DNA from: an uncultured Solirubrobacteraceae bacterium
GTDB lineage: Bacteria > Actinomycetota > Thermoleophilia > Solirubrobacterales > Solirubrobacteraceae
NCBI GenBank assembly: GCA_963763695.1
Contig: CAVXPM010000001.1
Coordinates: forward strand, 116,963 to 180,962
DNA: 64,000 bases
Direction: 5' to 3'
Below, piece after piece: positions 1 to 64,000 of this stretch. A model generated the notes under the pieces. The model saw nothing but the letters and a program-made list of their open reading frames with translations. It ran no database searches and had not been told where the DNA came from. Position numbers and translations under genes: made by a program. How positions within the stretch are numbered: the stretch's first letter is position 1; every line of letters starts with the position of its first letter.

Positions 1-1219
1 ATCCCATTTTCTCGAGGTTGTGCTCTGAGCGGGTTGGGATGATCGCGTGGTGGTCTGAGACCTTCTCGTCGTTGACCACGCGCCCGAGCGGCAGGACGTC
101 CAAGCCGGTCACGTACGCGGCGCCCTTGGCGTACTCGGAGTGCTTGCCGACCAGCTCGGCGATCGGCTTGATCTCCTCGATCATGTCGGTCGTCAGGTAA
201 CGCGAGTTGGTGCGCGGATAGGTGAGCGCCTTGTGCTCCTCGTACAGCCGCTGCGCGGCCGACAGGGTCCGGCGGGCTGAGAACCCGTAGCGGTTGTTGG
301 CCTCACGCTGAAGGGTGGTGAGGTCGTAGAGCATCGGCGCTTTCTCGCGCTGCTCTTTCTTCTCGAGCTTGGTGATCGTGCCCGGACGGCCCTCGCAGGC
401 GCTGACGATGCGCTGCGCCTCCTGCTCGGTGCCGATCCGTGGACCTTTGGTCGTGCCGGGGCTTCCCGCGGGCGCCTGGAAGTGCCCGATGTAGACGCGC
501 TCGCCGGCGGCGGACTCGCCGTCGAGCGGCGCGGCCGCGAAGGTCGCGTCGACCAGCCAGTAGGGCTCGGGTTTGAACGCCTTGATCTCCTCCTCGCGGC
601 GGGCCACGATCGCGAGCGTCGGCGTCTGCACGCGGCCGAGCGAAACCGCGCCGTCGAAGGAGCTGCGCAGCCGGATGGTCGCTGCCCGGGTGGCGTTCAT
701 GCCGACTATCCAGTCGGCCTCCGAGCGCGAGCGGGCCGCTTCCTCCAGGCGAGCGAACTCCGCCGCGGGTCGCAGCGCGGCCAGCGCGCTCTTCATCGCG
801 GCGGTGGTCATCGAGTTCAGCCACAGCCTTTTGACGGGCTTCTTGCCTTTCGCCTTCTCGAACAGGTAGGCGAAGATCAGCTCGCCCTCGCGACCGGCGT
901 CGCAGGCGTTGACGACCTCCTCGACGTCGTCGCGGCCGAGCTGTTTGGTGACGACCGACATCTGCTTGCGCGAGCGCTCGTCGCGCACCTCGAGCTTGAA
1001 GCGGTCTGGCACGATCGGCAGGTCGGCCATGCGCCAGCTCTTGTATTTGGCGTCGTACGCTTCCGGTTCGGCCAGCTGTACGAGGTGCCCCACGGCCCAC
1101 GTGACGACGTGGTCCGGCCCCTCCAGGAAACCCTCCTGCTTCTTGAACGGCCCGGGCAGAACCCGCGCGAGGTCCTGCCCCACGGAGGGCTTCTCGGCGA
1201 CCAGGAGCGTCTTGGACAT
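1..1219 (-). CDS. topB: DNA topoisomerase III (type IA), N-terminal part; runs off the left edge
   Basis: Read manually on the minus strand from ATG at 1219: MSKTLLVAEKPSVGQDLA...VTWAVGHLVQLAEP (TOPRIM), later LINACDAGREGELIF and GMNATR motifs. Absent from the ORF track because there is no stop in the window. Confidence 0.92.
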   Translation of the reverse strand, partial: MSKTLLVAEKPSVGQDLARVLPGPFKKQEGFLEGPDHVVTWAVGHLVQLAEPEAYDAKYKSWRMADLPIVPDRFKLEVRDERSRKQMSVVTKQLGRDDVEEVVNACDAGREGELIFAYLFEKAKGKKPVKRLWLNSMTTAAMKSALAALRPAAEFARLEEAARSRSEADWIVGMNATRAATIRLRSSFDGAVSLGRVQTPTLAIVARREEEIKAFKPEPYWLVDATFAAAPLDGESAAGERVYIGHFQAPAGSPGTTKGPRIGTEQEAQRIVSACEGRPGTITKLEKKEQREKAPMLYDLTTLQREANNRYGFSARRTLSAAQRLYEEHKALTYPRTNSRYLTTDMIEEIKPIAELVGKHSEYAKGAAYVTGLDVLPLGRVVNDEKVSDHHAIIPTRSEHNLEKMG

Positions 1220-1242
1220 GGCGGTCAGCGTAGCGGCCCGGG

Positions 1243-2043
1243 CTAACCCCCGATGGGCGCTCGCGGGTTTGCCCCCCAGAAGATCTGGCTGCCGAGCATG
1301 CCGATCAGGTTCACGAGCACGATGTTGAGCACCATCGACTTGGCGGTGGCCGTGCCGACTCCGACCGGGCCGCCGCTGGCTTTGTAGCCGTAGTAGCACC
1401 CGACCAGCACCACTGCCGTCGCCATGAACATCCCCTTGGTGAGACTGAACAGCACATCGCCCGGGTTTTGGAACTGCCAGAAGACGAGCAGGTAGCCGCC
1501 CGAGGTCACATAGCCGACCTGGTCGACCACGGCTATGTAGGAAGCGAGGTATGCCACACCGATGGCCGTCATGTACATGAACGGCAGCACGAGCCAGGCG
1601 GCCAACAGGCGCGTTGCGCACAAGAAGGCGATCGAGTCGATTCCCATCACCTCGAGCGCGTCGATCTCGTCGTTGATCCGCATCGCGCCGATCTCGGCCA
1701 CGATGCCGGTGCCGACCTTCGCGGCCATCATGTAGCCGAACGCGTAGGGAACCGCCTCGCGCAGGTCGCACCAGGCAGCGAAGATGCCCGAGATCGCGCC
1801 CGTTCCCTGCGCCTCGGCGAAGTACGCGCCCTCGATCCCGCAGGTTCCGAGACCGGTGAAGAAGGCCAGGCCCCAGACGACGAGCGTGGAGGAGACGATC
1901 AGGATGCCCGCTTGGCGCAGCGACTCGCCGAAGAAGCGCAGCACGCGCAGGCCGTAGACCTCCCCCATCACTCGGCCCATGAACCCACCGATCTCTCCTG
2001 CCGATGAGAGCCATTCCCGCGGCAGAGACAGCATCTCCTCCAT
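1243..2043 (-). CDS. yrbE: MlaE/YrbE-family ABC transporter permease (YrbE-B type)
   Basis: AKVGTGIVAEIGAMRINDEIDALEVMGI motif, C-terminal ASGGPVGVGTATAKSM. Start re-assigned to ATG at 2043 (MEEMLSL), abutting the upstream permease stop. Confidence 0.9.
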   Translation of the reverse strand: MEEMLSLPREWLSSAGEIGGFMGRVMGEVYGLRVLRFFGESLRQAGILIVSSTLVVWGLAFFTGLGTCGIEGAYFAEAQGTGAISGIFAAWCDLREAVPYAFGYMMAAKVGTGIVAEIGAMRINDEIDALEVMGIDSIAFLCATRLLAAWLVLPFMYMTAIGVAYLASYIAVVDQVGYVTSGGYLLVFWQFQNPGDVLFSLTKGMFMATAVVLVGCYYGYKASGGPVGVGTATAKSMVLNIVLVNLIGMLGSQIFWGANPRAPIGG

Positions 2044-2933
2044 CACTTGATCACCACGAGCGAGGGGTGCGTGGCGAGCAGCGTCTGCATGAAGACGTAG
2101 TTGAAGGCGCTGATCGCCAGCAGCGAGGTCACGACGGCCTGGTTGACCGCCCGGCCCACGCCCTCCGCTCCGCCGGAGGCGGTCATGCCCTTGTAGCAGC
2201 AGACGATCGCGATGATCGCGCCGAAGATGGTCGTCTTCAGCATCGATCCCCACAGGTCGGTGACCGTGGCATTCGCGAACAGCGTCGTCCAGAAGGGCCC
2301 GAGCGGCTGGCCGCTGACCGTCTCGGCGAGCATGCCGCCGAATAGGCCGAACAGGATCGCGTAGATGTTGAACAGCCCCGTGACCACCATCAGCGCGAGA
2401 AAGCGGGGCACGACCAGATTCTTGACGGTGTCCACGCCGAGCACCTGCAGCGCGTCGAGCTCCTCGCGGACCTTGCGCGCGCCGAGATCGGCTGTTATCG
2501 CCGTGCCGGCCACACCGGCGAGCACGATCGAGGTGATCAACGGTCCGATTTCACGGACGGCGGCGAGCACGAAGAACCCGCCGAGACGGTCCAGGGCGCC
2601 GATCAGCGTCAGGATGTTCGCGGCCTGCAGGCCGGCGGCTCCATAGTTGATGGCCACCGTGGAGAGCAGCAGTGGAAGCCAGCACAAACGCAGTGCGAAG
2701 AGGAACTGCGAGACGAGCTCTCCTCCGTAGGGATAGGGCGGAAGAGCGGCCGCGCGAACTGTCCTGCCGGTGAGCAGGACCATGTCCCCGACTTCCTCGA
2801 GCAGGCTGCGGGTGGGCATCAACGCCTGCTCGGCGACCCTCTGTGCGCGCCCGCCACCAGCCTGTGGCGCCACCGCCCCGCGCCCCGCAGCCGGCCTCGG
2901 TCGTACCCCCCGCCGCTCCTCGCCTTCCGCCAT
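2043..2933 (-). CDS. yrbE: MlaE/YrbE-family ABC transporter permease (YrbE-A type)
   Basis: REIGPLITSIVLAGVAGTAITADLGARKVREELDALQVLG and GGAEGVGRAVNQAVV motifs. Alternative start at 2819. Confidence 0.9.
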   Translation of the reverse strand: MAEGEERRGVRPRPAAGRGAVAPQAGGGRAQRVAEQALMPTRSLLEEVGDMVLLTGRTVRAAALPPYPYGGELVSQFLFALRLCWLPLLLSTVAINYGAAGLQAANILTLIGALDRLGGFFVLAAVREIGPLITSIVLAGVAGTAITADLGARKVREELDALQVLGVDTVKNLVVPRFLALMVVTGLFNIYAILFGLFGGMLAETVSGQPLGPFWTTLFANATVTDLWGSMLKTTIFGAIIAIVCCYKGMTASGGAEGVGRAVNQAVVTSLLAISAFNYVFMQTLLATHPSLVVIK

Positions 2934-2939
2934 TCATAT

Positions 2940-2963
2940 AGTGTACTAGTTGACCAGCACACT
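2940..2963. promoter_or_regulatory. Putative YtrA-type GntR operator
   Basis: AGTGTA-N12-CACACT inverted repeat between the divergent yrbE and gntR genes, similar to the B. subtilis YtrA site AGTGTA-N13-TACACT. Confidence 0.6.
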
Positions 2964-2997
2964 GTGTGTCTGTGTTGGGAGCGCTACCTTGCTGGGA

Positions 2998-3774
2998 ATG
3001 CCCATCTCGTTTCCTGACAAGTCCTCTCCGACGGCGCCGCCAGCTTTCGAGGCGCTCGTGGTGGATCGTGATGCAGAGGTGCCGATCGGCATCCAGCTTG
3101 CGTGGGCGCTGCGCTCGCGCATCGGAGACGGTCAGCTGACGCCCGGCCAGAGACTCCCCGGCCTGCGCGATCTCGCCGAGGCCAGCGGCGTCAACGTAAA
3201 CACGGTCCGGGCTGTCTACCAACGCCTCGAGCAGGAGGGCCTGATCGAGAGTCAGCAGGGCAGCGGCACGTTCGTGACTGCCACGCCCCGCCGGCGATCC
3301 TCGGCCGGGACGATCGCCGCCGGCGCAGCCCGAGAGGCCTTCGAGACCGGGGTCGACCCGCGCGAGGTCGCAGCGGCGCTGTACGTGGCGGGCGAGCGTC
3401 GCGAGGACGGCGCAGACGCCGCGGCCGGGCAACGGCGGGCACTGCGCGCACAGATAGCTGCGCTCGAGCGCACGCTGGCGGAGATGGAGGCGGCCTACCC
3501 GGCGTTCGTGCCTGCGCCGGCCGCGGCCGGCGCAGGCATCGGCCCCGCGCTTCTGAGCGCTGCGGAGCTAGAGCACGTGCGCGCCGGGCTGGTCAGGCGC
3601 CTGGCGGCGATCCAGGCGGCGATCGACGCCCAGCTCGGGCGCCCGGCAGCGAGCCAGCCACCGGCGTCCGAGCAGTCGAGCGCGCCCGCCGCGGCGCCGC
3701 AGAGCAGGCGCGCAGCCAAGGCGAGGGTCCCGGCACAGCGAAGCACGGGCCGCCCGGCGCCTGCCGGCACCTGA
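2998..3774 (+). CDS. GntR-family transcriptional regulator (YtrA-like) with coiled-coil/low-complexity C-terminus
   Basis: wHTH: PGQRLPGLRDLAEASGVNVNTVRAVYQRLEQEGLIESQQGSGTFV. ATG at 2998 preferred over TTG at 2950. Confidence 0.9.
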   Translation: MPISFPDKSSPTAPPAFEALVVDRDAEVPIGIQLAWALRSRIGDGQLTPGQRLPGLRDLAEASGVNVNTVRAVYQRLEQEGLIESQQGSGTFVTATPRRRSSAGTIAAGAAREAFETGVDPREVAAALYVAGERREDGADAAAGQRRALRAQIAALERTLAEMEAAYPAFVPAPAAAGAGIGPALLSAAELEHVRAGLVRRLAAIQAAIDAQLGRPAASQPPASEQSSAPAAAPQSRRAAKARVPAQRSTGRPAPAGT

Positions 3775-3801
3775 GCCGGCCTGCCGGCAGCCCTCCAGCG
3801 C

Positions 3802-4971
3802 TCACCCGCCGGTACAAGCCCCGGTGCTGACCTGCTGGCCCCCGCGCGCGCGGGCCTCGGCTTCTGCCAGCACGGAGGCCACGGTGGGGTTGGCGACGCC
3901 GTAGCCGCCGCGTGGCCGCCCGCCGACCGTGGCGGCGAAGACCGTCGTCAGGACACGGCCGTCGAGGTCTACCAGCGCCCCGCCGGAGTTGCCGGGACGC
4001 ACCAGTCCGCGCAGCGGTGTCAGCACCCGTGAGACCGGCCCCTGTCCGTAGGCGTTCTGGGTGATCACGCTCTGTGTGCGCCCGATCCGGCCAGGCTGGA
4101 CGTCGAAGGGACCGTTCTCGGGATAGCCGAGGATCGCGCCCGACGTTCCCGAGGGCGGGTTGGACGCCAGCCCGAGCGGCGCAAGCTTCAAGCCGGGCAC
4201 GCGCAGCACGGCGACATCGTCGGTGGGATCGAAGGCGATCGGCTGTGCTTCCAGACTCGGCGGGCGTCCGCCGATCTCGACCGTCGTGTCCTGCTCGCCG
4301 GCGATCACGTGGGCGTTGGTGACGACCACGTCGGGCGCGGCGACCCAGCCCGAGCCCTCGATTGCCAGGCCGCAGGCGGTGCCGTCGACGCGCACCACGC
4401 TCGCCGATGCCCTCCTCACCCCCGCGCTCCGCGCAACCGCGGGCGCGGGCGCTGCGACATCCGGCGAGGGTCCGGTGATCGAGGGCAGCGGGTCAAGCCG
4501 CGCCAGGGCGTTCAGGACCGACCCCGATGGAGGCAGCACCTGGTTGAGCCGGCGCAGGATCGCCGAGCGCTGGATGTCGCCGCGCAGCTGTTCCTGCCCC
4601 GGCGTCTGGCCCGCGACGGCGGCGATGATCCATACGATCCCGAGCGCGAGGCCGGCCCCCAGCGCGGCGCCGAGCAGTCCGTCGAGCAGGCTCATGCCGG
4701 GGATCACGAGCGTGCGGCGCAATCTGAAGCCGAGGCCCTCCAGGCCGCTTGCGAGGATCGCTCCTCCGAGCAACGCGCCGACGAGTCCGAACGCAGGCGC
4801 ATACGGGGAAGATGAGCCCTGTGGGAGCAGCAGAGGACCCAGGCGCGTGCCGATGAAAGCACCGAGGGCGAAGCCGCCGAAAGAGAGCACCCCCACGATG
4901 AACCCCTGCCGAAATCCGAAAATCGCGAGGACGGCCGCGAAAGCGACGATGATCCAGTCCACCTGTGTCAC
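3802..4971 (-). CDS. marP: MarP-family membrane serine protease (CvpA-like TM region plus trypsin-like domain)
   Basis: Hydrophobic N-terminus VDWIIVAF...GFRQGFIVG; catalytic VVTNAHV, DVAVL and PGNSGG motifs. GTG start at 4971. Confidence 0.88.
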   Translation of the reverse strand: MTQVDWIIVAFAAVLAIFGFRQGFIVGVLSFGGFALGAFIGTRLGPLLLPQGSSSPYAPAFGLVGALLGGAILASGLEGLGFRLRRTLVIPGMSLLDGLLGAALGAGLALGIVWIIAAVAGQTPGQEQLRGDIQRSAILRRLNQVLPPSGSVLNALARLDPLPSITGPSPDVAAPAPAVARSAGVRRASASVVRVDGTACGLAIEGSGWVAAPDVVVTNAHVIAGEQDTTVEIGGRPPSLEAQPIAFDPTDDVAVLRVPGLKLAPLGLASNPPSGTSGAILGYPENGPFDVQPGRIGRTQSVITQNAYGQGPVSRVLTPLRGLVRPGNSGGALVDLDGRVLTTVFAATVGGRPRGGYGVANPTVASVLAEAEARARGGQQVSTGACTGG

Positions 4972-4992
4972 CTGCCATGTTGTACAAGCTCC

Positions 4993-6747
4993 TTGACTGA
5001 TCTCCGCAGCCGCCGGTTGCGGCGCGCACGCCCGGTCGTGGCGCTCGCCGCCGTGGCCTTCGCGGTAGGGGCGATCGTCGGCGCCCAGCACGGCGGCTCT
5101 GCGGCCTCTTCGCTGGCCGACCGGTTCGTGACCGCGTGGACGCACGGCGACTATCTGGCGATGTACGCGGACATCGATCCGGCCTCCCAGCGCGCCAGCT
5201 CGGCGAGCGATTTCGCGGGAGCATACGAGCAGGCGCTGCGCACGGCGACGGCTACTCGCATCACGATCGCGGGCAGGGCGCACACGTCTGGCACGACCGT
5301 GAGCGTCCCGGTGCGCGTCGCCACGCGCCTGTTCGGCACGCTTTCACTCGACTTCGAGGTGCCCGTCGCGGAGGTTGGAGAAGCGGGGCCGCGCGTGCGC
5401 TGGTCGCGATCGCTGACGTTCCCCGGGCTGCGCGCCGGCGAGCAGCTCACGAGCGCCACCAGCCTGCCCCGGCGCGCGAGCATCCTGGCGCGCGACGGCA
5501 GCGTTCTGGCCGAAAGCCCCGCGGGCGTGGCGCCGTCGGAAGGGATCCGCAGCTCCCCCCTCGGCGAAGCGGCGCGAGCTGTGATCGGCACGGTCGGCCC
5601 CGTCCCCTCCTCGCGCGCGAGCGCGCTGGAAGCCCAGGGCGTGCCGGCGAAGACGATCGTGGGTGTGAGCGGCCTCGAGCGGGCGCTCGACGACCGCCTG
5701 AGGGGGCGCCCGGGAGGCGAGCTGCTGGCCGGCAAGCGCCTGCTCGCCTACGCCCCGCTGCGTCCCGCCCCCGCCGTTCGCACCACCGTCTCCCCCTTCC
5801 TCCAGCGCGCGGCGGTGAGCGCCCTCGGCGGCCAGCTCGGCGGGATCGTCGCGATGCAGCCCAGCGGCCAGATCCTGGCGGTGGCCGGCATCGGCCTGGA
5901 CGGCCTCCAACCGCCCGGGTCGACGTTCAAGATGGTCACGCTGACGGGAGTCCTGCAGGACCACATCGCCGATCCCCACACCGTCTTCCCGTATGCCACC
6001 TACGCCACGCTCGACGGCGTCAAGCTGAGCAACGCCAACGGCGAGGAATGCGGCGGCACGCTTGAACTGGCCTTTGCGGTGTCGTGCAACTCGGTCTTCA
6101 CGCCCCTGGGGGTCAAGCTCGGCGCGGCGCGCCTGGTCGCGACCGCCGAAAGGTTCGGCTTCAACCACGAAACGGGCCTGGCCGGCACCGCCGAGAGCAC
6201 GCTTCCGGCCGCCGCTCAGATCCAGGGGGAACTGGACGTCGGGTCAACCGCGATCGGGCAGGGGCAGGTGCTCGCGACGCCCCTGCAGATGGCGCTGGTG
6301 GCTGCGACCGTGGCAGACGGGGGGCGCCGGCCGCAGCCGTCGTTCCTGGCCGCGTCCACCCCCGCCGGCGGCCCGCAGGCCATGAGCGCGGCGGTGGCGC
6401 GCACGGTTCGTCATCTGATGATCGGCGTCATACGCGAGGGAACGGGCACCTCCGCGGCGATCCCCGGCGTGACCGTGGCCGGCAAGACCGGAACGGCCGA
6501 ACTGAAGAGCGCGTGCAAGCCACCTGCCGAAACGAGCTCAGCGGAAGCGACCCACGAAGCGAGCAAGGAAGGCTGCCACTCCGGCGAAAGCGAAGCGAGC
6601 AACACCGATGCCTGGTTCGCCGCCTTCGCCCCGGCTCTGGACCCGCGCGTAGTCGTGTGTGTCCTGCTCGTCGAAGACGGAGCCGGCGGCACGACCGCCG
6701 CACCGGTGGCGCGGCAGGTGATCGAAGCGGGGCTGAAAGCCGGTTAG
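4993..6747 (+). CDS. Penicillin-binding protein (class B-like transpeptidase, NTF2/MecA-like N-domain)
   Basis: SxxK (PGSTFK), SxN (SCNSVF) and KTG (GKTGTAE) motifs; N-terminal membrane anchor. Confidence 0.9.
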   Translation: MTDLRSRRLRRARPVVALAAVAFAVGAIVGAQHGGSAASSLADRFVTAWTHGDYLAMYADIDPASQRASSASDFAGAYEQALRTATATRITIAGRAHTSGTTVSVPVRVATRLFGTLSLDFEVPVAEVGEAGPRVRWSRSLTFPGLRAGEQLTSATSLPRRASILARDGSVLAESPAGVAPSEGIRSSPLGEAARAVIGTVGPVPSSRASALEAQGVPAKTIVGVSGLERALDDRLRGRPGGELLAGKRLLAYAPLRPAPAVRTTVSPFLQRAAVSALGGQLGGIVAMQPSGQILAVAGIGLDGLQPPGSTFKMVTLTGVLQDHIADPHTVFPYATYATLDGVKLSNANGEECGGTLELAFAVSCNSVFTPLGVKLGAARLVATAERFGFNHETGLAGTAESTLPAAAQIQGELDVGSTAIGQGQVLATPLQMALVAATVADGGRRPQPSFLAASTPAGGPQAMSAAVARTVRHLMIGVIREGTGTSAAIPGVTVAGKTGTAELKSACKPPAETSSAEATHEASKEGCHSGESEASNTDAWFAAFAPALDPRVVVCVLLVEDGAGGTTAAPVARQVIEAGLKAG

Positions 6748-6749
6748 AG

Positions 6750-7337
6750 CTAGACGTCGAGCTCGGCGGAGGCGGTCTCAGCCGAGTTGGTCGGGTCGAC
6801 GATCTTCAGCTCGAGCGGCCGGTTGTCGAGCGAGACCGTCTGGATCTTGAAGAGCAGCAGCCCTCCCTGGGTCGCTCCGAGGCCCGCGGTCGTGTCGGGG
6901 ATCGGCAGCTGACCTTTGGCCGCCACCGGACCCGGCCGGTAGGCGTAGGGGTTGACCGTGCTCGGCACGATCGGGATGTAGGTGTTCCCCTGCGTGTCGT
7001 GGATCGACAGGTCGCCGGAGGAGTCGAGCGCCTGAGAGGTGTTGTTGTAGACCTGCACGAACACCGCGAACCACTCCTGACCGGGGGCCAGCTTGCGTTC
7101 GGATTCGCCGAGGCCCTGCAGATACGCCGCATCCTCGCTGTTGACGGGGTTCAGCTCGCGCGAGAGCTGCACCTCGTAGATCAATGGGCCGACGTCGAGG
7201 TAGGGGGCGTTCTGCCCCGACTCGCCTGCGTAGGTACCCGTGCTGACCTTGGTGTGCGAGTCGCCGCACGCGCTGAGCGCGAAGACGGCGGCGAGGGCTG
7301 CGAGGAGGATGGGGAGCTTGCGCAGGCGGCTGGACAT
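6750..7337 (-). CDS. Putative lipoprotein (DUF4352-like beta-sandwich)
   Basis: Signal peptide with lipobox FALSA-C; EWFAVFVQVYN and DTQGNTY resemble DUF4352-type lipoproteins. ATG at 7337. Confidence 0.65.
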   Translation of the reverse strand: MSSRLRKLPILLAALAAVFALSACGDSHTKVSTGTYAGESGQNAPYLDVGPLIYEVQLSRELNPVNSEDAAYLQGLGESERKLAPGQEWFAVFVQVYNNTSQALDSSGDLSIHDTQGNTYIPIVPSTVNPYAYRPGPVAAKGQLPIPDTTAGLGATQGGLLLFKIQTVSLDNRPLELKIVDPTNSAETASAELDV

Positions 7338-7350
7338 GCGACGCGGCAGT

Positions 7351-7866
7351 CTATCCGCCGGCGACCGTGACACGACGTCCGCGCTCCCGCGCGGAGGAGC
7401 CCGGCCGATCTGAGTGCTCGAAGATGTCGCGCAGCCTGTGTAGCGCGCGCCGGTTGTTGCGCGTGAGCCGGCGCTTTGCGCCAAGCCCCTCGAGCAGACG
7501 ATCCGAGAGGGTCACGGGGACCGTCTCGATCGTGAAGCGCACGCGCGTGGCGCCCGCTTCGGCGGGCGCCAGCTCATAGACACCGAGCGTACGAATGCGG
7601 TTGTTCTTGCCGGTGCGGCCGACCTCGACGATCCGGTAGGGGCGCTGCACCTCGGAGAAGGTCACGTCTCCCCAGCCGAAGCGGTTGCGCGGCGCCTTGA
7701 CGCGAAAGCGCGCACCGGCTCCGCGTCCCACCGAGTCGATCCTCGTCAGATGCCAGTCGACGAGGTAGTGGTCTGTGAACTCGGGATGGTTGGCGATGTC
7801 CTGGAGGTAGTCGAACACGCGCTCGCGGGGAGCGGCTACGACGATTGAGACGGTCACGGGATTCAC
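7351..7866 (-). CDS. SRPBCC (polyketide cyclase/START-like) family protein
   Basis: VTVSIVVAAPRERVFDYLQD...GVGAR-type motif. GTG start at 7866. Confidence 0.8.
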   Translation of the reverse strand: MNPVTVSIVVAAPRERVFDYLQDIANHPEFTDHYLVDWHLTRIDSVGRGAGARFRVKAPRNRFGWGDVTFSEVQRPYRIVEVGRTGKNNRIRTLGVYELAPAEAGATRVRFTIETVPVTLSDRLLEGLGAKRRLTRNNRRALHRLRDIFEHSDRPGSSARERGRRVTVAGG

Positions 7867-7913
7867 GGCGAGGGCAAGTCTATTGCCCGCCCGCCAGAGG
7901 GCCCCTCGGAGCC

Positions 7914-8180
7914 TCAGGCAGCGCGGGCGGTGAGGCGCACGGTGTGGCCGTGCTCGCAATGGCGGACCAGCTCACTGGCTACCGGGGGCTCCCGGCGATG
8001 CGGACGGCACAACTCGCAGACGAGGTGGTGCGAGCGCCCGTGGTAGACGTGCACCTGCTCGCCTGTCAGCGGTGTGCGCCCGCAGTCGGCGCAGCGCTCG
8101 CGGTCGGCCTCCAGCGCGCCCAGACCGCGGCGCAGGAGCACTCGCTCGAGCTGCTCGACATGGCTGACTAGCGAGGACAC
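7914..8180 (-). CDS. Small putative zinc-binding protein
   Basis: CADC...CELC pairs plus His residues; in-frame GTG at 8180. Confidence 0.6.
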   Translation of the reverse strand: MSSLVSHVEQLERVLLRRGLGALEADRERCADCGRTPLTGEQVHVYHGRSHHLVCELCRPHRREPPVASELVRHCEHGHTVRLTARAA

Positions 8181-8430
8181 GATCAGTCGGTTTTCGCCGT
8201 GGGGGCGCGTGCTCCTGCTTGATCGCGCGAGCTGCGCGCCAGCGCGTTTGCCCAGCGGCCGCTGAGGGTAGAACGCCTGTGCGCGGTGAAGATGGAGCAC
8301 TACTCGAATCACGTGATAGGTTCCACTTACCGGAATCAAGTCCATTTGACAGGCTTGTTATGATCGTTACGAGTCCCCGGGCGGAGGTAGCGCTCCCTTC
8401 GCAGCAGCCAGATAGAGGGAGGAAGCACTC

Positions 8431-9049
8431 ATGAGCTCACTCACGTCAAGCCACTTCGTCGGCGCGGGTTCGTTCCGCTGCCGGGATTGCGGCTACACCC
8501 TCGCGCTCTCCTCCTCAGACGAGCTGACGGCCTGCCCGAGCTGCGGCGGCAGCGACTTCGTGCGGGCGTCGCTGTTCAGCACCGAGCGCATCTCGGCCCG
8601 GCTCGGCGGCGAGCGCCCCGACGCCACGCTGGTGGAGCCGGTCGCGTCCGATCGGGACGAGCAGCTCGAAGCGCGCGCGAGGCCAGATCGGCCAGCCCGG
8701 CGAGTATCTCTCCTACGAGGATGGAGCCGAGCTGCGCACCGTCGCGCTGAGTCGCGAGTGGACGCGCATCGGGCGCAGCCTGGCCGCCGACGTGCGCTTC
8801 GACGACCCGACCGTCTCGCGTCGCCACGCGCTGATCGTGCGTCAGCCCGACGGCGTGCGCCTGCTGGACGACCGCAGTCTCAACGGCGTATTCGTCAACG
8901 GCGCGCGGGTGGACGGCAAGGCGCTCGAGGACGGCGATGAGATCATCGTCGGGCGCTACCGGCTCTACTACCTGAGCCTGGCGCCCGGGTCGGTGCCCGA
9001 GCGACCGTCGCCGAGCGCCGAGCAGAGCCCTGCGCGCAGCGCCGGCTGA
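8431..9049 (+). pseudogene. Zinc-ribbon + FHA domain protein split by a +1 frameshift (or sequencing error)
   Basis: Frame 1 gives CRDC...CPSC ribbon up to EQLEA. The +1 frame from about 8672 gives GQIGQPGEYLSYE...TRIGRSLAADVRFDDPTVSRRHA...SLNGVFVNG (FHA GR/SxxH/NG motifs). The shift lies in a GCGCGCGCG run at 8671-8679. Confidence 0.8.
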
Positions 9050-9133
9050 GCGCCGCGCCCGTCTGAGCTGAGCATCCACGGGCGTCGCGGGCGCCACTCG
9101 CCTCCGCGGCGGTCGGGTGCGTAAGATCGCGCC

Positions 9134-9916
9134 ATGGCGCAAACGATCGCGGTCCTCTCGCAGAAGGGGGGCACCGGAAAGACCACCACGGTACGGACGC
9201 TCACAGACGTCCTGCGCCGCTGCGAGCTGCGCACGCTCGCGGTCGATCTCGACCCCCAGGGCAACCTCTCCGACTACTTCGACCTGCCCACCGACGTTCA
9301 GCCAACCGTCTCGGAGATGCTCTCCGGTCGCGCCAAGGCCGCTGAGGCGATTCACGACGACATCATTCCGGCCAACCTGACGCTGGCCGAGGCGGAGCTG
9401 ATGCTCGGCGGCAAGATGGGACGCGAGCTGACACTCAAGCGCGCATTGGCCGAAACGGCCGAGGACTACGACGTGATCCTGATCGACTGCCCGCCGTCGC
9501 TCGGGCTGCTCACGATCAACGCGCTGGTGGCGGCCGATCACGCGCTGATCACCGCCGAGGCACAGTACTTCGCACTCCAGGGCGTGGAGCAGGCGATGGA
9601 GGTCGTGGAGCTGGCACGCGACAGCCTCAACCCGCAGCTCTCGCTGCTGGGGGTGCTGCTGAACCTGGCCGACATGCGGACCGTGCACTCGCGGGAGGCG
9701 CTCGTCTCGCTGCAGGAGCGCTTCGGCGAGGCGGTCTTCGCCACCGCGATCCGCGCTTCGATCGCCTACGCGGAGTCGGCCGAGCGGGCACGCTCGATCC
9801 TCGACTACCGTCCCGATCTCGGCGCCGATTACATCGCCGTGTCAGACGAACTGATGCGACGGCTCCCGGGCTTGGCGGGCGCCCGCAAACGCCTCACCCG
9901 CCTGGCCACGAGCTAG
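9134..9916 (+). CDS. ParA/Soj-family ATPase (no adjacent parB)
   Basis: Deviant Walker A KGGTGKTTT, DLDPQGN, IDCPPSLG motifs. Confidence 0.92.
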   Translation: MAQTIAVLSQKGGTGKTTTVRTLTDVLRRCELRTLAVDLDPQGNLSDYFDLPTDVQPTVSEMLSGRAKAAEAIHDDIIPANLTLAEAELMLGGKMGRELTLKRALAETAEDYDVILIDCPPSLGLLTINALVAADHALITAEAQYFALQGVEQAMEVVELARDSLNPQLSLLGVLLNLADMRTVHSREALVSLQERFGEAVFATAIRASIAYAESAERARSILDYRPDLGADYIAVSDELMRRLPGLAGARKRLTRLATS

Positions 9917-10764
9917 AGCGCCCCGACGTAGGCTCCCTGGGGCTCGAAGGACACCCGCATCAGCGTGGCCCAACCCTCCGTCTCGCTCGCCAGCGCATCC
10001 GCCACGGCGCCGGTCTGCTCGTAGAAGCACCACACCAGCACGGTCGGTCCCGCGCCGGATATGGTCGCGCCGAGCGCGCCCAGCTCGCGGGCCCGGCAGG
10101 CCAGCTCGTATGAGCGCGGAAACAGGTGCGCGCGCCGGCGCTCGTGCAGACGGTCCTTCAGTCCACGTCCGAGCAGATCCCAGTCTCCCCGAGCCAGGCC
10201 CAACATCAGGATGGCTGCGTGGGCGACGTTGAAGACGGCATCCTCGAGCGGCACCTCGGCCGGTAGCGCGGCGCGCGCAGCACGCGTGCGCACGGCCTCG
10301 CTGGGAACGACGGCGAGCGCCTCCAGCCCCGTCGGCGGGTCCAGGCGCGTGACCTGCCCGTCGGTGCAGACCACGAAGCCGCCGTGGAGCGCGGCGGCGA
10401 CGTTGTCGGGGTGCCCCTCGAGCGCGGCGGCGTGCGCGAACAGGTCGGCGTCCAGCTCGAACATGTGGTCGGCTGCGGTCAAGCCGGCGACGATCGCCGC
10501 GGCGCTCGACCCGAGCCCTCCCGAGAGCGGGATCTCAGAGCGGATCCGGAAGGTGAAGCCATCGGCCGGGTGCAACTGCTCGAAGGCGCGTACGCAGAGG
10601 TTCTCGCGGCCGCGTCCCACCGCCAGCTCGGTCTCGACGGCGAACTCACCGGTCTCCTCCACTTCGAGCTCCAGCGGCAGCGAGAGCGCGGCTGCCATCG
10701 AGTCGAATCCCGGCCCGAGGTTGGCCGAGGAGGCGGGAACGCGAACGACCCGCTTACGGATCAC
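9913..10764 (-). CDS. thrB: Homoserine kinase
   Basis: PASSANLGPGFD, GLGSSAAA, GHPDNVA, ISGAGPT motifs. Confidence 0.95.
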   Translation of the reverse strand: MIRKRVVRVPASSANLGPGFDSMAAALSLPLELEVEETGEFAVETELAVGRGRENLCVRAFEQLHPADGFTFRIRSEIPLSGGLGSSAAAIVAGLTAADHMFELDADLFAHAAALEGHPDNVAAALHGGFVVCTDGQVTRLDPPTGLEALAVVPSEAVRTRAARAALPAEVPLEDAVFNVAHAAILMLGLARGDWDLLGRGLKDRLHERRRAHLFPRSYELACRARELGALGATISGAGPTVLVWCFYEQTGAVADALASETEGWATLMRVSFEPQGAYVGAL

Positions 10765-11788
10765 CCAGCACCGCTTCCTCGATCGGCCCGCGCTCGGCCA
10801 CGCACTGGATCACCTTGCCGTCGTTGTTGGCGATCGCAGTCTCGGGGTCCTTCAGGCCACGGCCGGTGAGCACGCAGACGACCTGCTCGGCACCGTCCGC
10901 TCCGTACTTGAGCAGGCCGGCCACCGACGCCGCCGAGGCGGGCTCGCAGAAGATCCCTTCGCGCGCGGCGAGCAGCCGGTAGGCGGCAAGGATCTCGGTG
11001 TCGCTGACCGCCCGGATCGACCCGCGTGACTCGGTCGTGGCCGCCATCGCGTCCTCCCAGCGGACGGGGTTGCCGATCCTGATCGCGCTGGCGACCGTTT
11101 CGGGGTGCTCGACGCGATGGCCGAGCACGAGCGGGGCCGCGCCCTCGGCCTGGAACCCGAACAGCCTCGGCGCCGCGCCGACCTCGCGAAAGCCACGCCA
11201 GTAGGAGGTGATGTTGCCGGCGTTGCCGACCGGGATGCAGAGCAGCTCGAGCTCGCCGTCGAGGTCCTCGTGCAGCTCGAACGCAGCCGTCTTCTGCCCT
11301 TCGATGCGGTACTCGTTGACCGAGTTGACGAGCACGATCGGATGCGTGTCGGTCAGCTCGCGCACGAGCGTCAGCGCCTGGTCGAAGTTGCCCGCGAGCG
11401 AGATCACGCGCGCGCCGTGAATCAACGTCTGCGCCATCTTTCCGCGCGCGATCTTGCCCTCGGGCACGATCACGGCACACGTGATTCCGGCGCGCGAGGC
11501 GTAGGCGGCGGCGCTCGCGGCGGTGTTCCCGGTGGAGGCGCAGATCACAGCCTGGGCGCCCTCGCGTACGGCTGCGCTCACAGCGCAGGTCATCCCGCGG
11601 TCCTTGAACGAGCCGGTCGGATTGGCGCCCTCGAGCTTCAGGCGCACACTCGCACCGAGCATCTCCGAGAGCACCGGCGCGCGCAGCAGCGGCGTCGAGC
11701 CCTCCTGCAGGCTCACGATCCGATCTCCCGCGGCGAACGGCAGGCGCTCGCGATAGCGCTCGATCAGCGGCACATGGCTTCTCGTCAT
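10754..11788 (-). CDS. thrC: Threonine synthase
   Basis: NPTGSFKDRG PLP lysine motif, CASTGNT, PVGNAGNIT. Confidence 0.95.
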   Translation of the reverse strand: MTRSHVPLIERYRERLPFAAGDRIVSLQEGSTPLLRAPVLSEMLGASVRLKLEGANPTGSFKDRGMTCAVSAAVREGAQAVICASTGNTAASAAAYASRAGITCAVIVPEGKIARGKMAQTLIHGARVISLAGNFDQALTLVRELTDTHPIVLVNSVNEYRIEGQKTAAFELHEDLDGELELLCIPVGNAGNITSYWRGFREVGAAPRLFGFQAEGAAPLVLGHRVEHPETVASAIRIGNPVRWEDAMAATTESRGSIRAVSDTEILAAYRLLAAREGIFCEPASAASVAGLLKYGADGAEQVVCVLTGRGLKDPETAIANNDGKVIQCVAERGPIEEAVLGDP

Positions 11789-11813
11789 CGGGACTCTCCT
11801 GGGGGGTTGCGAC

Positions 11814-13082
11814 TCACACGAGCTCCTCTTCGATCACACGGATGGTGCGCGGCGCCGAGCGCACGAAATCGAACTCGCTCACCAGCTCCACCGCGTGGCG
11901 CATGCTCGACTCGAGCACCGGATGGGTGACCATCACCAGGCGGGCGTGCTCACCCAGGCCGCGTTGCACAACGGACTTGATCGAGACGTCATGATCGCCC
12001 AGCACCCTGGTCACCGAGGCGAGCACCCCCGGATGGTCGGCCACGTCGAGGTGCAGGTAGAAGGCGCTTTCGACGTCCTCGACGAGCGGCAGCGCGAGCG
12101 GGGGCGCAGGCGGACGGGCGCCACCGGTCATCACGCTGACGACATCGCCCAGCACGGCGCTTGCGGTCTGCAGGCCGCCGGCTCCGGGACCCGACAGCGT
12201 GATCTCCGTGATCGTCTCGGACTCGACCGTCACGGCGTTGAACGACCCTGAGATGCTCGCCAGCGGATGGGCGGAGTAGAGGAACGTGGGATGCACCCGC
12301 ACCGAAAGTCCGCCCAGCCGGCGCTCGGCGGTGCCGATCAGCTTCAGCCCGAGGCCCAGCTCGCGCGCGTACTGCAGGTCGTCGAGGTGCAGGTGCTCGA
12401 TGCCCTCGTAGCGGACGTCATCGAGATGCACCGGGCTACCGAAGGCCAGGCGCGCGAGGATCGCCATCTTCGCGGCTGCATCGCGGCCGCTGACGTCGTC
12501 GCTCGGGTCGGCCTCGGCGTAGCCCTTGCGCTGGGCCTCGCGCAGCGCCTCGGCGTAGCTCGAGCCGCCGGCCATCTCGGTGAGGATGAAGTTGGTGGTG
12601 CCGTTGACGATCCCGTGGATGCGCTCGATCGGCGTGGCCGAGAGCGACTCCTCGAGCACGCGCACAACCGGCACGGTGCCCGCCACCGCGGCCTCGAAGC
12701 GCAGCCTGACGTCATGCGCCCGGGCGGTCTCATACAGCTCCTCGCCGTGCTGGGAGAGCAGTTGCTTGTTGGCGCTGACGACGTGCTTGCCGGCGCGCAT
12801 CGCCCTGAGCAGGTACTCGCGGGCGGGCTCGATCCCGCCCATCACCTCGACCACGAGGTCGGCATCGGCGACGATCTCCTCGAAGCTACCGCGCGAGCGC
12901 GTGAGGACGCCGCTGATCACCGGACGGCGGCCGTTGAAGCGCTCGATCTCGCCCGCCCTCTCGGCGAGCAGCTCGGCAAAGGCCGAGCCGACGGTGCCGT
13001 GGCCGAGCAGGCCCACCTTGAACGCGGGCGCCGAGGCGCGGCGATCGTCGGCCACAGCGGAGACCGGGCGCTCAGCGGACAT
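11814..13082 (-). CDS. hom: Homoserine dehydrogenase with C-terminal ACT domain
   Basis: GLLGHGTVG, VVSANK, GIVNGTTNFIL, GYAEADPSDDVSG, GPGAG motifs. Confidence 0.95.
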   Translation of the reverse strand: MSAERPVSAVADDRRASAPAFKVGLLGHGTVGSAFAELLAERAGEIERFNGRRPVISGVLTRSRGSFEEIVADADLVVEVMGGIEPAREYLLRAMRAGKHVVSANKQLLSQHGEELYETARAHDVRLRFEAAVAGTVPVVRVLEESLSATPIERIHGIVNGTTNFILTEMAGGSSYAEALREAQRKGYAEADPSDDVSGRDAAAKMAILARLAFGSPVHLDDVRYEGIEHLHLDDLQYARELGLGLKLIGTAERRLGGLSVRVHPTFLYSAHPLASISGSFNAVTVESETITEITLSGPGAGGLQTASAVLGDVVSVMTGGARPPAPPLALPLVEDVESAFYLHLDVADHPGVLASVTRVLGDHDVSIKSVVQRGLGEHARLVMVTHPVLESSMRHAVELVSEFDFVRSAPRTIRVIEEELV

Positions 13083-14355
13083 CGCGCGCGGCCAGATCCT
13101 CGAAGCTCTCGCGCCTCACCACCACGCGCGCGTCACCGTCCTTGCAGAAGATCACCGGCGGCCGGGGCACGCCGTTGTAATTGTTCGCCATCGCGTGGCC
13201 ATAGGCGCCGGTGGCGGCGGTCACGATCACATCGCCGGGGGCCGGGTCGTCCAACAGCGCCTCGCGCACGATCACATCGCCGGACTCGCAGTGCTTGCCC
13301 GCCAGCACGCAGCTGGTGGAGCCGCCGAAGCGGTCGGCGACATGCGCCTCGTAGGCCGATCCGTAGAGCATCGGGCGCATGTTGTCGGACATGCCGCCGT
13401 CGACGGCCACCCAGCGCGAGACGTTCTGCTTGACGCTCTCGACTGTGTAGAGGGTGACCGCGGCGTTGGCGCACAGCGAGCGGCCGGGCTCGATCATCAG
13501 CCGCCGCTCGCCCATGCCGTTGGCCTGCGCGGCTGCGACGAGCGCGCCGACATACTCCTCGACGGACGGGGGCGGCGGCTGCTCGGGGGTGTAGCGCACG
13601 CCCAGCCCGCCGCCGAGATCCCAGACCGGGAAATCGCCGAGCTTGGCGAGCTCCTCGGCCTCGTGCCGGAACGGCTCGAGGCTCAGAAGCTGCGAGCCGA
13701 TGTGCGCGTGCAGCCCCTGCAGCGAGAGCAGATCGGCGTCGCGCACGCGCGCGATCGCCTCGGCGGCGTCGTCCATCGCGAAACCGAACTTGGAGTCGGC
13801 CTGGCCGGTGGAGATCTTCTCGTGCGTGTCGCCCCTCACGTTCGGCGTGACCCGCACCAACACCGGCTGAGCCACGCGGTCGACGAGCAGGCCCTCACCC
13901 GCCAGGCGCTCCAGACGTTCGATCTCGTCGAAGTTGTCGAGCACGATCAGCCCGACCCGGTGGCACAGCGCCATCCGCAGCTCGGCCTGCGACTTGGCGT
14001 TTCCGTGCAGCACGATCCGCTCGGGCGCAAAGCCTGCGCGCAGCGCGAGATGGAGCTCGCCGCCGGAGGCCACGTCGCACCACAGGCCCTCGCGCGCGAA
14101 CAGCTCGAGCACGGCCGTGCAGGGGAAGGCCTTGGATGCGAAGACGACCTGGAAGTCCTCGTGGCCGCAGTCGCGTCCGGCCTGCACGAAGGCACGGGCG
14201 CGGACGCGCAGGTCCTCCTCGGCGACCACGTAGGCCGGCGTTCCGAACTCGGCGGCCAGCTCGACCGTGTCGCAGCCGCCGACCTCCAGGCGCCCGCGCT
14301 CGTTCAGCCGGCTGGCGAGCGGGAAGGCTTCGGAGAGACTGGTACCGGTGACCAT
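13072..14355 (-). CDS. lysA: Diaminopimelate decarboxylase
   Basis: FASKAF, HGNAKS, SKFG, HAHIGSQ, EPGRS, GKHCESGD motifs. ATG at 14355. Confidence 0.95.
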   Translation of the reverse strand: MVTGTSLSEAFPLASRLNERGRLEVGGCDTVELAAEFGTPAYVVAEEDLRVRARAFVQAGRDCGHEDFQVVFASKAFPCTAVLELFAREGLWCDVASGGELHLALRAGFAPERIVLHGNAKSQAELRMALCHRVGLIVLDNFDEIERLERLAGEGLLVDRVAQPVLVRVTPNVRGDTHEKISTGQADSKFGFAMDDAAEAIARVRDADLLSLQGLHAHIGSQLLSLEPFRHEAEELAKLGDFPVWDLGGGLGVRYTPEQPPPPSVEEYVGALVAAAQANGMGERRLMIEPGRSLCANAAVTLYTVESVKQNVSRWVAVDGGMSDNMRPMLYGSAYEAHVADRFGGSTSCVLAGKHCESGDVIVREALLDDPAPGDVIVTAATGAYGHAMANNYNGVPRPPVIFCKDGDARVVVRRESFEDLAARDVR

Positions 14356-14404
14356 GACCGGGATTATCGCTTGCGGGCGAGGGGCGCCGTCGGATGGGCC
14401 CGTT

Positions 14405-15178
14405 TCACCCGACCGCCGGGCGCAGTGCGCCGGCACCGCCACGACGGACCATCGCGGCCAGCCACAGCAGACCGACGGCGAGCAGCGCGAGACTCTCGAG
14501 CTGCGGCGCCGTGAGGCCGACCGCGACCTCCTTGTTGCGGCGGATAAACTCCACCAGGAAGCGCTCCAGGCCGCTGCCGAGGAGATACAGCGCGAACACC
14601 ACGCCGGGGCGCACGCGGTCGCGCAGCTTCCACAGCGCGTAGGCCAGCAGGCACATGCTGACGGTCTCATAGATCGGCGTGGGCTGTACGCGCACGCCGG
14701 GCGGCGTGGGCAGCGTGCCGTGCGGATAGCCCATCGCCCACGGCAGGCTCGAGCGGATCCCGTAGTCGCCGTCCCCGGACACCTGGCAGCCGATCCGCCC
14801 GATCGCATAGCCGAGTGCGAGCGCGGTGGCGCACATGTCGAAGGCCCACAGTTCGAGCACCTGGCGCCAGCGCATCCAGGCGATCACGCCGAGCGCGCCG
14901 CCGATCGCGCCGCCGTACCAGACCAGTCCCGAGCCCGAGAAGATGCTTCCGAGGAGGTCGTGCCTGACCTGATCGTAGTTCTGGAGGAGGTAGTAGCCGC
15001 GCGCACCGATGACGCCGCCGAGCAGCGCCGCGAAGGTGATCTCATAGGACCAGTCGATCGGCCGGTCGAGCTCGCGCAGCCTGCGCGCCACGAGCCCCCC
15101 GCACGCCAGGAAGCCCAGTGCGAACACTGCCCCGAAGGTCTTGACCGAGATGCCGAGCAGTTCGATTTCGGGCTTCAT
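14405..15178 (-). CDS. lgt: Prolipoprotein diacylglyceryl transferase
   Basis: GGVIGARGYY, GLVWYGG, GRIGCQVSGDG, QPTPIYE, RFLVEFIR motifs. ATG at 15178. Confidence 0.93.
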   Translation of the reverse strand: MKPEIELLGISVKTFGAVFALGFLACGGLVARRLRELDRPIDWSYEITFAALLGGVIGARGYYLLQNYDQVRHDLLGSIFSGSGLVWYGGAIGGALGVIAWMRWRQVLELWAFDMCATALALGYAIGRIGCQVSGDGDYGIRSSLPWAMGYPHGTLPTPPGVRVQPTPIYETVSMCLLAYALWKLRDRVRPGVVFALYLLGSGLERFLVEFIRRNKEVAVGLTAPQLESLALLAVGLLWLAAMVRRGGAGALRPAVG

Positions 15179-15250
15179 GGGGTGAGCGCGCTCGGCATCG
15201 ACTCGCATGACTTTACGGCAGCGATATCTGCTTCTGCGACAATCATGCGT

Positions 15251-16165
15251 ATGGCCAAGGGGCGCACGAGCTTCGGCAAAGACACGGGTCTGCAGGCGCG
15301 AATGCTGTTCACGATGTTCCTGCTGGGACTCGTGTACGTGGTGTTCGTCGGCGTGTTGTTCGCGGTGGGTGCCGGCGCCGGGCTGATCGTGGTCGTGGCG
15401 CTGGTCCTGCTCCTCTTCCAGCTGTTCGCCTCGGACAAGCTGGCGATGGCCACGATGGGCGTCAAAGAGGTCTCGCCGGCCGAAGAGCCGGAGCTGCACG
15501 GGATCGTCGAGCGCCTGTGCGTGCAGGCCGACCTGCCCAAGCCACGCGTGTGCGTGGCCGAGACCCCAATGCCGAACGCGTTTGCGATGGGCCGCTCGCA
15601 GAAGTCCACGACCGTGTGCGCCACGCGCGGCATCCTCAACCTGCTGAATCCCGCCGAGCTCGAAGGCGTGATGGCGCACGAGCTCACGCATGTGATCAAC
15701 CGCGACGTGATGGTGATGACGCTGGCGAGCTTCCTCGCGACGCTCGCCTCGCTGATCATCCAGTTTTCCTTCTTCTTCGGCGGCGGCTTCGGCGGCGGCT
15801 ATGGGCGCAGCAACGAAGAGGAGGACGACATCATGATCGTGCTGCTCGTCTCAGTGCTCGTCTACGCGATCTCCTTCCTGCTGCTGCGCGCGCTCTCGCG
15901 ATACCGCGAGTTCGCGGCCGATCGCGGCTCGGCCGTGCTCACGGGCCGCCCGAGCGCACTCGCCTCGGCCCTCTTGAAGATCAGCGGCACGATCGAGCAG
16001 GTTCCGAGCCAAGATCTGCGCAAGGCGGAAGGGATGAGCGCCTTCTTCATCATCCCCGCGCGCACGAAGAAGTCGCTGATGAACATCTTTGCCGACCACC
16101 CGCCACTCGAGCAGCGACTGGCCGCGCTCGAGCGGCTCGAGGCTCAGCTTCAGAGCGCCGCCTGA
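15251..16165 (+). CDS. htpX: Zinc metalloprotease HtpX (M48)
   Basis: PNAFAMG, ELEGVMAHELTH (HExxH), SRYREFAADR, DHPPLEQR. Confidence 0.93.
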   Translation: MAKGRTSFGKDTGLQARMLFTMFLLGLVYVVFVGVLFAVGAGAGLIVVVALVLLLFQLFASDKLAMATMGVKEVSPAEEPELHGIVERLCVQADLPKPRVCVAETPMPNAFAMGRSQKSTTVCATRGILNLLNPAELEGVMAHELTHVINRDVMVMTLASFLATLASLIIQFSFFFGGGFGGGYGRSNEEEDDIMIVLLVSVLVYAISFLLLRALSRYREFAADRGSAVLTGRPSALASALLKISGTIEQVPSQDLRKAEGMSAFFIIPARTKKSLMNIFADHPPLEQRLAALERLEAQLQSAA

Positions 16166-16167
16166 GG

Positions 16168-16761
16168 ATGGGCATCAAGGACATGCTCCTTGGCCGTCAC
16201 GAGGTCAAGGGTCCCGCGCCCGATCGCCTGTTCGCGATCACCACCGCCTACATCACGCTGCAGTCCGAGCACCAGATCGAACCCGCGGGGAGCGCAGCGA
16301 TCGTCTTCCAGGCGCTCGCCACGAGCGAGTTCGAAGCGACGCTGCGCGAAATGGAGGAGGTGGTCACGGCCACCGGCGGAGAGAGCGCCACGAAGGTCGC
16401 CACGGAGGACGACAGCTATGGCTATCGCTGGATGGTCCTGCGGAGCCCGGTGGGAGCGCCCAGCGTGGAAGACCTCGCGGTTGGGATCAACGCGGTCTCG
16501 GGCTCGATCGAGACGGCCGGACACGGGGAGCGCCTGCTGTGCGCGGTGTTCGCCTTCGAGGACGCGCGGAAGCGGCGGATCTACTTCATCTACAACTACA
16601 AGCGCGGTTCCTGGTACCCGTTCGTGCCCGACGCGGGCTCTGGGCGCCAGGAGCAGCGCGCGACCGAGCGCGAGCTGCAGCTGAAGGCCCAGATCGGCTC
16701 TGAGCTGCCGATCGAGCCCGAACTGTCGCGCTGGTTCCCTCTGTGGGGAATCCCGATCTGA
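16168..16761 (+). CDS. PspA-associated protein, PspAB-like
   Basis: Begins 3 nt after htpX; PDRLFAITTA...DSYGYRW...YNYKRGSWYPFVP...RELQL pattern; pspA neighbourhood. Confidence 0.7.
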   Translation: MGIKDMLLGRHEVKGPAPDRLFAITTAYITLQSEHQIEPAGSAAIVFQALATSEFEATLREMEEVVTATGGESATKVATEDDSYGYRWMVLRSPVGAPSVEDLAVGINAVSGSIETAGHGERLLCAVFAFEDARKRRIYFIYNYKRGSWYPFVPDAGSGRQEQRATERELQLKAQIGSELPIEPELSRWFPLWGIPI

Positions 16762-16767
16762 CGGCTT

Positions 16768-17046
16768 TCAGTCGGGGATCAGCCCGTCGCCGGTGAACTC
16801 GCGCCCGGCTTCCTCGAAGGACAGGTCATCGGGCGGGATGATCACGTCTGAGCCCGCCAGGTCGTCGTCGGCGATCGGCTCGCCGTTGCTGCGCACGTAG
16901 TCGAGCAGCGCCTTGAACGCCTGGTGGTAGTCGTCCTCGCTGCCACCATTGACAGTGGCCACGACGGCGTTCTCCATGTCGTTCAGGCGCGCGGCGACCT
17001 CGTCGGGGAGCCGGTACTGGTTCTCGCCCGAGATGCGAACGATCAT
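16768..17046 (-). CDS. PspA-associated protein, PspAA-like
   Basis: MIVRISGENQYRL...SDVIIPPDDLSFEE...GLIPD; overlaps the pspA stop (ATGA). Confidence 0.75.
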   Translation of the reverse strand: MIVRISGENQYRLPDEVAARLNDMENAVVATVNGGSEDDYHQAFKALLDYVRSNGEPIADDDLAGSDVIIPPDDLSFEEAGREFTGDGLIPD

Positions 17047-17822
17047 GCCTGTCCGCTCTCGCCCGCCCGACCCGGCTCGCCGGGTGCGATCTGCGGCGCC
17101 TCCGGAGCATCGCCGTGGCCCAGTTCGCTCTTCATCTTCGCCAGCTCGTTGTCCACGGCCGGCTGGCTGGAGAGCTGCTTGAGCTGGCGGTCGATGTCGT
17201 CTTCGCCTGAGCCCAGCTGTGTGATGTCGTCGAAGGTGCCGGCAGCTTCCAACTCGGATACCGCGTCGGCGCGGGCTTTCATGTTTTCGGTCTTGTCCAC
17301 CGCCCGCTGCATCGCCAGGCCGACGTCGGCCATCTGCTCGCCGACTCCGGTGGCGGCCTCGGAGATCCGCACCTGGGCCTCCGCAGCCGAGTACTGTGCC
17401 TTGATGACCTCCTTCTTGGTGCGGAAAGCTTCGATCTTCGCGCGAAGTTTCTGCTCGGAGTCGGTCAGCTTCTGCTGCTGCTCTTCGAGTTCGTTGACCT
17501 GGGTGTCGAGGCCCTGGAGCTCGGTCTGAGCGACGTTCTTGCGTTCCAACGCGGTTCTGGCAAGATCCTCCTGGCCGGCTGCGAGCGCCTGGCGCGCCTG
17601 GGTGTCGAGCTTGACCACGCTCTGCTGCAGCGAGCTCTCCTGCATCTGCAGGCGCTTCTTCGCGGTCACCACATCGGCGATGCCCTTCTTGACGTTCTGC
17701 AGCTGTTCGACCTGCTTCTGGTAGCTGTAGTCCAGGGTCTCAGCCGGGTCTTCAGCGCGATCCAGCAGTTTGGAGACCTTGGCCTTCACGACGGTAGACA
17801 TGCGCCCGGTCAGGCCGGCCAT
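17043..17822 (-). CDS. pspA: PspA/IM30 (ESCRT-III-like) family protein
   Basis: LLDRAEDPAETLDY, long coiled coil, AQYSAAEAQ, MKARADA; AGGAGG RBS upstream. Confidence 0.93.
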   Translation of the reverse strand: MAGLTGRMSTVVKAKVSKLLDRAEDPAETLDYSYQKQVEQLQNVKKGIADVVTAKKRLQMQESSLQQSVVKLDTQARQALAAGQEDLARTALERKNVAQTELQGLDTQVNELEEQQQKLTDSEQKLRAKIEAFRTKKEVIKAQYSAAEAQVRISEAATGVGEQMADVGLAMQRAVDKTENMKARADAVSELEAAGTFDDITQLGSGEDDIDRQLKQLSSQPAVDNELAKMKSELGHGDAPEAPQIAPGEPGRAGESGQA

Positions 17823-17899
17823 CTGATCCTCCTATTGCATTTCCGCGGAGCGGCCGAGAGTTCGGCCAACGACCTCAAGCCTAGCCGACCGGAGCCGGC

Positions 17900-18658
17900 T
17901 CAGAGCCCGAGCGGGTGGCGGACCGTGAAACCTTCGTTCGCCGGACGCAACGGGCGCCAGCGGGGACCATCCTCGTTGGTCGGGTCATCGGCCGCGCTGG
18001 TGTCGAGCCGCAGGCCGGCCACCGTCATGTAGGCGTGGCCGGCGTTGGAGAAGATCGTGATCCAGCGTCCTGCGCCGTGCGAGCCCCAGATCATGAATTC
18101 GGAGGAGTCCGCGGGCGTGGTGAGCAGGTTGGCGCCGTGCAGCGCGAAGGAGACGGTGCCCGAGCAGTCATAGCCGGGCGAGACGAACGAGGCGTGCCCG
18201 CCGCCGTAGATGTAGGGCAGCCCGATCACCTGGTTGCCCGCCCAGACGATCTGCTGGACGGTTTCCGGAGCCGACATCGGTGCGGCGGCCAGGCCCGCGA
18301 TGTAGCGGGCGCGTATGCCGGGAACGAGCAGCTCGGGCTTGGTGGCCGCGGTGACCCCGACCGGGCTGCCGCCTGTGGTGGCGCCTATCTGCCCGGTCGG
18401 CGCCAGCGGCTGGTAGGGGACCACTGCGCCGGTCGCCGTCTTCTCGTACACCGGACCGGTGTATGTGAGCTTGGTCGAGCGCGAGGTGACCGGGGCAAGC
18501 TGCAGCGCCGGCGCAACAGGCGGGGCGGTGGTGGCCACGGGGGCGACGGCGGGAGCCGTCGCGGGCGCTCCGCCCGTGCTCGCGGCGAACGTGCTTGGCG
18601 CCGCGCCGGCCAGGGTAATCAAGCTGCAGACAATCGCGCTAAGGGTGGCTACCCGCAA
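17900..18658 (-). CDS. Secreted NlpC/P60-like peptidoglycan endopeptidase
   Basis: Signal peptide, Ala/Pro linker, PYIYGGGH...YDCSG...GHAYM catalytic Cys/His pattern. Confidence 0.85.
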   Translation of the reverse strand: MRVATLSAIVCSLITLAGAAPSTFAASTGGAPATAPAVAPVATTAPPVAPALQLAPVTSRSTKLTYTGPVYEKTATGAVVPYQPLAPTGQIGATTGGSPVGVTAATKPELLVPGIRARYIAGLAAAPMSAPETVQQIVWAGNQVIGLPYIYGGGHASFVSPGYDCSGTVSFALHGANLLTTPADSSEFMIWGSHGAGRWITIFSNAGHAYMTVAGLRLDTSAADDPTNEDGPRWRPLRPANEGFTVRHPLGL

Positions 18659-18675
18659 AACAACAACCTCTTTCG

Positions 18676-18800
18676 TCGGCCTGCGGGGTTAGCTGACGGG
18701 CTAGCGCTGAAAGAGCCTGCGCTTCTCACGGTCCCACCGCGAGATTCGCCCCAACAACCTGGGTCCCCCGTTCCCTGACAACTGGTCAAGGACTCGGCGT
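18676..18800 (-). ncRNA. c-di-AMP (ydaO/yuaA) riboswitch
   Basis: Minus strand reads CGCCGAGTCC...GGAACGGGGGACCCA...GGGGCGAATC...CCCGTCAGCTAACCCCGCAGGC, the conserved ydaO core, directly upstream of the NlpC/P60 gene. Confidence 0.92.
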
Positions 18801-18808
18801 TGGCGCGC

Positions 18809-18817
18809 ACGCTAGCA
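18809..18817 (-). promoter_or_regulatory. Extended -10 promoter for the riboswitch transcript
   Basis: TGcTAGCGT on the minus strand, about 8 nt upstream of the riboswitch 5' end. Confidence 0.5.
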
Positions 18818-18899
18818 AAGTGCAATGACGGTTGCACGCATTGACATGCTTTTTTCGGGTTCTCCCCGCAAATGCGGCAGATCGCTAAGGTCCCCGCCC

Positions 18900-20129
18900 A
18901 TGCGCGCCCCCCGCCTTGCGCCGTTGCTCGCCGTGCTCGCGCTGTGCGCAGGAGGCCTGCTCGCCGGCTGCGGCAAGGGATCGCCCGCGCCATCCGCGCC
19001 CGCTGGAGGAGGACCGGCGCGCAGGATCGCCCCGGTGACGGCCGCGGGAGCGGTCAGCGTGGTGACGCGCAACACCACCCGCCTCGGCGGCGACGCGGTG
19101 GCCACCGACGCGGCGGCGGTGGCGCGAGCGGTGTATCCGGGCCTGACCGCGGCGACGCGCCCGCAGCTGGTGGTGCTGGTCGATGCGCGCAACTGGCCGG
19201 CCGCGCTGGCAGCGTCGCAGCTCGCCGGAGCGCCGCTACAGGCACCGATCCTCTTCAGCGAAGGCGACGTGCTCCCGCAGGTCAGCCGTGAAGCCCTCGA
19301 AACGCTCGAGCCGCTCGGCGCCTCCGCGCTGGGCGGCGTGCAGGTGCTGCGGATCGCGACCAACGCGCCGGTGCCCAAGGGCTATCTGACGCGTTCGCTG
19401 CCGGCCGCCGAAGCACCGCTGCTCGCGGCGAGCATCGAGCGCCTCGGACGCAGCGCGGGCGCAGCGGCGGCCCATCAGGCGATCGTTGTGCCGGCCGACG
19501 CCGCCCATGCGATGCAGATGCCGGCCGCCGGCCTGTCAGCCGAGAGCGCTGCACCGATCCTGCTCGTCCAGGGGGGCCATGTCCCCGCTGCCACGAAGGC
19601 GGCGCTCGTGGCTCTGCACCGGCCCTCGATCTACGTGATCGACGCGTCCGCGGTGGGCTCCTCGGCGCTGGCGCACCTGCGCCACCTCGGCTCGGTCACG
19701 GAGATCTCCGGCTCGGGCTCCGCCGAACAGGCGGGCGCCAACGCGATCGCGGTAGCGCGCTTCACCGACGGGCGCTTCGGCTGGGGGATCAAAGAACCCG
19801 GCCACGGCCTGGTGTTCGCAAACGTGAGCAGACCGCTGGACGCCCCCGCGGCAGCGCTGCTGTCGGCCACCGCCGACTACGGCCCGCTGCTGCTACTGGA
19901 AGCAGCGAGCCAGGTCTCCCCGGCGCTGGCCTCCTATCTCGGCGACATCCAGCCGGCATACACCGAAGCGTTCAACTTCCGGCCCGTGAGGGGTGTCTAC
20001 AACCACGGCTGGCTGATCGGTGACGTACACGCGATCGCACCGGTCACGCAGGCCGAAATAGACTCCCTGCTCGAGATCAACCCGCGCAAGCAGACATCCG
20101 AAGAATCGTCGGCCGGTCAGGTCGAATAG
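18900..20129 (+). CDS. Lipoprotein with cell-wall-binding repeat 2 (CWB2)-like modules
   Basis: Lipobox LLAG-C; TRLGGDAVATDAAAVAR...WPAALAASQLAG..APILFS repeated architecture. Confidence 0.7.
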   Translation: MRAPRLAPLLAVLALCAGGLLAGCGKGSPAPSAPAGGGPARRIAPVTAAGAVSVVTRNTTRLGGDAVATDAAAVARAVYPGLTAATRPQLVVLVDARNWPAALAASQLAGAPLQAPILFSEGDVLPQVSREALETLEPLGASALGGVQVLRIATNAPVPKGYLTRSLPAAEAPLLAASIERLGRSAGAAAAHQAIVVPADAAHAMQMPAAGLSAESAAPILLVQGGHVPAATKAALVALHRPSIYVIDASAVGSSALAHLRHLGSVTEISGSGSAEQAGANAIAVARFTDGRFGWGIKEPGHGLVFANVSRPLDAPAAALLSATADYGPLLLLEAASQVSPALASYLGDIQPAYTEAFNFRPVRGVYNHGWLIGDVHAIAPVTQAEIDSLLEINPRKQTSEESSAGQVE

Positions 20130-20139
20130 AGAGGCAAGC

Positions 20140-20445
20140 GTGAGCCAGGCAGAGGATCCCCGTCGAGTGAGCCGCAAGCAGAGCACCCACGATGTGACGC
20201 TCGAGGACGTGCGTCAGCTGATGGGCGCCTCCACCCCCCACTTCGCCCTGCAGTTGCGCAACCGCATCGCCAACCTGATCGCCGATCTGGCGCCCGAGCA
20301 CCCGGCGCGCATCGAAGGCGAACGCGAGATCGCGCGCCTGCAGCAGCTCGGCTTCAACGGCGAGACCCGCGGCGAGGGCGCAGCCGAGGGCGAGCGCCCG
20401 CTGCCGTCGTTGAACCTCGCGACTGCGACGCAGCCGGACGCCTGA
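20140..20445 (+). CDS. Small hypothetical protein
   Basis: Coding-like codon usage, starts 11 nt after the lipoprotein stop; GASTPHFALQLRNRI segment. Confidence 0.65.
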   Translation: MSQAEDPRRVSRKQSTHDVTLEDVRQLMGASTPHFALQLRNRIANLIADLAPEHPARIEGEREIARLQQLGFNGETRGEGAAEGERPLPSLNLATATQPDA

Positions 20446-20474
20446 GAGGAGAGCTGCTCCAGGCGCGAGCCGCG

Positions 20475-21020
20475 CTAGCCGCCGCCCGCGAACGTGCGCT
20501 CGCGGCGGGCGTCGAGGAAGCGCAGGCGCAGCACTTTGAACAGGAACGTGACGAGCGCTGCGTCGATCAGCAGGAGCGGGATGTTGACCCAGCGCGGGAC
20601 CTGCGTGAAGGCGGCGAGCCCGAGGATCACGATCGAGTGAAATGCGATCGTGGGCAGCAGCGCCAGGATCAGCGTGTGGGAGCGGTAGCCGCTTCTGTGC
20701 TCGCGCAGCGTCACCTCGATCGTGCCGAGAGCCACGGCCAGCAGCCCTGCGAGCAGGGTCGGGCCGCCGCTCGAGAAGCCCCCGGACTTCGCGCGGCTGA
20801 AGCCGACGATCGTGCCGATCGCTCCGACCAGGATCAGCAGCTCTGACAGCGGCAGCGGATGCCACGGCGCCCGTGGGCGCTCGCCGACGGACATCGGCGC
20901 ACGGTATGCGCCGGGATCGCGCTGTGCAGGACGGCTCTGCACACGCGCAGGATGCTCGGCGGGCGAAGCTCCCCGCCGCTTGCGCGAGCGCCCGCGCCGC
21001 CCGGTGTTGCGCTTCGTCAC
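20475..21020 (-). CDS. Hypothetical membrane protein
   Basis: Basic N-terminus followed by about 4 hydrophobic segments. Confidence 0.65.
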   Translation of the reverse strand: MTKRNTGRRGRSRKRRGASPAEHPARVQSRPAQRDPGAYRAPMSVGERPRAPWHPLPLSELLILVGAIGTIVGFSRAKSGGFSSGGPTLLAGLLAVALGTIEVTLREHRSGYRSHTLILALLPTIAFHSIVILGLAAFTQVPRWVNIPLLLIDAALVTFLFKVLRLRFLDARRERTFAGGG

Positions 21021-21094
21021 CGCGCAAGCTTAGAAGCCCGGGCCTGCTCGCGCGCGCCGTTTCGACGTCGAGTCCACCGCCTATCCTCTGGCTC

Positions 21095-22424
21095 GTGTCC
21101 TCGCTCTCATCGCCGGCCCGACCGCAGGCCGCGGGTATTCCCGACAGCGCCCTCGCCGGTCCCTTTCCGGTCGGCGAGTACGCGGCGGCTCTGCGGTCCA
21201 AGCTGCGCTCGTTCGCGCACGTGCAGCTGATGGGCGAGCTGGTCAACCTGCGCACGGCGCGGGCGCGCGTGTACTTCGAGCTGCGCGACGCATCCGGCGC
21301 CGTTGCCTGCAGCGCCTGGCGTGAGGACTGGGATGCGATGAGCGCGCGGGCCGGCGGCGTTCCCGGGGAGGGCATGCAGGTCGTCGTGGCGGGCGGCTGT
21401 GACTACTACCCGGGCAGCGCGACGTCCTCGCCGTCGTTCTCGTTCTCGGTGCTCGACCTGCGCCTGGCCGGCGAGGGCGATCTGCTCGCCCGAATCGAGC
21501 GTCTGCGCCGCCGGCTCGACGGCGAGGGTCTGCTGGTCCACCAGAAGGCGCTGGCGATGCCCCTGCTTCCACGCAGCATCGGCGTGATCACCGGCGAGGG
21601 GGGCAAGGCGCGCGATGACGTCCACGCGGCGCTCGCGCGTCGCGGCTGGGCGGGACGCCTGGTGTGGGCGTTCACACCGGTGCAGGACCGCCATGCGGCG
21701 CCGGCGATCGTGCGCGCCCTCGGCGACCTCGCGGCGGTGGCGCGAGTCGACGTGGTGATCGTGGCGCGCGGCGGCGGCTCGCTGGCCGATCTGCTGTGCT
21801 TCTGCGACGAGACGCTGTGCCGTACGGTGGCGCTGCTGGGGGTGCCGGTGATCGCCTCGGTCGGGCATCACACCGATCGCACGCTGCTAGACGACGTGGC
21901 AGCTGTCGAGCTGCTCCACGCCGACCCACGCGGCGGAGGCGGCCGTCGGCGTGGACTGCCGCCGGGCGCGCACGGAGCAGGCGCTGCGCGCGGCGCGGCT
22001 GCGTGAGCACGGCCGCCGAGCGGTCCTCTCCCGCGCCCGCCAGCTGGCGATGCTCTCCCGCGCGCCCTCGGCGCACCTGGAGCGCCAGCGTGTGCGCCTG
22101 CACCAGCAGTTGCGCGAGATCCGCGCAGGTTCACGCCGGCGGGCGGAGTCCGAGCGCGCGCTGAGCGAGCGCAGGGCGATCGTGCTCGCGCGCAAGGCCG
22201 GCTCTGCGGTGCGCGACTGCCGCGAGCGCCGGCCACGCGAGCTCGAGCGCCTCGCGCTGGCGCTCGCCGGGCACGATCCCCAGCGCACGCTCGAGCGTGG
22301 CTATGCGCTGGTGCAGACCCCGACGGGGGCGGCGGTGGCCACGGCGAGGGAGGCGCTGGCGAGCGCTGAGCTGCGCCTGCGCTTCGCCGACGGCTCGCTG
22401 CCGGCCAGGATCGTGGAGCCGTGA
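21095..22424 (+). pseudogene. xseA: Exodeoxyribonuclease VII large subunit, split by a +1 frameshift near 21908 (or sequencing error)
   Basis: VYFELRD, IVARGGGSLADL, VIASVGHHTD in one frame. The conserved STPTHAAE and HDPQRTLERGYALV are in the +1 frame after 21908. Confidence 0.85.
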
Positions 22425-22681
22425 GCGGGCCTCCCGAACGGTCCTCCGTGGAGGGCGGGGCGCCGCCGCTCAGCTACGAGGCGGCCACCACCAGGGTCGA
22501 GGAGATCATCCGGCGCCTGGATTCGGGCGAGGCCAGCCTCAACGAGACGCTCACGCTGGTGGCCGAGGGAAAGACGCTGATCGAGCTGTGCGCGAGCGAG
22601 CTGACGGCGGTCGGCGATGCGCTCGAGGAGCTGCGCTTGGACGAGCTCGTGACGCGCCTGGAACGCGAGGCCTCCTCGTGA
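22421..22681 (+). CDS. xseB: Exodeoxyribonuclease VII small subunit
   Basis: LSYEAATTRVEEIIRRLDSGEASLNETL; GTGA overlap with xseA. Confidence 0.9.
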   Translation: MSGPPERSSVEGGAPPLSYEAATTRVEEIIRRLDSGEASLNETLTLVAEGKTLIELCASELTAVGDALEELRLDELVTRLEREASS

Positions 22682-23727
22682 GCACATGGGAGTCCCTGTC
22701 GGGGCTGACGGTCGCGATCGAGGACTACTCCCTGCAAGCTCTGCAGGCGACGGTCTCCAGCGACTTCGAGCGCAAGAGCACGGTCATCCGCCTGCGCGGC
22801 GCGGGCGAGCATGGTGACGGTGAGGACGTCACCTACGACGCGGTCGACCACGAGATCCTGCAGGCGGCCGGCGCAAGCCTGCCGCTGGCGGGCAGCTACA
22901 CGCTCGAGTCCTTCAGCGCGCGCCTGGCAGAGCTGTCGCTGTTCGGCGAGGCGCCCCAGCGCGAGGTCTCGGCGCGCTATCGCACCTGGGCGTATGAGTC
23001 GGCTGCGCTCGACCTCGCGCTGCGCCAGGCGGGCCTGACGCTGCACGAGGCGCTGCAGCGAACGCCCGAGCCGGTGCGCTTCGTGGTCTCGCTGCGCCTC
23101 GGCGAGCCGCCATCCATGGATCCGCTGCGCAGGCGCCTGGCGCTCTATCCGCAGCTGCGCTTCAAGCTCGACCCGACGAGCTCCTGGGATGAGCGGCTGA
23201 TCGAGGAGCTGGTTGCGACGGGGGCGCTCGACTCGGTCGACTTCAAGGGACTGTACGTCGGCTCGATCGTCGACCAGCCCGCCGATCCGCTGCTCTACCG
23301 GCGCGTGGTCGAGGCCTTTCCGCAGGCGTGGATCGAGGACCCGGCGCTCACGGCGGAGACCGATGCGGTGCTCGAGGCGCACCGCGATCGCTTCTCCTGG
23401 GATGCACCGATTCACTCGATCGAGGACATCCGCGCGCTGCCCTATCCGCCGCGGATGGTCAACATCAAGCCGTCGCGGCTCGGCGGCCTGCGCAACCTGC
23501 TCGACGCCTACGACTACTGTGCCGAGCAGGGCATCGGCAACTACGGTGGAGGGCAGTTCGAGCTCGGCGTGGGGCGTGGGCAGAATCAGTACCTGGCGTC
23601 GCTGTTTCACGCCGACGCACCCAACGACGTGGCGCCCAGCGCCTTCAACCTGCCCGACCCGCCAGCGGGCCTGCCCGCGAGCCCGCTGCCCCCTGAACCA
23701 TCCGAGGTCGGCTTTCGCTGGGGGTGA
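22678..23727 (+). CDS. Enolase-superfamily-like protein of unknown function
   Basis: Barrel-end motifs FKLD, VDFKG, WIEDP, WDAP, NIKPSR, YGGGQFELG; GTGA overlap with xseB. Confidence 0.65.
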   Translation: MSTWESLSGLTVAIEDYSLQALQATVSSDFERKSTVIRLRGAGEHGDGEDVTYDAVDHEILQAAGASLPLAGSYTLESFSARLAELSLFGEAPQREVSARYRTWAYESAALDLALRQAGLTLHEALQRTPEPVRFVVSLRLGEPPSMDPLRRRLALYPQLRFKLDPTSSWDERLIEELVATGALDSVDFKGLYVGSIVDQPADPLLYRRVVEAFPQAWIEDPALTAETDAVLEAHRDRFSWDAPIHSIEDIRALPYPPRMVNIKPSRLGGLRNLLDAYDYCAEQGIGNYGGGQFELGVGRGQNQYLASLFHADAPNDVAPSAFNLPDPPAGLPASPLPPEPSEVGFRWG

Positions 23728-23855
23728 GGCTCCCGCGAGCGCAACTTCCATGGCGCTCCTACGTTTCCCAAGCAGAGCCGGTAACGTCGGATTTCGCTGA
23801 TCGGACCGGGCAACAGCCTCCGACGAGCCGCGGGCCGCGGGGGCAAAGGAGTTTC

Positions 23856-25436
23856 GTGATCTTGGCGAGTGCAGCCGCCCACAAGCGATCGATTCATCTG
23901 CTGGCAGCTGTGGCTGTTGCGCTGGCGCTTGCCCTCGGCGCGGGCGCGACCGGCGCGCCGGCGGCCAGCCCCGGCGGCACGCGGGCGGCTGGGGCGCCGA
24001 GCACGGCTGCGACCCCGACGCCGAGAAGCACCACGGTTGCACCGACTGCGACGAGCACCAAGCCGGCGTCGTTGCACATCACCACCGTGCGCATCACCCA
24101 TGTCAACTGCACGCCCGCGAGCCGCTGCAGCGGCAACCCGCACCAGGTCTCCGTCCACGGGACGCTGGCTTTGCAGGGCATTGGCCTGGAAAGCGGCATG
24201 CTCGTCGCCTTCCCCAAATCGCCCGGCGCGCACATCGCCCGCAACTCCCCGGCCGCGCACCTGCGCGCCTCCAGCGGCGGCTTGATCGTGACGGTTCCCG
24301 CCAACGCGCACTCGGGGCGCATCATGGTGCTGCTCAGCCACGGGCGCTACACGAGCTCCTACGGGCCGATCTATCTCTACAGGCACGTCCTGCACCCTCC
24401 GGTGGCGACCGTCTCGGCGCCGGCGAGCATCGGCGCGGTCAGCGGTAGCGCCTTCGACGGGCAGGGCATGTGGATCTGGTATGTGGGCAAGTCCAACGGC
24501 GGCAGCGTCCCCGCGATCATCGCGCAGGCGCACGCGGCGGGGGTCAGCACCGTGTTCGTCAAGAGCTCCGATGGCTCCACCAACTACTGGAGCCAGTTCT
24601 CGCCGCAGCTGGTGGCCGAACTGCACGCTGGCGGCTTGAAGGTGTGCGCGTGGCAGTACGTCTACGGCTCGAACCCCGCGGGCGAGGCCGGACTCGGCGC
24701 CGAGGCGGTCGCCAACGGCGCCGACTGCCTGGTGATCGACGCGGAGGCCGAGTACGAAGGCCACTACTCGGCGGCTCAAACCTACATCAAGGATCTGCGC
24801 GCGAAGATCGGCGCCAACTACCCGCTGGCGCTGGCGTCCTTCCCCTACGTGTCCTATCACTCCACGTTTCCCTACTCGGTGTTCCTCGGCCCTGAAGGCG
24901 CGCAGTACAACGCGCCGCAGATGTACTGGCACGACATCGGCGTTTCGGTTGACACGGTCTATGCCAACACCTACATCGCCAACCGCATCTACGGGCGCCC
25001 GATCTTCCCGCTCGGACAGACCTACGGCGGTGTATCGAGCTCCGATCTGCTGCGCTTCCGCGAGGAGGCGGTCGACTACGGCGCCACCGGCTGGTCCTTC
25101 TGGGACTGGCAGGAAACCGGGCACAGCGGCTGGAGCACGCTGGCGAGCGCGCTCGCTCCACTGACGAGCGTGACCGCCAACACGAGCTATCCCGAACTGT
25201 CGAGCGGAAGCAGCGGCGATCAGGTGCTGTGGATGCAGGAGCACCTCGCAAGCGCAGAGCCCGCGCTGGAAACCTCCGGCAAGTTCGACTCTCAGACGGC
25301 CGCCGACCTGCGTGCCTTCCAGACCGCACACGCGATCGCACCCAGCGGCGTCACCGACGCCCCCACCTGGGCTGCGCTGCTGAGCCTGCCCGCGGTTGCT
25401 GTCGACTGGACAGGCGGGGGCCCCAGCGGCGGCTGA
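23856..25436 (+). CDS. Secreted peptidoglycan-binding protein with GH25-like TIM-barrel domain
   Basis: Signal peptide, Thr/Ala/Pro linker, VFVKSSDG and LVIDAEAEYE; C-terminal PG_binding_1-like LSSGSSGDQV...FQTAHAIAPSGVTDAPTW. Confidence 0.7.
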   Translation: MILASAAAHKRSIHLLAAVAVALALALGAGATGAPAASPGGTRAAGAPSTAATPTPRSTTVAPTATSTKPASLHITTVRITHVNCTPASRCSGNPHQVSVHGTLALQGIGLESGMLVAFPKSPGAHIARNSPAAHLRASSGGLIVTVPANAHSGRIMVLLSHGRYTSSYGPIYLYRHVLHPPVATVSAPASIGAVSGSAFDGQGMWIWYVGKSNGGSVPAIIAQAHAAGVSTVFVKSSDGSTNYWSQFSPQLVAELHAGGLKVCAWQYVYGSNPAGEAGLGAEAVANGADCLVIDAEAEYEGHYSAAQTYIKDLRAKIGANYPLALASFPYVSYHSTFPYSVFLGPEGAQYNAPQMYWHDIGVSVDTVYANTYIANRIYGRPIFPLGQTYGGVSSSDLLRFREEAVDYGATGWSFWDWQETGHSGWSTLASALAPLTSVTANTSYPELSSGSSGDQVLWMQEHLASAEPALETSGKFDSQTAADLRAFQTAHAIAPSGVTDAPTWAALLSLPAVAVDWTGGGPSGG

Positions 25437-25511
25437 GCAGCGGGCGCCCGCGTCAGCGACGTGGCAGACCGCGAGGACCGGTGAAACGGCGCGCTGCCGG
25501 GACCTGCGGCG

Positions 25512-25595
25512 CCGAGCACAACCACAGGTGAGCGACTCCACCCGAGCACCACAGGTGAGCAACTCCGCCCGAGCACGACCACAGGTGAGCAACTC
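25512..25595. repeat. Three tandem 27-30 bp direct repeats
   Basis: CCGAGCAC(A/G)ACCACAGGTGAGC(A/G)ACTC units at 25512, 25542 (3-nt deletion) and 25569. Confidence 0.9.
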
Positions 25596-25598
25596 AAA

Positions 25599-25670
25599 GG
25601 CAGGGCCGCATGCGGCCCTGCCCGGGGGCGCGCATGCGCGCCCCCGCCTGCCGGCGCATGCGCCGGCAGG
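25599..25670. repeat. Three abutting perfect 24-bp palindromes
   Basis: GGCAGGGCCGCATGCGGCCCTGCC / CGGGGGCGCGCATGCGCGCCCCCG / CCTGCCGGCGCATGCGCCGGCAGG, each checked base by base. Confidence 0.95.
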
Positions 25671-25781
25671 AACATCAATCGATCTGACGGGCAAGAGCCA
25701 AGCGAGGCAAGGACGCAGGAAGCGCCGTGTGCTCGGGCACACAAGCGACCGAGGACGTAGCCTCGCGCCGGCTATCGCACG

Positions 25782-26954
25782 TCAGACGCGCTGGATCAGC
25801 GTGCCTGTGCCGAGCCCGCCACCGCAGCACATCGTGACCAGGCCGATCTCCTTGTCTGAGCGCTCGAGCTCGTGCAGCAGTGTGGTGATCAGGCGAGCGC
25901 CGGTGGAGCCGAGGGGGTGCCCAAGCGCCATCGCCCCGCCGTTGACGTTGACGCGGTCCATGTCCGGGCTCAGCTCGCGCCGCCAGGCGGCGACCACGGG
26001 CGCGAACGCCTCGTTGATCTCGAACAGGTCGATGTCGTCGATCTTCATGCTGTTGCGTTCGAGGATCTTGCGCGTGGCCGGAATCGGTCCCTCGAGCATT
26101 TTGACCGGGTCACAGCCGACGGTCGTCTGGTCGACGATCCGCGCGCGCGGGGTGAGACCGAGCGCCTTGGCCTTGTCCGCCGACATCAACAGCACAGCGG
26201 CCGCGCCGTCGGAGATTTGGGATGCGTTGCCCGCTGTGATCTTGCCGTCGGGCTTGAACGCCGGCTTCAGCTGCGAGAGCGCCTCGAGGCTCGTTTCGGG
26301 GCGGATCCCCTGGTCGGTGACGTAGGTGTCGCCGTTGACGCTCATCGGCACGATCTCGCGCTCGAAGCGGCCCTCCTCGGTCGCCTGGTGGGCCAGCCTG
26401 TGTGAGCGCACGGCGAGCTCGTCCAGCTCTGCGCGCGAGATCTCCCACTGGTCGGCGATCATCTCGGCGCCGAGACCCTGCCCGACGATGTTGTGCTTGG
26501 CCATCAGCTCAGGGGTGAAGGCGTAGCCGAAGTCCTCCTGGGTCTTCATGCCCGCCGCGAACGGCAGGTGGCCCATGTGCTCAACGCCCGAGCCGATCAT
26601 CGCGTCGTGTACGCCGGCCGCGATCAGGGCTGCTGAGAAGTTGACCGCCTGCTGCGCCGAGCCGCACTGGCGGTCGACGGTGGTGCCCGGCGTCTCGATC
26701 GGCAGGCCCGCCTGCAGCCATGCGTTGCGAGCGATGTTGAAGCCCTGCTCGCCAAACTGCTGCACGCAGCCGGCGATCACGTCCTCGACCTCTGAGGCGT
26801 CGACGCCCGAGCGCTCGATCACCTCGGTGTAGACCTTGGCCAGCAGCGTGTTGGGGTGGGTGTCCTTGTAGTAGCCCTTCTCCTTGTGCCCGCGTCCAAT
26901 CGGGGTGCGCACTGCCTCCACGATCACTACTTCGCGGCCCTCTGGTTGCCTCAT
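25782..26954 (-). CDS. Acetyl-CoA acyltransferase (thiolase)
   Basis: TVDRQCGSAQQA, NASQISDGAAA, EINEAFA, GHPLGSTG, MCCGGG motifs. Confidence 0.95.
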   Translation of the reverse strand: MRQPEGREVVIVEAVRTPIGRGHKEKGYYKDTHPNTLLAKVYTEVIERSGVDASEVEDVIAGCVQQFGEQGFNIARNAWLQAGLPIETPGTTVDRQCGSAQQAVNFSAALIAAGVHDAMIGSGVEHMGHLPFAAGMKTQEDFGYAFTPELMAKHNIVGQGLGAEMIADQWEISRAELDELAVRSHRLAHQATEEGRFEREIVPMSVNGDTYVTDQGIRPETSLEALSQLKPAFKPDGKITAGNASQISDGAAAVLLMSADKAKALGLTPRARIVDQTTVGCDPVKMLEGPIPATRKILERNSMKIDDIDLFEINEAFAPVVAAWRRELSPDMDRVNVNGGAMALGHPLGSTGARLITTLLHELERSDKEIGLVTMCCGGGLGTGTLIQRV

Positions 26955-27108
26955 CTCAGGAGTCCTCCTACGTGTGTTGCCCAGTTGAATATTGAAGGGA
27001 TCGAGTGCCCGTCCAGTTGGGCCGGGAGCCGATCCCGAGGAGGTCGGGGCGCGTCTGGGAAACTGCCCGCAGCCTGCGCGTCTACTGTACCGCGTCCCGG
27101 CCCATAGA

Positions 27109-27124
27109 TTGACTGGTCAGTCAA
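27109..27124. promoter_or_regulatory. Operator-like palindrome between divergent beta-oxidation genes
   Basis: TTGACTG-GT-CAGTCAA. Confidence 0.6.
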
Positions 27125-27169
27125 CCACCGCTGAGCGGTCGTGTCATCCCCCACGAGCAAAGGAGCACA

Positions 27170-27973
27170 GTGAGCAAACGTCTCGCGGTAGCCGGCAGCG
27201 GCGCCATCGCCTGCGGTCTGGCGGCCACGGCTGCCCACCACGGGCCCGTGCTGCTGCTCGCCCGTTCAGAGAGCTCAGCCGAGCGCGCCCGCGCGACGGT
27301 CGAGAAGACCCTGAGCCGCCTCGGGGCAGAGGTCGGGGTGGGCGGGCTCCATTCGGTCGAGATCGTGACCGATCCCGCAGCGCTCGCCGAGGCCACCTTC
27401 GTGGTGGAGGCGGTGGTCGAGGACCACGAGGTCAAGGCGGGTCTGCTGGGCGAGCTGAACGGCATCCTCGACGCGGACGCGATCCTCGCGAGCACCACCT
27501 CTTCGCTGTCGGTGGAGCGCCTGGCCCTGGACAGCGGCCGGCCGGAGCGCTTCCTCGGGTTGCACGTGTTCAACCCGGTGACCAAGATGAAGCTCGTCGA
27601 GCTGATCTTCCCGAGCGCCGCCAGCGAGCAGACGCGCACGCGCGCGCTCGCGCTGTGCGAGAAATTCGAGAAGACACCGGTGGTGGTCCCCGACGTGCCC
27701 GGGTTCGTTGTCAACCGTCTGCTCTTCCCCTACCTCTTCAGCGCGGTGCGCCTGATGGAAGAGACGGGCATGGACCCCACCGACATCGACACCTGCATGC
27801 GCCTCGGCGCCGGGCACCCGATGGGTCCGCTCGCGCTGCTGGACCTCGTCGGGCTGGACGTCTCCAAGGCGATCGGCGAGACGATCGGCGAGAGCGTCCC
27901 CGCCCGTGTCGAGGAGCTGATCGGCGAAGGCGCGCTGGGGCGCAAGAGCGGCCGCGGGGTTCACACGTACTGA
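27170..27973 (+). CDS. 3-hydroxyacyl-CoA dehydrogenase family protein
   Basis: VAGSGAIACG, VEAVVED, STTSSLS, LHVFNPV, PGFVVNRLL, HPMGPLALLD motifs. Confidence 0.92.
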   Translation: MSKRLAVAGSGAIACGLAATAAHHGPVLLLARSESSAERARATVEKTLSRLGAEVGVGGLHSVEIVTDPAALAEATFVVEAVVEDHEVKAGLLGELNGILDADAILASTTSSLSVERLALDSGRPERFLGLHVFNPVTKMKLVELIFPSAASEQTRTRALALCEKFEKTPVVVPDVPGFVVNRLLFPYLFSAVRLMEETGMDPTDIDTCMRLGAGHPMGPLALLDLVGLDVSKAIGETIGESVPARVEELIGEGALGRKSGRGVHTY

Positions 27974-28163
27974 GCCGGGAGCATCCACGGATTGAGCCGG
28001 GACGAACATTTATCAAGTCTGATCTGACTTTTAGCTCAGGTTGATCAAGCTGGCGATACTAGTTGATGCGACGTCAAGGTCGCATCGCACACCCGCCTCC
28101 TCCAGTGCACACGATCCGGTCCGCTCCCCCCGCGGGCCGGACGTGTTTAACGCCCGCTTCCCC

Positions 28164-28217
28164 GTTGTCGTCCGACTCGCGTTGGTTGTCCAACTCGCGT
28201 TAGTTGTCCGACTCGCG
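28164..28217. repeat. Three 18-bp tandem repeats spanning the hemolysin-family gene stop
   Basis: Minus-strand units CGCGAGTCGGACAACTAA / CGCGAGTTGGACAACCAA / CGCGAGTCGGACGACAAC. Confidence 0.8.
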
Positions 28218-29522
28218 ATTCTCGCGCGGCACCTGGCGCCGTTCGCGGATGCGCACCGCCTCAATGCGGTTGTCGCGCACGGACTCGACCCTGATCGAGA
28301 AGCCGTCCGCGTTGATCGTGTCGCCGCGTCGCGGCAGGCGGCCCAGCTCGGCGAACACGAAGCCGCCGACGGAGTTGTAGGCGTCGCTGTCGACCGGCAG
28401 GTCCAGGCCGTAGTCGGCCAGGTCGGTGACAGCAACATGACCGCGCACGAACCACTCGCCGTTGGCGAGCTTGCGTATCTCGCCCGTGCTCGGATCGGTC
28501 TCGTCGGCGATCTCGCCGACGACCTCCTCGATGATGTCCTCGACCGTCACCACGCCGACCACGCGGCCGTACTCGTCGACCACCACCGCCATTGAGGTGC
28601 GCCGCCGCTGCAGATCGGCGAGCAGGTCGTCCAGCGGCTTGGTCTCGGGCACGATCAGGGCGTCGTGGACGATCGACTCGATCGTCGCGGAGGCGCCATC
28701 CTGCATCAGCTGGCGCACCAGCTCGCTGACGTGGACGAGACCGCGCACGCGGTCGCGATCTTCCTCTTCGGTCACGAGCAGTCGCGTGTGTCCGCTCGAG
28801 ACGCACAACCGCAGAGCCGTCTCGACCGTCTGGGATGTGTCGATCGTGACCACCGCGGGGATCGGCGTCATCACCTGGCGCGCCTCCTGTTCGTGCAGGT
28901 GGAAGACACCCGTGAGCATGCCCGCCTCGCCGGGATCGATGTGGCCGCCCTCGTGGGACTCGGCGATCAGCCGCTTGAGCTCATCTGAGGAGCCGCCGCT
29001 GCGCTCGAGGCTCATGTCCACCCCGAGCACCCGCAGGATGCGGTCCGAGACAGCGGTCAGAGCGAGGATGATCGGGTGAAACAGCGCGCTGAACGCGCGC
29101 AGCGGACGCGCCACGCGGCGCGCGACCGCCTCGGCGCGGTCGATGGCGTAGAACTTCGGCACCATCTCGCCCGCCACGAGCTGGGCGGAGGCGATGATCA
29201 CGAACGCGATCACTACCGCGATCGCAACCGCCACGCCATGACCGAGCGCGTTGCCGAGCGCGCCCTTGAGCAGGTTTGCCAGAGCGGGCTCGCCGAGTGC
29301 TCCGATCCCGATCGAGGTCATCGTCACACCGATCTGCACCGCCGATATGTACTCGTTGACGTTGCTGAGCTGCTCGAGCGCCAGCACGGCGCCTTTGGCG
29401 CCTTTGTCGCGCATCACTTCCAGGCGCGCGCGGCGCGAGCGTACGAGGGCGTACTCGGCGATCACGAAGAACGCGTTGATCGCGATCAGCAGCGCCGCCA
29501 GGATCAGCTTGAGGCCGTTCAC
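28200..29522 (-). CDS. HlyC/CorC (CNNM-CBS-CorC) family transporter
   Basis: NAFFVIAEYALV, VQIGVT, GEMVPK, CBS pair, VDEYG, TVEDIIEEVVGEIADE. Confidence 0.92.
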   Translation of the reverse strand: MNGLKLILAALLIAINAFFVIAEYALVRSRRARLEVMRDKGAKGAVLALEQLSNVNEYISAVQIGVTMTSIGIGALGEPALANLLKGALGNALGHGVAVAIAVVIAFVIIASAQLVAGEMVPKFYAIDRAEAVARRVARPLRAFSALFHPIILALTAVSDRILRVLGVDMSLERSGGSSDELKRLIAESHEGGHIDPGEAGMLTGVFHLHEQEARQVMTPIPAVVTIDTSQTVETALRLCVSSGHTRLLVTEEEDRDRVRGLVHVSELVRQLMQDGASATIESIVHDALIVPETKPLDDLLADLQRRRTSMAVVVDEYGRVVGVVTVEDIIEEVVGEIADETDPSTGEIRKLANGEWFVRGHVAVTDLADYGLDLPVDSDAYNSVGGFVFAELGRLPRRGDTINADGFSIRVESVRDNRIEAVRIRERRQVPRENRESDN

Positions 29523-29707
29523 GCCGAACCGGCGGTCTCCGGCGCACGGCGAGACTTCACGACGCGCGCGGGACCGGTTCGGCCGTCGTCCAGGCGGCCG
29601 GTTGAGGCCACGCTACTTCGGGGGGGATCTTCTTCGTCGTTCATCGAGCGGTGGACAACCCAAACCTAGCAAGGGCGATGGTCAGACACCGGGCGAAGCC
29701 CAGCCGC

Positions 29708-29992
29708 TCAGGTGAGACCATCGATCTCCGCCGCCAACTTGAAGTCGGCGTCGGTGAGCCCTCCCTCGGAGTGAGTTGAGAGCGTCAGGCGCACCCGCTT
29801 CCAGTCGTGCACCAGGATGTCCGGATGGTGATTGGCACGCTCGGCCGCTGCGGCCACGCGGTTGACGAACGCGATTGCCGCGGCGAAGTCCGCGAACTCG
29901 TAGTCGCGCGCGATCGACGCCTGCTCGGCGCCCTGCCAGTCCTCGAGCGCGGCCAGGCGCCGGGCTGTCTCCTGCTCGCCGAGCACATTCAC
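29708..29992 (-). CDS. phhB: Pterin-4-alpha-carbinolamine dehydratase
   Basis: FADFAAAIAFVNRVA...ANHHPDI...LSTHSEGGLT motif. Confidence 0.9.
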   Translation of the reverse strand: MNVLGEQETARRLAALEDWQGAEQASIARDYEFADFAAAIAFVNRVAAAAERANHHPDILVHDWKRVRLTLSTHSEGGLTDADFKLAAEIDGLT

Positions 29993-30035
29993 GACCTCGA
30001 CACTAGCTCGATCGCAGGGTCCCTACAGTCTGGGA

Positions 30036-30947
30036 ATGCGCATCGTGAGCCTCGTGCCCCACGCCACCGAGCTGCTGTTCGCTCTGGGAGCGGGCACCGA
30101 GGTGGTGGCGGTGACCCACGAGTGCGACTATCCGCTGGAGGCGCTGGCGCTGCCCAGGGTGACGCGCGATGTGCTTCCGCCGAACCTGAGCGCGGTGGAG
30201 ATCGACCGCGCGGTACGCGAGCGCACGCTCGAGGGGCAGGCGATCTACGAGCTGGACCGGGAGGCGCTGGCGCTGCTGGAGCCCGACCTGATCGTCACCC
30301 AGGCGCTGTGTCCGGTGTGCGCCGTCTCCTACGACGAGGTGGCCGAGCTGGCGCGCACGCTGGCGTCCAAGCCACGCGTGATCGCCCTGGACCCCAAGAC
30401 CCTTGGCGAGACCTTGGGCGACGTGCGCACGCTCGCACAGGCGACCGACCGCCGCGAGCAGGGCATGGAGCTGGTTCGCCAGACGGCAGCGCGCGTGGAT
30501 CGGGTCCGGCTGGCGGTGCGCGGCGCACAGCGGCCACGGGTGGCCGCCCTGGAGTGGCTCGAGCCGGTGTTCGTCGCCGGCCACTGGACTCCGCAGCTGA
30601 TCGAGCTGGCCGGCGGCACCGACGTGCTGGGACTTCCCGGCGAACCGTCTGAAACGCTTCCCTGGGAGACGATCGCAGCGGCCCATCCGGAGATCGTGGT
30701 GCTGATGCCGTGCGGCTATGACGCGCCGAGGGCGCGCGAGGAGGGGCTCTCCTACGCGCGTGAGCTGGCAAAGCTCGGCGCACAGCGGATCGTGGCGGTC
30801 AACGCCTCCGCCTACTTCTCGCGTCCCGGCCCGCGCCTCGTGGACGGCGTCGAGCTGCTCGCGCACATCCTGCACCCTGACCGCGTGCCGCGGTTGCCGG
30901 CGGGGGCCGAGGCCCTGACGATCACCGCCGCGCCCTCCGCCTCCTGA
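30036..30947 (+). CDS. BtuF-like (cobalamin/iron-siderophore class) substrate-binding protein without signal peptide
   Basis: MRIVSLVPHATE, VTHECDYP, PDLIVTQALC, EWLEP...GHWTP, FSRPGPRL. Confidence 0.8.
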   Translation: MRIVSLVPHATELLFALGAGTEVVAVTHECDYPLEALALPRVTRDVLPPNLSAVEIDRAVRERTLEGQAIYELDREALALLEPDLIVTQALCPVCAVSYDEVAELARTLASKPRVIALDPKTLGETLGDVRTLAQATDRREQGMELVRQTAARVDRVRLAVRGAQRPRVAALEWLEPVFVAGHWTPQLIELAGGTDVLGLPGEPSETLPWETIAAAHPEIVVLMPCGYDAPRAREEGLSYARELAKLGAQRIVAVNASAYFSRPGPRLVDGVELLAHILHPDRVPRLPAGAEALTITAAPSAS

Positions 30948-30981
30948 CGCTCGCCGCGCTCGGTGCCTCGACTCAGGGGCG

Positions 30982-31803
30982 TCAGGCGATGCCGGTGCCG
31001 GTGGCGCTGGAGACGGCAATGGCGGCGAACACCGCGACCGCGCACAGCGCCAGACAGGCCAGGAACGCGAGTACGGGCACCCCGCGCTTGCCGGCCTCGC
31101 GGAACGCCAGTCCGGCCAGGAAGCCGCCGATCAGACCGGCCACGTGCGCGCCCACGGAGATGTTCGCAAAGGTGAAGCTGAAGATCAGGTTGATCAGGAT
31201 CAGGCCGCCGATGCCGGACTCCATCACGCTGACTCGTCGCGCGCGCAGCTCGACCACAGCAGCGCCCATCAGCCCGAACACCGCGCCGGAGGCTCCGAGA
31301 CTGGGCTGCCCGGTGGCGAACAGCGCGCCAAAGGAGCCGACCAGCAGGGCGGTGAAGTAGATCGCGGCGAAGCGGGCAGAGCCGATCGAGCGCTCGAGCA
31401 TCATCCCGAGCAGGTAGAGCAGGTACATGTTGAAGCCGATGTGGATGAAGTTCTCGTGCAGGAAGCCGCTGGTGATAAGCCGCCAGTACTGGTGCCCTTC
31501 GGCGATCGGTCCCCGCTGCAGGAAGCCTTCGTCGACGACCTTGCCGTAGATGCCCGTACCCGTCAGCGTGAATTGGCCCTGCTCGGTGAGGAAGGCGATC
31601 ACGTTGATGACGATCAGCGCGTAGGTGACGCGCGGGATCGAGGCCGTCTCACGCAGGCGCACCACTTTGGTGCGCTGCTGGGCGCACTCCGGGCAGCGCA
31701 TGCCGACGGGCGTGGTGGTCATGCAGTCGGGACATATCGGGCGCCCGCAGTTGGAGCAGGAGACCCCCGTCTCGCGCGAGGGGTGGCGGTAGCAGGTGGC
31801 CAT
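30982..31803 (-). CDS. Rhomboid-family intramembrane serine protease with N-terminal B-box-like zinc finger
   Basis: CYRHP...CSNCGRPICPDC; WRLITSGFLH, GASGAVFG, AHVAGLIGG. ATG at 31803. Confidence 0.92.
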   Translation of the reverse strand: MATCYRHPSRETGVSCSNCGRPICPDCMTTTPVGMRCPECAQQRTKVVRLRETASIPRVTYALIVINVIAFLTEQGQFTLTGTGIYGKVVDEGFLQRGPIAEGHQYWRLITSGFLHENFIHIGFNMYLLYLLGMMLERSIGSARFAAIYFTALLVGSFGALFATGQPSLGASGAVFGLMGAAVVELRARRVSVMESGIGGLILINLIFSFTFANISVGAHVAGLIGGFLAGLAFREAGKRGVPVLAFLACLALCAVAVFAAIAVSSATGTGIA

Positions 31804-31879
31804 CGAGGCAGAGAGCGTATCTCGGCGGAGGCGACCCACCGCCGGGCGCTGCGCGCCCCATGCGCGCCGTGCCTGGTCC

Positions 31880-32251
31880 TCAGCGCTCGCCGAGGAGCCT
31901 GCGGGTCTCGCGCCCGATCTCGCGCAGGGCACGCTCGGCCGTCTCGCGCACGCCCTCGGCGGTCTCTCGCACACCGGCCAGATCCGGACCGCGGACGGCT
32001 GTGCGCCGGCGGGCGCGCAGCAGCACGAGCGCCGCGCCGGCTGCGCTGCCGCCGACCACGGCGGCTGCGGGGCGAACCCAGTTGCGCGGGTCGCGCATCG
32101 CAGAGAGCTCCCATGCCTCGAGCTCGTCGGCGGCCATCGCGGTGATGCTCGTCAGCGTGCTCTCCAGTCGCACCGCCAGATCGGCCGGCGGCTCGATCGG
32201 CGTGAGCGCTTCGCGCAGCAGCCCCTCGAAGCTCTGTGCCGCCTCACTCAT
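31880..32251 (-). CDS. Small single-TM protein, putative anti-sigma factor
   Basis: ATG at 32251 overlaps the ECF sigma stop; one hydrophobic helix (AAAVVGGSAAGAALVLL) followed by RARRR. Confidence 0.55.
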   Translation of the reverse strand: MSEAAQSFEGLLREALTPIEPPADLAVRLESTLTSITAMAADELEAWELSAMRDPRNWVRPAAAVVGGSAAGAALVLLRARRRTAVRGPDLAGVRETAEGVRETAERALREIGRETRRLLGER

Positions 32252-32861
32252 CCTCGCCGCCCCCACGCGCGTCGTTGGCCCGCGGCGGAACCGGACGCCC
32301 GTTGGAGGAGGCGAGGCCGACCTCGCCGCGGTCGCCGACCATCTCCTCGAGCTGCTTGATCGCGCGATGGATCAGCACCTTGGTGGCTCCGTCGGATCGT
32401 CCCATCGCACGCGCGATCTCGCGGTTGTCCATGCCGAGCGCAAAGCGCATGATCAATGCCTCGCGCCGGTCGTCGGGCAGCTTGCGCACCCCGTCGAGCA
32501 CGCGACTGAGCTCGTCTCGGCCCTCGACCAGCTGCTCGGTGGTGTGCAGCGCGGTCAGCATCGTGTTCTCGTCGATCGGCGAGGCGGGCTTGCGCGAGCG
32601 GTCGCGATACAGGTTGGCGGCGAGGTTGTGTGCGATCCGGATCAGCCAAGGCCGCAGTGGGCGCCCGTGCGATTCGCGCTGCGCTCGCTCGAAGTGACGA
32701 TATGCCTGCAGGAAGGTCTGCTCGGTCAGGTCCTCTGCGTCGTGGTGGTCGCCAACGCGGTAATAGGCGTAGCTGTAGACGTCGCGCAGGTGCGCTCGGT
32801 ACAGATCCGAGAACTCGGCATCCAACTTCGCCTTGGACTTCTGGCTGACTTGCTCGGCCAC
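32244..32861 (-). CDS. ECF-type sigma-70 factor
   Basis: DAEDLTEQTF, WLIRIAHNLAAN, LPDDRREALIMRF...REIA...ATKVLIHRAIKQL (regions 2 and 4). Confidence 0.92.
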   Translation of the reverse strand: MAEQVSQKSKAKLDAEFSDLYRAHLRDVYSYAYYRVGDHHDAEDLTEQTFLQAYRHFERAQRESHGRPLRPWLIRIAHNLAANLYRDRSRKPASPIDENTMLTALHTTEQLVEGRDELSRVLDGVRKLPDDRREALIMRFALGMDNREIARAMGRSDGATKVLIHRAIKQLEEMVGDRGEVGLASSNGRPVPPRANDARGGGEDE

Positions 32862-32896
32862 TCATTGCACCCTACCCGCCACCCTCCTATGAGCAT

Positions 32897-33688
32897 TCAA
32901 GCGGCACGCGAGACCTCGCGCGGCTCGCTCGCATGGGCGTCCTGCGCGCGCGGGCTCTTTGCGCCGCCGAGCCACTCCCATTGCAGGCGCACGCATGCCC
33001 AGATGCGTTCGGTGACGCCCATCGCGAGCGCGGGCGAGGAGCGCTTGACGGTCGGGAAGAGCAGCGGTCGTCCAGCGCGGATGCGCACCTTGCGGGGCCG
33101 GATGCGCCAGCCCCTGCGCGCGTCTTCGCTGCCGATGACCGCGATCGGAGCGACCGGTGCGCCGGTTTCGAGCGCCAGGCGCCCGACGCCACGGCGTGGG
33201 TCTCCCAGCGGGCCGGGACGGGTGCGGGTGCCCTCGGGGAACACCACCACGCAGTCGCCGCGTTCGAGGATCGTGCGCGCCGTCGCCATCGCATCCCGGT
33301 CGCCCGCGCCGCGGTCCACCGGGAAGGCGCCCAGCGCGTTGAGCAGCACCGCCTGCCAGCGCTTCTCGAACAGCTCGCGCTTGGCCATGTAGTAGACGGG
33401 ACGGCGCACCATCGTGCCGATCACGAACGGGTCGAGGAAGCTGCGGTGGTTGGACGCCAACAGCAGCGGGCCCGTGCGAGGGAGGTGCTCGCGCCCGATC
33501 CGCTGCATCCGGAAGTAGATCAGGAAGAACGGCACCAGCAGCGTGCGCATCACCCGGTAGAAGATCGGATTGACGCCCCTGTTGAGCGAGCGCTCGCGAA
33601 AGCTGCTCAGATCCGCTCCGGGCACATCGGCCGAAACCTCGCCCCGTTCGGGGATCTGCTCTTGGGGACAGGCCTTCATGCCTTTCAT
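32897..33688 (-). CDS. plsC: Lysophospholipid acyltransferase (PlsC family)
   Basis: SNHRSFLD (HX4D), MAKREL, GAFPVDR, FPEGTR motifs. Confidence 0.9.
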   Translation of the reverse strand: MKGMKACPQEQIPERGEVSADVPGADLSSFRERSLNRGVNPIFYRVMRTLLVPFFLIYFRMQRIGREHLPRTGPLLLASNHRSFLDPFVIGTMVRRPVYYMAKRELFEKRWQAVLLNALGAFPVDRGAGDRDAMATARTILERGDCVVVFPEGTRTRPGPLGDPRRGVGRLALETGAPVAPIAVIGSEDARRGWRIRPRKVRIRAGRPLLFPTVKRSSPALAMGVTERIWACVRLQWEWLGGAKSPRAQDAHASEPREVSRAA

Positions 33689-33736
33689 ACACCGCCCCCG
33701 AGCACGCCGTTACAGTTGATCGGCGTCCCCGCGCGC

Positions 33737-33809
33737 GCCGGAGTAGCTCAGCTGGTAGAGCACCTGTCTTGTAAACAGGAGGTCAGGGGTTCGAGACCCC
33801 TCTCCGGCT
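33737..33809 (+). tRNA. tRNA-Thr (TGT), CCA not encoded
   Basis: Acceptor GCCGGAG/CTCCGGC, D-arm AGCTCAGCTGGTAGAGC, anticodon stem CCTGT/ACAGG with loop CT-TGT-AA, T-loop GGTTCGAGACC. Confidence 0.97.
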
Positions 33810-34525
33810 CTCGCAGAATGCCAGCAACTCGCATCGCGAAGCCTCTAAGCACGTAGAAGGCGCGCACAGCGCTCGCCCCGCCGAACGAACCTGCCGCGAG
33901 CAGCCCGGCTCGAACATCGGAGTTCCTTGGGGAGTTTACAAATCCTCGAACTACTCGTGACGAATGCCACTAGGAGTCCGGCGTCGCATCGGCCAGCCGA
34001 AGGCATGCTGGACGAGCTTCTCTTCGGTTGTGATGCGCCTTCGTAAGCTCGTTCACGATCTCTGCGGCTGTCGAGAGGAACTCTGCCGCTGCTGGCTGCT
34101 GGATTCGATCGCGAGTTCCCTCATCGTCCTACGCGTAGGCCTGCGAAGGAGCGGTGCGCCTCGCTTGTCGGGTGCGAGGTCTAAGTCTTGCGTCTTGCCT
34201 TAGAGCGTGTCGAAGGCGCATTTCCGCGCTGACCACGGGCGGCTCCCGTCGCCCGGATTGGTGCCCTCTAGCTCCGCCGTAAGACCAGACTTCTGCGACC
34301 GTTGACGAGTTTGGCCGAGTTCGATCTTTTGCAGCTCCACGTGCCGTGGCGCGACGCAGCTGGCGTGTTGTGGCGAGTCGAGGCAGCTGCGAGAGGATTG
34401 CGGCATATCCTTCACTTAGTCTCTGCGGCGTTCATTTATGCGTTTTCGCTGAAGACGTGAGCCCAGGGGCCACCACCCCTGTAGATGCCGTACCGACCTA
34501 TCGAGCAGATAACTTTGTCGATCGT

Positions 34526-36853
34526 ATGCCCCGACGGCGAAGAACACGTGCGGAGAGCCGCTCGCGCTACTACATCCGGATCGAGGCGCAAAAGCGCGGA
34601 TGGAACATCGCCCATGTGAGTCGCGGCGGTGATGTCCTTGAGGAGAACGAGATAGTCGCGCACTTCCCCGACATCGGCTTGGGACTCACGAAGCCCGATT
34701 TCCTGGTCTGTCTTGGAGGGGAGCCCGCAATCGTCGTAGAGGCCAAGAATGAGGCAGGCAAGCTTCAGCAGGCCATTGACGAGGCTCTTCAATACGCTGA
34801 CGAGATCAACGCCGCAGGGAAGCACCGCATTCGCGTCGCAGTTGGTGCAGCTGGGGAGGAGGACGCCGGCTTCGTTGTAGCCGTGCGCTTTCTCTCAGCC
34901 GACGGCTGGACTCCGCTCCGCTCGCATAGACAAGAGCTCACGGCTGTCCCAACGAGGCGCGAGACCGAGCTTGCACTGGCCGCCAGCGACGGAACGACGA
35001 CGGTGTCGGTGCCGGACGAAAGCGAGTTCGTTGACGCGGCGGTCGAGCTCAGTCGGATCCTCAGGAGCGCAAAGGTCGAGGCTCCGCTCAGACCCAAGGT
35101 CATCGGCGCCATCGTGATGGCTATGTACGAAGGCGACATCGACGTCACCGCTGACCAAGCCCTGGATTCCGTCAACGACTTGGCAGAGAAAGGTATACGT
35201 AGCTCCCAGGATCTCTCAGACTCGGCGAAGGAGCTACTGATTGATGCCCTAACTCTCACGACGGCTGACTTTGATCGCTTGGCCCCTTCGATCAGGCGCA
35301 TCGTGACCATCCTGCGCCGCCTCAATGTGCGATCAGTGCTACAGACCGATACCGATTTTCTTGGCATGTTCTATGAGGCTTTCCTGCGGTACGGCTACGA
35401 CAACAATGCGCTCGGCATCGTCTTCACTCCCAGACACATAACACGATTCTGTGTCGAGCTACTAGGGGCAGAGCCCACGGATCGGGTGATTGACGTCGCC
35501 TCAGGAACAGGCGGCTTTCTAGTTGCTGCGTTCGATCGGATGCTAGCCGAGGCCAGGGGTCCGGCATCGATACAAAAGGTCAAGGAATCGATCTTTGGAA
35601 TCGAGATCAACCCGACCGTCTGGGCGCTCTCGATGCTCAACATGTTTTTCCGCGGAGACGGAAAGGGCAGCATGCAGCGTGGGGACGCCTTTGACCCGCA
35701 AAAGCGCGCCGCCCACAAGGGTCGCTTCACTCGCGCCTTTTTGAACCCACCATTTTCGCAAGACGGGGAACCAGAGACAGACTTCCTCGATGCGTCACTG
35801 GACGCGCTCGAGCCTGAGGGGCGCCTGGCGGCGGTGGTCAAAGCCGGCGTGTTCGCCGACGGTCAACACCGCGCGTGGCGGGAAGCATTCTTGTCCAGGC
35901 ACCGTCTCCTAGGAGTCGTCAGCCTGCCAGAGGACCTGTTTTATCCTACGGCAGCCCCGACATCGATCCTGCTTGCGGAGGCCCATATTCCGCACGGGCA
36001 AGTTGCAAGTGCGTTTATGGCTCGGGTGTGGAATGACGGCTTTGAGAAAATGAAGACGCGACGAGTAGAGCGTGGCGACTCACAGTTGCCGACCGTTGCA
36101 CAGGCGTTCCACGACTTTTCCGCGGGAGAACCTGTTACGTCGGATTTCGCAACAGTGATCCCCGCCTCAGCGCTTGCAGACGGGGCTGAGTGGAGCCCCC
36201 AGCAATACCTCCCACAGCCCGAACCGGAGACCGAGGAGCTCGCGGCAACCCAACGACTGGCGCTACGGAGTGTCTACCAGGCAGTGGCGCAGTTTCCCGA
36301 GCTTGCTGACGTCGCGTTGGAAAACTTTTCAGACGCATGGCAGGATCTTCCAGATCTTCCGGTTGGTCACAACGGTCCGGTGGATAACTTCTTTGTTGTG
36401 AACAATGGAAAGAGCAGCGGAGAGAAGAATTACTCGACCGGGGGGGCACCGTATATCTCGAGCGGGGACTCAGCAAACAGCATCATCCGTCTTGTTGCCG
36501 GCCCTGACGACGAGCTCTTTCCAGAGGGTGGCATTACCGTAACGGCCTTCGGAACGGCGTCGCTCCAGCCGTGGCCCTTCCTCGGACGAGGAAACGGTGG
36601 TAGCGCTGTACGCGTACTTCACCCTCGCTACAACATGTCACTCCGGGAGCTTCTGTGGTTCATCGCTCAGATAAATCTCCAACGCTGGCGGTTCTTTTAC
36701 GCGCGCATGTCTATAAAGAGCAGGTTGGAGCGGCTAGTAGTCGAAGCGCCAACAGAGCGGCTGCCAGACGGAGATCAGCAGATCAATGATGGTATCGCGA
36801 TGTTTCGTGAGCGGCTTGACGAGCTCAGCGACAGTGGCTCGCTAGTAGGTTAG
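34526..36853 (+). CDS. Single-polypeptide restriction-modification enzyme (PD-(D/E)xK nuclease + N6-adenine MTase + one TRD), Type IIG/IIB-like
   Basis: KPDFLV...VVEAK...ALQYA; motif I VIDVASGTGGFL; motif IV NPPF; C-terminal HsdS-like TRD (FFVVNNGKS...PYISSG). ATG at 34526 preferred. Confidence 0.85.
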   Translation: MPRRRRTRAESRSRYYIRIEAQKRGWNIAHVSRGGDVLEENEIVAHFPDIGLGLTKPDFLVCLGGEPAIVVEAKNEAGKLQQAIDEALQYADEINAAGKHRIRVAVGAAGEEDAGFVVAVRFLSADGWTPLRSHRQELTAVPTRRETELALAASDGTTTVSVPDESEFVDAAVELSRILRSAKVEAPLRPKVIGAIVMAMYEGDIDVTADQALDSVNDLAEKGIRSSQDLSDSAKELLIDALTLTTADFDRLAPSIRRIVTILRRLNVRSVLQTDTDFLGMFYEAFLRYGYDNNALGIVFTPRHITRFCVELLGAEPTDRVIDVASGTGGFLVAAFDRMLAEARGPASIQKVKESIFGIEINPTVWALSMLNMFFRGDGKGSMQRGDAFDPQKRAAHKGRFTRAFLNPPFSQDGEPETDFLDASLDALEPEGRLAAVVKAGVFADGQHRAWREAFLSRHRLLGVVSLPEDLFYPTAAPTSILLAEAHIPHGQVASAFMARVWNDGFEKMKTRRVERGDSQLPTVAQAFHDFSAGEPVTSDFATVIPASALADGAEWSPQQYLPQPEPETEELAATQRLALRSVYQAVAQFPELADVALENFSDAWQDLPDLPVGHNGPVDNFFVVNNGKSSGEKNYSTGGAPYISSGDSANSIIRLVAGPDDELFPEGGITVTAFGTASLQPWPFLGRGNGGSAVRVLHPRYNMSLRELLWFIAQINLQRWRFFYARMSIKSRLERLVVEAPTERLPDGDQQINDGIAMFRERLDELSDSGSLVG

Positions 36854-36895
36854 ACTAGGCCACGCCGTGAGACGGGTGCCCTGAGATCGGGCCAC

Positions 36896-36926
36896 GAGCC
36901 GAAGACCGGTCTCGAACTGACCTCTC
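36896..36926 (-). repeat. Degenerate inverted copy of the tRNA-Thr 3' half (att-like)
   Basis: Minus strand GAGGTCA---GTTCGAGACCGGTCTTCGGCTC versus tRNA 33779-33810 GAGGTCAGGGGTTCGAGACCCCTCTCCGGCTC: 26 of 29 aligned positions identical, one 3-nt gap. Confidence 0.7.
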
Positions 36927-37130
36927 GACTCCAGCAAAGCATGCGTCGCCGGGCAAAACGAGGCGGCTGGCCCAGCTCCCTCGGGCTCCCCTGTCATCCA
37001 TCGACCTTCGCGCTCTGCCTGAAGGGCGACGTTTTGGAAAGTCGTGAACCGGCCAACCGCTCGCTCGACGCTAGAGCGCCCCGCTCGTCTGGTCAAATGG
37101 CGCAAGCGGACCTGCACCGATCGAGTGCCT

Positions 37131-37268
37131 TCAGGCGTGCCCAACCTCGATCCCGAGCGCTCGCCGCAGCGATTCGCGCACGAACAGCCGATAGGCGACG
37201 TCGCTGAGCGCCACAGCCGCGATCACGCGCCGCGCGATCCTCCCGATATCGATCCCCGATTCCCCCAT
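37131..37268 (-). CDS. 45-aa small protein
   Basis: MGESGIDIGRIARRVIAAVALSDVAYRLFVRESLRRALGIEVGHA*, preceded by AAGGAGG; below the ORF-track cutoff. Confidence 0.6.
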   Translation of the reverse strand: MGESGIDIGRIARRVIAAVALSDVAYRLFVRESLRRALGIEVGHA

Positions 37269-37551
37269 CTCGTTCCTCCTTGAACCCTCGATGCGCACCC
37301 TCGATGGCTCCCCTAAGCCATCTGCGCACCCCGAACGCTAGGGAACAGCGGCTCGCCAGTCAACTCGAGCAGGAGTGCCTGCAGAGGCTCCCGCGGCTCT
37401 GTGGCGCACGCGAGGCCGGCGCGCGGTTCGTCCGTTTCTCTGCGGCCCCTTTCGTCCACTTTGCATGACGACGATCACGCCGCCTGATGCGCTGGCGATA
37501 ACTCACTGGGGCGGATATCCATCGCGACGTCTGAGAGTGGAGAATCCTGAG

Positions 37552-38175
37552 TTGCATCTACGCAAACCCTCACCGGCCACAGCAATCGCGGTCCTGGCGC
37601 TGTTCGTGGCGCTCGGAGGTAGCGCTGTGGCAGCCCAGCGCTACCTGATCACGAGCACGCGGCAGATCAAGCCGAGCGTGCTCGCCGTCCTGCACGGGGC
37701 GAGGGGCACCACGGGCGCGCAGGGACCTGGCGGACCGCAGGGTATCGCCGGCCCGCAGGGCGCGGCGGGTGCGCAGGGCCCGCAGGGCGCACAGGGCGCG
37801 CGCGGAGAAGCGGGCCCCACGAACCTCAGCTCGATCACGATCATCCGCGCTCCCGACATCAAAGTGCTGCCCGGCAAAGAAGGCACATCGGTCGCCACCT
37901 GCCCGGCGGGGATGCTCGTGGTCAGCGGCGGCGGCTACACGGGCTTCGCCACCAACAACGGCAGCGAAATGAGCGAAGACCACCAGAGCTGGATCGTCTA
38001 TGTTGACAACCTCGCGGGCATCGAAACCAACCTCGAAGCGATCGCATACTGCGCCACCGCCGGCCAGGCGATCACAGTGAGCGCTCCAGCTGTAGCACAC
38101 GCGCGCGCTGTCGTGGAAGCCCAGCGTCTTGCCGCGCGGCTCACCGGCGAACGCGAAGCACTGCAGCACCACTAG
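37552..38175 (+). CDS. Secreted collagen-like (Gly-X-Y) protein
   Basis: Signal peptide [22 protein letters not shown], about 14 Gly-X-Y triplets, Cys-containing C-terminal domain (ATCPAG...VSGGG...YC). Confidence 0.8.
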
Positions 38176-38206
38176 CCCGGGCGCTCGCCGCAACGCCGCG
38201 AGGCAC

Positions 38207-40048
38207 CTAGCGCACGTACATCGCCTCGATCGCGTCGGTGTACTTCTCGCCGATCGGCTTGCGCTTGAGCTTCATCGTCGGCGTCAGCTCATCGCCGCCG
38301 GGCAGCCAGTCGCCGGCCACGATCGAAAAGCGCTTGACCTGTTCGACGCGGGCCAGCTTGGCGTTGGCCACCTCGACGCCCTTCTGCACCTCTGCGCGTA
38401 CGCGCTCGTCGCCGGCCAGCGACTCCAGCGAGGTCTCCTCGATGCCCTGCTGGCTCGCCCAGGCGGGCGCGAAGTCGGCGTCGAGAACGATCAGCGCCGT
38501 GTTGTAGGGACGCATGTCGCCGATACAGCACGCCTGGCCGATCAGCGGCGAGGCGGTCTTGACGGCGGCCTCGATGTTCGACGGCGACATGTTCTTGCCA
38601 CCCGCGCTGATTATCAGCTCCTTCTTGCGATCCACGATCGTGAGGTAGCCGTCGTCGTCGAAGGCACCGAGGTCGCCCGTGCGCAGCCAGCCATCCTCGG
38701 TGAACGCCTCGCTGGTCATCTCCGGCAGGTTGCGATAGCCGAGCATCACCACTTCCGATTTTACGAGCACCTCGCCGTCGGCATCGAGCTTGATCTGAAC
38801 ACCGGGTGCGGGCGGTCCCACGGTGCCGATCTTGATCTTGCCCGGAGGGTTGACGCTGCCGGCGCCGCAGGTCTCGCTCATCCCCCACAGCTCGGCCAGC
38901 GGCAGGCCGATCGCATGGAAGAACTCGAGCACCTCCACCGGTGTCGGCGCGGCGCCCACGTTGATCGCCTCGACCTGGTCGAGTCCGAGCATCGTCCTGA
39001 CTCCCGCGAAGATCTCCGCGTCGGCCTTGGCGACTTGCTCGGCGAGCTCGACGGGCACCGGTTCGCCGGCCTGCTCCAGGCGCACCTTGCGAACGCTCGC
39101 GGCGATTGCGGCCTGCATCGCCTGCCCCTGCTCCTCGGGCTGGGAGGCGATCATCGTCTCCAGGCCCGCCTTCAGCTTCTCCCAGATGCGCGGTACGGCG
39201 AAGAACCAGCTGGGGCGCACTTCGGGCAGGTAGGAGAGCACCTGGCGCGGGTCCTCGCAGCAGGTGATCTGTAGCCCGTAGACGATCGGCAGGTAGTGGT
39301 GCGCGTTGCGCTCGGCGACGTGGGCGCTCGGCAGCCAGGAGATCACGCGACCGTCGCGCGGGAACTGGATCAGGACGTCGAGGCCCTCGACCGCTGCGAG
39401 CAGGTTGCGGTGGATCAGCTGCACCCCCTTGGGTGGCCCGGTCGTTCCCGAGGTGTAGATCAGCGTCAGAACGTCTCCGGACTCGATCTGGGCGACCGAT
39501 GACTCCACGTCGAAGTCGGGGTTGGAGCCCTCGACCTCGGAAAGCGCGAGAACCCCGTCGGGAGCCTCGCCGTCGATCACGATCACGCTGGCGAGTCCCG
39601 GCAGCTCCTCGCGGGCCTCGAGGACCGAGGCAAGATACTGCTGCTCGCAGATGAGCACGCTCGCCTCGGCGTCCCCCACGAGGTAGCGGATCTGCTCGGG
39701 TGTGTAGGTGTTGTAGATCGAAAAGGGGGTGGCGCCGAGCATCATCGCGGCGAGATCGCAGAGGTGAAACTCGGGGCGGTTTGAGAGCATCAGCGCGACC
39801 GTTTCGCCTCGCTTCACGCCGAGCTTGGCGAGGCCGCCGGCGAGCGCGTCCACGCGTTGGCGCAACTCTCCCCAGGTGATGGTGAAGGCGTCTCCCTTGG
39901 TGCGGATCGCGACCTCGCCGTCGCGGTCGGCCGCGGTTATGCGAAACGCCTCGGCGAGCGTCGAGGCGCGGGTCGCCGCACCCGCCGAGCTGGCCTTCAC
40001 GTCACTCACTGCCGCGTCCATAGCAAGCTCCTCCCACTCACGATTCAC
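38207..40048 (-). CDS. Long-chain fatty acid-CoA ligase (AMP-dependent synthetase)
   Basis: YTSGTTGPPKG, ELWGMSET, WLRTGDLG, DRKKELII, GGKNMSP, ELTPTMKLKR. Confidence 0.93.
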   Translation of the reverse strand: MNREWEELAMDAAVSDVKASSAGAATRASTLAEAFRITAADRDGEVAIRTKGDAFTITWGELRQRVDALAGGLAKLGVKRGETVALMLSNRPEFHLCDLAAMMLGATPFSIYNTYTPEQIRYLVGDAEASVLICEQQYLASVLEAREELPGLASVIVIDGEAPDGVLALSEVEGSNPDFDVESSVAQIESGDVLTLIYTSGTTGPPKGVQLIHRNLLAAVEGLDVLIQFPRDGRVISWLPSAHVAERNAHHYLPIVYGLQITCCEDPRQVLSYLPEVRPSWFFAVPRIWEKLKAGLETMIASQPEEQGQAMQAAIAASVRKVRLEQAGEPVPVELAEQVAKADAEIFAGVRTMLGLDQVEAINVGAAPTPVEVLEFFHAIGLPLAELWGMSETCGAGSVNPPGKIKIGTVGPPAPGVQIKLDADGEVLVKSEVVMLGYRNLPEMTSEAFTEDGWLRTGDLGAFDDDGYLTIVDRKKELIISAGGKNMSPSNIEAAVKTASPLIGQACCIGDMRPYNTALIVLDADFAPAWASQQGIEETSLESLAGDERVRAEVQKGVEVANAKLARVEQVKRFSIVAGDWLPGGDELTPTMKLKRKPIGEKYTDAIEAMYVR

Positions 40049-40124
40049 CCCAACTCTCCCCGTCCGCTCAGACCGCCGGGGCCCGCGGCGATCATAGCCT
40101 TCTCAGGCGGGCTAGGCTCGGGCG

Positions 40125-41501
40125 GTGCGCACGGGCGAGCTCGGATTCTGGTGGCACTCCCTCGGCGGCCAGCCGGTCGCGCGGGCGCCGCTCCCCGGCC
40201 CCCGCGAAGCCGACATCGCAATAGTGGGAGCGGGCTTCACCGGCCTGTGGAGCGCCTACTACCTAAAGCGCGCGCAGCCTTCGCTACGGATCGTGGTGCT
40301 CGAGCGCGAGGTCGCCGGCTTCGGCGCCTCGGGGCGCAACGGCGGCTGGGTATCGGGCTTCTTCTCCGGGCGCCCGGCCGTATACGAACGCCGCGGCGGC
40401 CCCAGCGGCCTCGCTGCGATGCAGCGGGCGATGTTCGAGACGGTTGACGAGGTCGGCCGCGTTATCGCCGAGCACGGCATCGATGCGGACTACGTCAAGG
40501 CCGGCCAGCTGACCGTGGCGCTCGGCGGCGCGCAGGCGCAGCGCCAGCGCGAGCAGGTCCGCCGGGCACGTCACGCAGGGTTGCACGAGCGCGATCTGCG
40601 CGCGCTCTCGGCCGAGCAGCTGGCCGAGCGGATCCGGGTCGCGGGCGCCGCCGGCGCCACCTTCTCGCCCCACGTGGCACGCGTGCATCCCGCAAAGCTC
40701 CTGCGCGGCCTCGCTGCAGCGGTCGAGGCTCTCGGGGTGAGCATCCACGAGGGCACCCCCGTGAGTGAGATATCCGCTCATCGCGCGCTGACGCCGTTTG
40801 GCGCGCTGAGCGCGCGCTGGGTGGTGCGAGCCACCGAGGGCTACACATCCGAGCTGCGCGGCTGCAGGCGCGCGCTCGTGCCGATGAACAGCTCGATGAT
40901 CGTCAGCGAGCCGCTGGCGTCCTCGGCGTGGGAGGAGATCGGCTGGTCCGGGCGCGAGCTGCTGGCCGACAACGCGCACGCCTACGTCTACCTGCAGCGC
41001 ACCGAGGACGGACGTATCGCGATCGGCGGTCGCGGGGTCCCCTACCGCTTCGGCTCGCGCACCGACGGCCGCGGTGAGACGGCGGCGAGCACTGTGGCGA
41101 GCCTGCGCGAGAAGCTCCGCTCGATGTTCCCCGCAAGCGGCGCGACCCCGATCGAGCACGCCTGGTCGGGAGTGCTCGGGGTGCCGCGCGACTGGTGCCC
41201 CTCGGTGAGCGCCGACCCGCGCAGCGGCATCGCCTGGGCGGGAGGCTACGTCGGCGAGGGAGTGGCCGCGGCCAACCTTGCGGGAAGGACGCTGAGCGAC
41301 CTCCTGCTTGGCCGCGAAACAGCGTTGAGCGCCCTTCCCTGGGTTGGACACCGCCCCGCCCGCTGGGAGCCCGAGCCTCTGCGCTGGGTTGGGATCCGCG
41401 GCGCGTACTGGCTCTATCGCCGTGCCGATCGTTGCGAGGAGCGCGGCGGGGGCCCCTCGCGTCTGGGGCGTCTGGTGGACGCAGCGACCGGACGCGCCTG
41501 A
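40125..41501 (+). CDS. FAD-dependent oxidoreductase (DAO/PuuB-like)
   Basis: IVGAGFTGLWSAY, GASGRNGG, RIAIGG, AGGYVGEGV motifs. Confidence 0.88.
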   Translation: MRTGELGFWWHSLGGQPVARAPLPGPREADIAIVGAGFTGLWSAYYLKRAQPSLRIVVLEREVAGFGASGRNGGWVSGFFSGRPAVYERRGGPSGLAAMQRAMFETVDEVGRVIAEHGIDADYVKAGQLTVALGGAQAQRQREQVRRARHAGLHERDLRALSAEQLAERIRVAGAAGATFSPHVARVHPAKLLRGLAAAVEALGVSIHEGTPVSEISAHRALTPFGALSARWVVRATEGYTSELRGCRRALVPMNSSMIVSEPLASSAWEEIGWSGRELLADNAHAYVYLQRTEDGRIAIGGRGVPYRFGSRTDGRGETAASTVASLREKLRSMFPASGATPIEHAWSGVLGVPRDWCPSVSADPRSGIAWAGGYVGEGVAAANLAGRTLSDLLLGRETALSALPWVGHRPARWEPEPLRWVGIRGAYWLYRRADRCEERGGGPSRLGRLVDAATGRA

Positions 41502-41539
41502 TACTTGGCCGGGCCCCACTCAACGACGCGAGGAGATCG

Positions 41540-42430
41540 ATGTCCTTTCAGACGCTGCGCTACGACACAGCCGACGCGGTTGCCACGATCAGCCTCAACC
41601 GCCCCGAGCAGCTCAACACGATCGTCCCGCCGATGCCCGAGGAGCTCGAGCTGGCGGTGCATCGCGCCACCGCCGATCGCGACATCAAGGTGATCGTGCT
41701 GCGCGGCCTCGGTCGCTCGTTCTGCGCCGGCTTCGACTTCGGCGGTGGCTTTCACCAATGGGATGAGAGCCTCACCACCGACGGGCGCTGGGACCCCGGC
41801 AAGGACTTCGCGCTCGCCACCTCGCAGAGCCTCGGCGCGGTCCCGCGCTTCATGAGCCTGTGGCGCTCGCCCAAGCCGGTCATCGCCCAGGTCCACGGCT
41901 GGTGCGTGGGCGGTGGCAGCGACCTGGCGCTGTGCGCGGATCTGGTCATCGCCAGCGAGGACGCACGGATCGGCACCCCCTACTCGCGCATGTGGGGCTC
42001 CTACCTGACGGGCATGTGGCTGTACCGCCTCGGGCTGACCAGGGCCAAGGAGTTCGCGCTCACCGGCAAGCCGCTGTCGGGCGTCGAGGCCGTTGCGGCG
42101 GGACTGATCAACGCAGCCGTGCCATTCGCGCGCCTGGAGCAGGAGGTCCGCGAGCGCGCCCAGCAGCTCGCAGGCATTCCCTCCTCGCAGCTGAGCGCGA
42201 TGAAGCTGATCGTCAATCAGGCCTACGAGAACATGGGCCTCGCCTCCACCCAGCTCCTGGGTCCCGTGCTGGACGGGCTGATGCGAAACACCCCCGATGC
42301 GCAGCGCTTCATCGAGCTGGCCGAGCGCGAGGGAGTGGGCGCTGCGATCGCCCAGCGCGATCGAGCTTTCGGCGACTACAGCCAGGCGGACACGGCCAAC
42401 AAGCCCGACCCGGGCAACGTGATCGGCTAG
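41540..42430 (+). CDS. Crotonase/enoyl-CoA hydratase family protein
   Basis: ISLNRPEQLN, FCAGFDF, IAQVHGWCVGGGSDLALCAD; AGGAG RBS, ATG at 41540. Confidence 0.9.
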   Translation: MSFQTLRYDTADAVATISLNRPEQLNTIVPPMPEELELAVHRATADRDIKVIVLRGLGRSFCAGFDFGGGFHQWDESLTTDGRWDPGKDFALATSQSLGAVPRFMSLWRSPKPVIAQVHGWCVGGGSDLALCADLVIASEDARIGTPYSRMWGSYLTGMWLYRLGLTRAKEFALTGKPLSGVEAVAAGLINAAVPFARLEQEVRERAQQLAGIPSSQLSAMKLIVNQAYENMGLASTQLLGPVLDGLMRNTPDAQRFIELAEREGVGAAIAQRDRAFGDYSQADTANKPDPGNVIG

Positions 42431-42590
42431 CGACGCTGAAGGCTCATACAGCGGGTGCGGCCGGCGTCGAGCCGCACCGCATCGAATCGGCGCGAAACGG
42501 GTTATTCGGGGTAAGAGCCCTGCCGAGGAGCGACTGCCTTGCCCTCGCAGCTCGTTCAAACCAATCGTCATCCCCCAAGGAGAGGCATAC

Positions 42591-43871
42591 ATGCGTTCAA
42601 CCAAGTTGCCAGCATTCGCTGCCGCGGCCGCCGTGCTCGCGCTGGCGCCAGCGGGTGCTTATGCCGCCGGCGGCCACACTCGTCTCAAGCTGCGCAAGCA
42701 CGCAGCCGCAATCGGGCAGTGCCGCCTGAGCATTCGCGTCGAAGCACCACAGATAGTCGCTGGGGAAGCCGCCTCTATACGCGGGAAGCTGAACTGCCGC
42801 GGCGCATCCACCGCACCCGTCACCCTCTACGGGCGCGCCGTGGGAGGCGGAGCCTTCCAGGCGATCGGTGCTCCCACCACCGCCAACGGCGAAGGGCTGT
42901 TCGGGTTCGAAGTCCCGGCGGTGAAAGGCGACTCGGTCTTCTACGCGAGCGCCGCGGGCGCCAAGAGCGCCGAGAAGCCGGTCAAGGTCGCGCCGGTGGT
43001 GACGATGACCGGGCCGGCCAGCGGCACCCAACTGGTGACCGGGCTGCCAACGAGTGCATTCAAGGTCTCGGCTCCCGGCGACGGTGGTGCGACCGTGCTG
43101 CTCGAGCGTGAGAACCCCAGCGCTACCGAAGAGTGGGGCGTGATCCAGCTTGGACAGCTCGACAGCAACGGCGAATACACCTTCAACCACAGGTTCGCAG
43201 TAGCGGGCGGAGCCACTATTCGCGCGGTCGTCAGGCCGCATCGGACGTTCTCCGCGCGCGGCATCTCCGATGAATCTTCGTATGAGATCTCAGACCGGGA
43301 GATCAACGGCCTGAAGATCGCCGCGATGACCGATCCGGTCTCCGCCGGGCAGTCCTTCGAACTGACGGGCGAAGTCACCTCCACGAGCGCGCCGGTCGAA
43401 GTGATCCTGCTGGCTCGTGGGCGCGGTGCCAGCTTCCAGCCCGTCGCGAAAACCACGACCGTCGGCGGCAAGTACAAGTTCACGCAGACCCCCGCCCAGA
43501 ACACCCTCTACCGGGTGATGGTCGCGGGCAAGATGTCCGGGGTCGTCTTCGAGGGGGTCGAGCGGGTGCTCACCGCGGCGGTCACCGCCACCACCGTGAC
43601 CTCCCTGCAGTCGCTCGAATTCTCCGGGACGGTCACTCCGTCGCTGGCAAACCAGCCGGTCCACCTGGAGCGCAAGAACGCTTTTGGTGGCGGCTGGCAC
43701 GTGGTCCCCGCGGTACTGAGCAGCAACGGGATTCTGGGCTACAAGCTCTCCCACCAGTTCTCGGGGTCAGGTCCGGAGAGCTTCCGGATCAAGGTTCCGG
43801 GGGACCCGGCCTTCGAGACGACAGCGAGCGCGCCGTTCGTGATTCAGGTGACGCCCGCGCCGCCCAAGTAA
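42591..43871 (+). CDS. Secreted protein with repeated Ig-like beta-sandwich domains
   Basis: Signal peptide ending AYA-A; about four beta-rich modules with recurring G.V.LER...W patterns; AAGGAGAGG RBS. Confidence 0.65.
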   Translation: MRSTKLPAFAAAAAVLALAPAGAYAAGGHTRLKLRKHAAAIGQCRLSIRVEAPQIVAGEAASIRGKLNCRGASTAPVTLYGRAVGGGAFQAIGAPTTANGEGLFGFEVPAVKGDSVFYASAAGAKSAEKPVKVAPVVTMTGPASGTQLVTGLPTSAFKVSAPGDGGATVLLERENPSATEEWGVIQLGQLDSNGEYTFNHRFAVAGGATIRAVVRPHRTFSARGISDESSYEISDREINGLKIAAMTDPVSAGQSFELTGEVTSTSAPVEVILLARGRGASFQPVAKTTTVGGKYKFTQTPAQNTLYRVMVAGKMSGVVFEGVERVLTAAVTATTVTSLQSLEFSGTVTPSLANQPVHLERKNAFGGGWHVVPAVLSSNGILGYKLSHQFSGSGPESFRIKVPGDPAFETTASAPFVIQVTPAPPK

Positions 43872-43899
43872 GCAGGAAGAACCCTGCTGCTTGTGCCTG

Positions 43900-43937
43900 G
43901 TCTGTGGCCGTCCCTTCGGGGGCGGCCACAGACGTTT
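43900..43937 (+). terminator. Intrinsic terminator (15-bp stem, UUCG loop), possibly bidirectional
   Basis: GTCTGTGGCCGTCCC-TTCG-GGGGCGGCCACAGAC followed by GTTT, between convergent genes. Confidence 0.85.
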
Positions 43938-43984
43938 GCGGGAGGAACCGCGCCGGGGCCGAACCGCGCCGGAGCGGCAGAGCC

Positions 43985-44632
43985 TCAGGCAGCCACGGCG
44001 CGCGAATGCAGGTGCGCGCCGACCTTGCGCTTGACCCGCTGAAGCGCGTTGTCGACGGTCTTGGTGTCGCAGCTCAGGCGCTCGCCGACCTGCTCGTAGG
44101 AGTAGCCGTCGAGGTACAGCGAGAGAACTCGGCTCTCCAGCTCGGACAGCGCGGTCGACAGGCAGCCCACGAGCGAGCGCAACTCCTCTGATGAGATCAC
44201 CTGGTTGACCGGGTCATGGACGGTCGAGCCGGGGAGCATCTGATCGAGCGTTGGCACGTCATCGCCGCTTCCGGCCGGCGTGGAGGAGAAGGACACGTAC
44301 TGGTTCAGCGGCGTGTGCTTGTTGCGCGTGGCGGTCTTGACCGCGGTGATGATCTGACGCGTGATGCACAGCTCGGCAAAGTTGCGAAAGCTCGACTCAC
44401 GATCGTTGCGGAAGTCGCGGATCGCCTTATAGAGCCCCACCAATCCCTCTTGGATCAGGTCGTCGGAGTCACCCCCGGCGAGGAAGTAGGACGAGGCCTT
44501 CAGCCGCACGAAGCCGTGGTAGCGGCGTACGAGACGGTCATAGGCGTAGCGATCGCCCTGCTTGGCGAGGACGATCAGAAATTCATCCTCGACCTTAGGT
44601 TCAGAGTTACTGTTATGGGAGAAACGGGCCAC
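43985..44632 (-). CDS. sigH: RNA polymerase sigma factor, SigH/Spo0H type
   Basis: KASSYFLAGGDSDDLIQEGLVGLYKAIRDF...SFRNFAELCITRQIITAVKTATRNKHTPLN...KTVDNALQRVKRK. Confidence 0.93.
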   Translation of the reverse strand: MARFSHNSNSEPKVEDEFLIVLAKQGDRYAYDRLVRRYHGFVRLKASSYFLAGGDSDDLIQEGLVGLYKAIRDFRNDRESSFRNFAELCITRQIITAVKTATRNKHTPLNQYVSFSSTPAGSGDDVPTLDQMLPGSTVHDPVNQVISSEELRSLVGCLSTALSELESRVLSLYLDGYSYEQVGERLSCDTKTVDNALQRVKRKVGAHLHSRAVAA

Positions 44633-44722
44633 GAGCAGATCCTTTCTTCGAGTCCACCTCCTGGCAGGCCCGAAATTGCTCAGTGGCGCACTCCTCCCCT
44701 GGCGCCAAAGCTATTCAGATTT

Positions 44723-44742
44723 CCTAAGGTTTCAACCTTAGG
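44723..44742. promoter_or_regulatory. 20-bp operator-like palindrome upstream of sigH
   Basis: CCTAAGGTT-TC-AACCTTAGG. Confidence 0.65.
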
Positions 44743-44787
44743 TACAGCGTTATGTCGGCGGCAGCGTCGCACAGTTATGAACCTATG

Positions 44788-45510
44788 TCAAGCCGGGCGG
44801 TCGCGGTTCTGCAAGATCTCGTACAGAAGCGCTGCAGCAGCGGCGCTGACGCCGAGCGACTCGATCCGCCCCAGCAGCGGCAGGGTGATCAACTCATCGC
44901 AGGCGCCCGCCACGCGCGGGCGCAGTCCGTTGCCCTCGCTGCCGAGCACGAGCACCACCCCGGCGCCACGATAGTCCGGGGCGTCGTAGGGAACGGGCGC
45001 GCGTCCCGAGGCGGCGTGCTCGGCGCTGGCGCCATAGCACCAGCAACCGGCCGCGCGTGCATCGCCGAGGAAGTCGGCCAGGTTGCGCACCCGCGCCACC
45101 GGCAGGTGCTCGACAGCCCCCGCCGATGCCTTGCACACCGCCGGAGTCACCTCGGCGGCGCGCCGTTCGGGGATCACGACCCCGGCTGCGCCGGCGCACT
45201 CCGCCGTACGACAGATCGAGCCCAGGTTCTGAGGGTCCTGGATCTGGTCGAGCGCTACGAGCAGCGGCGCCTCGCCGGCGAGCAGCTGATCGGCGCCGGC
45301 ATAGTCGTAGGGACCGGCGTCGGCGCAGACACCCTGGTGAGAGCTCGACCCGCAGCGTCGCTCGAGCTCCTCGCTCGAGGCCGTGTACAGATCCCTTCCC
45401 GCGAGCCAGGGCTCACGGGCGGTGGCGGGCGTGGCCCAGATCTCCCGGACGGCCGCTGCCCGCCGGCCCCGCAGCGCCTCTCGAACCGGGTTGCGCCCGT
45501 AGACGATCAC
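44788..45510 (-). CDS. rlmB: 23S rRNA (Gm2251) methyltransferase
   Basis: VYGRNPVREAL, DPQNLGSICRTA, KASAGA, LGSEGNGL, ESLGVS; GTGA overlap with cysS. Confidence 0.93.
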   Translation of the reverse strand: MIVYGRNPVREALRGRRAAAVREIWATPATAREPWLAGRDLYTASSEELERRCGSSSHQGVCADAGPYDYAGADQLLAGEAPLLVALDQIQDPQNLGSICRTAECAGAAGVVIPERRAAEVTPAVCKASAGAVEHLPVARVRNLADFLGDARAAGCWCYGASAEHAASGRAPVPYDAPDYRGAGVVLVLGSEGNGLRPRVAGACDELITLPLLGRIESLGVSAAAAALLYEILQNRDRPA

Positions 45511-46889
45511 GAGGGCTGGGCGGGGATCAGCTCCGGACCCTCGGGGCTGTCGCGGATGTCCCAGTGCAGCGCATGCAGCTCGTCGCGAATGCGGTCGGCC
45601 GTGTGGAAGTCGCCCGCGCGGCGTGCCTCTGTTCGCGCCTGCAGCAATGCCACCGCGGCCGAGTCGATCGCTCCGTCCTCGGCGGCGGCCAGTGGCGTCA
45701 GCTCGCCCAGCCCGAGGACAGCGAGCATCTCGCGCAGCCCGCCGTCGCCCACTCCCTCGCCGCGGCGATTCGCCTCGCGCACCCACTCGAACAGCGAGGC
45801 AAGCGCTGCGGGGGTGTTGAAGTCGTTGGCCAGCGCGTCGAAGAACGCAGCGCGGTGGTGCGCCATGTCAGGAGGGCTCGGGCTCCCGGCGTCCAGGCGG
45901 CGCAGCGCATCGCGGATGCGCATGACCCGTCGCTCGGCTTCCTCGAGCTCAGAGGACGAGAACGCCAGCGGCTGGCGGTAGTGCCCGGAGACCAGGTACA
46001 TCACCACGGCGTCTCGGCCGTAGGAGTCCAGCACGTCGTGCAGGAGGGCGATGTTGCCGACCGACTTGGCCATCTTCTCGCCGGTGAACTGGATCATGCC
46101 GTTGTGCATCCACAGCCTCGCCAGCTCGCTGCCACGCGCGGCGCGCGTCTGCGCGGCCTCGTTCTCGTGGTGGGGGAAGACCAGATCGGAGCCGCCGCCG
46201 TGGATGTCGAAGCCGACGCCGAGCAGCTCCTCGGCCATCGCCGAGCACTCGATGTGCCAGCCCGGACGCCCATCGCCCCAGGGCGCCGGCCAGGAGGTGT
46301 CCTCGCTCTGCTTGTGCCCCTTCCACAGGGCGAAGTCGAGGGGGTCCTCCTTACGCGCGCTCGCGGGCTCGGACCCCGCTGCGTCTTCGCCCTGGTCCAT
46401 GTTCTCCAAGCGGCGGTGCGAGAGGCTGCCGTATCCCTGATCGGAGCGCACGCGGAAGTACACGTCTCCGTCGACCGCGTAGGCATGCCCGCGCTCGATC
46501 AGCGTCTCGATGTGGCGCACGATCGGACCGATCGTCTCTGTCGCCAGGGGCTCGTGGTCGGGGCGACCCAGTCCGAGCCCGTCGGTGTCCGCGCGGTAGC
46601 GGGCGGTCATCTCCCGCGCGAGATCCTCGCTGGGGCGTGACTGGGCCCTCGCGGCGTCATAGATCTTGTCGTTGATATCGGTGACGTTCACGACCAGGTT
46701 CACCGTGTAGCCCTCGTGCTCGAGGAACCGCTTGAGCAGGCTGAAGATCACGTAGGGCCGGGCGTTGCCGACGTGGATGCGGCTGTAGACGGTGGGGCCG
46801 CACGCGTAGATCCCCACCGCCGGAGGGTCGCGCGGCGACAGCGGCTGGAGCTTGGCGCTCTTGGTGTCGTGCAGGAGGATCTCGCGCAT
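45507..46889 (-). CDS. cysS: Cysteine-tRNA ligase
   Basis: CGPTVY..IHVGNAR, DFALWK, PGWHIECS, DIHGGG, KMAKS. Confidence 0.97.
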   Translation of the reverse strand: MREILLHDTKSAKLQPLSPRDPPAVGIYACGPTVYSRIHVGNARPYVIFSLLKRFLEHEGYTVNLVVNVTDINDKIYDAARAQSRPSEDLAREMTARYRADTDGLGLGRPDHEPLATETIGPIVRHIETLIERGHAYAVDGDVYFRVRSDQGYGSLSHRRLENMDQGEDAAGSEPASARKEDPLDFALWKGHKQSEDTSWPAPWGDGRPGWHIECSAMAEELLGVGFDIHGGGSDLVFPHHENEAAQTRAARGSELARLWMHNGMIQFTGEKMAKSVGNIALLHDVLDSYGRDAVVMYLVSGHYRQPLAFSSSELEEAERRVMRIRDALRRLDAGSPSPPDMAHHRAAFFDALANDFNTPAALASLFEWVREANRRGEGVGDGGLREMLAVLGLGELTPLAAAEDGAIDSAAVALLQARTEARRAGDFHTADRIRDELHALHWDIRDSPEGPELIPAQPS

Positions 46890-46926
46890 CGCCGCGCAAC
46901 CCTAGCGCTCGAACGCCGGCGGCTCC

Positions 46927-47406
46927 TCAGCTCAGCTGCTCGAGGCCCGCGACTGCCATCGCGGCCACTCCCTCGCCGCGGCCGACAAAGCCCATGCGCT
47001 CGCCCGTGCTGGCCTTCACGTTCACGCGCTCGAGCTGCAACCCGAGCGTGGCGGCCAGGCGCTCGCGGATCTGTTCGCGGTGGGGCGCCAGCTTGGGTGC
47101 CTCCATGATCACGGTGGCGTCGACGTTCACGATCCGAAGGCCCTGCGCGGCCACCATCGCGGTGACCGACTCGAGCAGCGCGATCGAGTCGGCGTCGCGC
47201 CAGCGCTCGTCGGTGTCGGGGAAGTGCTGGCCGATGTCGCCCAGTCCAGCAGCGCCGAGCAGCGCGTCGATCAGAGCGTGGGCGAGCACATCGGAGTCGG
47301 AGTGCCCGTCGAGGCCGTGCGAGTGGGGGATCTCCACTCCCCCGATCACCAGCCTTCGTCCCTCGAGCAGACGGTGGGAGTCATAGCCGATCCCCACGAG
47401 CGTCAT
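46927..47406 (-). CDS. ispF: 2-C-methyl-D-erythritol 2,4-cyclodiphosphate synthase
   Basis: [36 protein letters not shown] at 47406. Confidence 0.96.
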
Positions 47407-48257
47407 CTGGCGGCCTTGCTCGCCTCGCCGGCGCCGATCGGCTCCATCCGCCGCACGCGCCGATCGAACACGCTCAGCTCGCTCACGCCGACCTCGCCCA
47501 GCAGCTCCAGTGCGCGCTCGTAGTCGGCGCCGACGTCCTCGGGGCGGTGGGCGTCGCTCGAGAGCGCGACCGGGACCGCCGCTTCGACGCACATCTCCAG
47601 GAACGAACGCGCTGGATAGATCTCGCCCGCCGGCTTGCGCAGTCCCGCCGTGGAGACCTCGACCGCCACGCCCGCTTCGGCGATGCCTTCGACGGCGGCC
47701 TCGTAGTAGCGACGCAGGTCGCCTTCAGGCGTTCGCTGCGCGTCGCCCCAGACCTTGACCAGGTCGGGGTGAGCGACGATGTCGAACAGCCCGCAGCGCG
47801 CGGTCTCGCCGATCATCTGGAAGTAGCGGCGCCAGATCTCCTCGGTGCTCTGGCCCGAGCCCCACACGCTGTAGTCCTCCATGTCCACCGCCCGGTCGCG
47901 CAGGAAGTGCACCGAGCCGACCACGTAGTCGAAGTCGCGTGCCTGCAGCAGGTTGGCGATCCGGTCCTCGGCGCCCGGTATGAAGTCCGCCTCGATGCCC
48001 AGCCGCAGGTCGGTCTGCTCGCGCACGAACGAGCAGTACTCGTCGATGTCATCGCGAGCGAAGCGCTGCCACAGCGGGTGCTGCCAGACCTCGAGCGCCT
48101 GGCTGAAGCGGTAGACGTGCTCTGAGACGCCGAGCTCGGCGATCCCGCGTTCGCTGGCCGCCTCGCGGTAGCGCTCTGCGTTGGCGGCGGTGAAGCAGCG
48201 CTCGGCGGTGGCCTGCACGTCATCGGCGCGAAGGTGGAGGTGGTAGTCGCTCAGCAT
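47403..48257 (-). CDS. PHP-domain histidinol-phosphatase HisJ-family protein
   Basis: DYHLH, GVSEH, GIEADF, GSVHF, AHPDL, EVSTAG, SSDAH metal-binding motifs. Confidence 0.85.
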
Positions 48258-48283
48258 CTGATCGGTTGCGATTCAAGCATGAT

Positions 48284-48952
48284 TCAGCGTGCTCGCTCGT
48301 TGCGTTCCCGCAAGAGCATCTCGGCCACGCGCAGGTCCAGCGGAGTGGTCACCTTGAGGTTCTGATCGCTCGAGGCGACCACGATGACCCTGCCGCCGGC
48401 GCGCTCCACCAGCCACGCATCATCGGTGGCGCGGGCGAGCTCCCCGGGGTCGACCGCCAGCGCGCGCTCGAGCGCTGCACGGCGAAAGACCTGTGGTGTC
48501 TGGACTGCCCACAGGCGGCCACGATCGAGTGTCTCGCTGACCGAGCCGTCGCCGGCTACCCGCTTGACGGTGTCGGTCACCGGTACGGCCGCGATCGCCG
48601 CATCGGCTGCCTCGTCGCGCTCGAGCGCCGCGATCACCGCTGCGGCCAGCTCGGGGGTGAGCAGCGGCCGTGCGGCGTCGTGGACGAGCACCGGGTCACC
48701 GGCGCCGGCCGCGGCGAGCGCCCTGCGCACCGAGTCCGAGCGCACCGCTCCCCCGTCGACGGCGGTCACTCCCGCCGGCGCGGGCGTGCCCGCGGGCAGC
48801 GCGACCACGATCCGCTCGAGCCCCTCGAGCGCCTGCAACGCCTCGATGCTCCACTGCACGAGCGCGCGACCGCCGAGCTCGACGAGCGCCTTTGGACGCC
48901 CGGCGCCCAGGCGCTCGCCGCTGCCTGCGGCCACGATCAGCGCGACGGTCAT
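48284..48952 (-). CDS. ispD: 2-C-methyl-D-erythritol 4-phosphate cytidylyltransferase
   Basis: AAGSGERLG...K, RSDSV, VHDAARP, QTPQVF, TDD, NLKVTT. Confidence 0.95.
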   Translation of the reverse strand: MTVALIVAAGSGERLGAGRPKALVELGGRALVQWSIEALQALEGLERIVVALPAGTPAPAGVTAVDGGAVRSDSVRRALAAAGAGDPVLVHDAARPLLTPELAAAVIAALERDEAADAAIAAVPVTDTVKRVAGDGSVSETLDRGRLWAVQTPQVFRRAALERALAVDPGELARATDDAWLVERAGGRVIVVASSDQNLKVTTPLDLRVAEMLLRERNERAR

Positions 48953-49021
48953 CGTGCTTGGGGCTTTCGCGCACGCGGCAATTGAGCCGCGCCGGACGCT
49001 GCCGCGTGCGCGAGAGCCTCG

Positions 49022-49549
49022 CTACTTGGCGCCGGCCAGCGCCATCTGCGAGGTGGCCGAATCGGCGAGCAGCTCGTCGAGGTAGCTCTCGGCCTCCTCC
49101 TCGTCCTTGTCGAGCGCGTACATCAGCTCGGAGGCGAGGATCTTCTTGGTGCGGGTGAACATCTGCTTCTCGCCGGTGGACAGCCCCTTCTCGCTCTCGC
49201 GCAGAGAGAGGTTGCGCACGACCTCGGCCAGCTCGTAGATGTCGCCGGTCTTGATCTTGTCGCGGTTGTGCTTGAAGCGGCGGTTCCAGTTCTTGGGCAT
49301 CTCCGAGACGGCGTCGCGCAGGACGTCGAGGACCTTCTTGACGGTTTCCTCGTCGATCACCCTGCGCAGCCCGGCCAAAGCAGCGTTCTCGGTGGGGACT
49401 CGGACGGTCATGTCGTTGTGGAGGATCTTGATGGTGAGGTACTCGCGCCGTTCGCCGAGGATCTCCATCTCCTCCTTCTTGAGCACCTTGCCCGCGCCGT
49501 GGTGCGGATACACGACGTGGTCACCGAGCTCGAACTCGATGTACTCCAC
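49022..49549 (-). CDS. carD: CarD-family transcriptional regulator
   Basis: GDHVVYPHHGAG, NWNRR, GDIYELAEVVRNL, KGLSTGEK. A possible upstream AUU start lies at 49609. Confidence 0.95.
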   Translation of the reverse strand: MEYIEFELGDHVVYPHHGAGKVLKKEEMEILGERREYLTIKILHNDMTVRVPTENAALAGLRRVIDEETVKKVLDVLRDAVSEMPKNWNRRFKHNRDKIKTGDIYELAEVVRNLSLRESEKGLSTGEKQMFTRTKKILASELMYALDKDEEEAESYLDELLADSATSQMALAGAK

Positions 49550-49657
49550 CTCGCGTGTGACCTCCAGGTCCTCGGTCAGCGTGTCTTCTTCAGTTGCATG
49601 TACAGGAATGGGTGTTTCCTCCTTCGTTGCGAGCGACCCGTGTGGGCGGCCCTTGAT

Positions 49658-50767
49658 TCAAGTCTGTAGGTAGCGGTCCACGAGGTTGAGCTCCTGCAGC
49701 CTGCGAAGCCCCTCGCGGATGTCCTTGGCGCGGATCTCGCCCACGCCCTCCACGCCCTCGAGCTCCGCATCGCTGGCCGCCAGCAGCTCGTCCAGGCCAC
49801 CGAATTCGCCGACGATGTGCGAGACGACGAGCTTCGGCAGCCGCGGGATCCGGCCGAGCACGCGAAAGCCACGCGGTGAGACCGGGTAGTCGAGCGTGTT
49901 GAGCTTGCGGTCGTAGCCGAGCAGCTCGGCCAGGCGCCCGAAGTCGAGCAGGTCCTGGTGGGCGAGGCGCCCAATTTCCTCCAGCGCGCCGGCGAAGGCC
50001 TCGTCGGAGTAGCTCGCTAGATAGTCGCGTACGAGCGCTGCCTTCTCGGCCGCGGCGCCGACCATGGTCTCCTCGAGCTGCATCTCGATCAAGCGTCCCT
50101 CGCTGCCCAGCTCAACGATGTAGCGCTCGATCTCGACCGCCATGCGCGTCACCAGCTCGGAGCGCTGCAGCACGGTCAGCACGTCGTGCAGGGTGGTGGC
50201 GCCCTCGAACTCCAGCGCCGTGAGGCGGGTGGAGACCTGGTCCAGTCGCGTGCGGAACTTGTCCAAGGTGGCCAACGCCTGGTTGGCCTTGGCCAGGACG
50301 ATCGGAATGTCCTCGAGGATGTACTTCACGCCATCGACGTACACCGAGACGACCTCCCGGCGCTGGGAGATCGCGATCACGAGCGCGTCGGTCTGCTTGG
50401 AGACGCGCTCGGCCGTCCTGTGCCTGGTGCCCGTCTCGTGCGAGAGGATCGTCGGATCGGGCATCAGCTGGACGTTTGCCATCGTGATCTTGGTGGCGTT
50501 CGCGTTGAGGATGATCGCGCCGTCCATCTTTGCGATCTGGTACAGGAACGCCGGGGTGTAGTCGATCTCGAGCTTGATGCCGCCCGAGTTCAGGAAGCTG
50601 AGGTCTTCGGGCTCGCCGATCACGATCAGCCCGCCGGTGCGAGCATGCAGGATGCTCTCGATTCCCTCGCGCAGCGCGGTACCGGGCGCGATCATCTCCA
50701 GCGCCCGCATGAGACCGGGATCCGGGCGTACTTCGTTGTCTACATCTTCGCCGGATCGTGGTGCCAC
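49658..50767 (-). CDS. disA: DNA integrity scanning diadenylate cyclase
   Basis: APGTALREG, KMDGA (DGA), GTRHRTAER (RHR), C-terminal HhH. GTG at 50767 preferred. Confidence 0.96.
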   Translation of the reverse strand: MAPRSGEDVDNEVRPDPGLMRALEMIAPGTALREGIESILHARTGGLIVIGEPEDLSFLNSGGIKLEIDYTPAFLYQIAKMDGAIILNANATKITMANVQLMPDPTILSHETGTRHRTAERVSKQTDALVIAISQRREVVSVYVDGVKYILEDIPIVLAKANQALATLDKFRTRLDQVSTRLTALEFEGATTLHDVLTVLQRSELVTRMAVEIERYIVELGSEGRLIEMQLEETMVGAAAEKAALVRDYLASYSDEAFAGALEEIGRLAHQDLLDFGRLAELLGYDRKLNTLDYPVSPRGFRVLGRIPRLPKLVVSHIVGEFGGLDELLAASDAELEGVEGVGEIRAKDIREGLRRLQELNLVDRYLQT

Positions 50768-50827
50768 AATCCCCAATTCTAGGGCATTCAGCGATCCATT
50801 AGCAGCTCCTATGCGGCTCCAGACCTG

Positions 50828-52384
50828 CTATAGCGCGTCCGGATCCTCACTTTCGCCGCGCGCCGGCACGAGCTGCGTGTGCTCGCGCGAGACCCGCTCG
50901 GGAGCAGGGCGCAGAATGCGCGGCGCCTCGCCCGCCGGCGGCTCGCCGACCAGGGCCACCGGCGATCCTCCACGCTCGAGGTTGGGGCGCGTCCTCGCAG
51001 CGGACGGCCCACCCGGCAGCGCCGCTGCGAGCGCTTGACGCAGGGTTGGCATCTCACACGCCGGCGCGCCGCTGTCCAGCGGCGCGATCACGCCGTGCAG
51101 GCCATGCTTGGAGGCCTCCTGCAGGCGGCGCTCCGGATGCCCCACCCAGCGCAGCTCGCCCGTCAGCCCGAGCTCTCCGAAGCAGGCTCTCGGGCTCCCT
51201 CTGAGCGCCACCCCCCGGCTCGCGCTGGCCACCGCGAGCGCAACCGCCAGATCGCAGCCGGGCTCGTCGACGCGAACGCCGCCGACGACGTTGACGAACA
51301 CGTCCGATCCGCCGGTGCGGACCTTGCCGTGACGAGCGAGGATCGCGAGCACCAGTGCCAACCTGTTGCGGTCCAGGCCCGAGACCACCCTGCGCGGCTG
51401 CTCTAGCTCGGACGGCGCGACCAGCGCCTGGACCTCGACGAGCAGCGGACGCGAGCCCTCCATCGCCGCCAGCACGACGCTGCCGGGAGCACGCGTCGCC
51501 TCGGCCACGAAACGGGCGGAGGCGTCGAGCACCTCGACCAGGCCGCCCTGGCGCATCTCGAAGAGGCCCGCCTCGTTGGTCGAGCCGAAGCGGTTCTTCA
51601 GCGCGCGCAGCTCGCGATAGGGGCGCTCGCGCTCGCCTTCGAACTGCAGCACGCAGTCGACCAGGTGCTCCAGCACCCGCGGGCCGGCCAGCGCTCCGTC
51701 CTTGGTGACGTGGCCCACGAGGATCACCGCGACACCCTGCTCCTTGGCCAGGCGCATGATCCGCGCCGCCACCTCCCTGACCTGTCCGACCGAACCGGGC
51801 GCGCCGGAGAGCTCGGCGGCGCCGAGGGTCTGCACCGAGTCGATCACGCACGCCGCGGGCGCCTCTGCGGCGATCGCCTCGAGCACGAGGTCGAGATCCG
51901 TCTCGGCGAGGATCGGGACGTGCAGCGCAGCAGGTGCGAGGCGCTCCGCGCGCAGCCTCACCTGCTCGGCGGACTCCTCCCCGCTCACGTACAGGGTGCG
52001 CCGACCGGCCTGCTGCAGGTGCCCGAGCACCATGTTCGTGAGCGTCGACTTGCCGATCCCCGGCGAGCCGCCCAGCAGCACGAGCGAGCCGGGCACCAGC
52101 CCGCCGCCCAGCACCCGGTCGAGCTCGCCGATGCCCGTCGACATTCGCTGCACCGCGCTCGCTCCGACCTCCCTCAGCGGCCGCGGCGCAACCCTGGCCT
52201 CGGCCGACGGCCCGCCACGGGACCTCCCGCGTACTGCAGCCGCGGCGCCGCGGCCCTTCGCGTCCGCCGCCTGCACACGCTCCTCGACGAGCGTGTTCCA
52301 GGCCTCACAGCCCGGGCACTGCCCGTGCCACTTGGCCGACTGAAAGCCGCACTCCGAGCAGACATGAACCGTCGTACGTGGCAC
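50828..52384 (-). CDS. radA: DNA repair protein RadA/Sms
   Basis: CSECG...GQCPGC zinc finger, GSPGIGKST, IDSVQT, KNRFG motifs. Confidence 0.96.
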   Translation of the reverse strand: MPRTTVHVCSECGFQSAKWHGQCPGCEAWNTLVEERVQAADAKGRGAAAAVRGRSRGGPSAEARVAPRPLREVGASAVQRMSTGIGELDRVLGGGLVPGSLVLLGGSPGIGKSTLTNMVLGHLQQAGRRTLYVSGEESAEQVRLRAERLAPAALHVPILAETDLDLVLEAIAAEAPAACVIDSVQTLGAAELSGAPGSVGQVREVAARIMRLAKEQGVAVILVGHVTKDGALAGPRVLEHLVDCVLQFEGERERPYRELRALKNRFGSTNEAGLFEMRQGGLVEVLDASARFVAEATRAPGSVVLAAMEGSRPLLVEVQALVAPSELEQPRRVVSGLDRNRLALVLAILARHGKVRTGGSDVFVNVVGGVRVDEPGCDLAVALAVASASRGVALRGSPRACFGELGLTGELRWVGHPERRLQEASKHGLHGVIAPLDSGAPACEMPTLRQALAAALPGGPSAARTRPNLERGGSPVALVGEPPAGEAPRILRPAPERVSREHTQLVPARGESEDPDAL

Positions 52385-52460
52385 CGGGCCAGACTACGAC
52401 CCGCCGAGGACGGTTCAGCCCGCCGAGCCGCGGACGGTACAGCCTACGCCGACGCCCACA

Positions 52461-52478
52461 GGCGAGGCACGCCTCGCC
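52461..52478 (-). terminator. GC-rich hairpin after the clpC stop
   Basis: GGCGAGGC-AC-GCCTCGCC immediately downstream of the stop; no U-tract. Confidence 0.4.
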
Positions 52479-52482
52479 CGCG

Positions 52483-55077
<2,595 letters not shown>

Positions 55078-55282
55078 TGTGTGATTCCTTCCTACTAGGA
55101 CGGTGCCTCAAGGAGCTTTGTGGTCCGGATAATGCCTTTGAAAGCAGTCTACCAACCGACCCCCCTGCTCTATCGAGGTCATCGGCATCGCCGAGCCGCA
55201 GCTTGATCGCCAGACCTGAATGGCGGCTGGACGCTCCTGCTTTGGGTCGATGCTTGCTCTACGCCCTGCGCGGGCGCGCGGA

Positions 55283-56776
55283 TCAATCGCGCATCGCGGG
55301 GAACAGCACCACCTCGCGGATCGAGTCGGCCCCGGTCAGCAGCATCACGAGCCGATCGATCCCCAGCCCCACGCCGCCGGTCGGTGGCATCCCCTGCTCG
55401 AGCGCCTGCACGAACAGCTCGTCATAGGGCTGTGACTCCTGCTCGCCCTCGGCCGCGAGGCGCTGCTGAGCGGTGAACCGCTCGCGCTGGGCATCGGCGT
55501 CGATCAGCTCGCTGAAGGCGTTGGCGATCTCCATGCCCCCGGCGAACGCCTCCCAGCGCTCGACCAGGCCCGGCTCGGAGCGGTGCTCGCGCGCGAGCGG
55601 CGAGAGCTCGACCGGGTAGTCGAACACGAACGTGGGCTGGCGCAGCGTGGGCTCGACGTACTTGGAGAGCAGAGCGTCGGCCAGCTGGGGCCAGCTGAGA
55701 TCCGCGGTCTGCATCTCCAGCCCGCGCGCGGCGATCGCCGCGCGCAGCGCCTCGGCGTCGCGGTGGGCCATCACGTCGATCCCGGTGGCCTGCTCGATCG
55801 AGGCGACGAAGCCGATCCTGCGCCACGGCGGCGAGAAGTCAAGCTCGCCTTCGTAGTCGACCGCCCGCGCGGCCGCCGCCACAGCCTGCTCCAGGCGGCC
55901 AGCCTCGATCTCGTAGTCGGCGTAGGCCTCATACCACTCGACCATCGTGAACTCGGGGTTGTGCTTGTGCGAGACGCCCTCGTTGCGGAAGTCCTTGCCC
56001 AGCTCGTAGACGCGCTCGAGGCCGCCGACGATCAGGCGCTTGAGATACAGCTCGGTGGCGATGCGCAGGTAGAGGTCGCGATCCAGCGCGTTGTGGTGGG
56101 TCGTGAAGGGTCGCGCCAGGGCTCCGCCGTAGAGCGGCTGAAGGATCGGGGTCTCGACCTCGATGAACCCCTCGCCGTCGAGGTAGGCGCGCACGGCGGC
56201 GATGATCCGCGCACGCGCCAGGAACAGCTGTCGCGTCTGCTCGTTTGCGATCAGGTCCAGCTCACGCCTGCGATAGCGCGTCTCCACGTCGCTGAGACCG
56301 TGGTGCTTGTCGGGCGGGGGGCGCAGCGCCTTGGCGAGGATCTGAAAGCTCTCGATCCGCAGCGTCAACTCGCCGTGGCGGGAGCGCAGCACGGCCCCGT
56401 CGAGGCCGAGCAGGTCGCCGAGGTCGAGCGACAGCAGGCGCTCGAAGGCCTCCTTGCCGAGCACGTCCAGGCGCGCGTGCAGCTGGATCTTGCCGGTGCG
56501 GTCGACGAGGTCGAGGAACGCCGCCTTTCCGGCGCCGCGGCGCGCCGCGAGGCGCCCGGCGACGCGGTGGCGCTCCTCGGTCTCCTGCCCGTCCTCAAGG
56601 TGCGAGTAGGCCTTGAGGATCGCCGCGATCGGCTCGGCGTCCGCGAACACGTACGGGAACGCGTCGGGGTCGCCTTGGCGCAGGCGCTCGGCCTTGGCGC
56701 GCCGCTCGGCGATCAGCTCCGCCAGGCCGTGTCGCGCCGACTCCTGCGAGGCAGAGGGCTCCTCGGCTCCGCTCAT
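55283..56776 (-). CDS. lysS: Lysine-tRNA ligase (class II)
   Basis: YRRRELDL, LRIATELYLKRL, FRNEG...HNPEFT, GMPPTGGVGLGIDRL. Confidence 0.97.
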   Translation of the reverse strand: MSGAEEPSASQESARHGLAELIAERRAKAERLRQGDPDAFPYVFADAEPIAAILKAYSHLEDGQETEERHRVAGRLAARRGAGKAAFLDLVDRTGKIQLHARLDVLGKEAFERLLSLDLGDLLGLDGAVLRSRHGELTLRIESFQILAKALRPPPDKHHGLSDVETRYRRRELDLIANEQTRQLFLARARIIAAVRAYLDGEGFIEVETPILQPLYGGALARPFTTHHNALDRDLYLRIATELYLKRLIVGGLERVYELGKDFRNEGVSHKHNPEFTMVEWYEAYADYEIEAGRLEQAVAAAARAVDYEGELDFSPPWRRIGFVASIEQATGIDVMAHRDAEALRAAIAARGLEMQTADLSWPQLADALLSKYVEPTLRQPTFVFDYPVELSPLAREHRSEPGLVERWEAFAGGMEIANAFSELIDADAQRERFTAQQRLAAEGEQESQPYDELFVQALEQGMPPTGGVGLGIDRLVMLLTGADSIREVVLFPAMRD

Positions 56777-56786
56777 CGCGGCGAGC

Positions 56787-57272
56787 CTACTCGAGGCCGA
56801 CGTCGATCTTGGTGATCTTGAGCTTGCGAGCGGGGCCGCGCGGCACTTTCACGGCCACCGTGTCGTTGCGTTTGTGGCCGAGCAGGGCGCGTCCCACCGG
56901 CGACTCGTTGGAGAGCTTGTGTTCGTCCGGCTTGGCCTCGGCCGACCCGACGATCGTGTACTTGACCGACTTGCCCGTCTTTTCGTCCTTGACATGCACC
57001 ACCGAGCCGACCTGCACGACGTCGGTCGAGAGGTCCTTGGCCTCGATCACGGTCGCCATGCGCAGCTTCTCCTGCAGCTGGGCGATACGGCTCTCGACCA
57101 TCGCCTGCTCGTTCTTGGCGTCGTCGTACTCGGAGTTCTCGGAGATGTCTCCGAATTCCCTGGCCTCCTTGATGCGCTCGGCTATCTCTCGGCGCTTCTC
57201 GGTGGAGAGAACCTCGAGCTCGTCGTTGAGCTTCTTCAGACCTTCGGGAGTGAGGATGACGTCCTTCGGCAT
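56787..57272 (-). CDS. greA: Transcription elongation factor GreA
   Basis: LTPEG, GDISENSEYDDAK, SNESPVGRALLG. ATG at 57272. Confidence 0.97.
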   Translation of the reverse strand: MPKDVILTPEGLKKLNDELEVLSTEKRREIAERIKEAREFGDISENSEYDDAKNEQAMVESRIAQLQEKLRMATVIEAKDLSTDVVQVGSVVHVKDEKTGKSVKYTIVGSAEAKPDEHKLSNESPVGRALLGHKRNDTVAVKVPRGPARKLKITKIDVGLE

Positions 57273-57315
57273 GTGACCCTCGATTGGGGTTGGTGGTTCG
57301 GTCTCCAGGACACAC

Positions 57316-57336
57316 AAAACCCCGCTGTCAGCGGGG
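57316..57336 (-). terminator. Intrinsic terminator within the greA 5' region / after dusB
   Basis: Minus strand CCCCGCT-GAC-AGCGGGG followed by TTTTGTGTGT. Confidence 0.8.
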
Positions 57337-57369
57337 ACCTAGCGACCGAAGGGCTGCGGCGAGCGCAGC

Positions 57370-57375
57370 AGTATA
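57370..57375 (-). promoter_or_regulatory. -10 hexamer TATACT upstream of the greA leader terminator
   Basis: TATACT on the minus strand between the dusB stop (57403) and the terminator. Confidence 0.55.
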
Positions 57376-57402
57376 GCGGGGCTCCGGACGCCCGTGCAGG
57401 AT

Positions 57403-58458
57403 TCAGGCCGACCGCATCGCGAGCTCCCGCTCGAGGCCCAGCAGATCGCGTGCCTGGGTCAGGGTGGGGGCTCTCTGCAGGGACTCCTGCAGCGCCTTGG
57501 CGCAGCGCGGCTCGAGCGCCAGGCGCGCCACATACCACGGGTAGAACTTGCGCAGGTAGCGCCCCGCGCGCAGCTCGCCGAGGTGCTCGACGGCGCGCTC
57601 GATCGTCCAGTCGAGCTCGCCCAGGACCTCCGCTCGCGTCGGCTCTGCTTCGCGACCGTGCAGCAGCTGCGAGAACAGCCATGGGTTTCCGAGCGCCCCC
57701 CGCGCCAGCATCACCGCGGCGGCGCCGGTGCGCGCAAACGCCTCGCGCACCTGCTGGGCGTCGCTCAGGCCGCCGGTCAGGATCACCGGCGCGGGCAGCG
57801 TGGCGACGAGCCGGGCGGCCAGCTCGTAGTCGGGCGTACCCCTGTGCTGGACGGCCGCCGAGCGGGGGTGGAAGGCGATCGCCGCGACGCCCGCCTCGGC
57901 CACGAGACGATGAGCCAGCTCGAAGCCGCTGTGATCGCCGGCGCGCAGGCCCGAACGCAGCTTCACCGTCACCGGGATCGCTCGCCCCGGCGCGCCGGCG
58001 CGCGCTCCCCCGAGCGTGGCGCGAGCCACCGCGATCGCGCGCTCGGGGTCGGCGATCAGGGCTGCGCCCGCGCCGGTCTTGGCCACCTTGGGCACCGGGC
58101 AGCCCATGTTGATGTCGATCGCGTCCACGCCGAGAGCGGCCACGTGGGCGGCCGCCGAGCGCATCATCTGCGGGTCTTCGCCGAACAGCTGGATCGAGAC
58201 CGGGCCGCCCGTACCCGCTTCGCGCTCGCGCGGGTCGATCCTCAGCATCTCGGTGCAGGTCTTCTCGTTGCCGTAGTGGATCGCGTGTGAGGAGACCATC
58301 TCCGACACGGCCATGCCCGCGCCGAAGCGCTTGGCCTGCAGGCGCACGAACCAGTTGCCGATGCCGGCGAGCGGCGCGAGCAGCACGCGGTTGGGCACGC
58401 GCAGCGTGCCCAACGTCCAGGGGTCGGTCAGGGAGCGCGAGCTGCTCATCTGTCCCAT
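57403..58458 (-). CDS. dusB: tRNA-dihydrouridine synthase
   Basis: LAPLAG, SIQLFG, IDINMGCP, VTVKLR, AFHPR, VMLARGALGNPW. Confidence 0.92.
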   Translation of the reverse strand: MGQMSSSRSLTDPWTLGTLRVPNRVLLAPLAGIGNWFVRLQAKRFGAGMAVSEMVSSHAIHYGNEKTCTEMLRIDPREREAGTGGPVSIQLFGEDPQMMRSAAAHVAALGVDAIDINMGCPVPKVAKTGAGAALIADPERAIAVARATLGGARAGAPGRAIPVTVKLRSGLRAGDHSGFELAHRLVAEAGVAAIAFHPRSAAVQHRGTPDYELAARLVATLPAPVILTGGLSDAQQVREAFARTGAAAVMLARGALGNPWLFSQLLHGREAEPTRAEVLGELDWTIERAVEHLGELRAGRYLRKFYPWYVARLALEPRCAKALQESLQRAPTLTQARDLLGLERELAMRSA

Positions 58459-58469
58459 TGTTGCGAGCT

Positions 58470-59234
58470 TCAGGCGTTGCGCTCGTGCAGCAGGCGCAGG
58501 CCGGTGAGCGTGAGCAGGTCGTCGACCTCCTCGATCTCCTCGGTGTAGGGCACCACCAGCCGCGCCAGGCCGCCGGTGGCGATCACGTCGGTGCGCTCGC
58601 CCAGCTCTGCGTACAGGCGGCGCAGGATCGCGTCGATCGCGCCGGCGTAGCCATATACGACACCCGAGCGGATCGCGTCGATCGTGTTCTTGCCGATCAC
58701 GCTGCGAGGCGGCGCCAAATCGACCTTGGGCAGCCGTGCGCCGCGCTCGGAGAGCGCTTCGAGTGAGATCTCGATGCCGGTCATCAACGAGCCGCCGACG
58801 TACTCGCCCTCGCGCGAGACGACGTCGAACGTGGTGGCCGTACCGAAGTCCACACACACGGCCAGGCCGCCGAAGCGCTCGCGGATCGCCACCGCGTTGA
58901 CCAGCCTGTCGGCGCCGATCTCGCGCGGGTTGTCGTAGCGGATCGCCATCCCCGTCTTGGTCCCCGGTCCGACGGCCTGCATCTGGTGGCCGAGGTAGCG
59001 CTCGGCCATCGCCGTCCACTCGGGCTCCAGCTGCGGGACGGTCGAGGACACGATCGAGGCCGCGACGTCCTGGAAGCCGTAGCCGCGCAGCTCCAACAGG
59101 TTGTGCAGCGCGGCGCCCAGCTCATCTGCGGTGGACTGGCGCACCGTGGCGAAGCGCCAGTGCTCGAGCAGCTCCTCTCCGCGGTAGGCCCCGAAGTGAG
59201 TCTGGGTATTTCCGACGTCGACAGCCAGCAGCAT
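58470..59234 (-). CDS. coaX: Type III pantothenate kinase
   Basis: LLAVDVGNT, SSTVP, IGADRL, VDFGTATT, IATGG. Confidence 0.96.
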   Translation of the reverse strand: MLLAVDVGNTQTHFGAYRGEELLEHWRFATVRQSTADELGAALHNLLELRGYGFQDVAASIVSSTVPQLEPEWTAMAERYLGHQMQAVGPGTKTGMAIRYDNPREIGADRLVNAVAIRERFGGLAVCVDFGTATTFDVVSREGEYVGGSLMTGIEISLEALSERGARLPKVDLAPPRSVIGKNTIDAIRSGVVYGYAGAIDAILRRLYAELGERTDVIATGGLARLVVPYTEEIEEVDDLLTLTGLRLLHERNA

Positions 59235-59253
59235 CGGCGACCATTATGGTGGC

Positions 59254-60012
59254 GTGGCGATGGCTAGGAGCTCTCCCACCCTGTACGTGCTTCCGGGCTC
59301 GCATCCGTGCGCGGCCGTCGAAGCGGCGCTTGTGCTCAAGAAGATCGAGTTCAGACGGGTGGATCTGCTACCGATGACCCAGCTGCTCGCGGGCCCGTTG
59401 CGCTACGGCGCCACGACCGTGCCGGGGATACGCCTGGGTGGCGAGCGGCTGGCGGGCTCGCGCTCGATCATGCGCCGGCTCGACGCGCTCGTGCCCGATC
59501 CGCCGCTGCTGCCCGCACCCGGAGACCCCGCCTACGCGCGCGTCCTGGAGGCCGAGCGCTGGGGCGATGAGGTGCTGCAGAGCATGCCGCGCCGCGTGAT
59601 CGACGCGGCATTCGTGCGCTGCCCGAGCGCGATGGAGAGCTATGCGGGCGACTCCACGCTGCCGCTGCCGCGGGCGCTCCTGCGTCCGGCGATGCCGCTC
59701 ACGGCACGGGTGATGGCGCTCAAGAACAGGGCGCGCGACGAGAGTGCGCGGGCGGACCTGGCGGCGCTGGGGCGCCAGCTCGAGCGCATCGAGCAGTGGA
59801 TCGCGGAGGGTCTGCTCGGCGGCGTGCGGGCCAACGCCGCGGACCTGCAGATCGGTAGCTCGATCCGCCTGCTGATGAGCATCGGCGACGTGCGCCCGCT
59901 GATCGAGGGGCGCCCAGCGGCCACGCTGACGAGGTGGTTCCCCGCGATGGTCGGAGAGGTTCCGCCAGGCGTGCTGCCGGCCGAGTGGCTCGCGCACGCC
60001 GCGGCCGGCTAG
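59254..60012 (+). CDS. Glutathione S-transferase-like protein
   Basis: LYVLPGSHPC, TVPGI...GSRSIMRRLD (GST N-domain), NAADLQI (GST C-domain N-capping box). Confidence 0.75.
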   Translation: MAMARSSPTLYVLPGSHPCAAVEAALVLKKIEFRRVDLLPMTQLLAGPLRYGATTVPGIRLGGERLAGSRSIMRRLDALVPDPPLLPAPGDPAYARVLEAERWGDEVLQSMPRRVIDAAFVRCPSAMESYAGDSTLPLPRALLRPAMPLTARVMALKNRARDESARADLAALGRQLERIEQWIAEGLLGGVRANAADLQIGSSIRLLMSIGDVRPLIEGRPAATLTRWFPAMVGEVPPGVLPAEWLAHAAAG

Positions 60013-60542
60013 ATGTCCCGACGGGCGGGCAGCGCCAGCGGCGCAGCGGCCCAGCGCACGCCTTCCGCGAGCGAAAGCGCCGCGAGCGCGTCGGCCAGGC
60101 GCCGTCCGTCCGGGACGGTCAGCTCGAAGTCCAGCTCTAGCGCGGGGACCAGCACGAAGCGGCGGCTGAGCAGCTGCTCGTGGGGCAGGCTCATGCGCTC
60201 GTCGCGCAGCTGCTGGGAGCCGAGCAGCAGGATGTCGATGTCGATCGCCCGCGGTCCGTGGCGCACCGCATCCTGCTTGCGGCCGAGCTCGCGCTCCAGG
60301 CGCTTGGCCAGGTCGAGCAGCTCGAGCGGGGCCAGCTCGGTGACGATGCGCACGCACGCGTTCAGGAAGCTCGGCTGGTCGGGAACCTCGCCGACGGGGT
60401 CGGTGTCGTAGAGCGAGGAGCACGCGAGCAGCTCGATCCCGCTCGCGGCCAGCGCGTCGAGCGCCGCCTGCAGGTGCGCGCGCCGGTCGCCGACGTTGGA
60501 GCCCAGCCCGAGCAGTCCCAGCTCGCCGACAGATCCGCTCAT
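60009..60542 (-). CDS. folK: 2-amino-4-hydroxy-6-hydroxymethyldihydropteridine diphosphokinase
   Basis: LGLGSNVGD, FLNAC, GPRAIDIDIL, LPH...RRFVLVP. Confidence 0.96.
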   Translation of the reverse strand: MSGSVGELGLLGLGSNVGDRRAHLQAALDALAASGIELLACSSLYDTDPVGEVPDQPSFLNACVRIVTELAPLELLDLAKRLERELGRKQDAVRHGPRAIDIDILLLGSQQLRDERMSLPHEQLLSRRFVLVPALELDFELTVPDGRRLADALAALSLAEGVRWAAAPLALPARRDI

Positions 60543-60564
60543 CGTGCGTTCGTCACTCGGCGCG

Positions 60565-60960
60565 TCAGGAGCGCGTCGTCTGAACGCCGGCCGCGATGGC
60601 CTTCTCGCCCATCGCCTGCGCGAACGGGATCAGGCCGGAGAGCGGGCGCAGCATCACCGTGAAGTCGACGATCAGGCCCTGCTCGTCGAGGCGCAGCAGG
60701 TCGATCCCCTCGAGCTCCTTGCCGGCGACGCTCGCGCGGAAGATCAGCGCGTGGGCACCGTCGGCGTCGAGCTCGTCTGTGTAGCGGAAGTCCTCGAAGG
60801 TCTCGGCCACCAGGCCGAGCAAGCGCATGACCGTCTCGCGCCCGACGAACGGGTGGAAGGTGACCGGGCTGTGAAAGACGATCTCTGGCGCCAGCAGCGC
60901 GGGGATCGCATCGAGCTGGCCACGCTCGACCGCCGCCCTGAATGCGGCCGGCGCGCTCAC
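60565..60960 (-). CDS. SnoaL/NTF2-like protein
   Basis: LAPEIVFHSPV, LEGIDLL...GLI..FTVMLRP; GTGA overlap with folB. Confidence 0.8.
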   Translation of the reverse strand: MSAPAAFRAAVERGQLDAIPALLAPEIVFHSPVTFHPFVGRETVMRLLGLVAETFEDFRYTDELDADGAHALIFRASVAGKELEGIDLLRLDEQGLIVDFTVMLRPLSGLIPFAQAMGEKAIAAGVQTTRS

Positions 60961-61409
60961 TCCGCTTCCCGCCAGACCTCGACCGAGACCTCCTCCACGC
61001 TCAACGCGATCGGCGGCTCGGGCTTGGCCGCCTTGACCCACACGCCCTCCAGCTCGTAGTCGGCGAGCAGCCGGTCGGCGATCGTGCTGCACAGGCGCTC
61101 GAGCGTCTTGTGCGAGCGCTGCTGGGCGATCAGCGCCACCAGCTGGCAGACCTCGGCGTAGTCGACTGTGTCCTCGATCGAGTCGGTGACCGTCGCGTCG
61201 GTCTCGCCGATGTCCAGCCTCAGGTCCAGCACCAGCCGCTGGCCGACCTCGCGCTCGGCCTCGCTGACGCCGTGGTGGGTGTAGAGCGAGAGCCCGCTGA
61301 TCTCGACGGTCACCGACTCGGCCGCGCCCTCACGGTCGTCGTCGAGATCGCGCCCGTCATCGTCGTCGTCTAGCTCGTCTGCGTCGTCCCCGCGCTCCTC
61401 GCCGTCCAT
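60957..61409 (-). CDS. folB: Dihydroneopterin aldolase with acidic N-terminal extension
   Basis: HHGVSEAEREVGQ, DSIEDTVDY, LER, KPEPP. Confidence 0.93.
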   Translation of the reverse strand: MDGEERGDDADELDDDDDGRDLDDDREGAAESVTVEISGLSLYTHHGVSEAEREVGQRLVLDLRLDIGETDATVTDSIEDTVDYAEVCQLVALIAQQRSHKTLERLCSTIADRLLADYELEGVWVKAAKPEPPIALSVEEVSVEVWREAE

Positions 61410-62251
61410 CGCTCGCCCAAGGTAGCAGCCGCCACCGCCAGCGCCTCGCGAACGGGCGCCACCTCATGGACGCGAAAGACGCTCGCGCCGCGCTCCAGCG
61501 CGAGCACGTTGGTGGCAATCGTCCCGGGCAGGCGCCACCCGGCCTCCAGCGGCTCCTGCGCCCCCCGCTCGGCTGCGGCGATGCGTCCCAGGAAGCTCTT
61601 GCGCGAGGTGCCCACCAGCAGCGGGCGCCCGAGCGTGCACAGCTCGTGCAGGCGGCGCAGCAGCGTGAGGTTGTGGGCGCTCGTCTTGCCGAAGCCGATG
61701 CCCGGATCGAGGATCACGCGCTCCTCGCGCACGCCGGCGTTCACCGCGAACTCCAGGCGCTCCTCCAGGAACGCGCGAACCTCATCCACGACGTCCTCAT
61801 AGCGCGGTTCGCGCTGCATCGTGCGCGGCTCGCCGCGCATGTGCATCAGGCAGCATTCGACGCCGGTCTCGGCGAGCAGCTCGACCATCTCCGGATCGCC
61901 TCGCAGCGCGCTGACATCGTTGACGATCCCGGCCCCCGCCGCGATCGCCGCCTTCGCCACAACCGCCTTGGTGGTGTCGATCGAGACCTGCAGCGAAGCT
62001 CCAGCACCTGGCGCGTGCGCGAGCGCGGCGATGCCCTGCAGCACGGGCAGCACACGGCGCAGCTCCTCGCTCGCCGCCACCGGCTGCGCACCAGGACGCG
62101 TGGACTCGCCGCCGACGTCGAGGATGTCCGCACCCTCGGCGAGCAGCTCGCGCGCGTGGGCGACCGCGTCCGCCGGATCCATGAACGCACCCCCGTCGGA
62201 GAACGAGTCGGGCGTGACGTTGACGATCCCCATCAGGCGGTAGGGCTTCAT
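61370..62251 (-). CDS. folP: Dihydropteroate synthase
   Basis: MGIVNVTPDSFSDGG, GGESTRPG, LDPGIGFGK, GTSRKSF, FRVHEV. Confidence 0.97.
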   Translation of the reverse strand: MKPYRLMGIVNVTPDSFSDGGAFMDPADAVAHARELLAEGADILDVGGESTRPGAQPVAASEELRRVLPVLQGIAALAHAPGAGASLQVSIDTTKAVVAKAAIAAGAGIVNDVSALRGDPEMVELLAETGVECCLMHMRGEPRTMQREPRYEDVVDEVRAFLEERLEFAVNAGVREERVILDPGIGFGKTSAHNLTLLRRLHELCTLGRPLLVGTSRKSFLGRIAAAERGAQEPLEAGWRLPGTIATNVLALERGASVFRVHEVAPVREALAVAAATLGERWTARSAGTTQTS

Positions 62252-62302
62252 CGCCGGCGAGAAAGAGGTGGCGAGGGCGCAGCCAGGGACGCCGGAGTGC
62301 CC

Positions 62303-64000
<1,698 letters not shown>

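Follow-up and report, generated by a model that had tools for sequence, protein, structure and literature searches.

A lineage-specific family of palindromic hairpin arrays between genes of Solirubrobacterales, with a predicted role at transcript ends

The 64-kb stretch of DNA analysed here (the window; 68.8% G+C) carries, in the 345 bp that separate two convergent genes, an array of three perfect palindromes of 24 bp that directly adjoin each other (Table 1). The array lies 162 nt past the stop of a gene encoding a PG_binding_1 domain protein, which has homologues in Solirubrobacteraceae and Solirubrobacterales MAGs (class Thermoleophilia, phylum Actinomycetota), and 111 nt before the stop of a thiolase gene. 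Each unit is its own reverse complement, and the three share the centre CGCATGCG. The sequence is exactly as described in the initial annotation, which had reported three perfect GCATGC-centred palindromes with zero spacing. Folded as RNA or as DNA, both strands are predicted to form three 10-bp stems with 4-nt CAUG/CATG loops; the DNA fold has an energy of −43.8 kcal/mol (z = −8.3), and the three-hairpin form makes up 87% of the ensemble. The array has no Rfam match at the gathering threshold, the best hit up to an E value of 10 being Atu_C8, whose 19.9 bits fall short of the threshold of 50, and a pattern scan of its surroundings returned no promoter-like or terminator-like sites.

Table 1. 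Coordinates of the array, of neighbouring elements in the window and of associated motifs at other loci (L numbers)
Feature	Position	Strand	Description
Upstream gene, stop codon	25434..25436	+	570-aa ORF with PG_binding_1 domain; transcript would enter the array
Tandem repeat	25512..25595		Three units of 27-30 nt
Whole array	25599..25670	.	Three abutting 24-bp perfect palindromes, zero spacer
Unit 1 (P1)	25599..25622	.	GGCAGGGCCGCATGCGGCCCTGCC; 10-bp stem and CATG loop on either strand
Unit 2 (P2)	25623..25646	.	CGGGGGCGCGCATGCGCGCCCCCG
Unit 3 (P3)	25647..25670	.	CCTGCCGGCGCATGCGCCGGCAGG; "last unit" type of the family, CCNNCCGG-YGCATGCR-CCGGNNGG
Array flank	25671..25676	+	AACATC, the window version of the family-specific one-sided AAC(A)GC
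Second conserved element	25683..25786		About 100 nt, non-coding
Second conserved element, non-orthologous copy	L064:1832-1935		Abuts a minus-strand stop codon
Convergent thiolase gene, stop codon	25782..25784	-	Gene 25782-26954; transcript would enter the array from the opposite side
30-bp perfect palindrome	3509..3538		Centre CGCG
c-di-AMP riboswitch	18663..18809	-	RF00379, 76 bits
tRNA gene	33737..33809	+	
Conventional terminator	within 43872..43984		15-bp stem, UUCG loop, then GUUUG
22-bp perfect palindrome	55724..55745		Centre GATC
Flank motif (C)ATCAGC-TTTT-A(T/C)AAG-CATGCG	L048:3010-3290, L117:2870-3150, L101:6700-6850, L003, L033, L041, L047, L095		Beside long arrays
CCGATCG-type hairpins	L033:5100-5130, L041:1241-1272, L076:2586-2617, L085:3657-3687		L076 copy directly adjoins an array
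GGTGTATAnCnATnGnTATACACC-type palindrome	L121:4629-4652, L124:4583-4606, L138, L155, L167, L189		Just downstream of the PG-binding gene

Perfect palindromes of at least 16 bp number seven in the window, and three of these are the array units. Those with arms of at least 12 nt occur four times against 0.03 expected from first-order Markov simulations, and the analytic expectation for three in-phase neighbouring palindromes is ~1.6e-15. Outside the array, no CATG-centred unit in the window exceeds 9 of 12 pairs. GCATGC itself is found 17 times (17.1 expected), with no sign of restriction-site avoidance. Two of the remaining palindromes, of 30 and 22 bp, do not belong to the CATG family and fall outside the predicted intergenic gaps of at least 40 nt.

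Two further elements share the gap with the array. Immediately upstream lies the tandem repeat with the top TRF score in the window, built of CCGAGCAC(N)ACCACAGGTGAGCAACTC units; this repeat is confined to the window, none of the fetched loci containing it, and was dropped as a part of the family. On the thiolase side, a second conserved non-coding element forms a long imperfect minus-strand hairpin with a closing stem that overlaps the stop codon of the thiolase gene. Three orthologous gaps (L154, L185 and L193) have the same core over 24 nt, L124 lacks the element, and the copy at the non-orthologous locus L064 has a different yet complementary closing stem. This element has no Rfam match; the only Rfam matches in the window are a c-di-AMP riboswitch and a tRNA gene. 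Terminators of conventional form are also present elsewhere in the window, one of them listed in Table 1.

The GGCAGG/CCTGCC ends that units 1 and 3 share inside-out had been singled out in the initial annotation as a means of refolding in alternative registers. The shared ends are real, but they carry no meaning: inside-out arms occur at 2.4% within arrays and 4.3% between unrelated arrays, which is chance level; they are absent from the orthologous arrays at L124, L164 and L143, and alternative refolding is thermodynamically negligible.

A scan for GCATGC-N18-GCATGC-N18-GCATGC, taking one genome per species, matched at least 120 loci. Among the 120 matches listed, at least 77 loci, in ~66 assemblies counted by accession prefix, have the architecture of the window array: 74 hold chains of at least three RCATGY-centred units, each with at least 10 of 12 pairs, and at three more, two units stand against a contig end or have a degenerate third next to them. 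Two of the 77 are from MAGs labelled just Actinomycetota, the rest from MAGs with the label Solirubrobacterales or Solirubrobacteraceae, and no member from another lineage is found among the matches listed. The other 43 are spread over many phyla and are mostly short tandem repeats whose complementary arms span merely 3–6 nt. The window array thus belongs to a family of extragenic hairpin arrays that is specific to the Solirubrobacterales lineage (Actinomycetota, Thermoleophilia). The reading in the initial annotation had turned on whether similar palindromes, and covariation within them, occur in the clade, and a large clade-wide family with both is present. A full-text literature search returned no description of the arrays, and the family is apparently undescribed. 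In viral contigs, none of 33 pattern matches belongs to the family; three related phage contigs (L207, L209 and L210; 40% G+C) carry scattered, operator-like 24-bp near-palindromes, GAGACAAnGCATGCnTTGTCTC, unrelated to the Solirubrobacterales arrays.

The anatomy of the family was derived from 76 arrays with 292 units at the listed loci. Arrays of three units are the most common (n = 42), followed by those of five (n = 13), four (n = 11), six (n = 8) and seven (n = 1), the minimum of three being imposed by the search pattern; one further chain, of two units, is not of the array family. Since the scan demanded three in-phase GCATGC sites, the statistics of size, spacing and core are biased, and unbiased figures come from non-ascertained units and metagenome loci. 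Unit length is exactly 24 bp in 227 of 321 maximal palindromes, and centre-to-centre spacing is 24 bp at 176 of 215 junctions, nearly all others lying at 23–26 bp. The cores are CGCATGCG (n = 209), TGCATGCA (n = 57) and CACATGTG (n = 17), which together read YRCATGYR. Arm positions 1–6 carry merely 0.2–0.5 bit, and 232 of the 292 units are distinct. Among 66 non-ascertained hairpin units adjoining arrays, 57 have the CATG centre and the rest are mostly one-base variants.

Pairing within the units is almost without exception. Mismatches affect 56 of 3504 stem pairs, 45 of them outermost; internal pairs are mismatched in 11 of 3212 cases, just one being G.T, so that more than 99.6% are Watson-Crick. 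In co-directional (tandem) gene contexts, none of 990 internal pairs is G.T. Terminator stems of Bacillus cereus, by comparison, contain ~5% G.U (PMC5381666), and the near-zero G.T of the arrays therefore implies that an RNA hairpin made from one strand is not the whole constraint.

The stems of one array are also kept different from each other. Arms identical at seven or more of eight positions occur in 1 of 464 pairs within arrays and in 2.75% of pairs between arrays. Units within an array are thus less alike than units of separate arrays, which indicates that stems are kept orthogonal and rules out growth by tandem duplication, in agreement with the earlier remark that simple duplication does not yield such different arms. 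In one genome (L006), separate arrays do have two-unit modules in common. About half of the 76 arrays are bordered on one side by AAC(A)GC. This flank is not a general hairpin feature of these genomes, since only one in a set of 120 perfect hairpins that are unrelated but come from this DNA has it; it is also seen in orthologues of the window array. Array polarity, as defined by the AAC side, has no relation to GC skew, gene strand or the direction of transcription.

Relatives of the upstream PG_binding_1 protein were fetched from 80 metagenome loci and 4 assembly loci. The same gap contains an array in L124 (three units), in L143 (three units), in L200, where unit 3 has collapsed to CCGGCCGG, and in L175, where a single unit, unit 3, is present. 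At L164 a three-unit array lies 0.9 kb downstream of the PG gene, and on contigs L130 and L144 an array begins ~27 nt past the PG stop and is cut off by the contig end. In L104, L124, L143 and L175 an array comes after the thiolase orthologue. At L104, in another neighbourhood, the array lies 9 nt after the thiolase orthologue with its AAC side facing away from it, as in L143; relative to the same genes, the array is inverted at both loci. In ~65 of 76 relatives the orthologous gap has no array, these gaps being too diverged to reveal the clean empty sites or target-site duplications expected of a MITE or insertion-sequence derivative. Orthologous arrays occur in independent Illumina and long-read assemblies, which excludes an assembly artefact.

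Differences among the orthologous arrays preserve pairing. In unit 1 the outer five pairs vary with full compensation (GATCG, GGTCA, GCCCA and GTCCG); unit 2 is identical in four of the five arrays compared and differs in L164 at the outermost base alone; and in unit 3, pairs 3 and 4 vary with compensation. Across the five aligned arrays, changes on both sides affect 6 pairs in 11 cells, and 98.6% of cells are paired. The covariation score was matched by none of 500 shuffles, and slid controls gave at most 1.

Three further comparisons set the stems against four-fold sites of flanking genes. Stem pairs differ at 0 of 30 between L027 and L113 (four-fold-site divergence 0.25), at 2–3 of 50 among L020, L034 and L071 (0.14–0.44) and at 11 of 50, 8 of them fully compensated, between L047 and L095 (0.23–0.34). 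One pair is present in three different Watson-Crick states across L020, L034 and L071. In two of the three comparisons the divergence of the stems (0–6%) is well below that of four-fold sites (14–44%), which indicates that purifying selection acts on the arrays of the sets L027/L113 and L020/L034/L071 and that these arrays predate the species. Together with the compensatory double changes and the 232 distinct self-complementary units, this bears out the selection on hairpin structure proposed in the initial annotation. Orthologous arrays can also differ in whole units, those of L008 and L052 having five and three.

In most relatives the orthologous gap holds one ordinary GC-rich hairpin, GGGGCCGGCCC-GAAG-GCCGGCCCC or a variant. 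It is followed within 3 nt by AACATCAAA in L185 and L189, and by AAACGTCAAAC in L193; in the window, it is the array that occupies this site, followed by AACATCAATCG. The array has thus replaced the canonical hairpin and is positionally equivalent to a conventional 3′ hairpin. Many relatives carry another conserved palindrome in this region, GGTGTATAnCnATnGnTATACACC, of operator-like form (TGTATA...TATACA), which is absent from the window.

With genes called by codon usage (89% coding in the window; start codons approximate), 63 of 76 arrays do not overlap any predicted gene, among them the 57 on which the context test was run. Of these 57, 23 fall in convergent gaps (40%, against 19% of comparable gaps; p = 2.6e-4), a twofold enrichment, 24 in co-directional gaps and 10 in divergent gaps, the last with neighbours that look genuine when their sequences are read, such as acyl-CoA dehydrogenase, malic enzyme and DnaX. 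The arrays sit at gene ends: stop codons are a median of 16.5 nt away, with 26 of 70 gene ends no more than 10 nt off, while gene starts are a median of 58 nt away. At ~11 convergent pairs the array fills the gap to ~2–40 nt from either stop. The neighbouring genes have little in common, their 142 proteins falling into 114 clusters and the 57 upstream genes containing 100 Pfam families. By Pfam, there are no transposase or mobile-element genes among the 57 genes ending at arrays or at the two loci with two arrays each (L006 and L008), and a regular-expression heuristic for an HUH plus Tyr motif found no match in six frames across ~1.4 Mb around 80 arrays. The tails that follow the arrays are not U-rich and contain no U-tract. 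Over 8 nt, sense tails have a mean of 1.9 T and antisense tails one of 1.3 (p = 0.13; means of 1.1–1.9 T overall), and on this ground the arrays are not canonical intrinsic terminators. Coding potential of the 24-nt (8-codon) period was dropped by inspection: the arrays follow stops, ~15% of junctions carry a 1-nt offset, and the arms change in a complementary, not a synonymous, way.

Counts of one array in the 64-kb window, three more in 570 kb of flanking DNA and a handful across 363 kb of unselected metagenome sequence give a density of about one per 60–190 kb, which by extrapolation implies tens of copies per genome of 3–3.6 Mb. At this density the arrays are not the general terminator of these genomes.

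The explanation that best accounts for these observations is that the array is an orientation-independent module at transcript 3′ ends, serving as a read-through barrier and an exonuclease block, and we predict this function with moderate confidence. Since each unit is a perfect palindrome, a transcript from either direction would fold into the same hairpins, each with a 10-bp stem, a CAUG loop and a closing R-Y pair, and the mutual dissimilarity in which the stems of the three to seven abutting hairpins are held would let each fold independently. The gene-end position and the replacement of an ordinary hairpin support this reading, and we infer that the arrays act in RNA, by terminating or stabilising transcripts. 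In the window, the most likely function would be to serve the transcript ends of both the PG-binding gene and the thiolase gene. The array would block read-through, probably with the help of a factor, given the lack of a U-tract, and would also halt 3′-to-5′ exonucleases. The tolerance of inversion at L143 and L104, with identical hairpins on both strands, favours such orientation independence. Of the mechanisms offered by the initial annotation, bidirectional termination or RNA stability is the best fit to this context, whereas a stand-alone small RNA finds no support in arrays that lack an Rfam match and adjoin, in either orientation, genes of over 100 unrelated families.

In its proposed working the family resembles both bidirectional intrinsic terminators and REP/BIME elements, and it is a member of neither. 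Like bidirectional terminators, the arrays are GC-rich hairpins directly past stops, are enriched in convergent gaps and take the place of an ordinary single hairpin at an orthologous site. Unlike them, they have no U or A tracts, and for want of a U-tract they are not intrinsic terminators; they comprise three to seven hairpins instead of one, with an invariant palindromic loop, a stem fixed at 10 bp and essentially no G.U, and some copies lie between divergent genes. Terminator loops are normally free to vary, in contrast to the conserved CATG here. The missing U-tract, the 10 of 57 arrays in divergent gaps, the near-zero G.T, the conserved loop and the low density all count against a transcript-end module. 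An apex that is invariably RCATGY, a length of exactly 24 bp and stems almost free of G.T suggest a protein that reads the tip or a constraint on the DNA palindrome itself.

The REP/BIME elements of Proteobacteria (Escherichia coli, Pseudomonas, Stenotrophomonas) are likewise short, GC-rich extragenic palindromes, regularly spaced and clustered, mainly after genes and between convergent genes. Their palindromy is maintained by complementary mutations (PMC2817692), as in the arrays, and REP325 of E. coli is a partly Rho-dependent terminator and an mRNA stabiliser (bioRxiv 10.64898/2026.03.23.713779), the two roles proposed here for the arrays. REPs, however, have a GT(A/G)G head 5′ of the palindrome (PMC2817692), of which the flank logos of the arrays show no trace, AAC(A)GC standing on one side of about half of them instead. 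Within a genome the arrays have a conserved loop and free stems, the reverse of REPs, and lacking both a GTAG head and a conserved stem sequence they are not REP/BIME elements. They are perfect palindromes through the centre, whereas REPs are imperfect with a non-complementary middle, and they abut with zero linker. BIME units alternate in orientation; array units, being perfectly symmetric, have none that can be defined. [quoted passage not shown] The host, finally, belongs to Actinomycetota rather than Proteobacteria.

A DNA-level analogue of REP/BIME is the chief alternative, one we regard as possible but doubtful. The arrays would then form single-stranded hairpins or cruciforms whose RCATGY tip and AAC(A)GC flank are read by a structure-specific protein, with effects on RNA secondary; candidates are an HUH/Y1 (RAYT- or IS200-like) nuclease that spreads the arrays, or gyrase or a nucleoid protein that uses them. 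Palindromes that are perfect through the centre, with essentially no G.T in any context, agree with this explanation, as do the dispersal of arrays beside 114 protein clusters, the two-unit modules common to separate arrays in L006, the copies in divergent gaps and the inversion at one locus. A one-sided, family-specific flank at the foot of the hairpin recalls the GTAG head of REPs (PMC2817692). A conserved apex on free stems is also the logic of structure-read single-stranded sites. Such sites, among them integron attC, the hairpins of IS200/IS605 and RAYT and the rolling-circle Rep origins, conserve the fold and a few bases at tip or foot, while their stems drift with compensation, as those of the arrays do. 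They come with a recognisable recombinase or nuclease gene, however, and as single sites, not abutting arrays. Near the arrays no such gene was found; the HUH-plus-Tyr heuristic over ~1.4 Mb around 80 arrays was negative, and no transposase lies among the 57 adjacent genes or at L006 and L008. With 232 of 292 units distinct, there is no sign of a master sequence being copied and pasted; the extrapolated number of arrays per genome is in the tens rather than the hundreds; orientation does not follow GC skew or gene strand; orthologous arrays show age and conservation, not rapid flux; and the enrichment in convergent gaps places the arrays where positive supercoiling disfavours cruciforms. The specific suggestion of an HUH/RAYT substrate, made in the initial annotation, accordingly found no support, the GTAG head and stem conservation being missing too. 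Even so, the absent G.T, the invariant tip, the exact length, the one-sided flank and the divergent-gap copies keep a REP-like reading at the DNA level alive.

The RNA transcript-end and DNA-level readings are compatible and not mutually exclusive. As a tentative proposal, the arrays would be a new class of bacterial repeat with a logic opposite to that of REPs: abutting, mutually orthogonal 10-bp hairpins whose invariant RCATGY tip is read, on single-stranded DNA or on RNA, by a putative Solirubrobacterales-specific protein, whose perfect two-strand complementarity is kept by a DNA-level process (for example, templated correction inside the palindrome) in addition to selection, and which replace ordinary terminators at gene ends.

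It is improbable that the arrays are RNA modules that titrate or recruit a protein. In such a module, as in CsrB or RsmZ, each hairpin would offer an identical GCAUGC tip, several copies of an RNA-binding protein would be bound, and particular mRNAs would thereby be marked. One apical motif on variable stems, in three to seven copies per array and with a stem length as fixed as if it were measured, is what such a module would look like, but a function in RNA alone needs neither DNA palindromy nor a palindromic loop nor exclusion of G.U. The arrays, moreover, occur in both orientations relative to the transcribed gene and have no evident promoter or terminator of their own. Small RNAs of the CsrB/RsmZ type are discrete genes whose hairpin series carries one apical motif, and they are not DNA palindromes; the arrays share the hairpin series and the single apical motif but are dispersed at the ends of many unrelated genes.

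A double-stranded operator array, in which a dimeric DNA-binding protein recognises YRCATGYR every 24 bp, has very little to recommend it beyond the 8-bp palindromic core and its strict period: it gives no reason for eight variable flanking positions on each side to be self-complementary and to co-vary, the 24-bp period places successive cores on different faces of the helix, and the arrays are mostly at gene ends, not promoters. A lineage-restricted 8-bp palindromic core of obscure purpose is also known from HIP1, the highly iterated palindrome GCGATCGC of cyanobacteria, which is scattered singly and also lies inside genes; unlike the array core, HIP1 does not cap a longer palindrome that co-varies and does not form arrays, and GCATGC is not over-represented in the window (17 against 17.1). 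Chance or an assembly or sequencing artefact deserves practically no credence, with an expectation of ~1e-15 and the same array at the same locus, with compensatory differences, in independent assemblies from different platforms, despite several short-read contigs that end inside arrays.

Solirubrobacterales are abundant soil bacteria known almost solely from metagenomes, and to our knowledge nothing has been established about how their transcripts end. The arrays offer a concrete, testable element for this, carry REP-like biology beyond Proteobacteria and raise the question of what reads the RCATGY hairpin tip. With hundreds of natural variants of one hairpin design, alike in tip and length and different in stem, they form a ready data set on compensatory evolution without the usual G.U stepping stone. 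In practical terms, their stems are a natural library of strong, non-cross-pairing hairpins for high-GC hosts. Seven contigs (L040, L041, L081, L127, L130, L133 and L144) end within an array; palindromes therefore do disturb assembly, which suggests that the arrays break short-read assemblies.

Other repeated sequences accompany the family. Many long arrays, of five to seven units, are flanked by a conserved (C)ATCAGC-type motif (Table 1), which may represent either another repeat family or a T-tract combined with a promoter-like TATAAG. In L048 and L117 it stands on both sides in inverted orientation, with A and T tracts bracketing the array, so that GCTGATG/CATCAGC could close the whole array; in L101 and L117 the motif is itself tandemly repeated. 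A second recurrent hairpin family in these genomes has the form CCGATCG-N-GATC...GATC-N-CGATCGG, with stems of 13–14 bp.

Follow-up and report, generated by a model that had tools for sequence, protein, structure and literature searches.

In a 64-kb window of an uncultured Solirubrobacteraceae genome, a foreign, strain-specific cassette with a single restriction-modification (RM) gene lies directly 3′ of an intact tRNA-Thr gene, and a decayed, inverted copy of the 3′ part of this tRNA lies near the other end of the cassette. The window is the whole stretch of DNA that was analysed. We favour, at about even confidence, the reading that the inverted fragment is a dead att scar within a hypervariable tRNA-Thr hot spot. 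The features on which the analysis builds are listed below.

32897-33688, minus strand: acyltransferase gene (PlsC-like), the conserved left flank (Pfam PF01553, E 1.7e-28)
33737-33810, plus strand: intact tRNA-Thr, anticodon UGU (ARAGORN; Rfam RF00005, 72.4 bits)
33777-33809, plus strand: att-type core, i.e. variable loop, T arm and acceptor 3′ strand (tRNA positions 41-73), found as a direct repeat in relatives
33810-36955: strain-specific low-GC cassette of 3146 nt, with end points from X3/X4 contigs
33811-34525: left end of the cassette, 715 nt, with no recognisable gene
34526-36853, plus strand: single-chain RM gene, Type IIG-like, 775 aa (Pfam, PADLOC, motifs)
36896-36926, minus strand: inverted, decayed copy of tRNA-Thr positions 42-74
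36903-36912: perfect 10-bp palindrome inside the fragment, read from the sequence
36956-37125: segment of 170 nt common to near-identical strains (X3/X4 contigs, 0-3 differences) and absent from distant relatives
37131-37268, minus strand: gene of 45 aa, the conserved right flank, convergent with the tRNA (tblastn to relatives)

A foreign RM cassette next to tRNA-Thr

The tRNA-Thr gene is the integration target and delimits the island on the left. It is separated from the acyltransferase gene upstream by 49 nt, and the synteny of the two is kept in 160 relatives. The neighbours of the cassette in the window are conserved housekeeping-type genes. An independent Logan contig of 4501 nt (ERR11523670), in which the 45-aa gene is also called, agrees with window positions 33780-38280 except for one mismatch, which shows that the sequence is not an assembly artefact.

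Foreign DNA begins at 33810/33811, directly 3′ of the tRNA. In near-identical strains from two public runs (X3 and X4), position 33809 is joined to 36956 across 2933 other nucleotides, and this sister cassette has no similarity of 80% or more to that of the window. The GC content of the islet is 0.59–0.61, or 0.59–0.66 over 33810-36955, versus 0.69–0.70 in the flanks, and the codon usage of the RM gene is foreign, with a GC3 of 0.67 versus 0.89 for a host gene. Homologues of the RM gene (58–72% identity) sit in unrelated contexts and phyla and have the coding region alone in common. The low GC, the low GC3 and these unrelated contexts identify the cassette as foreign. The islet is also absent from the relatives, others of which bear other inserts at the site. 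The original prediction, that the RM islet was acquired horizontally directly 3′ of tRNA-Thr, is thus borne out.

At the right end, the borders seen by close and distant relatives differ. The strain-specific cassette ends at 36955/36956, and BLAST homology with distant relatives restarts only at 37125-37133; the shared segment 36956-37125 is probably the residue of an older insertion. The inverted fragment ends 29 nt inside the cassette end and about 200 nt inside the island boundary as set by distant relatives. The islet had been described as bracketed by the tRNA and its inverted copy, which holds on the left for the tRNA itself and needs correcting on the right, where the fragment lies 29 nt to about 200 nt inside the end.

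The sister cassette could be read from loose contig ends for its first and last 30 nt only. A search for it by protein-position index and an exact 26-mer scan of a metagenome collection gave no match, and a second metagenome scan yielded nothing but relatives whose identity did not exceed 85%. Its first 30-mer matched nothing in the fetched loci or in viral contigs, and the tRNA core likewise had no match in viral contigs.

The RM gene is the only recognisable gene of the cassette. Its methyltransferase core (Pfam N6_Mtase, 6e-30) is of the gamma class of N6-adenine enzymes, with VASGTGGF and NPPF in the translation. The PADLOC REase_MTase_IIG models match the protein at 2e-33 over residues 258–514 only, and its PDB matches, HsdM and related methyltransferases, cover only the methyltransferase core. 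The N-terminal region contains a PD-(D/E)xK-like motif, PDFLV-x12-VVEAK, and has no Pfam hit in this copy; homologues at 58–63% identity score PF04313 HSDR_N. The C terminus of some homologues scores PF01420 Methylase_S, and that of this copy falls below the Pfam threshold. The domains of the homologues are HSDR_N, N6_Mtase and Methylase_S. ORF, NCBIfam and PADLOC searches of the cassette found no neighbouring hsdR or hsdS gene. The protein resembles Type IIG and Type IIC single-chain enzymes in its PD-(D/E)xK-like motif, its HsdM-like core with NPPF and, in homologues, a Methylase_S-like C-terminal region. It differs from them in that it has no close solved structure and that the putative nuclease and specificity domains of this copy are below Pfam thresholds. 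An enzyme of this kind would protect the host genome by methylation and cleave incoming DNA that is unmodified.

The 715-nt left end of the cassette is featureless by comparison with databases and relatives: its ORFs have no Pfam, NCBIfam or PADLOC hit, and neither the 168 loci from relatives nor the rest of the window contain similar DNA. An integrase remnant in this region was sought by domain, tblastn and motif search, with none found. A repeated element or MITE was discarded as well, the RM flanks being unique within the window and the 168 loci.

The inverted tRNA fragment and its significance

Alignment confirmed the inverted match reported by the original prediction, with identity at 26 of 29 aligned positions and one gap of 3 nt. 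The reverse complement of 36896-36926 reads GAGGTCA---GTTCGAGACCGGTCTTCGGCTC, and tRNA positions 42-74 read GAGGTCAGGGGTTCGAGACCCCTCTCCGGCTC. The fragment starts 42 nt after the RM stop codon (36851-36853) and was recovered independently in an inverted-repeat search. The 5′ strand of its T stem has lost three of its five bases, and the fragment differs at three further bases. The palindrome AGACCGGTCT is present, as the original prediction noted. A CC-to-GG change had been said to create it, but this change need not be decay, since some relatives, e.g. L062 and L054, have tRNA-Thr alleles with a CCGGT strand in the T stem.

The fold of the fragment is nothing unusual (z = 0.05), no terminator-like site is present, and the Rfam search returned no tRNA hit nor any other. 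A terminator or structured RNA at this position was rejected on these results, and the terminator and fold checks also rule out AGACCGGTCT as a terminator-like hairpin. A complete, decayed, inverted tRNA pseudogene was rejected because nothing beside the fragment corresponds to the 5′ half of the tRNA (P = 0.58); read as a composite with the sister cassette end, such a pseudogene reached only P = 0.07.

Considered alone and window-wide, the match is weak and not significant. When the full tRNA was compared with both strands of the whole window, 12% of 60 dinucleotide shuffles reached a score of 20, i.e. an equal or better hit. Gapped hits scoring 19–19.5 arise by chance in the relatives' loci L002 and L038, and the only candidates for inverted fragments in relatives (L038, L126 and L129, score 19) contain many gaps and are no better than chance. 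Moreover, Islander-type methods treat opposite-orientation tDNA fragments as a false-positive class (PMC4383910). These points, together with the missing 5′ half, would fit a chance resemblance, in which a GC-rich 31-mer happens to look like a T arm plus acceptor strand.

We nevertheless consider chance unlikely. When the pre-defined 34-nt core (positions 41-74) was compared with both strands of the 3.3-kb island, none of 1500 shuffles reached 20 (maximum 18.5), an island-level P below 0.001, and P was 0.003 when the full tRNA was compared with 400 nt at the GC boundary. In the comparison with shuffled sequence that the original prediction called for, the match is significant at the level of the island and not at that of the whole window. 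The extent of the fragment is that of the direct att-type repeats in relatives, and none of 62 chance hits scoring at least 17 extended from 39–45 to 73 or beyond. The alignment stops exactly at the tRNA 3′ end, and no more than 60 nt separate the fragment from the right end of the strain-specific cassette. Finally, the fragment has both clade-specific bases (GAGGTCA and TTCGAGA), a combination common only to the alleles of 12 of the relatives' 106 tRNA-Thr genes; the allele of the window likewise occurs in 12 of these 106 genes. The island-level score, the shared extent and the two clade-specific bases speak against chance, and the fragment is probably tRNA-derived.

The hot spot in relatives and the history of the fragment

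In Solirubrobacteraceae, the few nucleotides directly 3′ of tRNA-Thr(UGU) form a hot spot at which integration has been frequent. In 94 relatives, 60 unrelated sequence groups were found at this position. The distance from the tRNA end to the 45-aa gene, determined by tblastn, is 30, 94, 1226, 1285 and 1643 nt in five relatives (L001–L004 and L046) and 3324 nt in the window. The 30 nt of L046 contain no insert, and the 94 nt of L004 consist of a 43-nt spacer and a displaced 3′ half. Other relatives bear cargo such as a Fic-type toxin pair, methyltransferases or ATPases, and tyrosine-integrase motifs, truncated or intact, adjoin the tRNA in L018 and L037.

At least nine relatives have direct copies of tRNA positions 32/41-73, as expected from the statement in the original prediction that tRNA-targeted integration leaves direct repeats. 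The repeats span positions 41/42-73 in L022, L044, L076 (two copies) and L036, positions 32-74 in L018, L074, L005 and L165, and positions 39-73 in L004. The order of tRNA, short spacer and core repeat recurs in L050, L036, L004, L022, L044 and L076, with spacers of 13 to 68 nt.

Neither candidate right boundary of the window islet bears a direct attR remnant, which counts against the scar reading; matches to a decayed direct attR before 36956 or 37125 scored at shuffle level.

The favoured reading would account for the fragment as follows. In relatives, tyrosine-integrase elements duplicate a 3′ segment of this tRNA as an att repeat, and the fragment would be a relic of the same segment, comprising variable loop, T arm and acceptor 3′ strand. 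A past rearrangement would then have given the relic its ‘wrong’ orientation. Inversion of the cassette may be the most economical account: flipping 33811-36955 would restore the order of tRNA, short spacer and direct core repeat, with a spacer of 29 nt. Alternatively, a piece already bearing the scar could have been inserted in reverse. Small inversions do occur at the tRNA-Thr locus: in L078 the whole tRNA-Thr gene and its upstream region are inverted in situ relative to L052. The inversion account is weakened by the lack of breakpoint repeats at the cassette ends and by the failure to find a flipped copy of the cassette or a relative with the un-inverted arrangement. In addition, an old resident scar is doubtful, since the sister strains do not share the fragment at 80% likeness or more.

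The fragment may instead have arrived with the cassette, as a decayed piece of the donor element's attP region or of its own tRNA-Thr copy. Capture of part of that element at the hot spot would have brought it in with its present orientation, in which case no local inversion would be needed. We regard this as possible yet rather unlikely. In its favour, the fragment is located within the strain-specific cassette, and neither the sister strains nor any other relative has it, including the relatives without the islet in which the original prediction had asked for it to be sought. Elements at this tRNA in relatives do bear tRNA-Thr sequence near one end; in the islands of L004 and L005, a distance of 43 to 147 nt separates the displaced 3′ half from a variant tRNA-Thr that is complete. 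A CCGGT strand like that of the fragment is also found in alleles such as those of L062 and L054. However, the two bases specific to the window's allele would confine the donor to the same clade, and the cassette has no other element genes. The flanks of RM homologues elsewhere have nothing in common with those of this gene and include no adjacent tRNA-like piece: the idea that the RM gene travels with this 3′ flank was rejected on seven closest-homologue loci, whose likeness is limited to the coding region.

The fragment could also be a templated inverted insertion, produced while the cassette was being placed by an illegitimate or break-repair event. A template switch by the polymerase would have left a reverse copy of the nearby tRNA 3′ end at the other junction; the copying would have been error-prone, or the copy would have decayed later. 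The positions are suggestive, with the tRNA 3′ end exactly at the left junction and the copy no more than 60 nt from the right one, and the lack of att-type direct repeats and of an integrase in the window agrees with such an origin. The copy lies 29 nt inside the junction and not at it, however, and a divergence of about 10% with an indel in addition is more than a recent strain-specific event would lead one to expect. This scenario is drawn from general knowledge of template-switch repair, and we consider it very improbable.

The scar reading also implies that the relic would no longer act as a recombination partner. Tyrosine and serine recombinase motifs were absent from all six frames of the 64-kb window in a motif-level test, tblastn of the L018 integrase remnant against the window gave no hit, and the small ORFs of the cassette include no integrase by Pfam, NCBIfam or PADLOC. 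These results agree with the original statement that no integrase remains in the window. One orientation only was seen in the window assembly, the Logan contig and the contigs of run X1 (3–5x depth, with contigs dropping rare variants), and the X1 contigs contained no strand-changing joints. Terminal direct or inverted repeats of the cassette were searched for and none was found (P about 0.2). With three of five bases of a T-stem strand deleted, no recombinase nearby, a single orientation and no structure signal, the relic is most likely inactive.

The opposite view, also raised by the original prediction, is that the cassette is actively invertible or exchangeable, the T arm and its inverted copy being working sites for a recombinase encoded elsewhere. 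An inverted pair does lie near both cassette ends, and near-identical strains have unrelated cassettes at identical end points. Furthermore, the last 30 nt of the sister cassette show a weak likeness to the inverted core (score 10.5, P about 0.02), and the tRNA gene of L078 is inverted in situ. Against this, besides the absent recombinase motif and the single orientation in contigs, stand the partly deleted T stem, the three further differing bases of the fragment and a boundary that lies 29 nt beyond the fragment and not within it. Flipping would also be without evident effect on expression, because the RM gene moves with its own 715-nt upstream region. We therefore give an active cassette hardly any credence. 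The same very low credence applies to its bolder form, a tRNA-anchored analogue of integrons or shufflons in which a recombinase encoded elsewhere would exchange or invert defence cassettes of one gene each, with the end points staying fixed. If it were true, the fixed end points of the sister strains, the core-like sister end and the inverted tRNA of L078 would be products of one activity.

Comparison with known systems and meaning

Among 3919 islands catalogued by Islander, the T arm to the 3′ end is the commonest attP sublocation (1836 islands; PMC4383910). The window islet resembles Islander/TIGER tRNA islands in having an intact tRNA at one end, low-GC foreign cargo that starts at the tRNA 3′ end and a piece from T arm to 3′ end, as well as in its absence from relatives. 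At this tRNA, relatives have canonical direct repeats and also remnants of integrases. The window islet differs in its displaced fragment, which is decayed, has the opposite orientation and falls short of the boundary by 29 to 200 nt, and in the lack of an integrase and a direct attR. A displaced fragment in the same orientation at the other end, the Islander criterion, is not found in the window islet, and the orientation and integrase filters of Islander would reject it. A literature search for inverted tRNA fragments at islands yielded only this orientation filter.

RM and defence cassettes at hot spots provide a second comparison. Here, too, one RM gene occupies a hypervariable slot between conserved core genes, and near-identical strains have an unrelated cassette at the same end points. 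The window cassette differs in being very small, with one gene of predicted defence role and no mobility gene, and in its host, an uncultured soil actinobacterial lineage. With Hin/Gin/Fim switches and hsdS shufflons, the cassette shares inverted repeats near both ends of an RM-bearing segment. In contrast to these systems, it has no adjacent recombinase and no alternative arrangement of coding sequence or promoter; its imperfect repeats also differ by an indel, and a second orientation was not seen.

The finding is for the most part an ordinary one, and its value is mainly descriptive. Its importance would rise only if the inverted site were a working partner in cassette exchange or inversion, which is unlikely on the present evidence. 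Island finders drop inverted fragments as noise, and the present case suggests that some of them are real history. Near-identical strains of this lineage differ by replacement of a whole cassette between identical end points. If our favoured reading is true, integration scars can survive in the ‘wrong’ orientation, and the cassette would add another small defence islet to those at tRNA hot spots, here in a poorly studied family of soil actinobacteria, the Solirubrobacteraceae.

A probable inverted tRNA-Thr fragment behind the RM gene

ARAGORN identified a single tRNA gene in the window, a tRNA-Thr(UGU) scoring 72 bits against Rfam. The original observation of an imperfect, inverted copy of its 3′ half beyond the restriction-modification (RM) gene was confirmed: the reverse complement of 36896-36926 (GAGGTCA---GTTCGAGACCGGTCTTCGGCTC) and tRNA-Thr positions 42-74 (GAGGTCAGGGGTTCGAGACCCCTCTCCGGCTC) are identical at 26 of 29 aligned positions, with one 3-nt gap.

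Features of the tRNA-Thr region in the window
33737-33810, plus strand: tRNA-Thr(UGU)
34526-36853: predicted single-chain Type IIG RM gene, 775 aa
36896-36926, minus strand: inverted tRNA-Thr fragment, aligned to tRNA positions 42-74

The alignment of the fragment ends exactly at the last base of tRNA-Thr, 42 nt from the end of the large ORF (36853). A second assembly, made independently in Logan (ERR11523670, 4501 nt), matches window 33780-38280 with one base different, so the arrangement is not an assembly error. Within the fragment lies the palindrome AGACCGGTCT (36903-36912). The CC-to-GG difference had been proposed to create it, but may not be a mutation of this kind, as some tRNA-Thr alleles of relatives, e.g. 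at loci L062 and L054, naturally have CCGGT as a T-stem strand.

Compared with shuffled sequence, the match stood out locally but not window-wide. With the full tRNA-Thr as query, 12% of dinucleotide-shuffled windows gave an equal or better match on either strand, and as the result of a blind window-wide search the fragment is no more than chance; gapped chance matches scoring 19–19.5 also arise in relatives' loci. In the 400 nt around the GC boundary the match reached P = 0.003. When the 34-nt att-type core (tRNA positions 41-74) was compared with both strands of the 3.3-kb low-GC island that follows tRNA-Thr, none of 1500 shuffles attained the observed score of 20 (maximum 18.5). None of 62 chance matches in shuffled sequence had the extent of the fragment, tRNA positions 42-74. 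Furthermore, the fragment carries GAGGTCA and TTCGAGA, both in the state found in the window's tRNA-Thr; this combination is shared by 12 of 106 tRNA-Thr genes of relatives, the others having GGGGTCA...TTCGAGT or other forms. Because location, extent and allele identity outweigh the lack of significance in the blind search, the fragment probably derives from tRNA-Thr.

Integration at tRNA-Thr in relatives

The flanking proteins assign the window to the Solirubrobacteraceae (Thermoleophilia), and 160 loci of relatives were fetched for comparison. The conserved gene order is rhomboid protease, acyltransferase (minus strand), tRNA-Thr (plus strand), a variable insert and a 45-aa gene (minus strand), continuing with a collagen-like protein, an AMP-binding enzyme (minus strand) and an FAD oxidoreductase. 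The distance from tRNA-Thr to the 45-aa gene is 30 nt in L046, 94 nt in L004 and 3324 nt in the window; the inserts of L001, L002 and L003 measure 1.2–1.6 kb. In 94 relatives, the sequences directly 3′ of tRNA-Thr form 60 groups that are unrelated to one another.

Features at the tRNA-Thr locus of relatives (coordinates in window orientation)
L003, insert: FkbM-type methyltransferase
L005, insert: AAA ATPase
L037, insert: integrase motif adjoining the tRNA
L018, 13604-16431: island, 2.7 kb between tRNA-Thr and a direct repeat of 32-74
L002, 14074-15352: 1.3-kb insert, XRE-type HTH protein then Fic-domain protein (HPFTNGNGR)
L004, 12382-12455 and 12498-12532: tRNA-Thr sequences
L005, 12663-12695, 14328-14401 and 14549-14590: tRNA-Thr sequences
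L022, about 11405-11505; L044, about 11409-11510; L076, about 11515-11717: ~101-nt units

Direct repeats comprise tRNA positions 41/42-73 in L022, L044, L076 (two copies) and L036, 39-73 in L004, and 32-74 in L018, L074, L005 and L165. The premise that tRNA-targeted integration leaves direct repeats thus holds for these relatives at tRNA-Thr without exception. Conversely, about 100 of their loci yielded no convincing case of an inverted tRNA-Thr copy. In L018 a truncated tyrosine integrase C-terminus (HSLRRTFA...GH...Y) lies directly 3′ of tRNA-Thr. The site is a classic hot spot of tRNA-targeted integration, occupied mostly by remnants that lack an integrase.

Several individual inserts deserve description. 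The cargo of the L018 island is a glycine-rich secreted protein, and the HTH and Fic genes of L002 look like a toxin-antitoxin-type pair. The resident tRNA-Thr of L005 is interrupted at the anticodon loop; its two halves lie 1.85 kb apart and both match the tRNA of the window with 100% identity, while the inserted element contains its own complete variant tRNA-Thr. In L004, 43 nt separate a variant tRNA from the displaced 3′ half of the resident gene, and this half directly adjoins the 45-aa gene. The L004/L005 element appears to replace the disrupted tRNA-Thr with a full gene, without regeneration. A unit of ~101 nt follows the tRNA once in L022 and L044 and twice in tandem in L076. It consists of a 68-nt G-rich palindromic spacer and the last 33 nt of the tRNA, and could be a miniature att-bearing repeat or a residue of repeated integration and excision.

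Cassette replacement between near-identical strains

GC content in the window drops from about 0.70 to 0.58–0.62 between 33800 and 37000. Public contigs of runs X3 (13,677-nt record) and X4 (4,291-nt record), from other studies, were aligned to the window and represent a near-identical strain, with 0–3 differences per kb in the flanks, in which 33809 is joined to 36956 via 2933 nt of different sequence. This sister cassette (start TGGTCGAAACGGCCTGCAGCGAGGGGCCCG, end GGCCGATCGCGGGATCTCGCTGAACACCTG, from 30-nt end readings) and the one in the window show no similarity at a threshold of 80%. Positions 33810-36955 therefore make up the exchangeable unit. The earlier description of a segment bracketed by tRNA-Thr and fragment is approximately right at strain level, although the fragment ends 29 nt inside the right end of the cassette. 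In a further public run, X2, the flanks have 7–25x depth and the RM gene only about 2x; thus, both cassette forms coexist there. The adjacent 170 nt (36956-37125) are common to the sister strains and absent from more distant relatives, whose homology begins at 37125-37133, and are probably the residue of an older insertion. Neither a direct tRNA-like remnant before either right boundary (36956, 37125) nor repeats shared by the two cassette ends were found.

Two neighboring genes showed further features. The gene for the collagen-like Gly-X-Y repeat protein (37465-38175, plus strand), which adjoins the island, varies among near-identical strains: deletions of 9 nt, one triplet repeat, occur in two places, around 37767 and 37783. 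At the N-terminus of the rhomboid protease (30982-31974, minus strand), a match to a B-box-type zinc finger stayed below the Pfam cut-off.

The start of the RM gene was set from the collection's gene call and the point where homology with relatives begins. Its product has an HsdM-like gamma N6-adenine methyltransferase core (Pfam N6_Mtase, 6e-30; motifs VASGTGGF and NPPF). The N-terminal region contains a PD-(D/E)xK-like motif (PDFLV...VVEAK) and scores HSDR_N in homologues, some of which score Methylase_S in the C-terminal region. PADLOC Type IIG models match at 2e-33. The label of a defence islet with an RM gene accordingly stands as a predicted function, on domain, motif and PADLOC matches. 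Homologues with 58–72% identity are spread over many phyla (source names include Bacillus subtilis, Larkinella terrae, Thiolapillus and Rhodospirillales), which implies wide horizontal spread of this ~770-aa single-chain family. They stand in unrelated surroundings, whether within a conjugative element, next to an IS1595 transposase or by themselves. The homologue at L081 lies inside a conjugative element, adjoining relaxase, coupling-protein and SSB genes. At the homologue loci similarity is confined to the coding region, with no tRNA-like piece nearby. GC3 is 0.67 in the RM gene versus 0.89 in a host gene. No recognizable gene, repeat or relative was found for the sequence on either side of the RM gene (715 nt on the left, 102 nt on the right).

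Origin of the inverted orientation

An old inversion of the whole cassette (33811-36955) would have turned a direct core copy around. With this segment flipped, tRNA-Thr would be followed after 29 nt by a core copy in direct orientation and, 42 nt further on, by the RM gene on the opposite strand; a core copy a short way behind the tRNA is a frequent layout among relatives, where the spacer measures 13, 26, 43 or 68 nt. Small inversions do occur at this locus, as in L078 the whole tRNA-Thr gene and about 45 nt upstream are inverted in situ, with both flanks collinear with the close relative L052.

Inverted tRNA-Thr in L078
9285-9357 in original locus coordinates; 11361-11433 in window orientation

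Cassette inversion is a possible source of the orientation. Alternatively, the fragment may have come in with the cassette, from the att region of a donor element or from a tRNA copy carried by that element. The L004 and L005 elements hold a whole variant tRNA-Thr near one end, and import is consistent with the fragment being missing from sister strains, but given the allele states the donor would have to belong to the same clade. A third, speculative route is template-directed copying in inverted orientation in the course of repair.

Least likely is that tRNA-Thr and fragment form a working inverted site pair. As originally stated, no integrase remains: across all frames of the 64 kb, a motif pattern that detects the L018 and L037 integrases gave no match to a recombinase of the tyrosine or serine type. 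In addition, the fragment has lost the 5′ strand of its T stem, presumably one half of the core-binding site, cassette exchange has its boundary 29 nt past the fragment, and the region has no unusual fold. Window, Logan contig and contigs of run X1 show a single orientation, with no strand-changing joints. In its final 30 nt, the sister cassette resembles the inverted core (tRNA 40-72; score 10.5, P about 0.02), a weak hint to which we give little weight.

Island finders class inverted tDNA fragments as false positives (PMC4383910). The window's island differs from a canonical tDNA island in two defining tests, the inverted fragment and the missing integrase, and from an invertible switch in lacking a recombinase motif in the window. 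Most likely, the fragment is an att-type scar of tRNA-Thr, inverted and dead, close to where a cassette with a single gene ends; the cassette is, judged by its sequence matches, a predicted Type IIG restriction-modification unit in a hypervariable tRNA hot spot. The strain-level replacement of cassettes at this locus is arguably of more interest than the scar.
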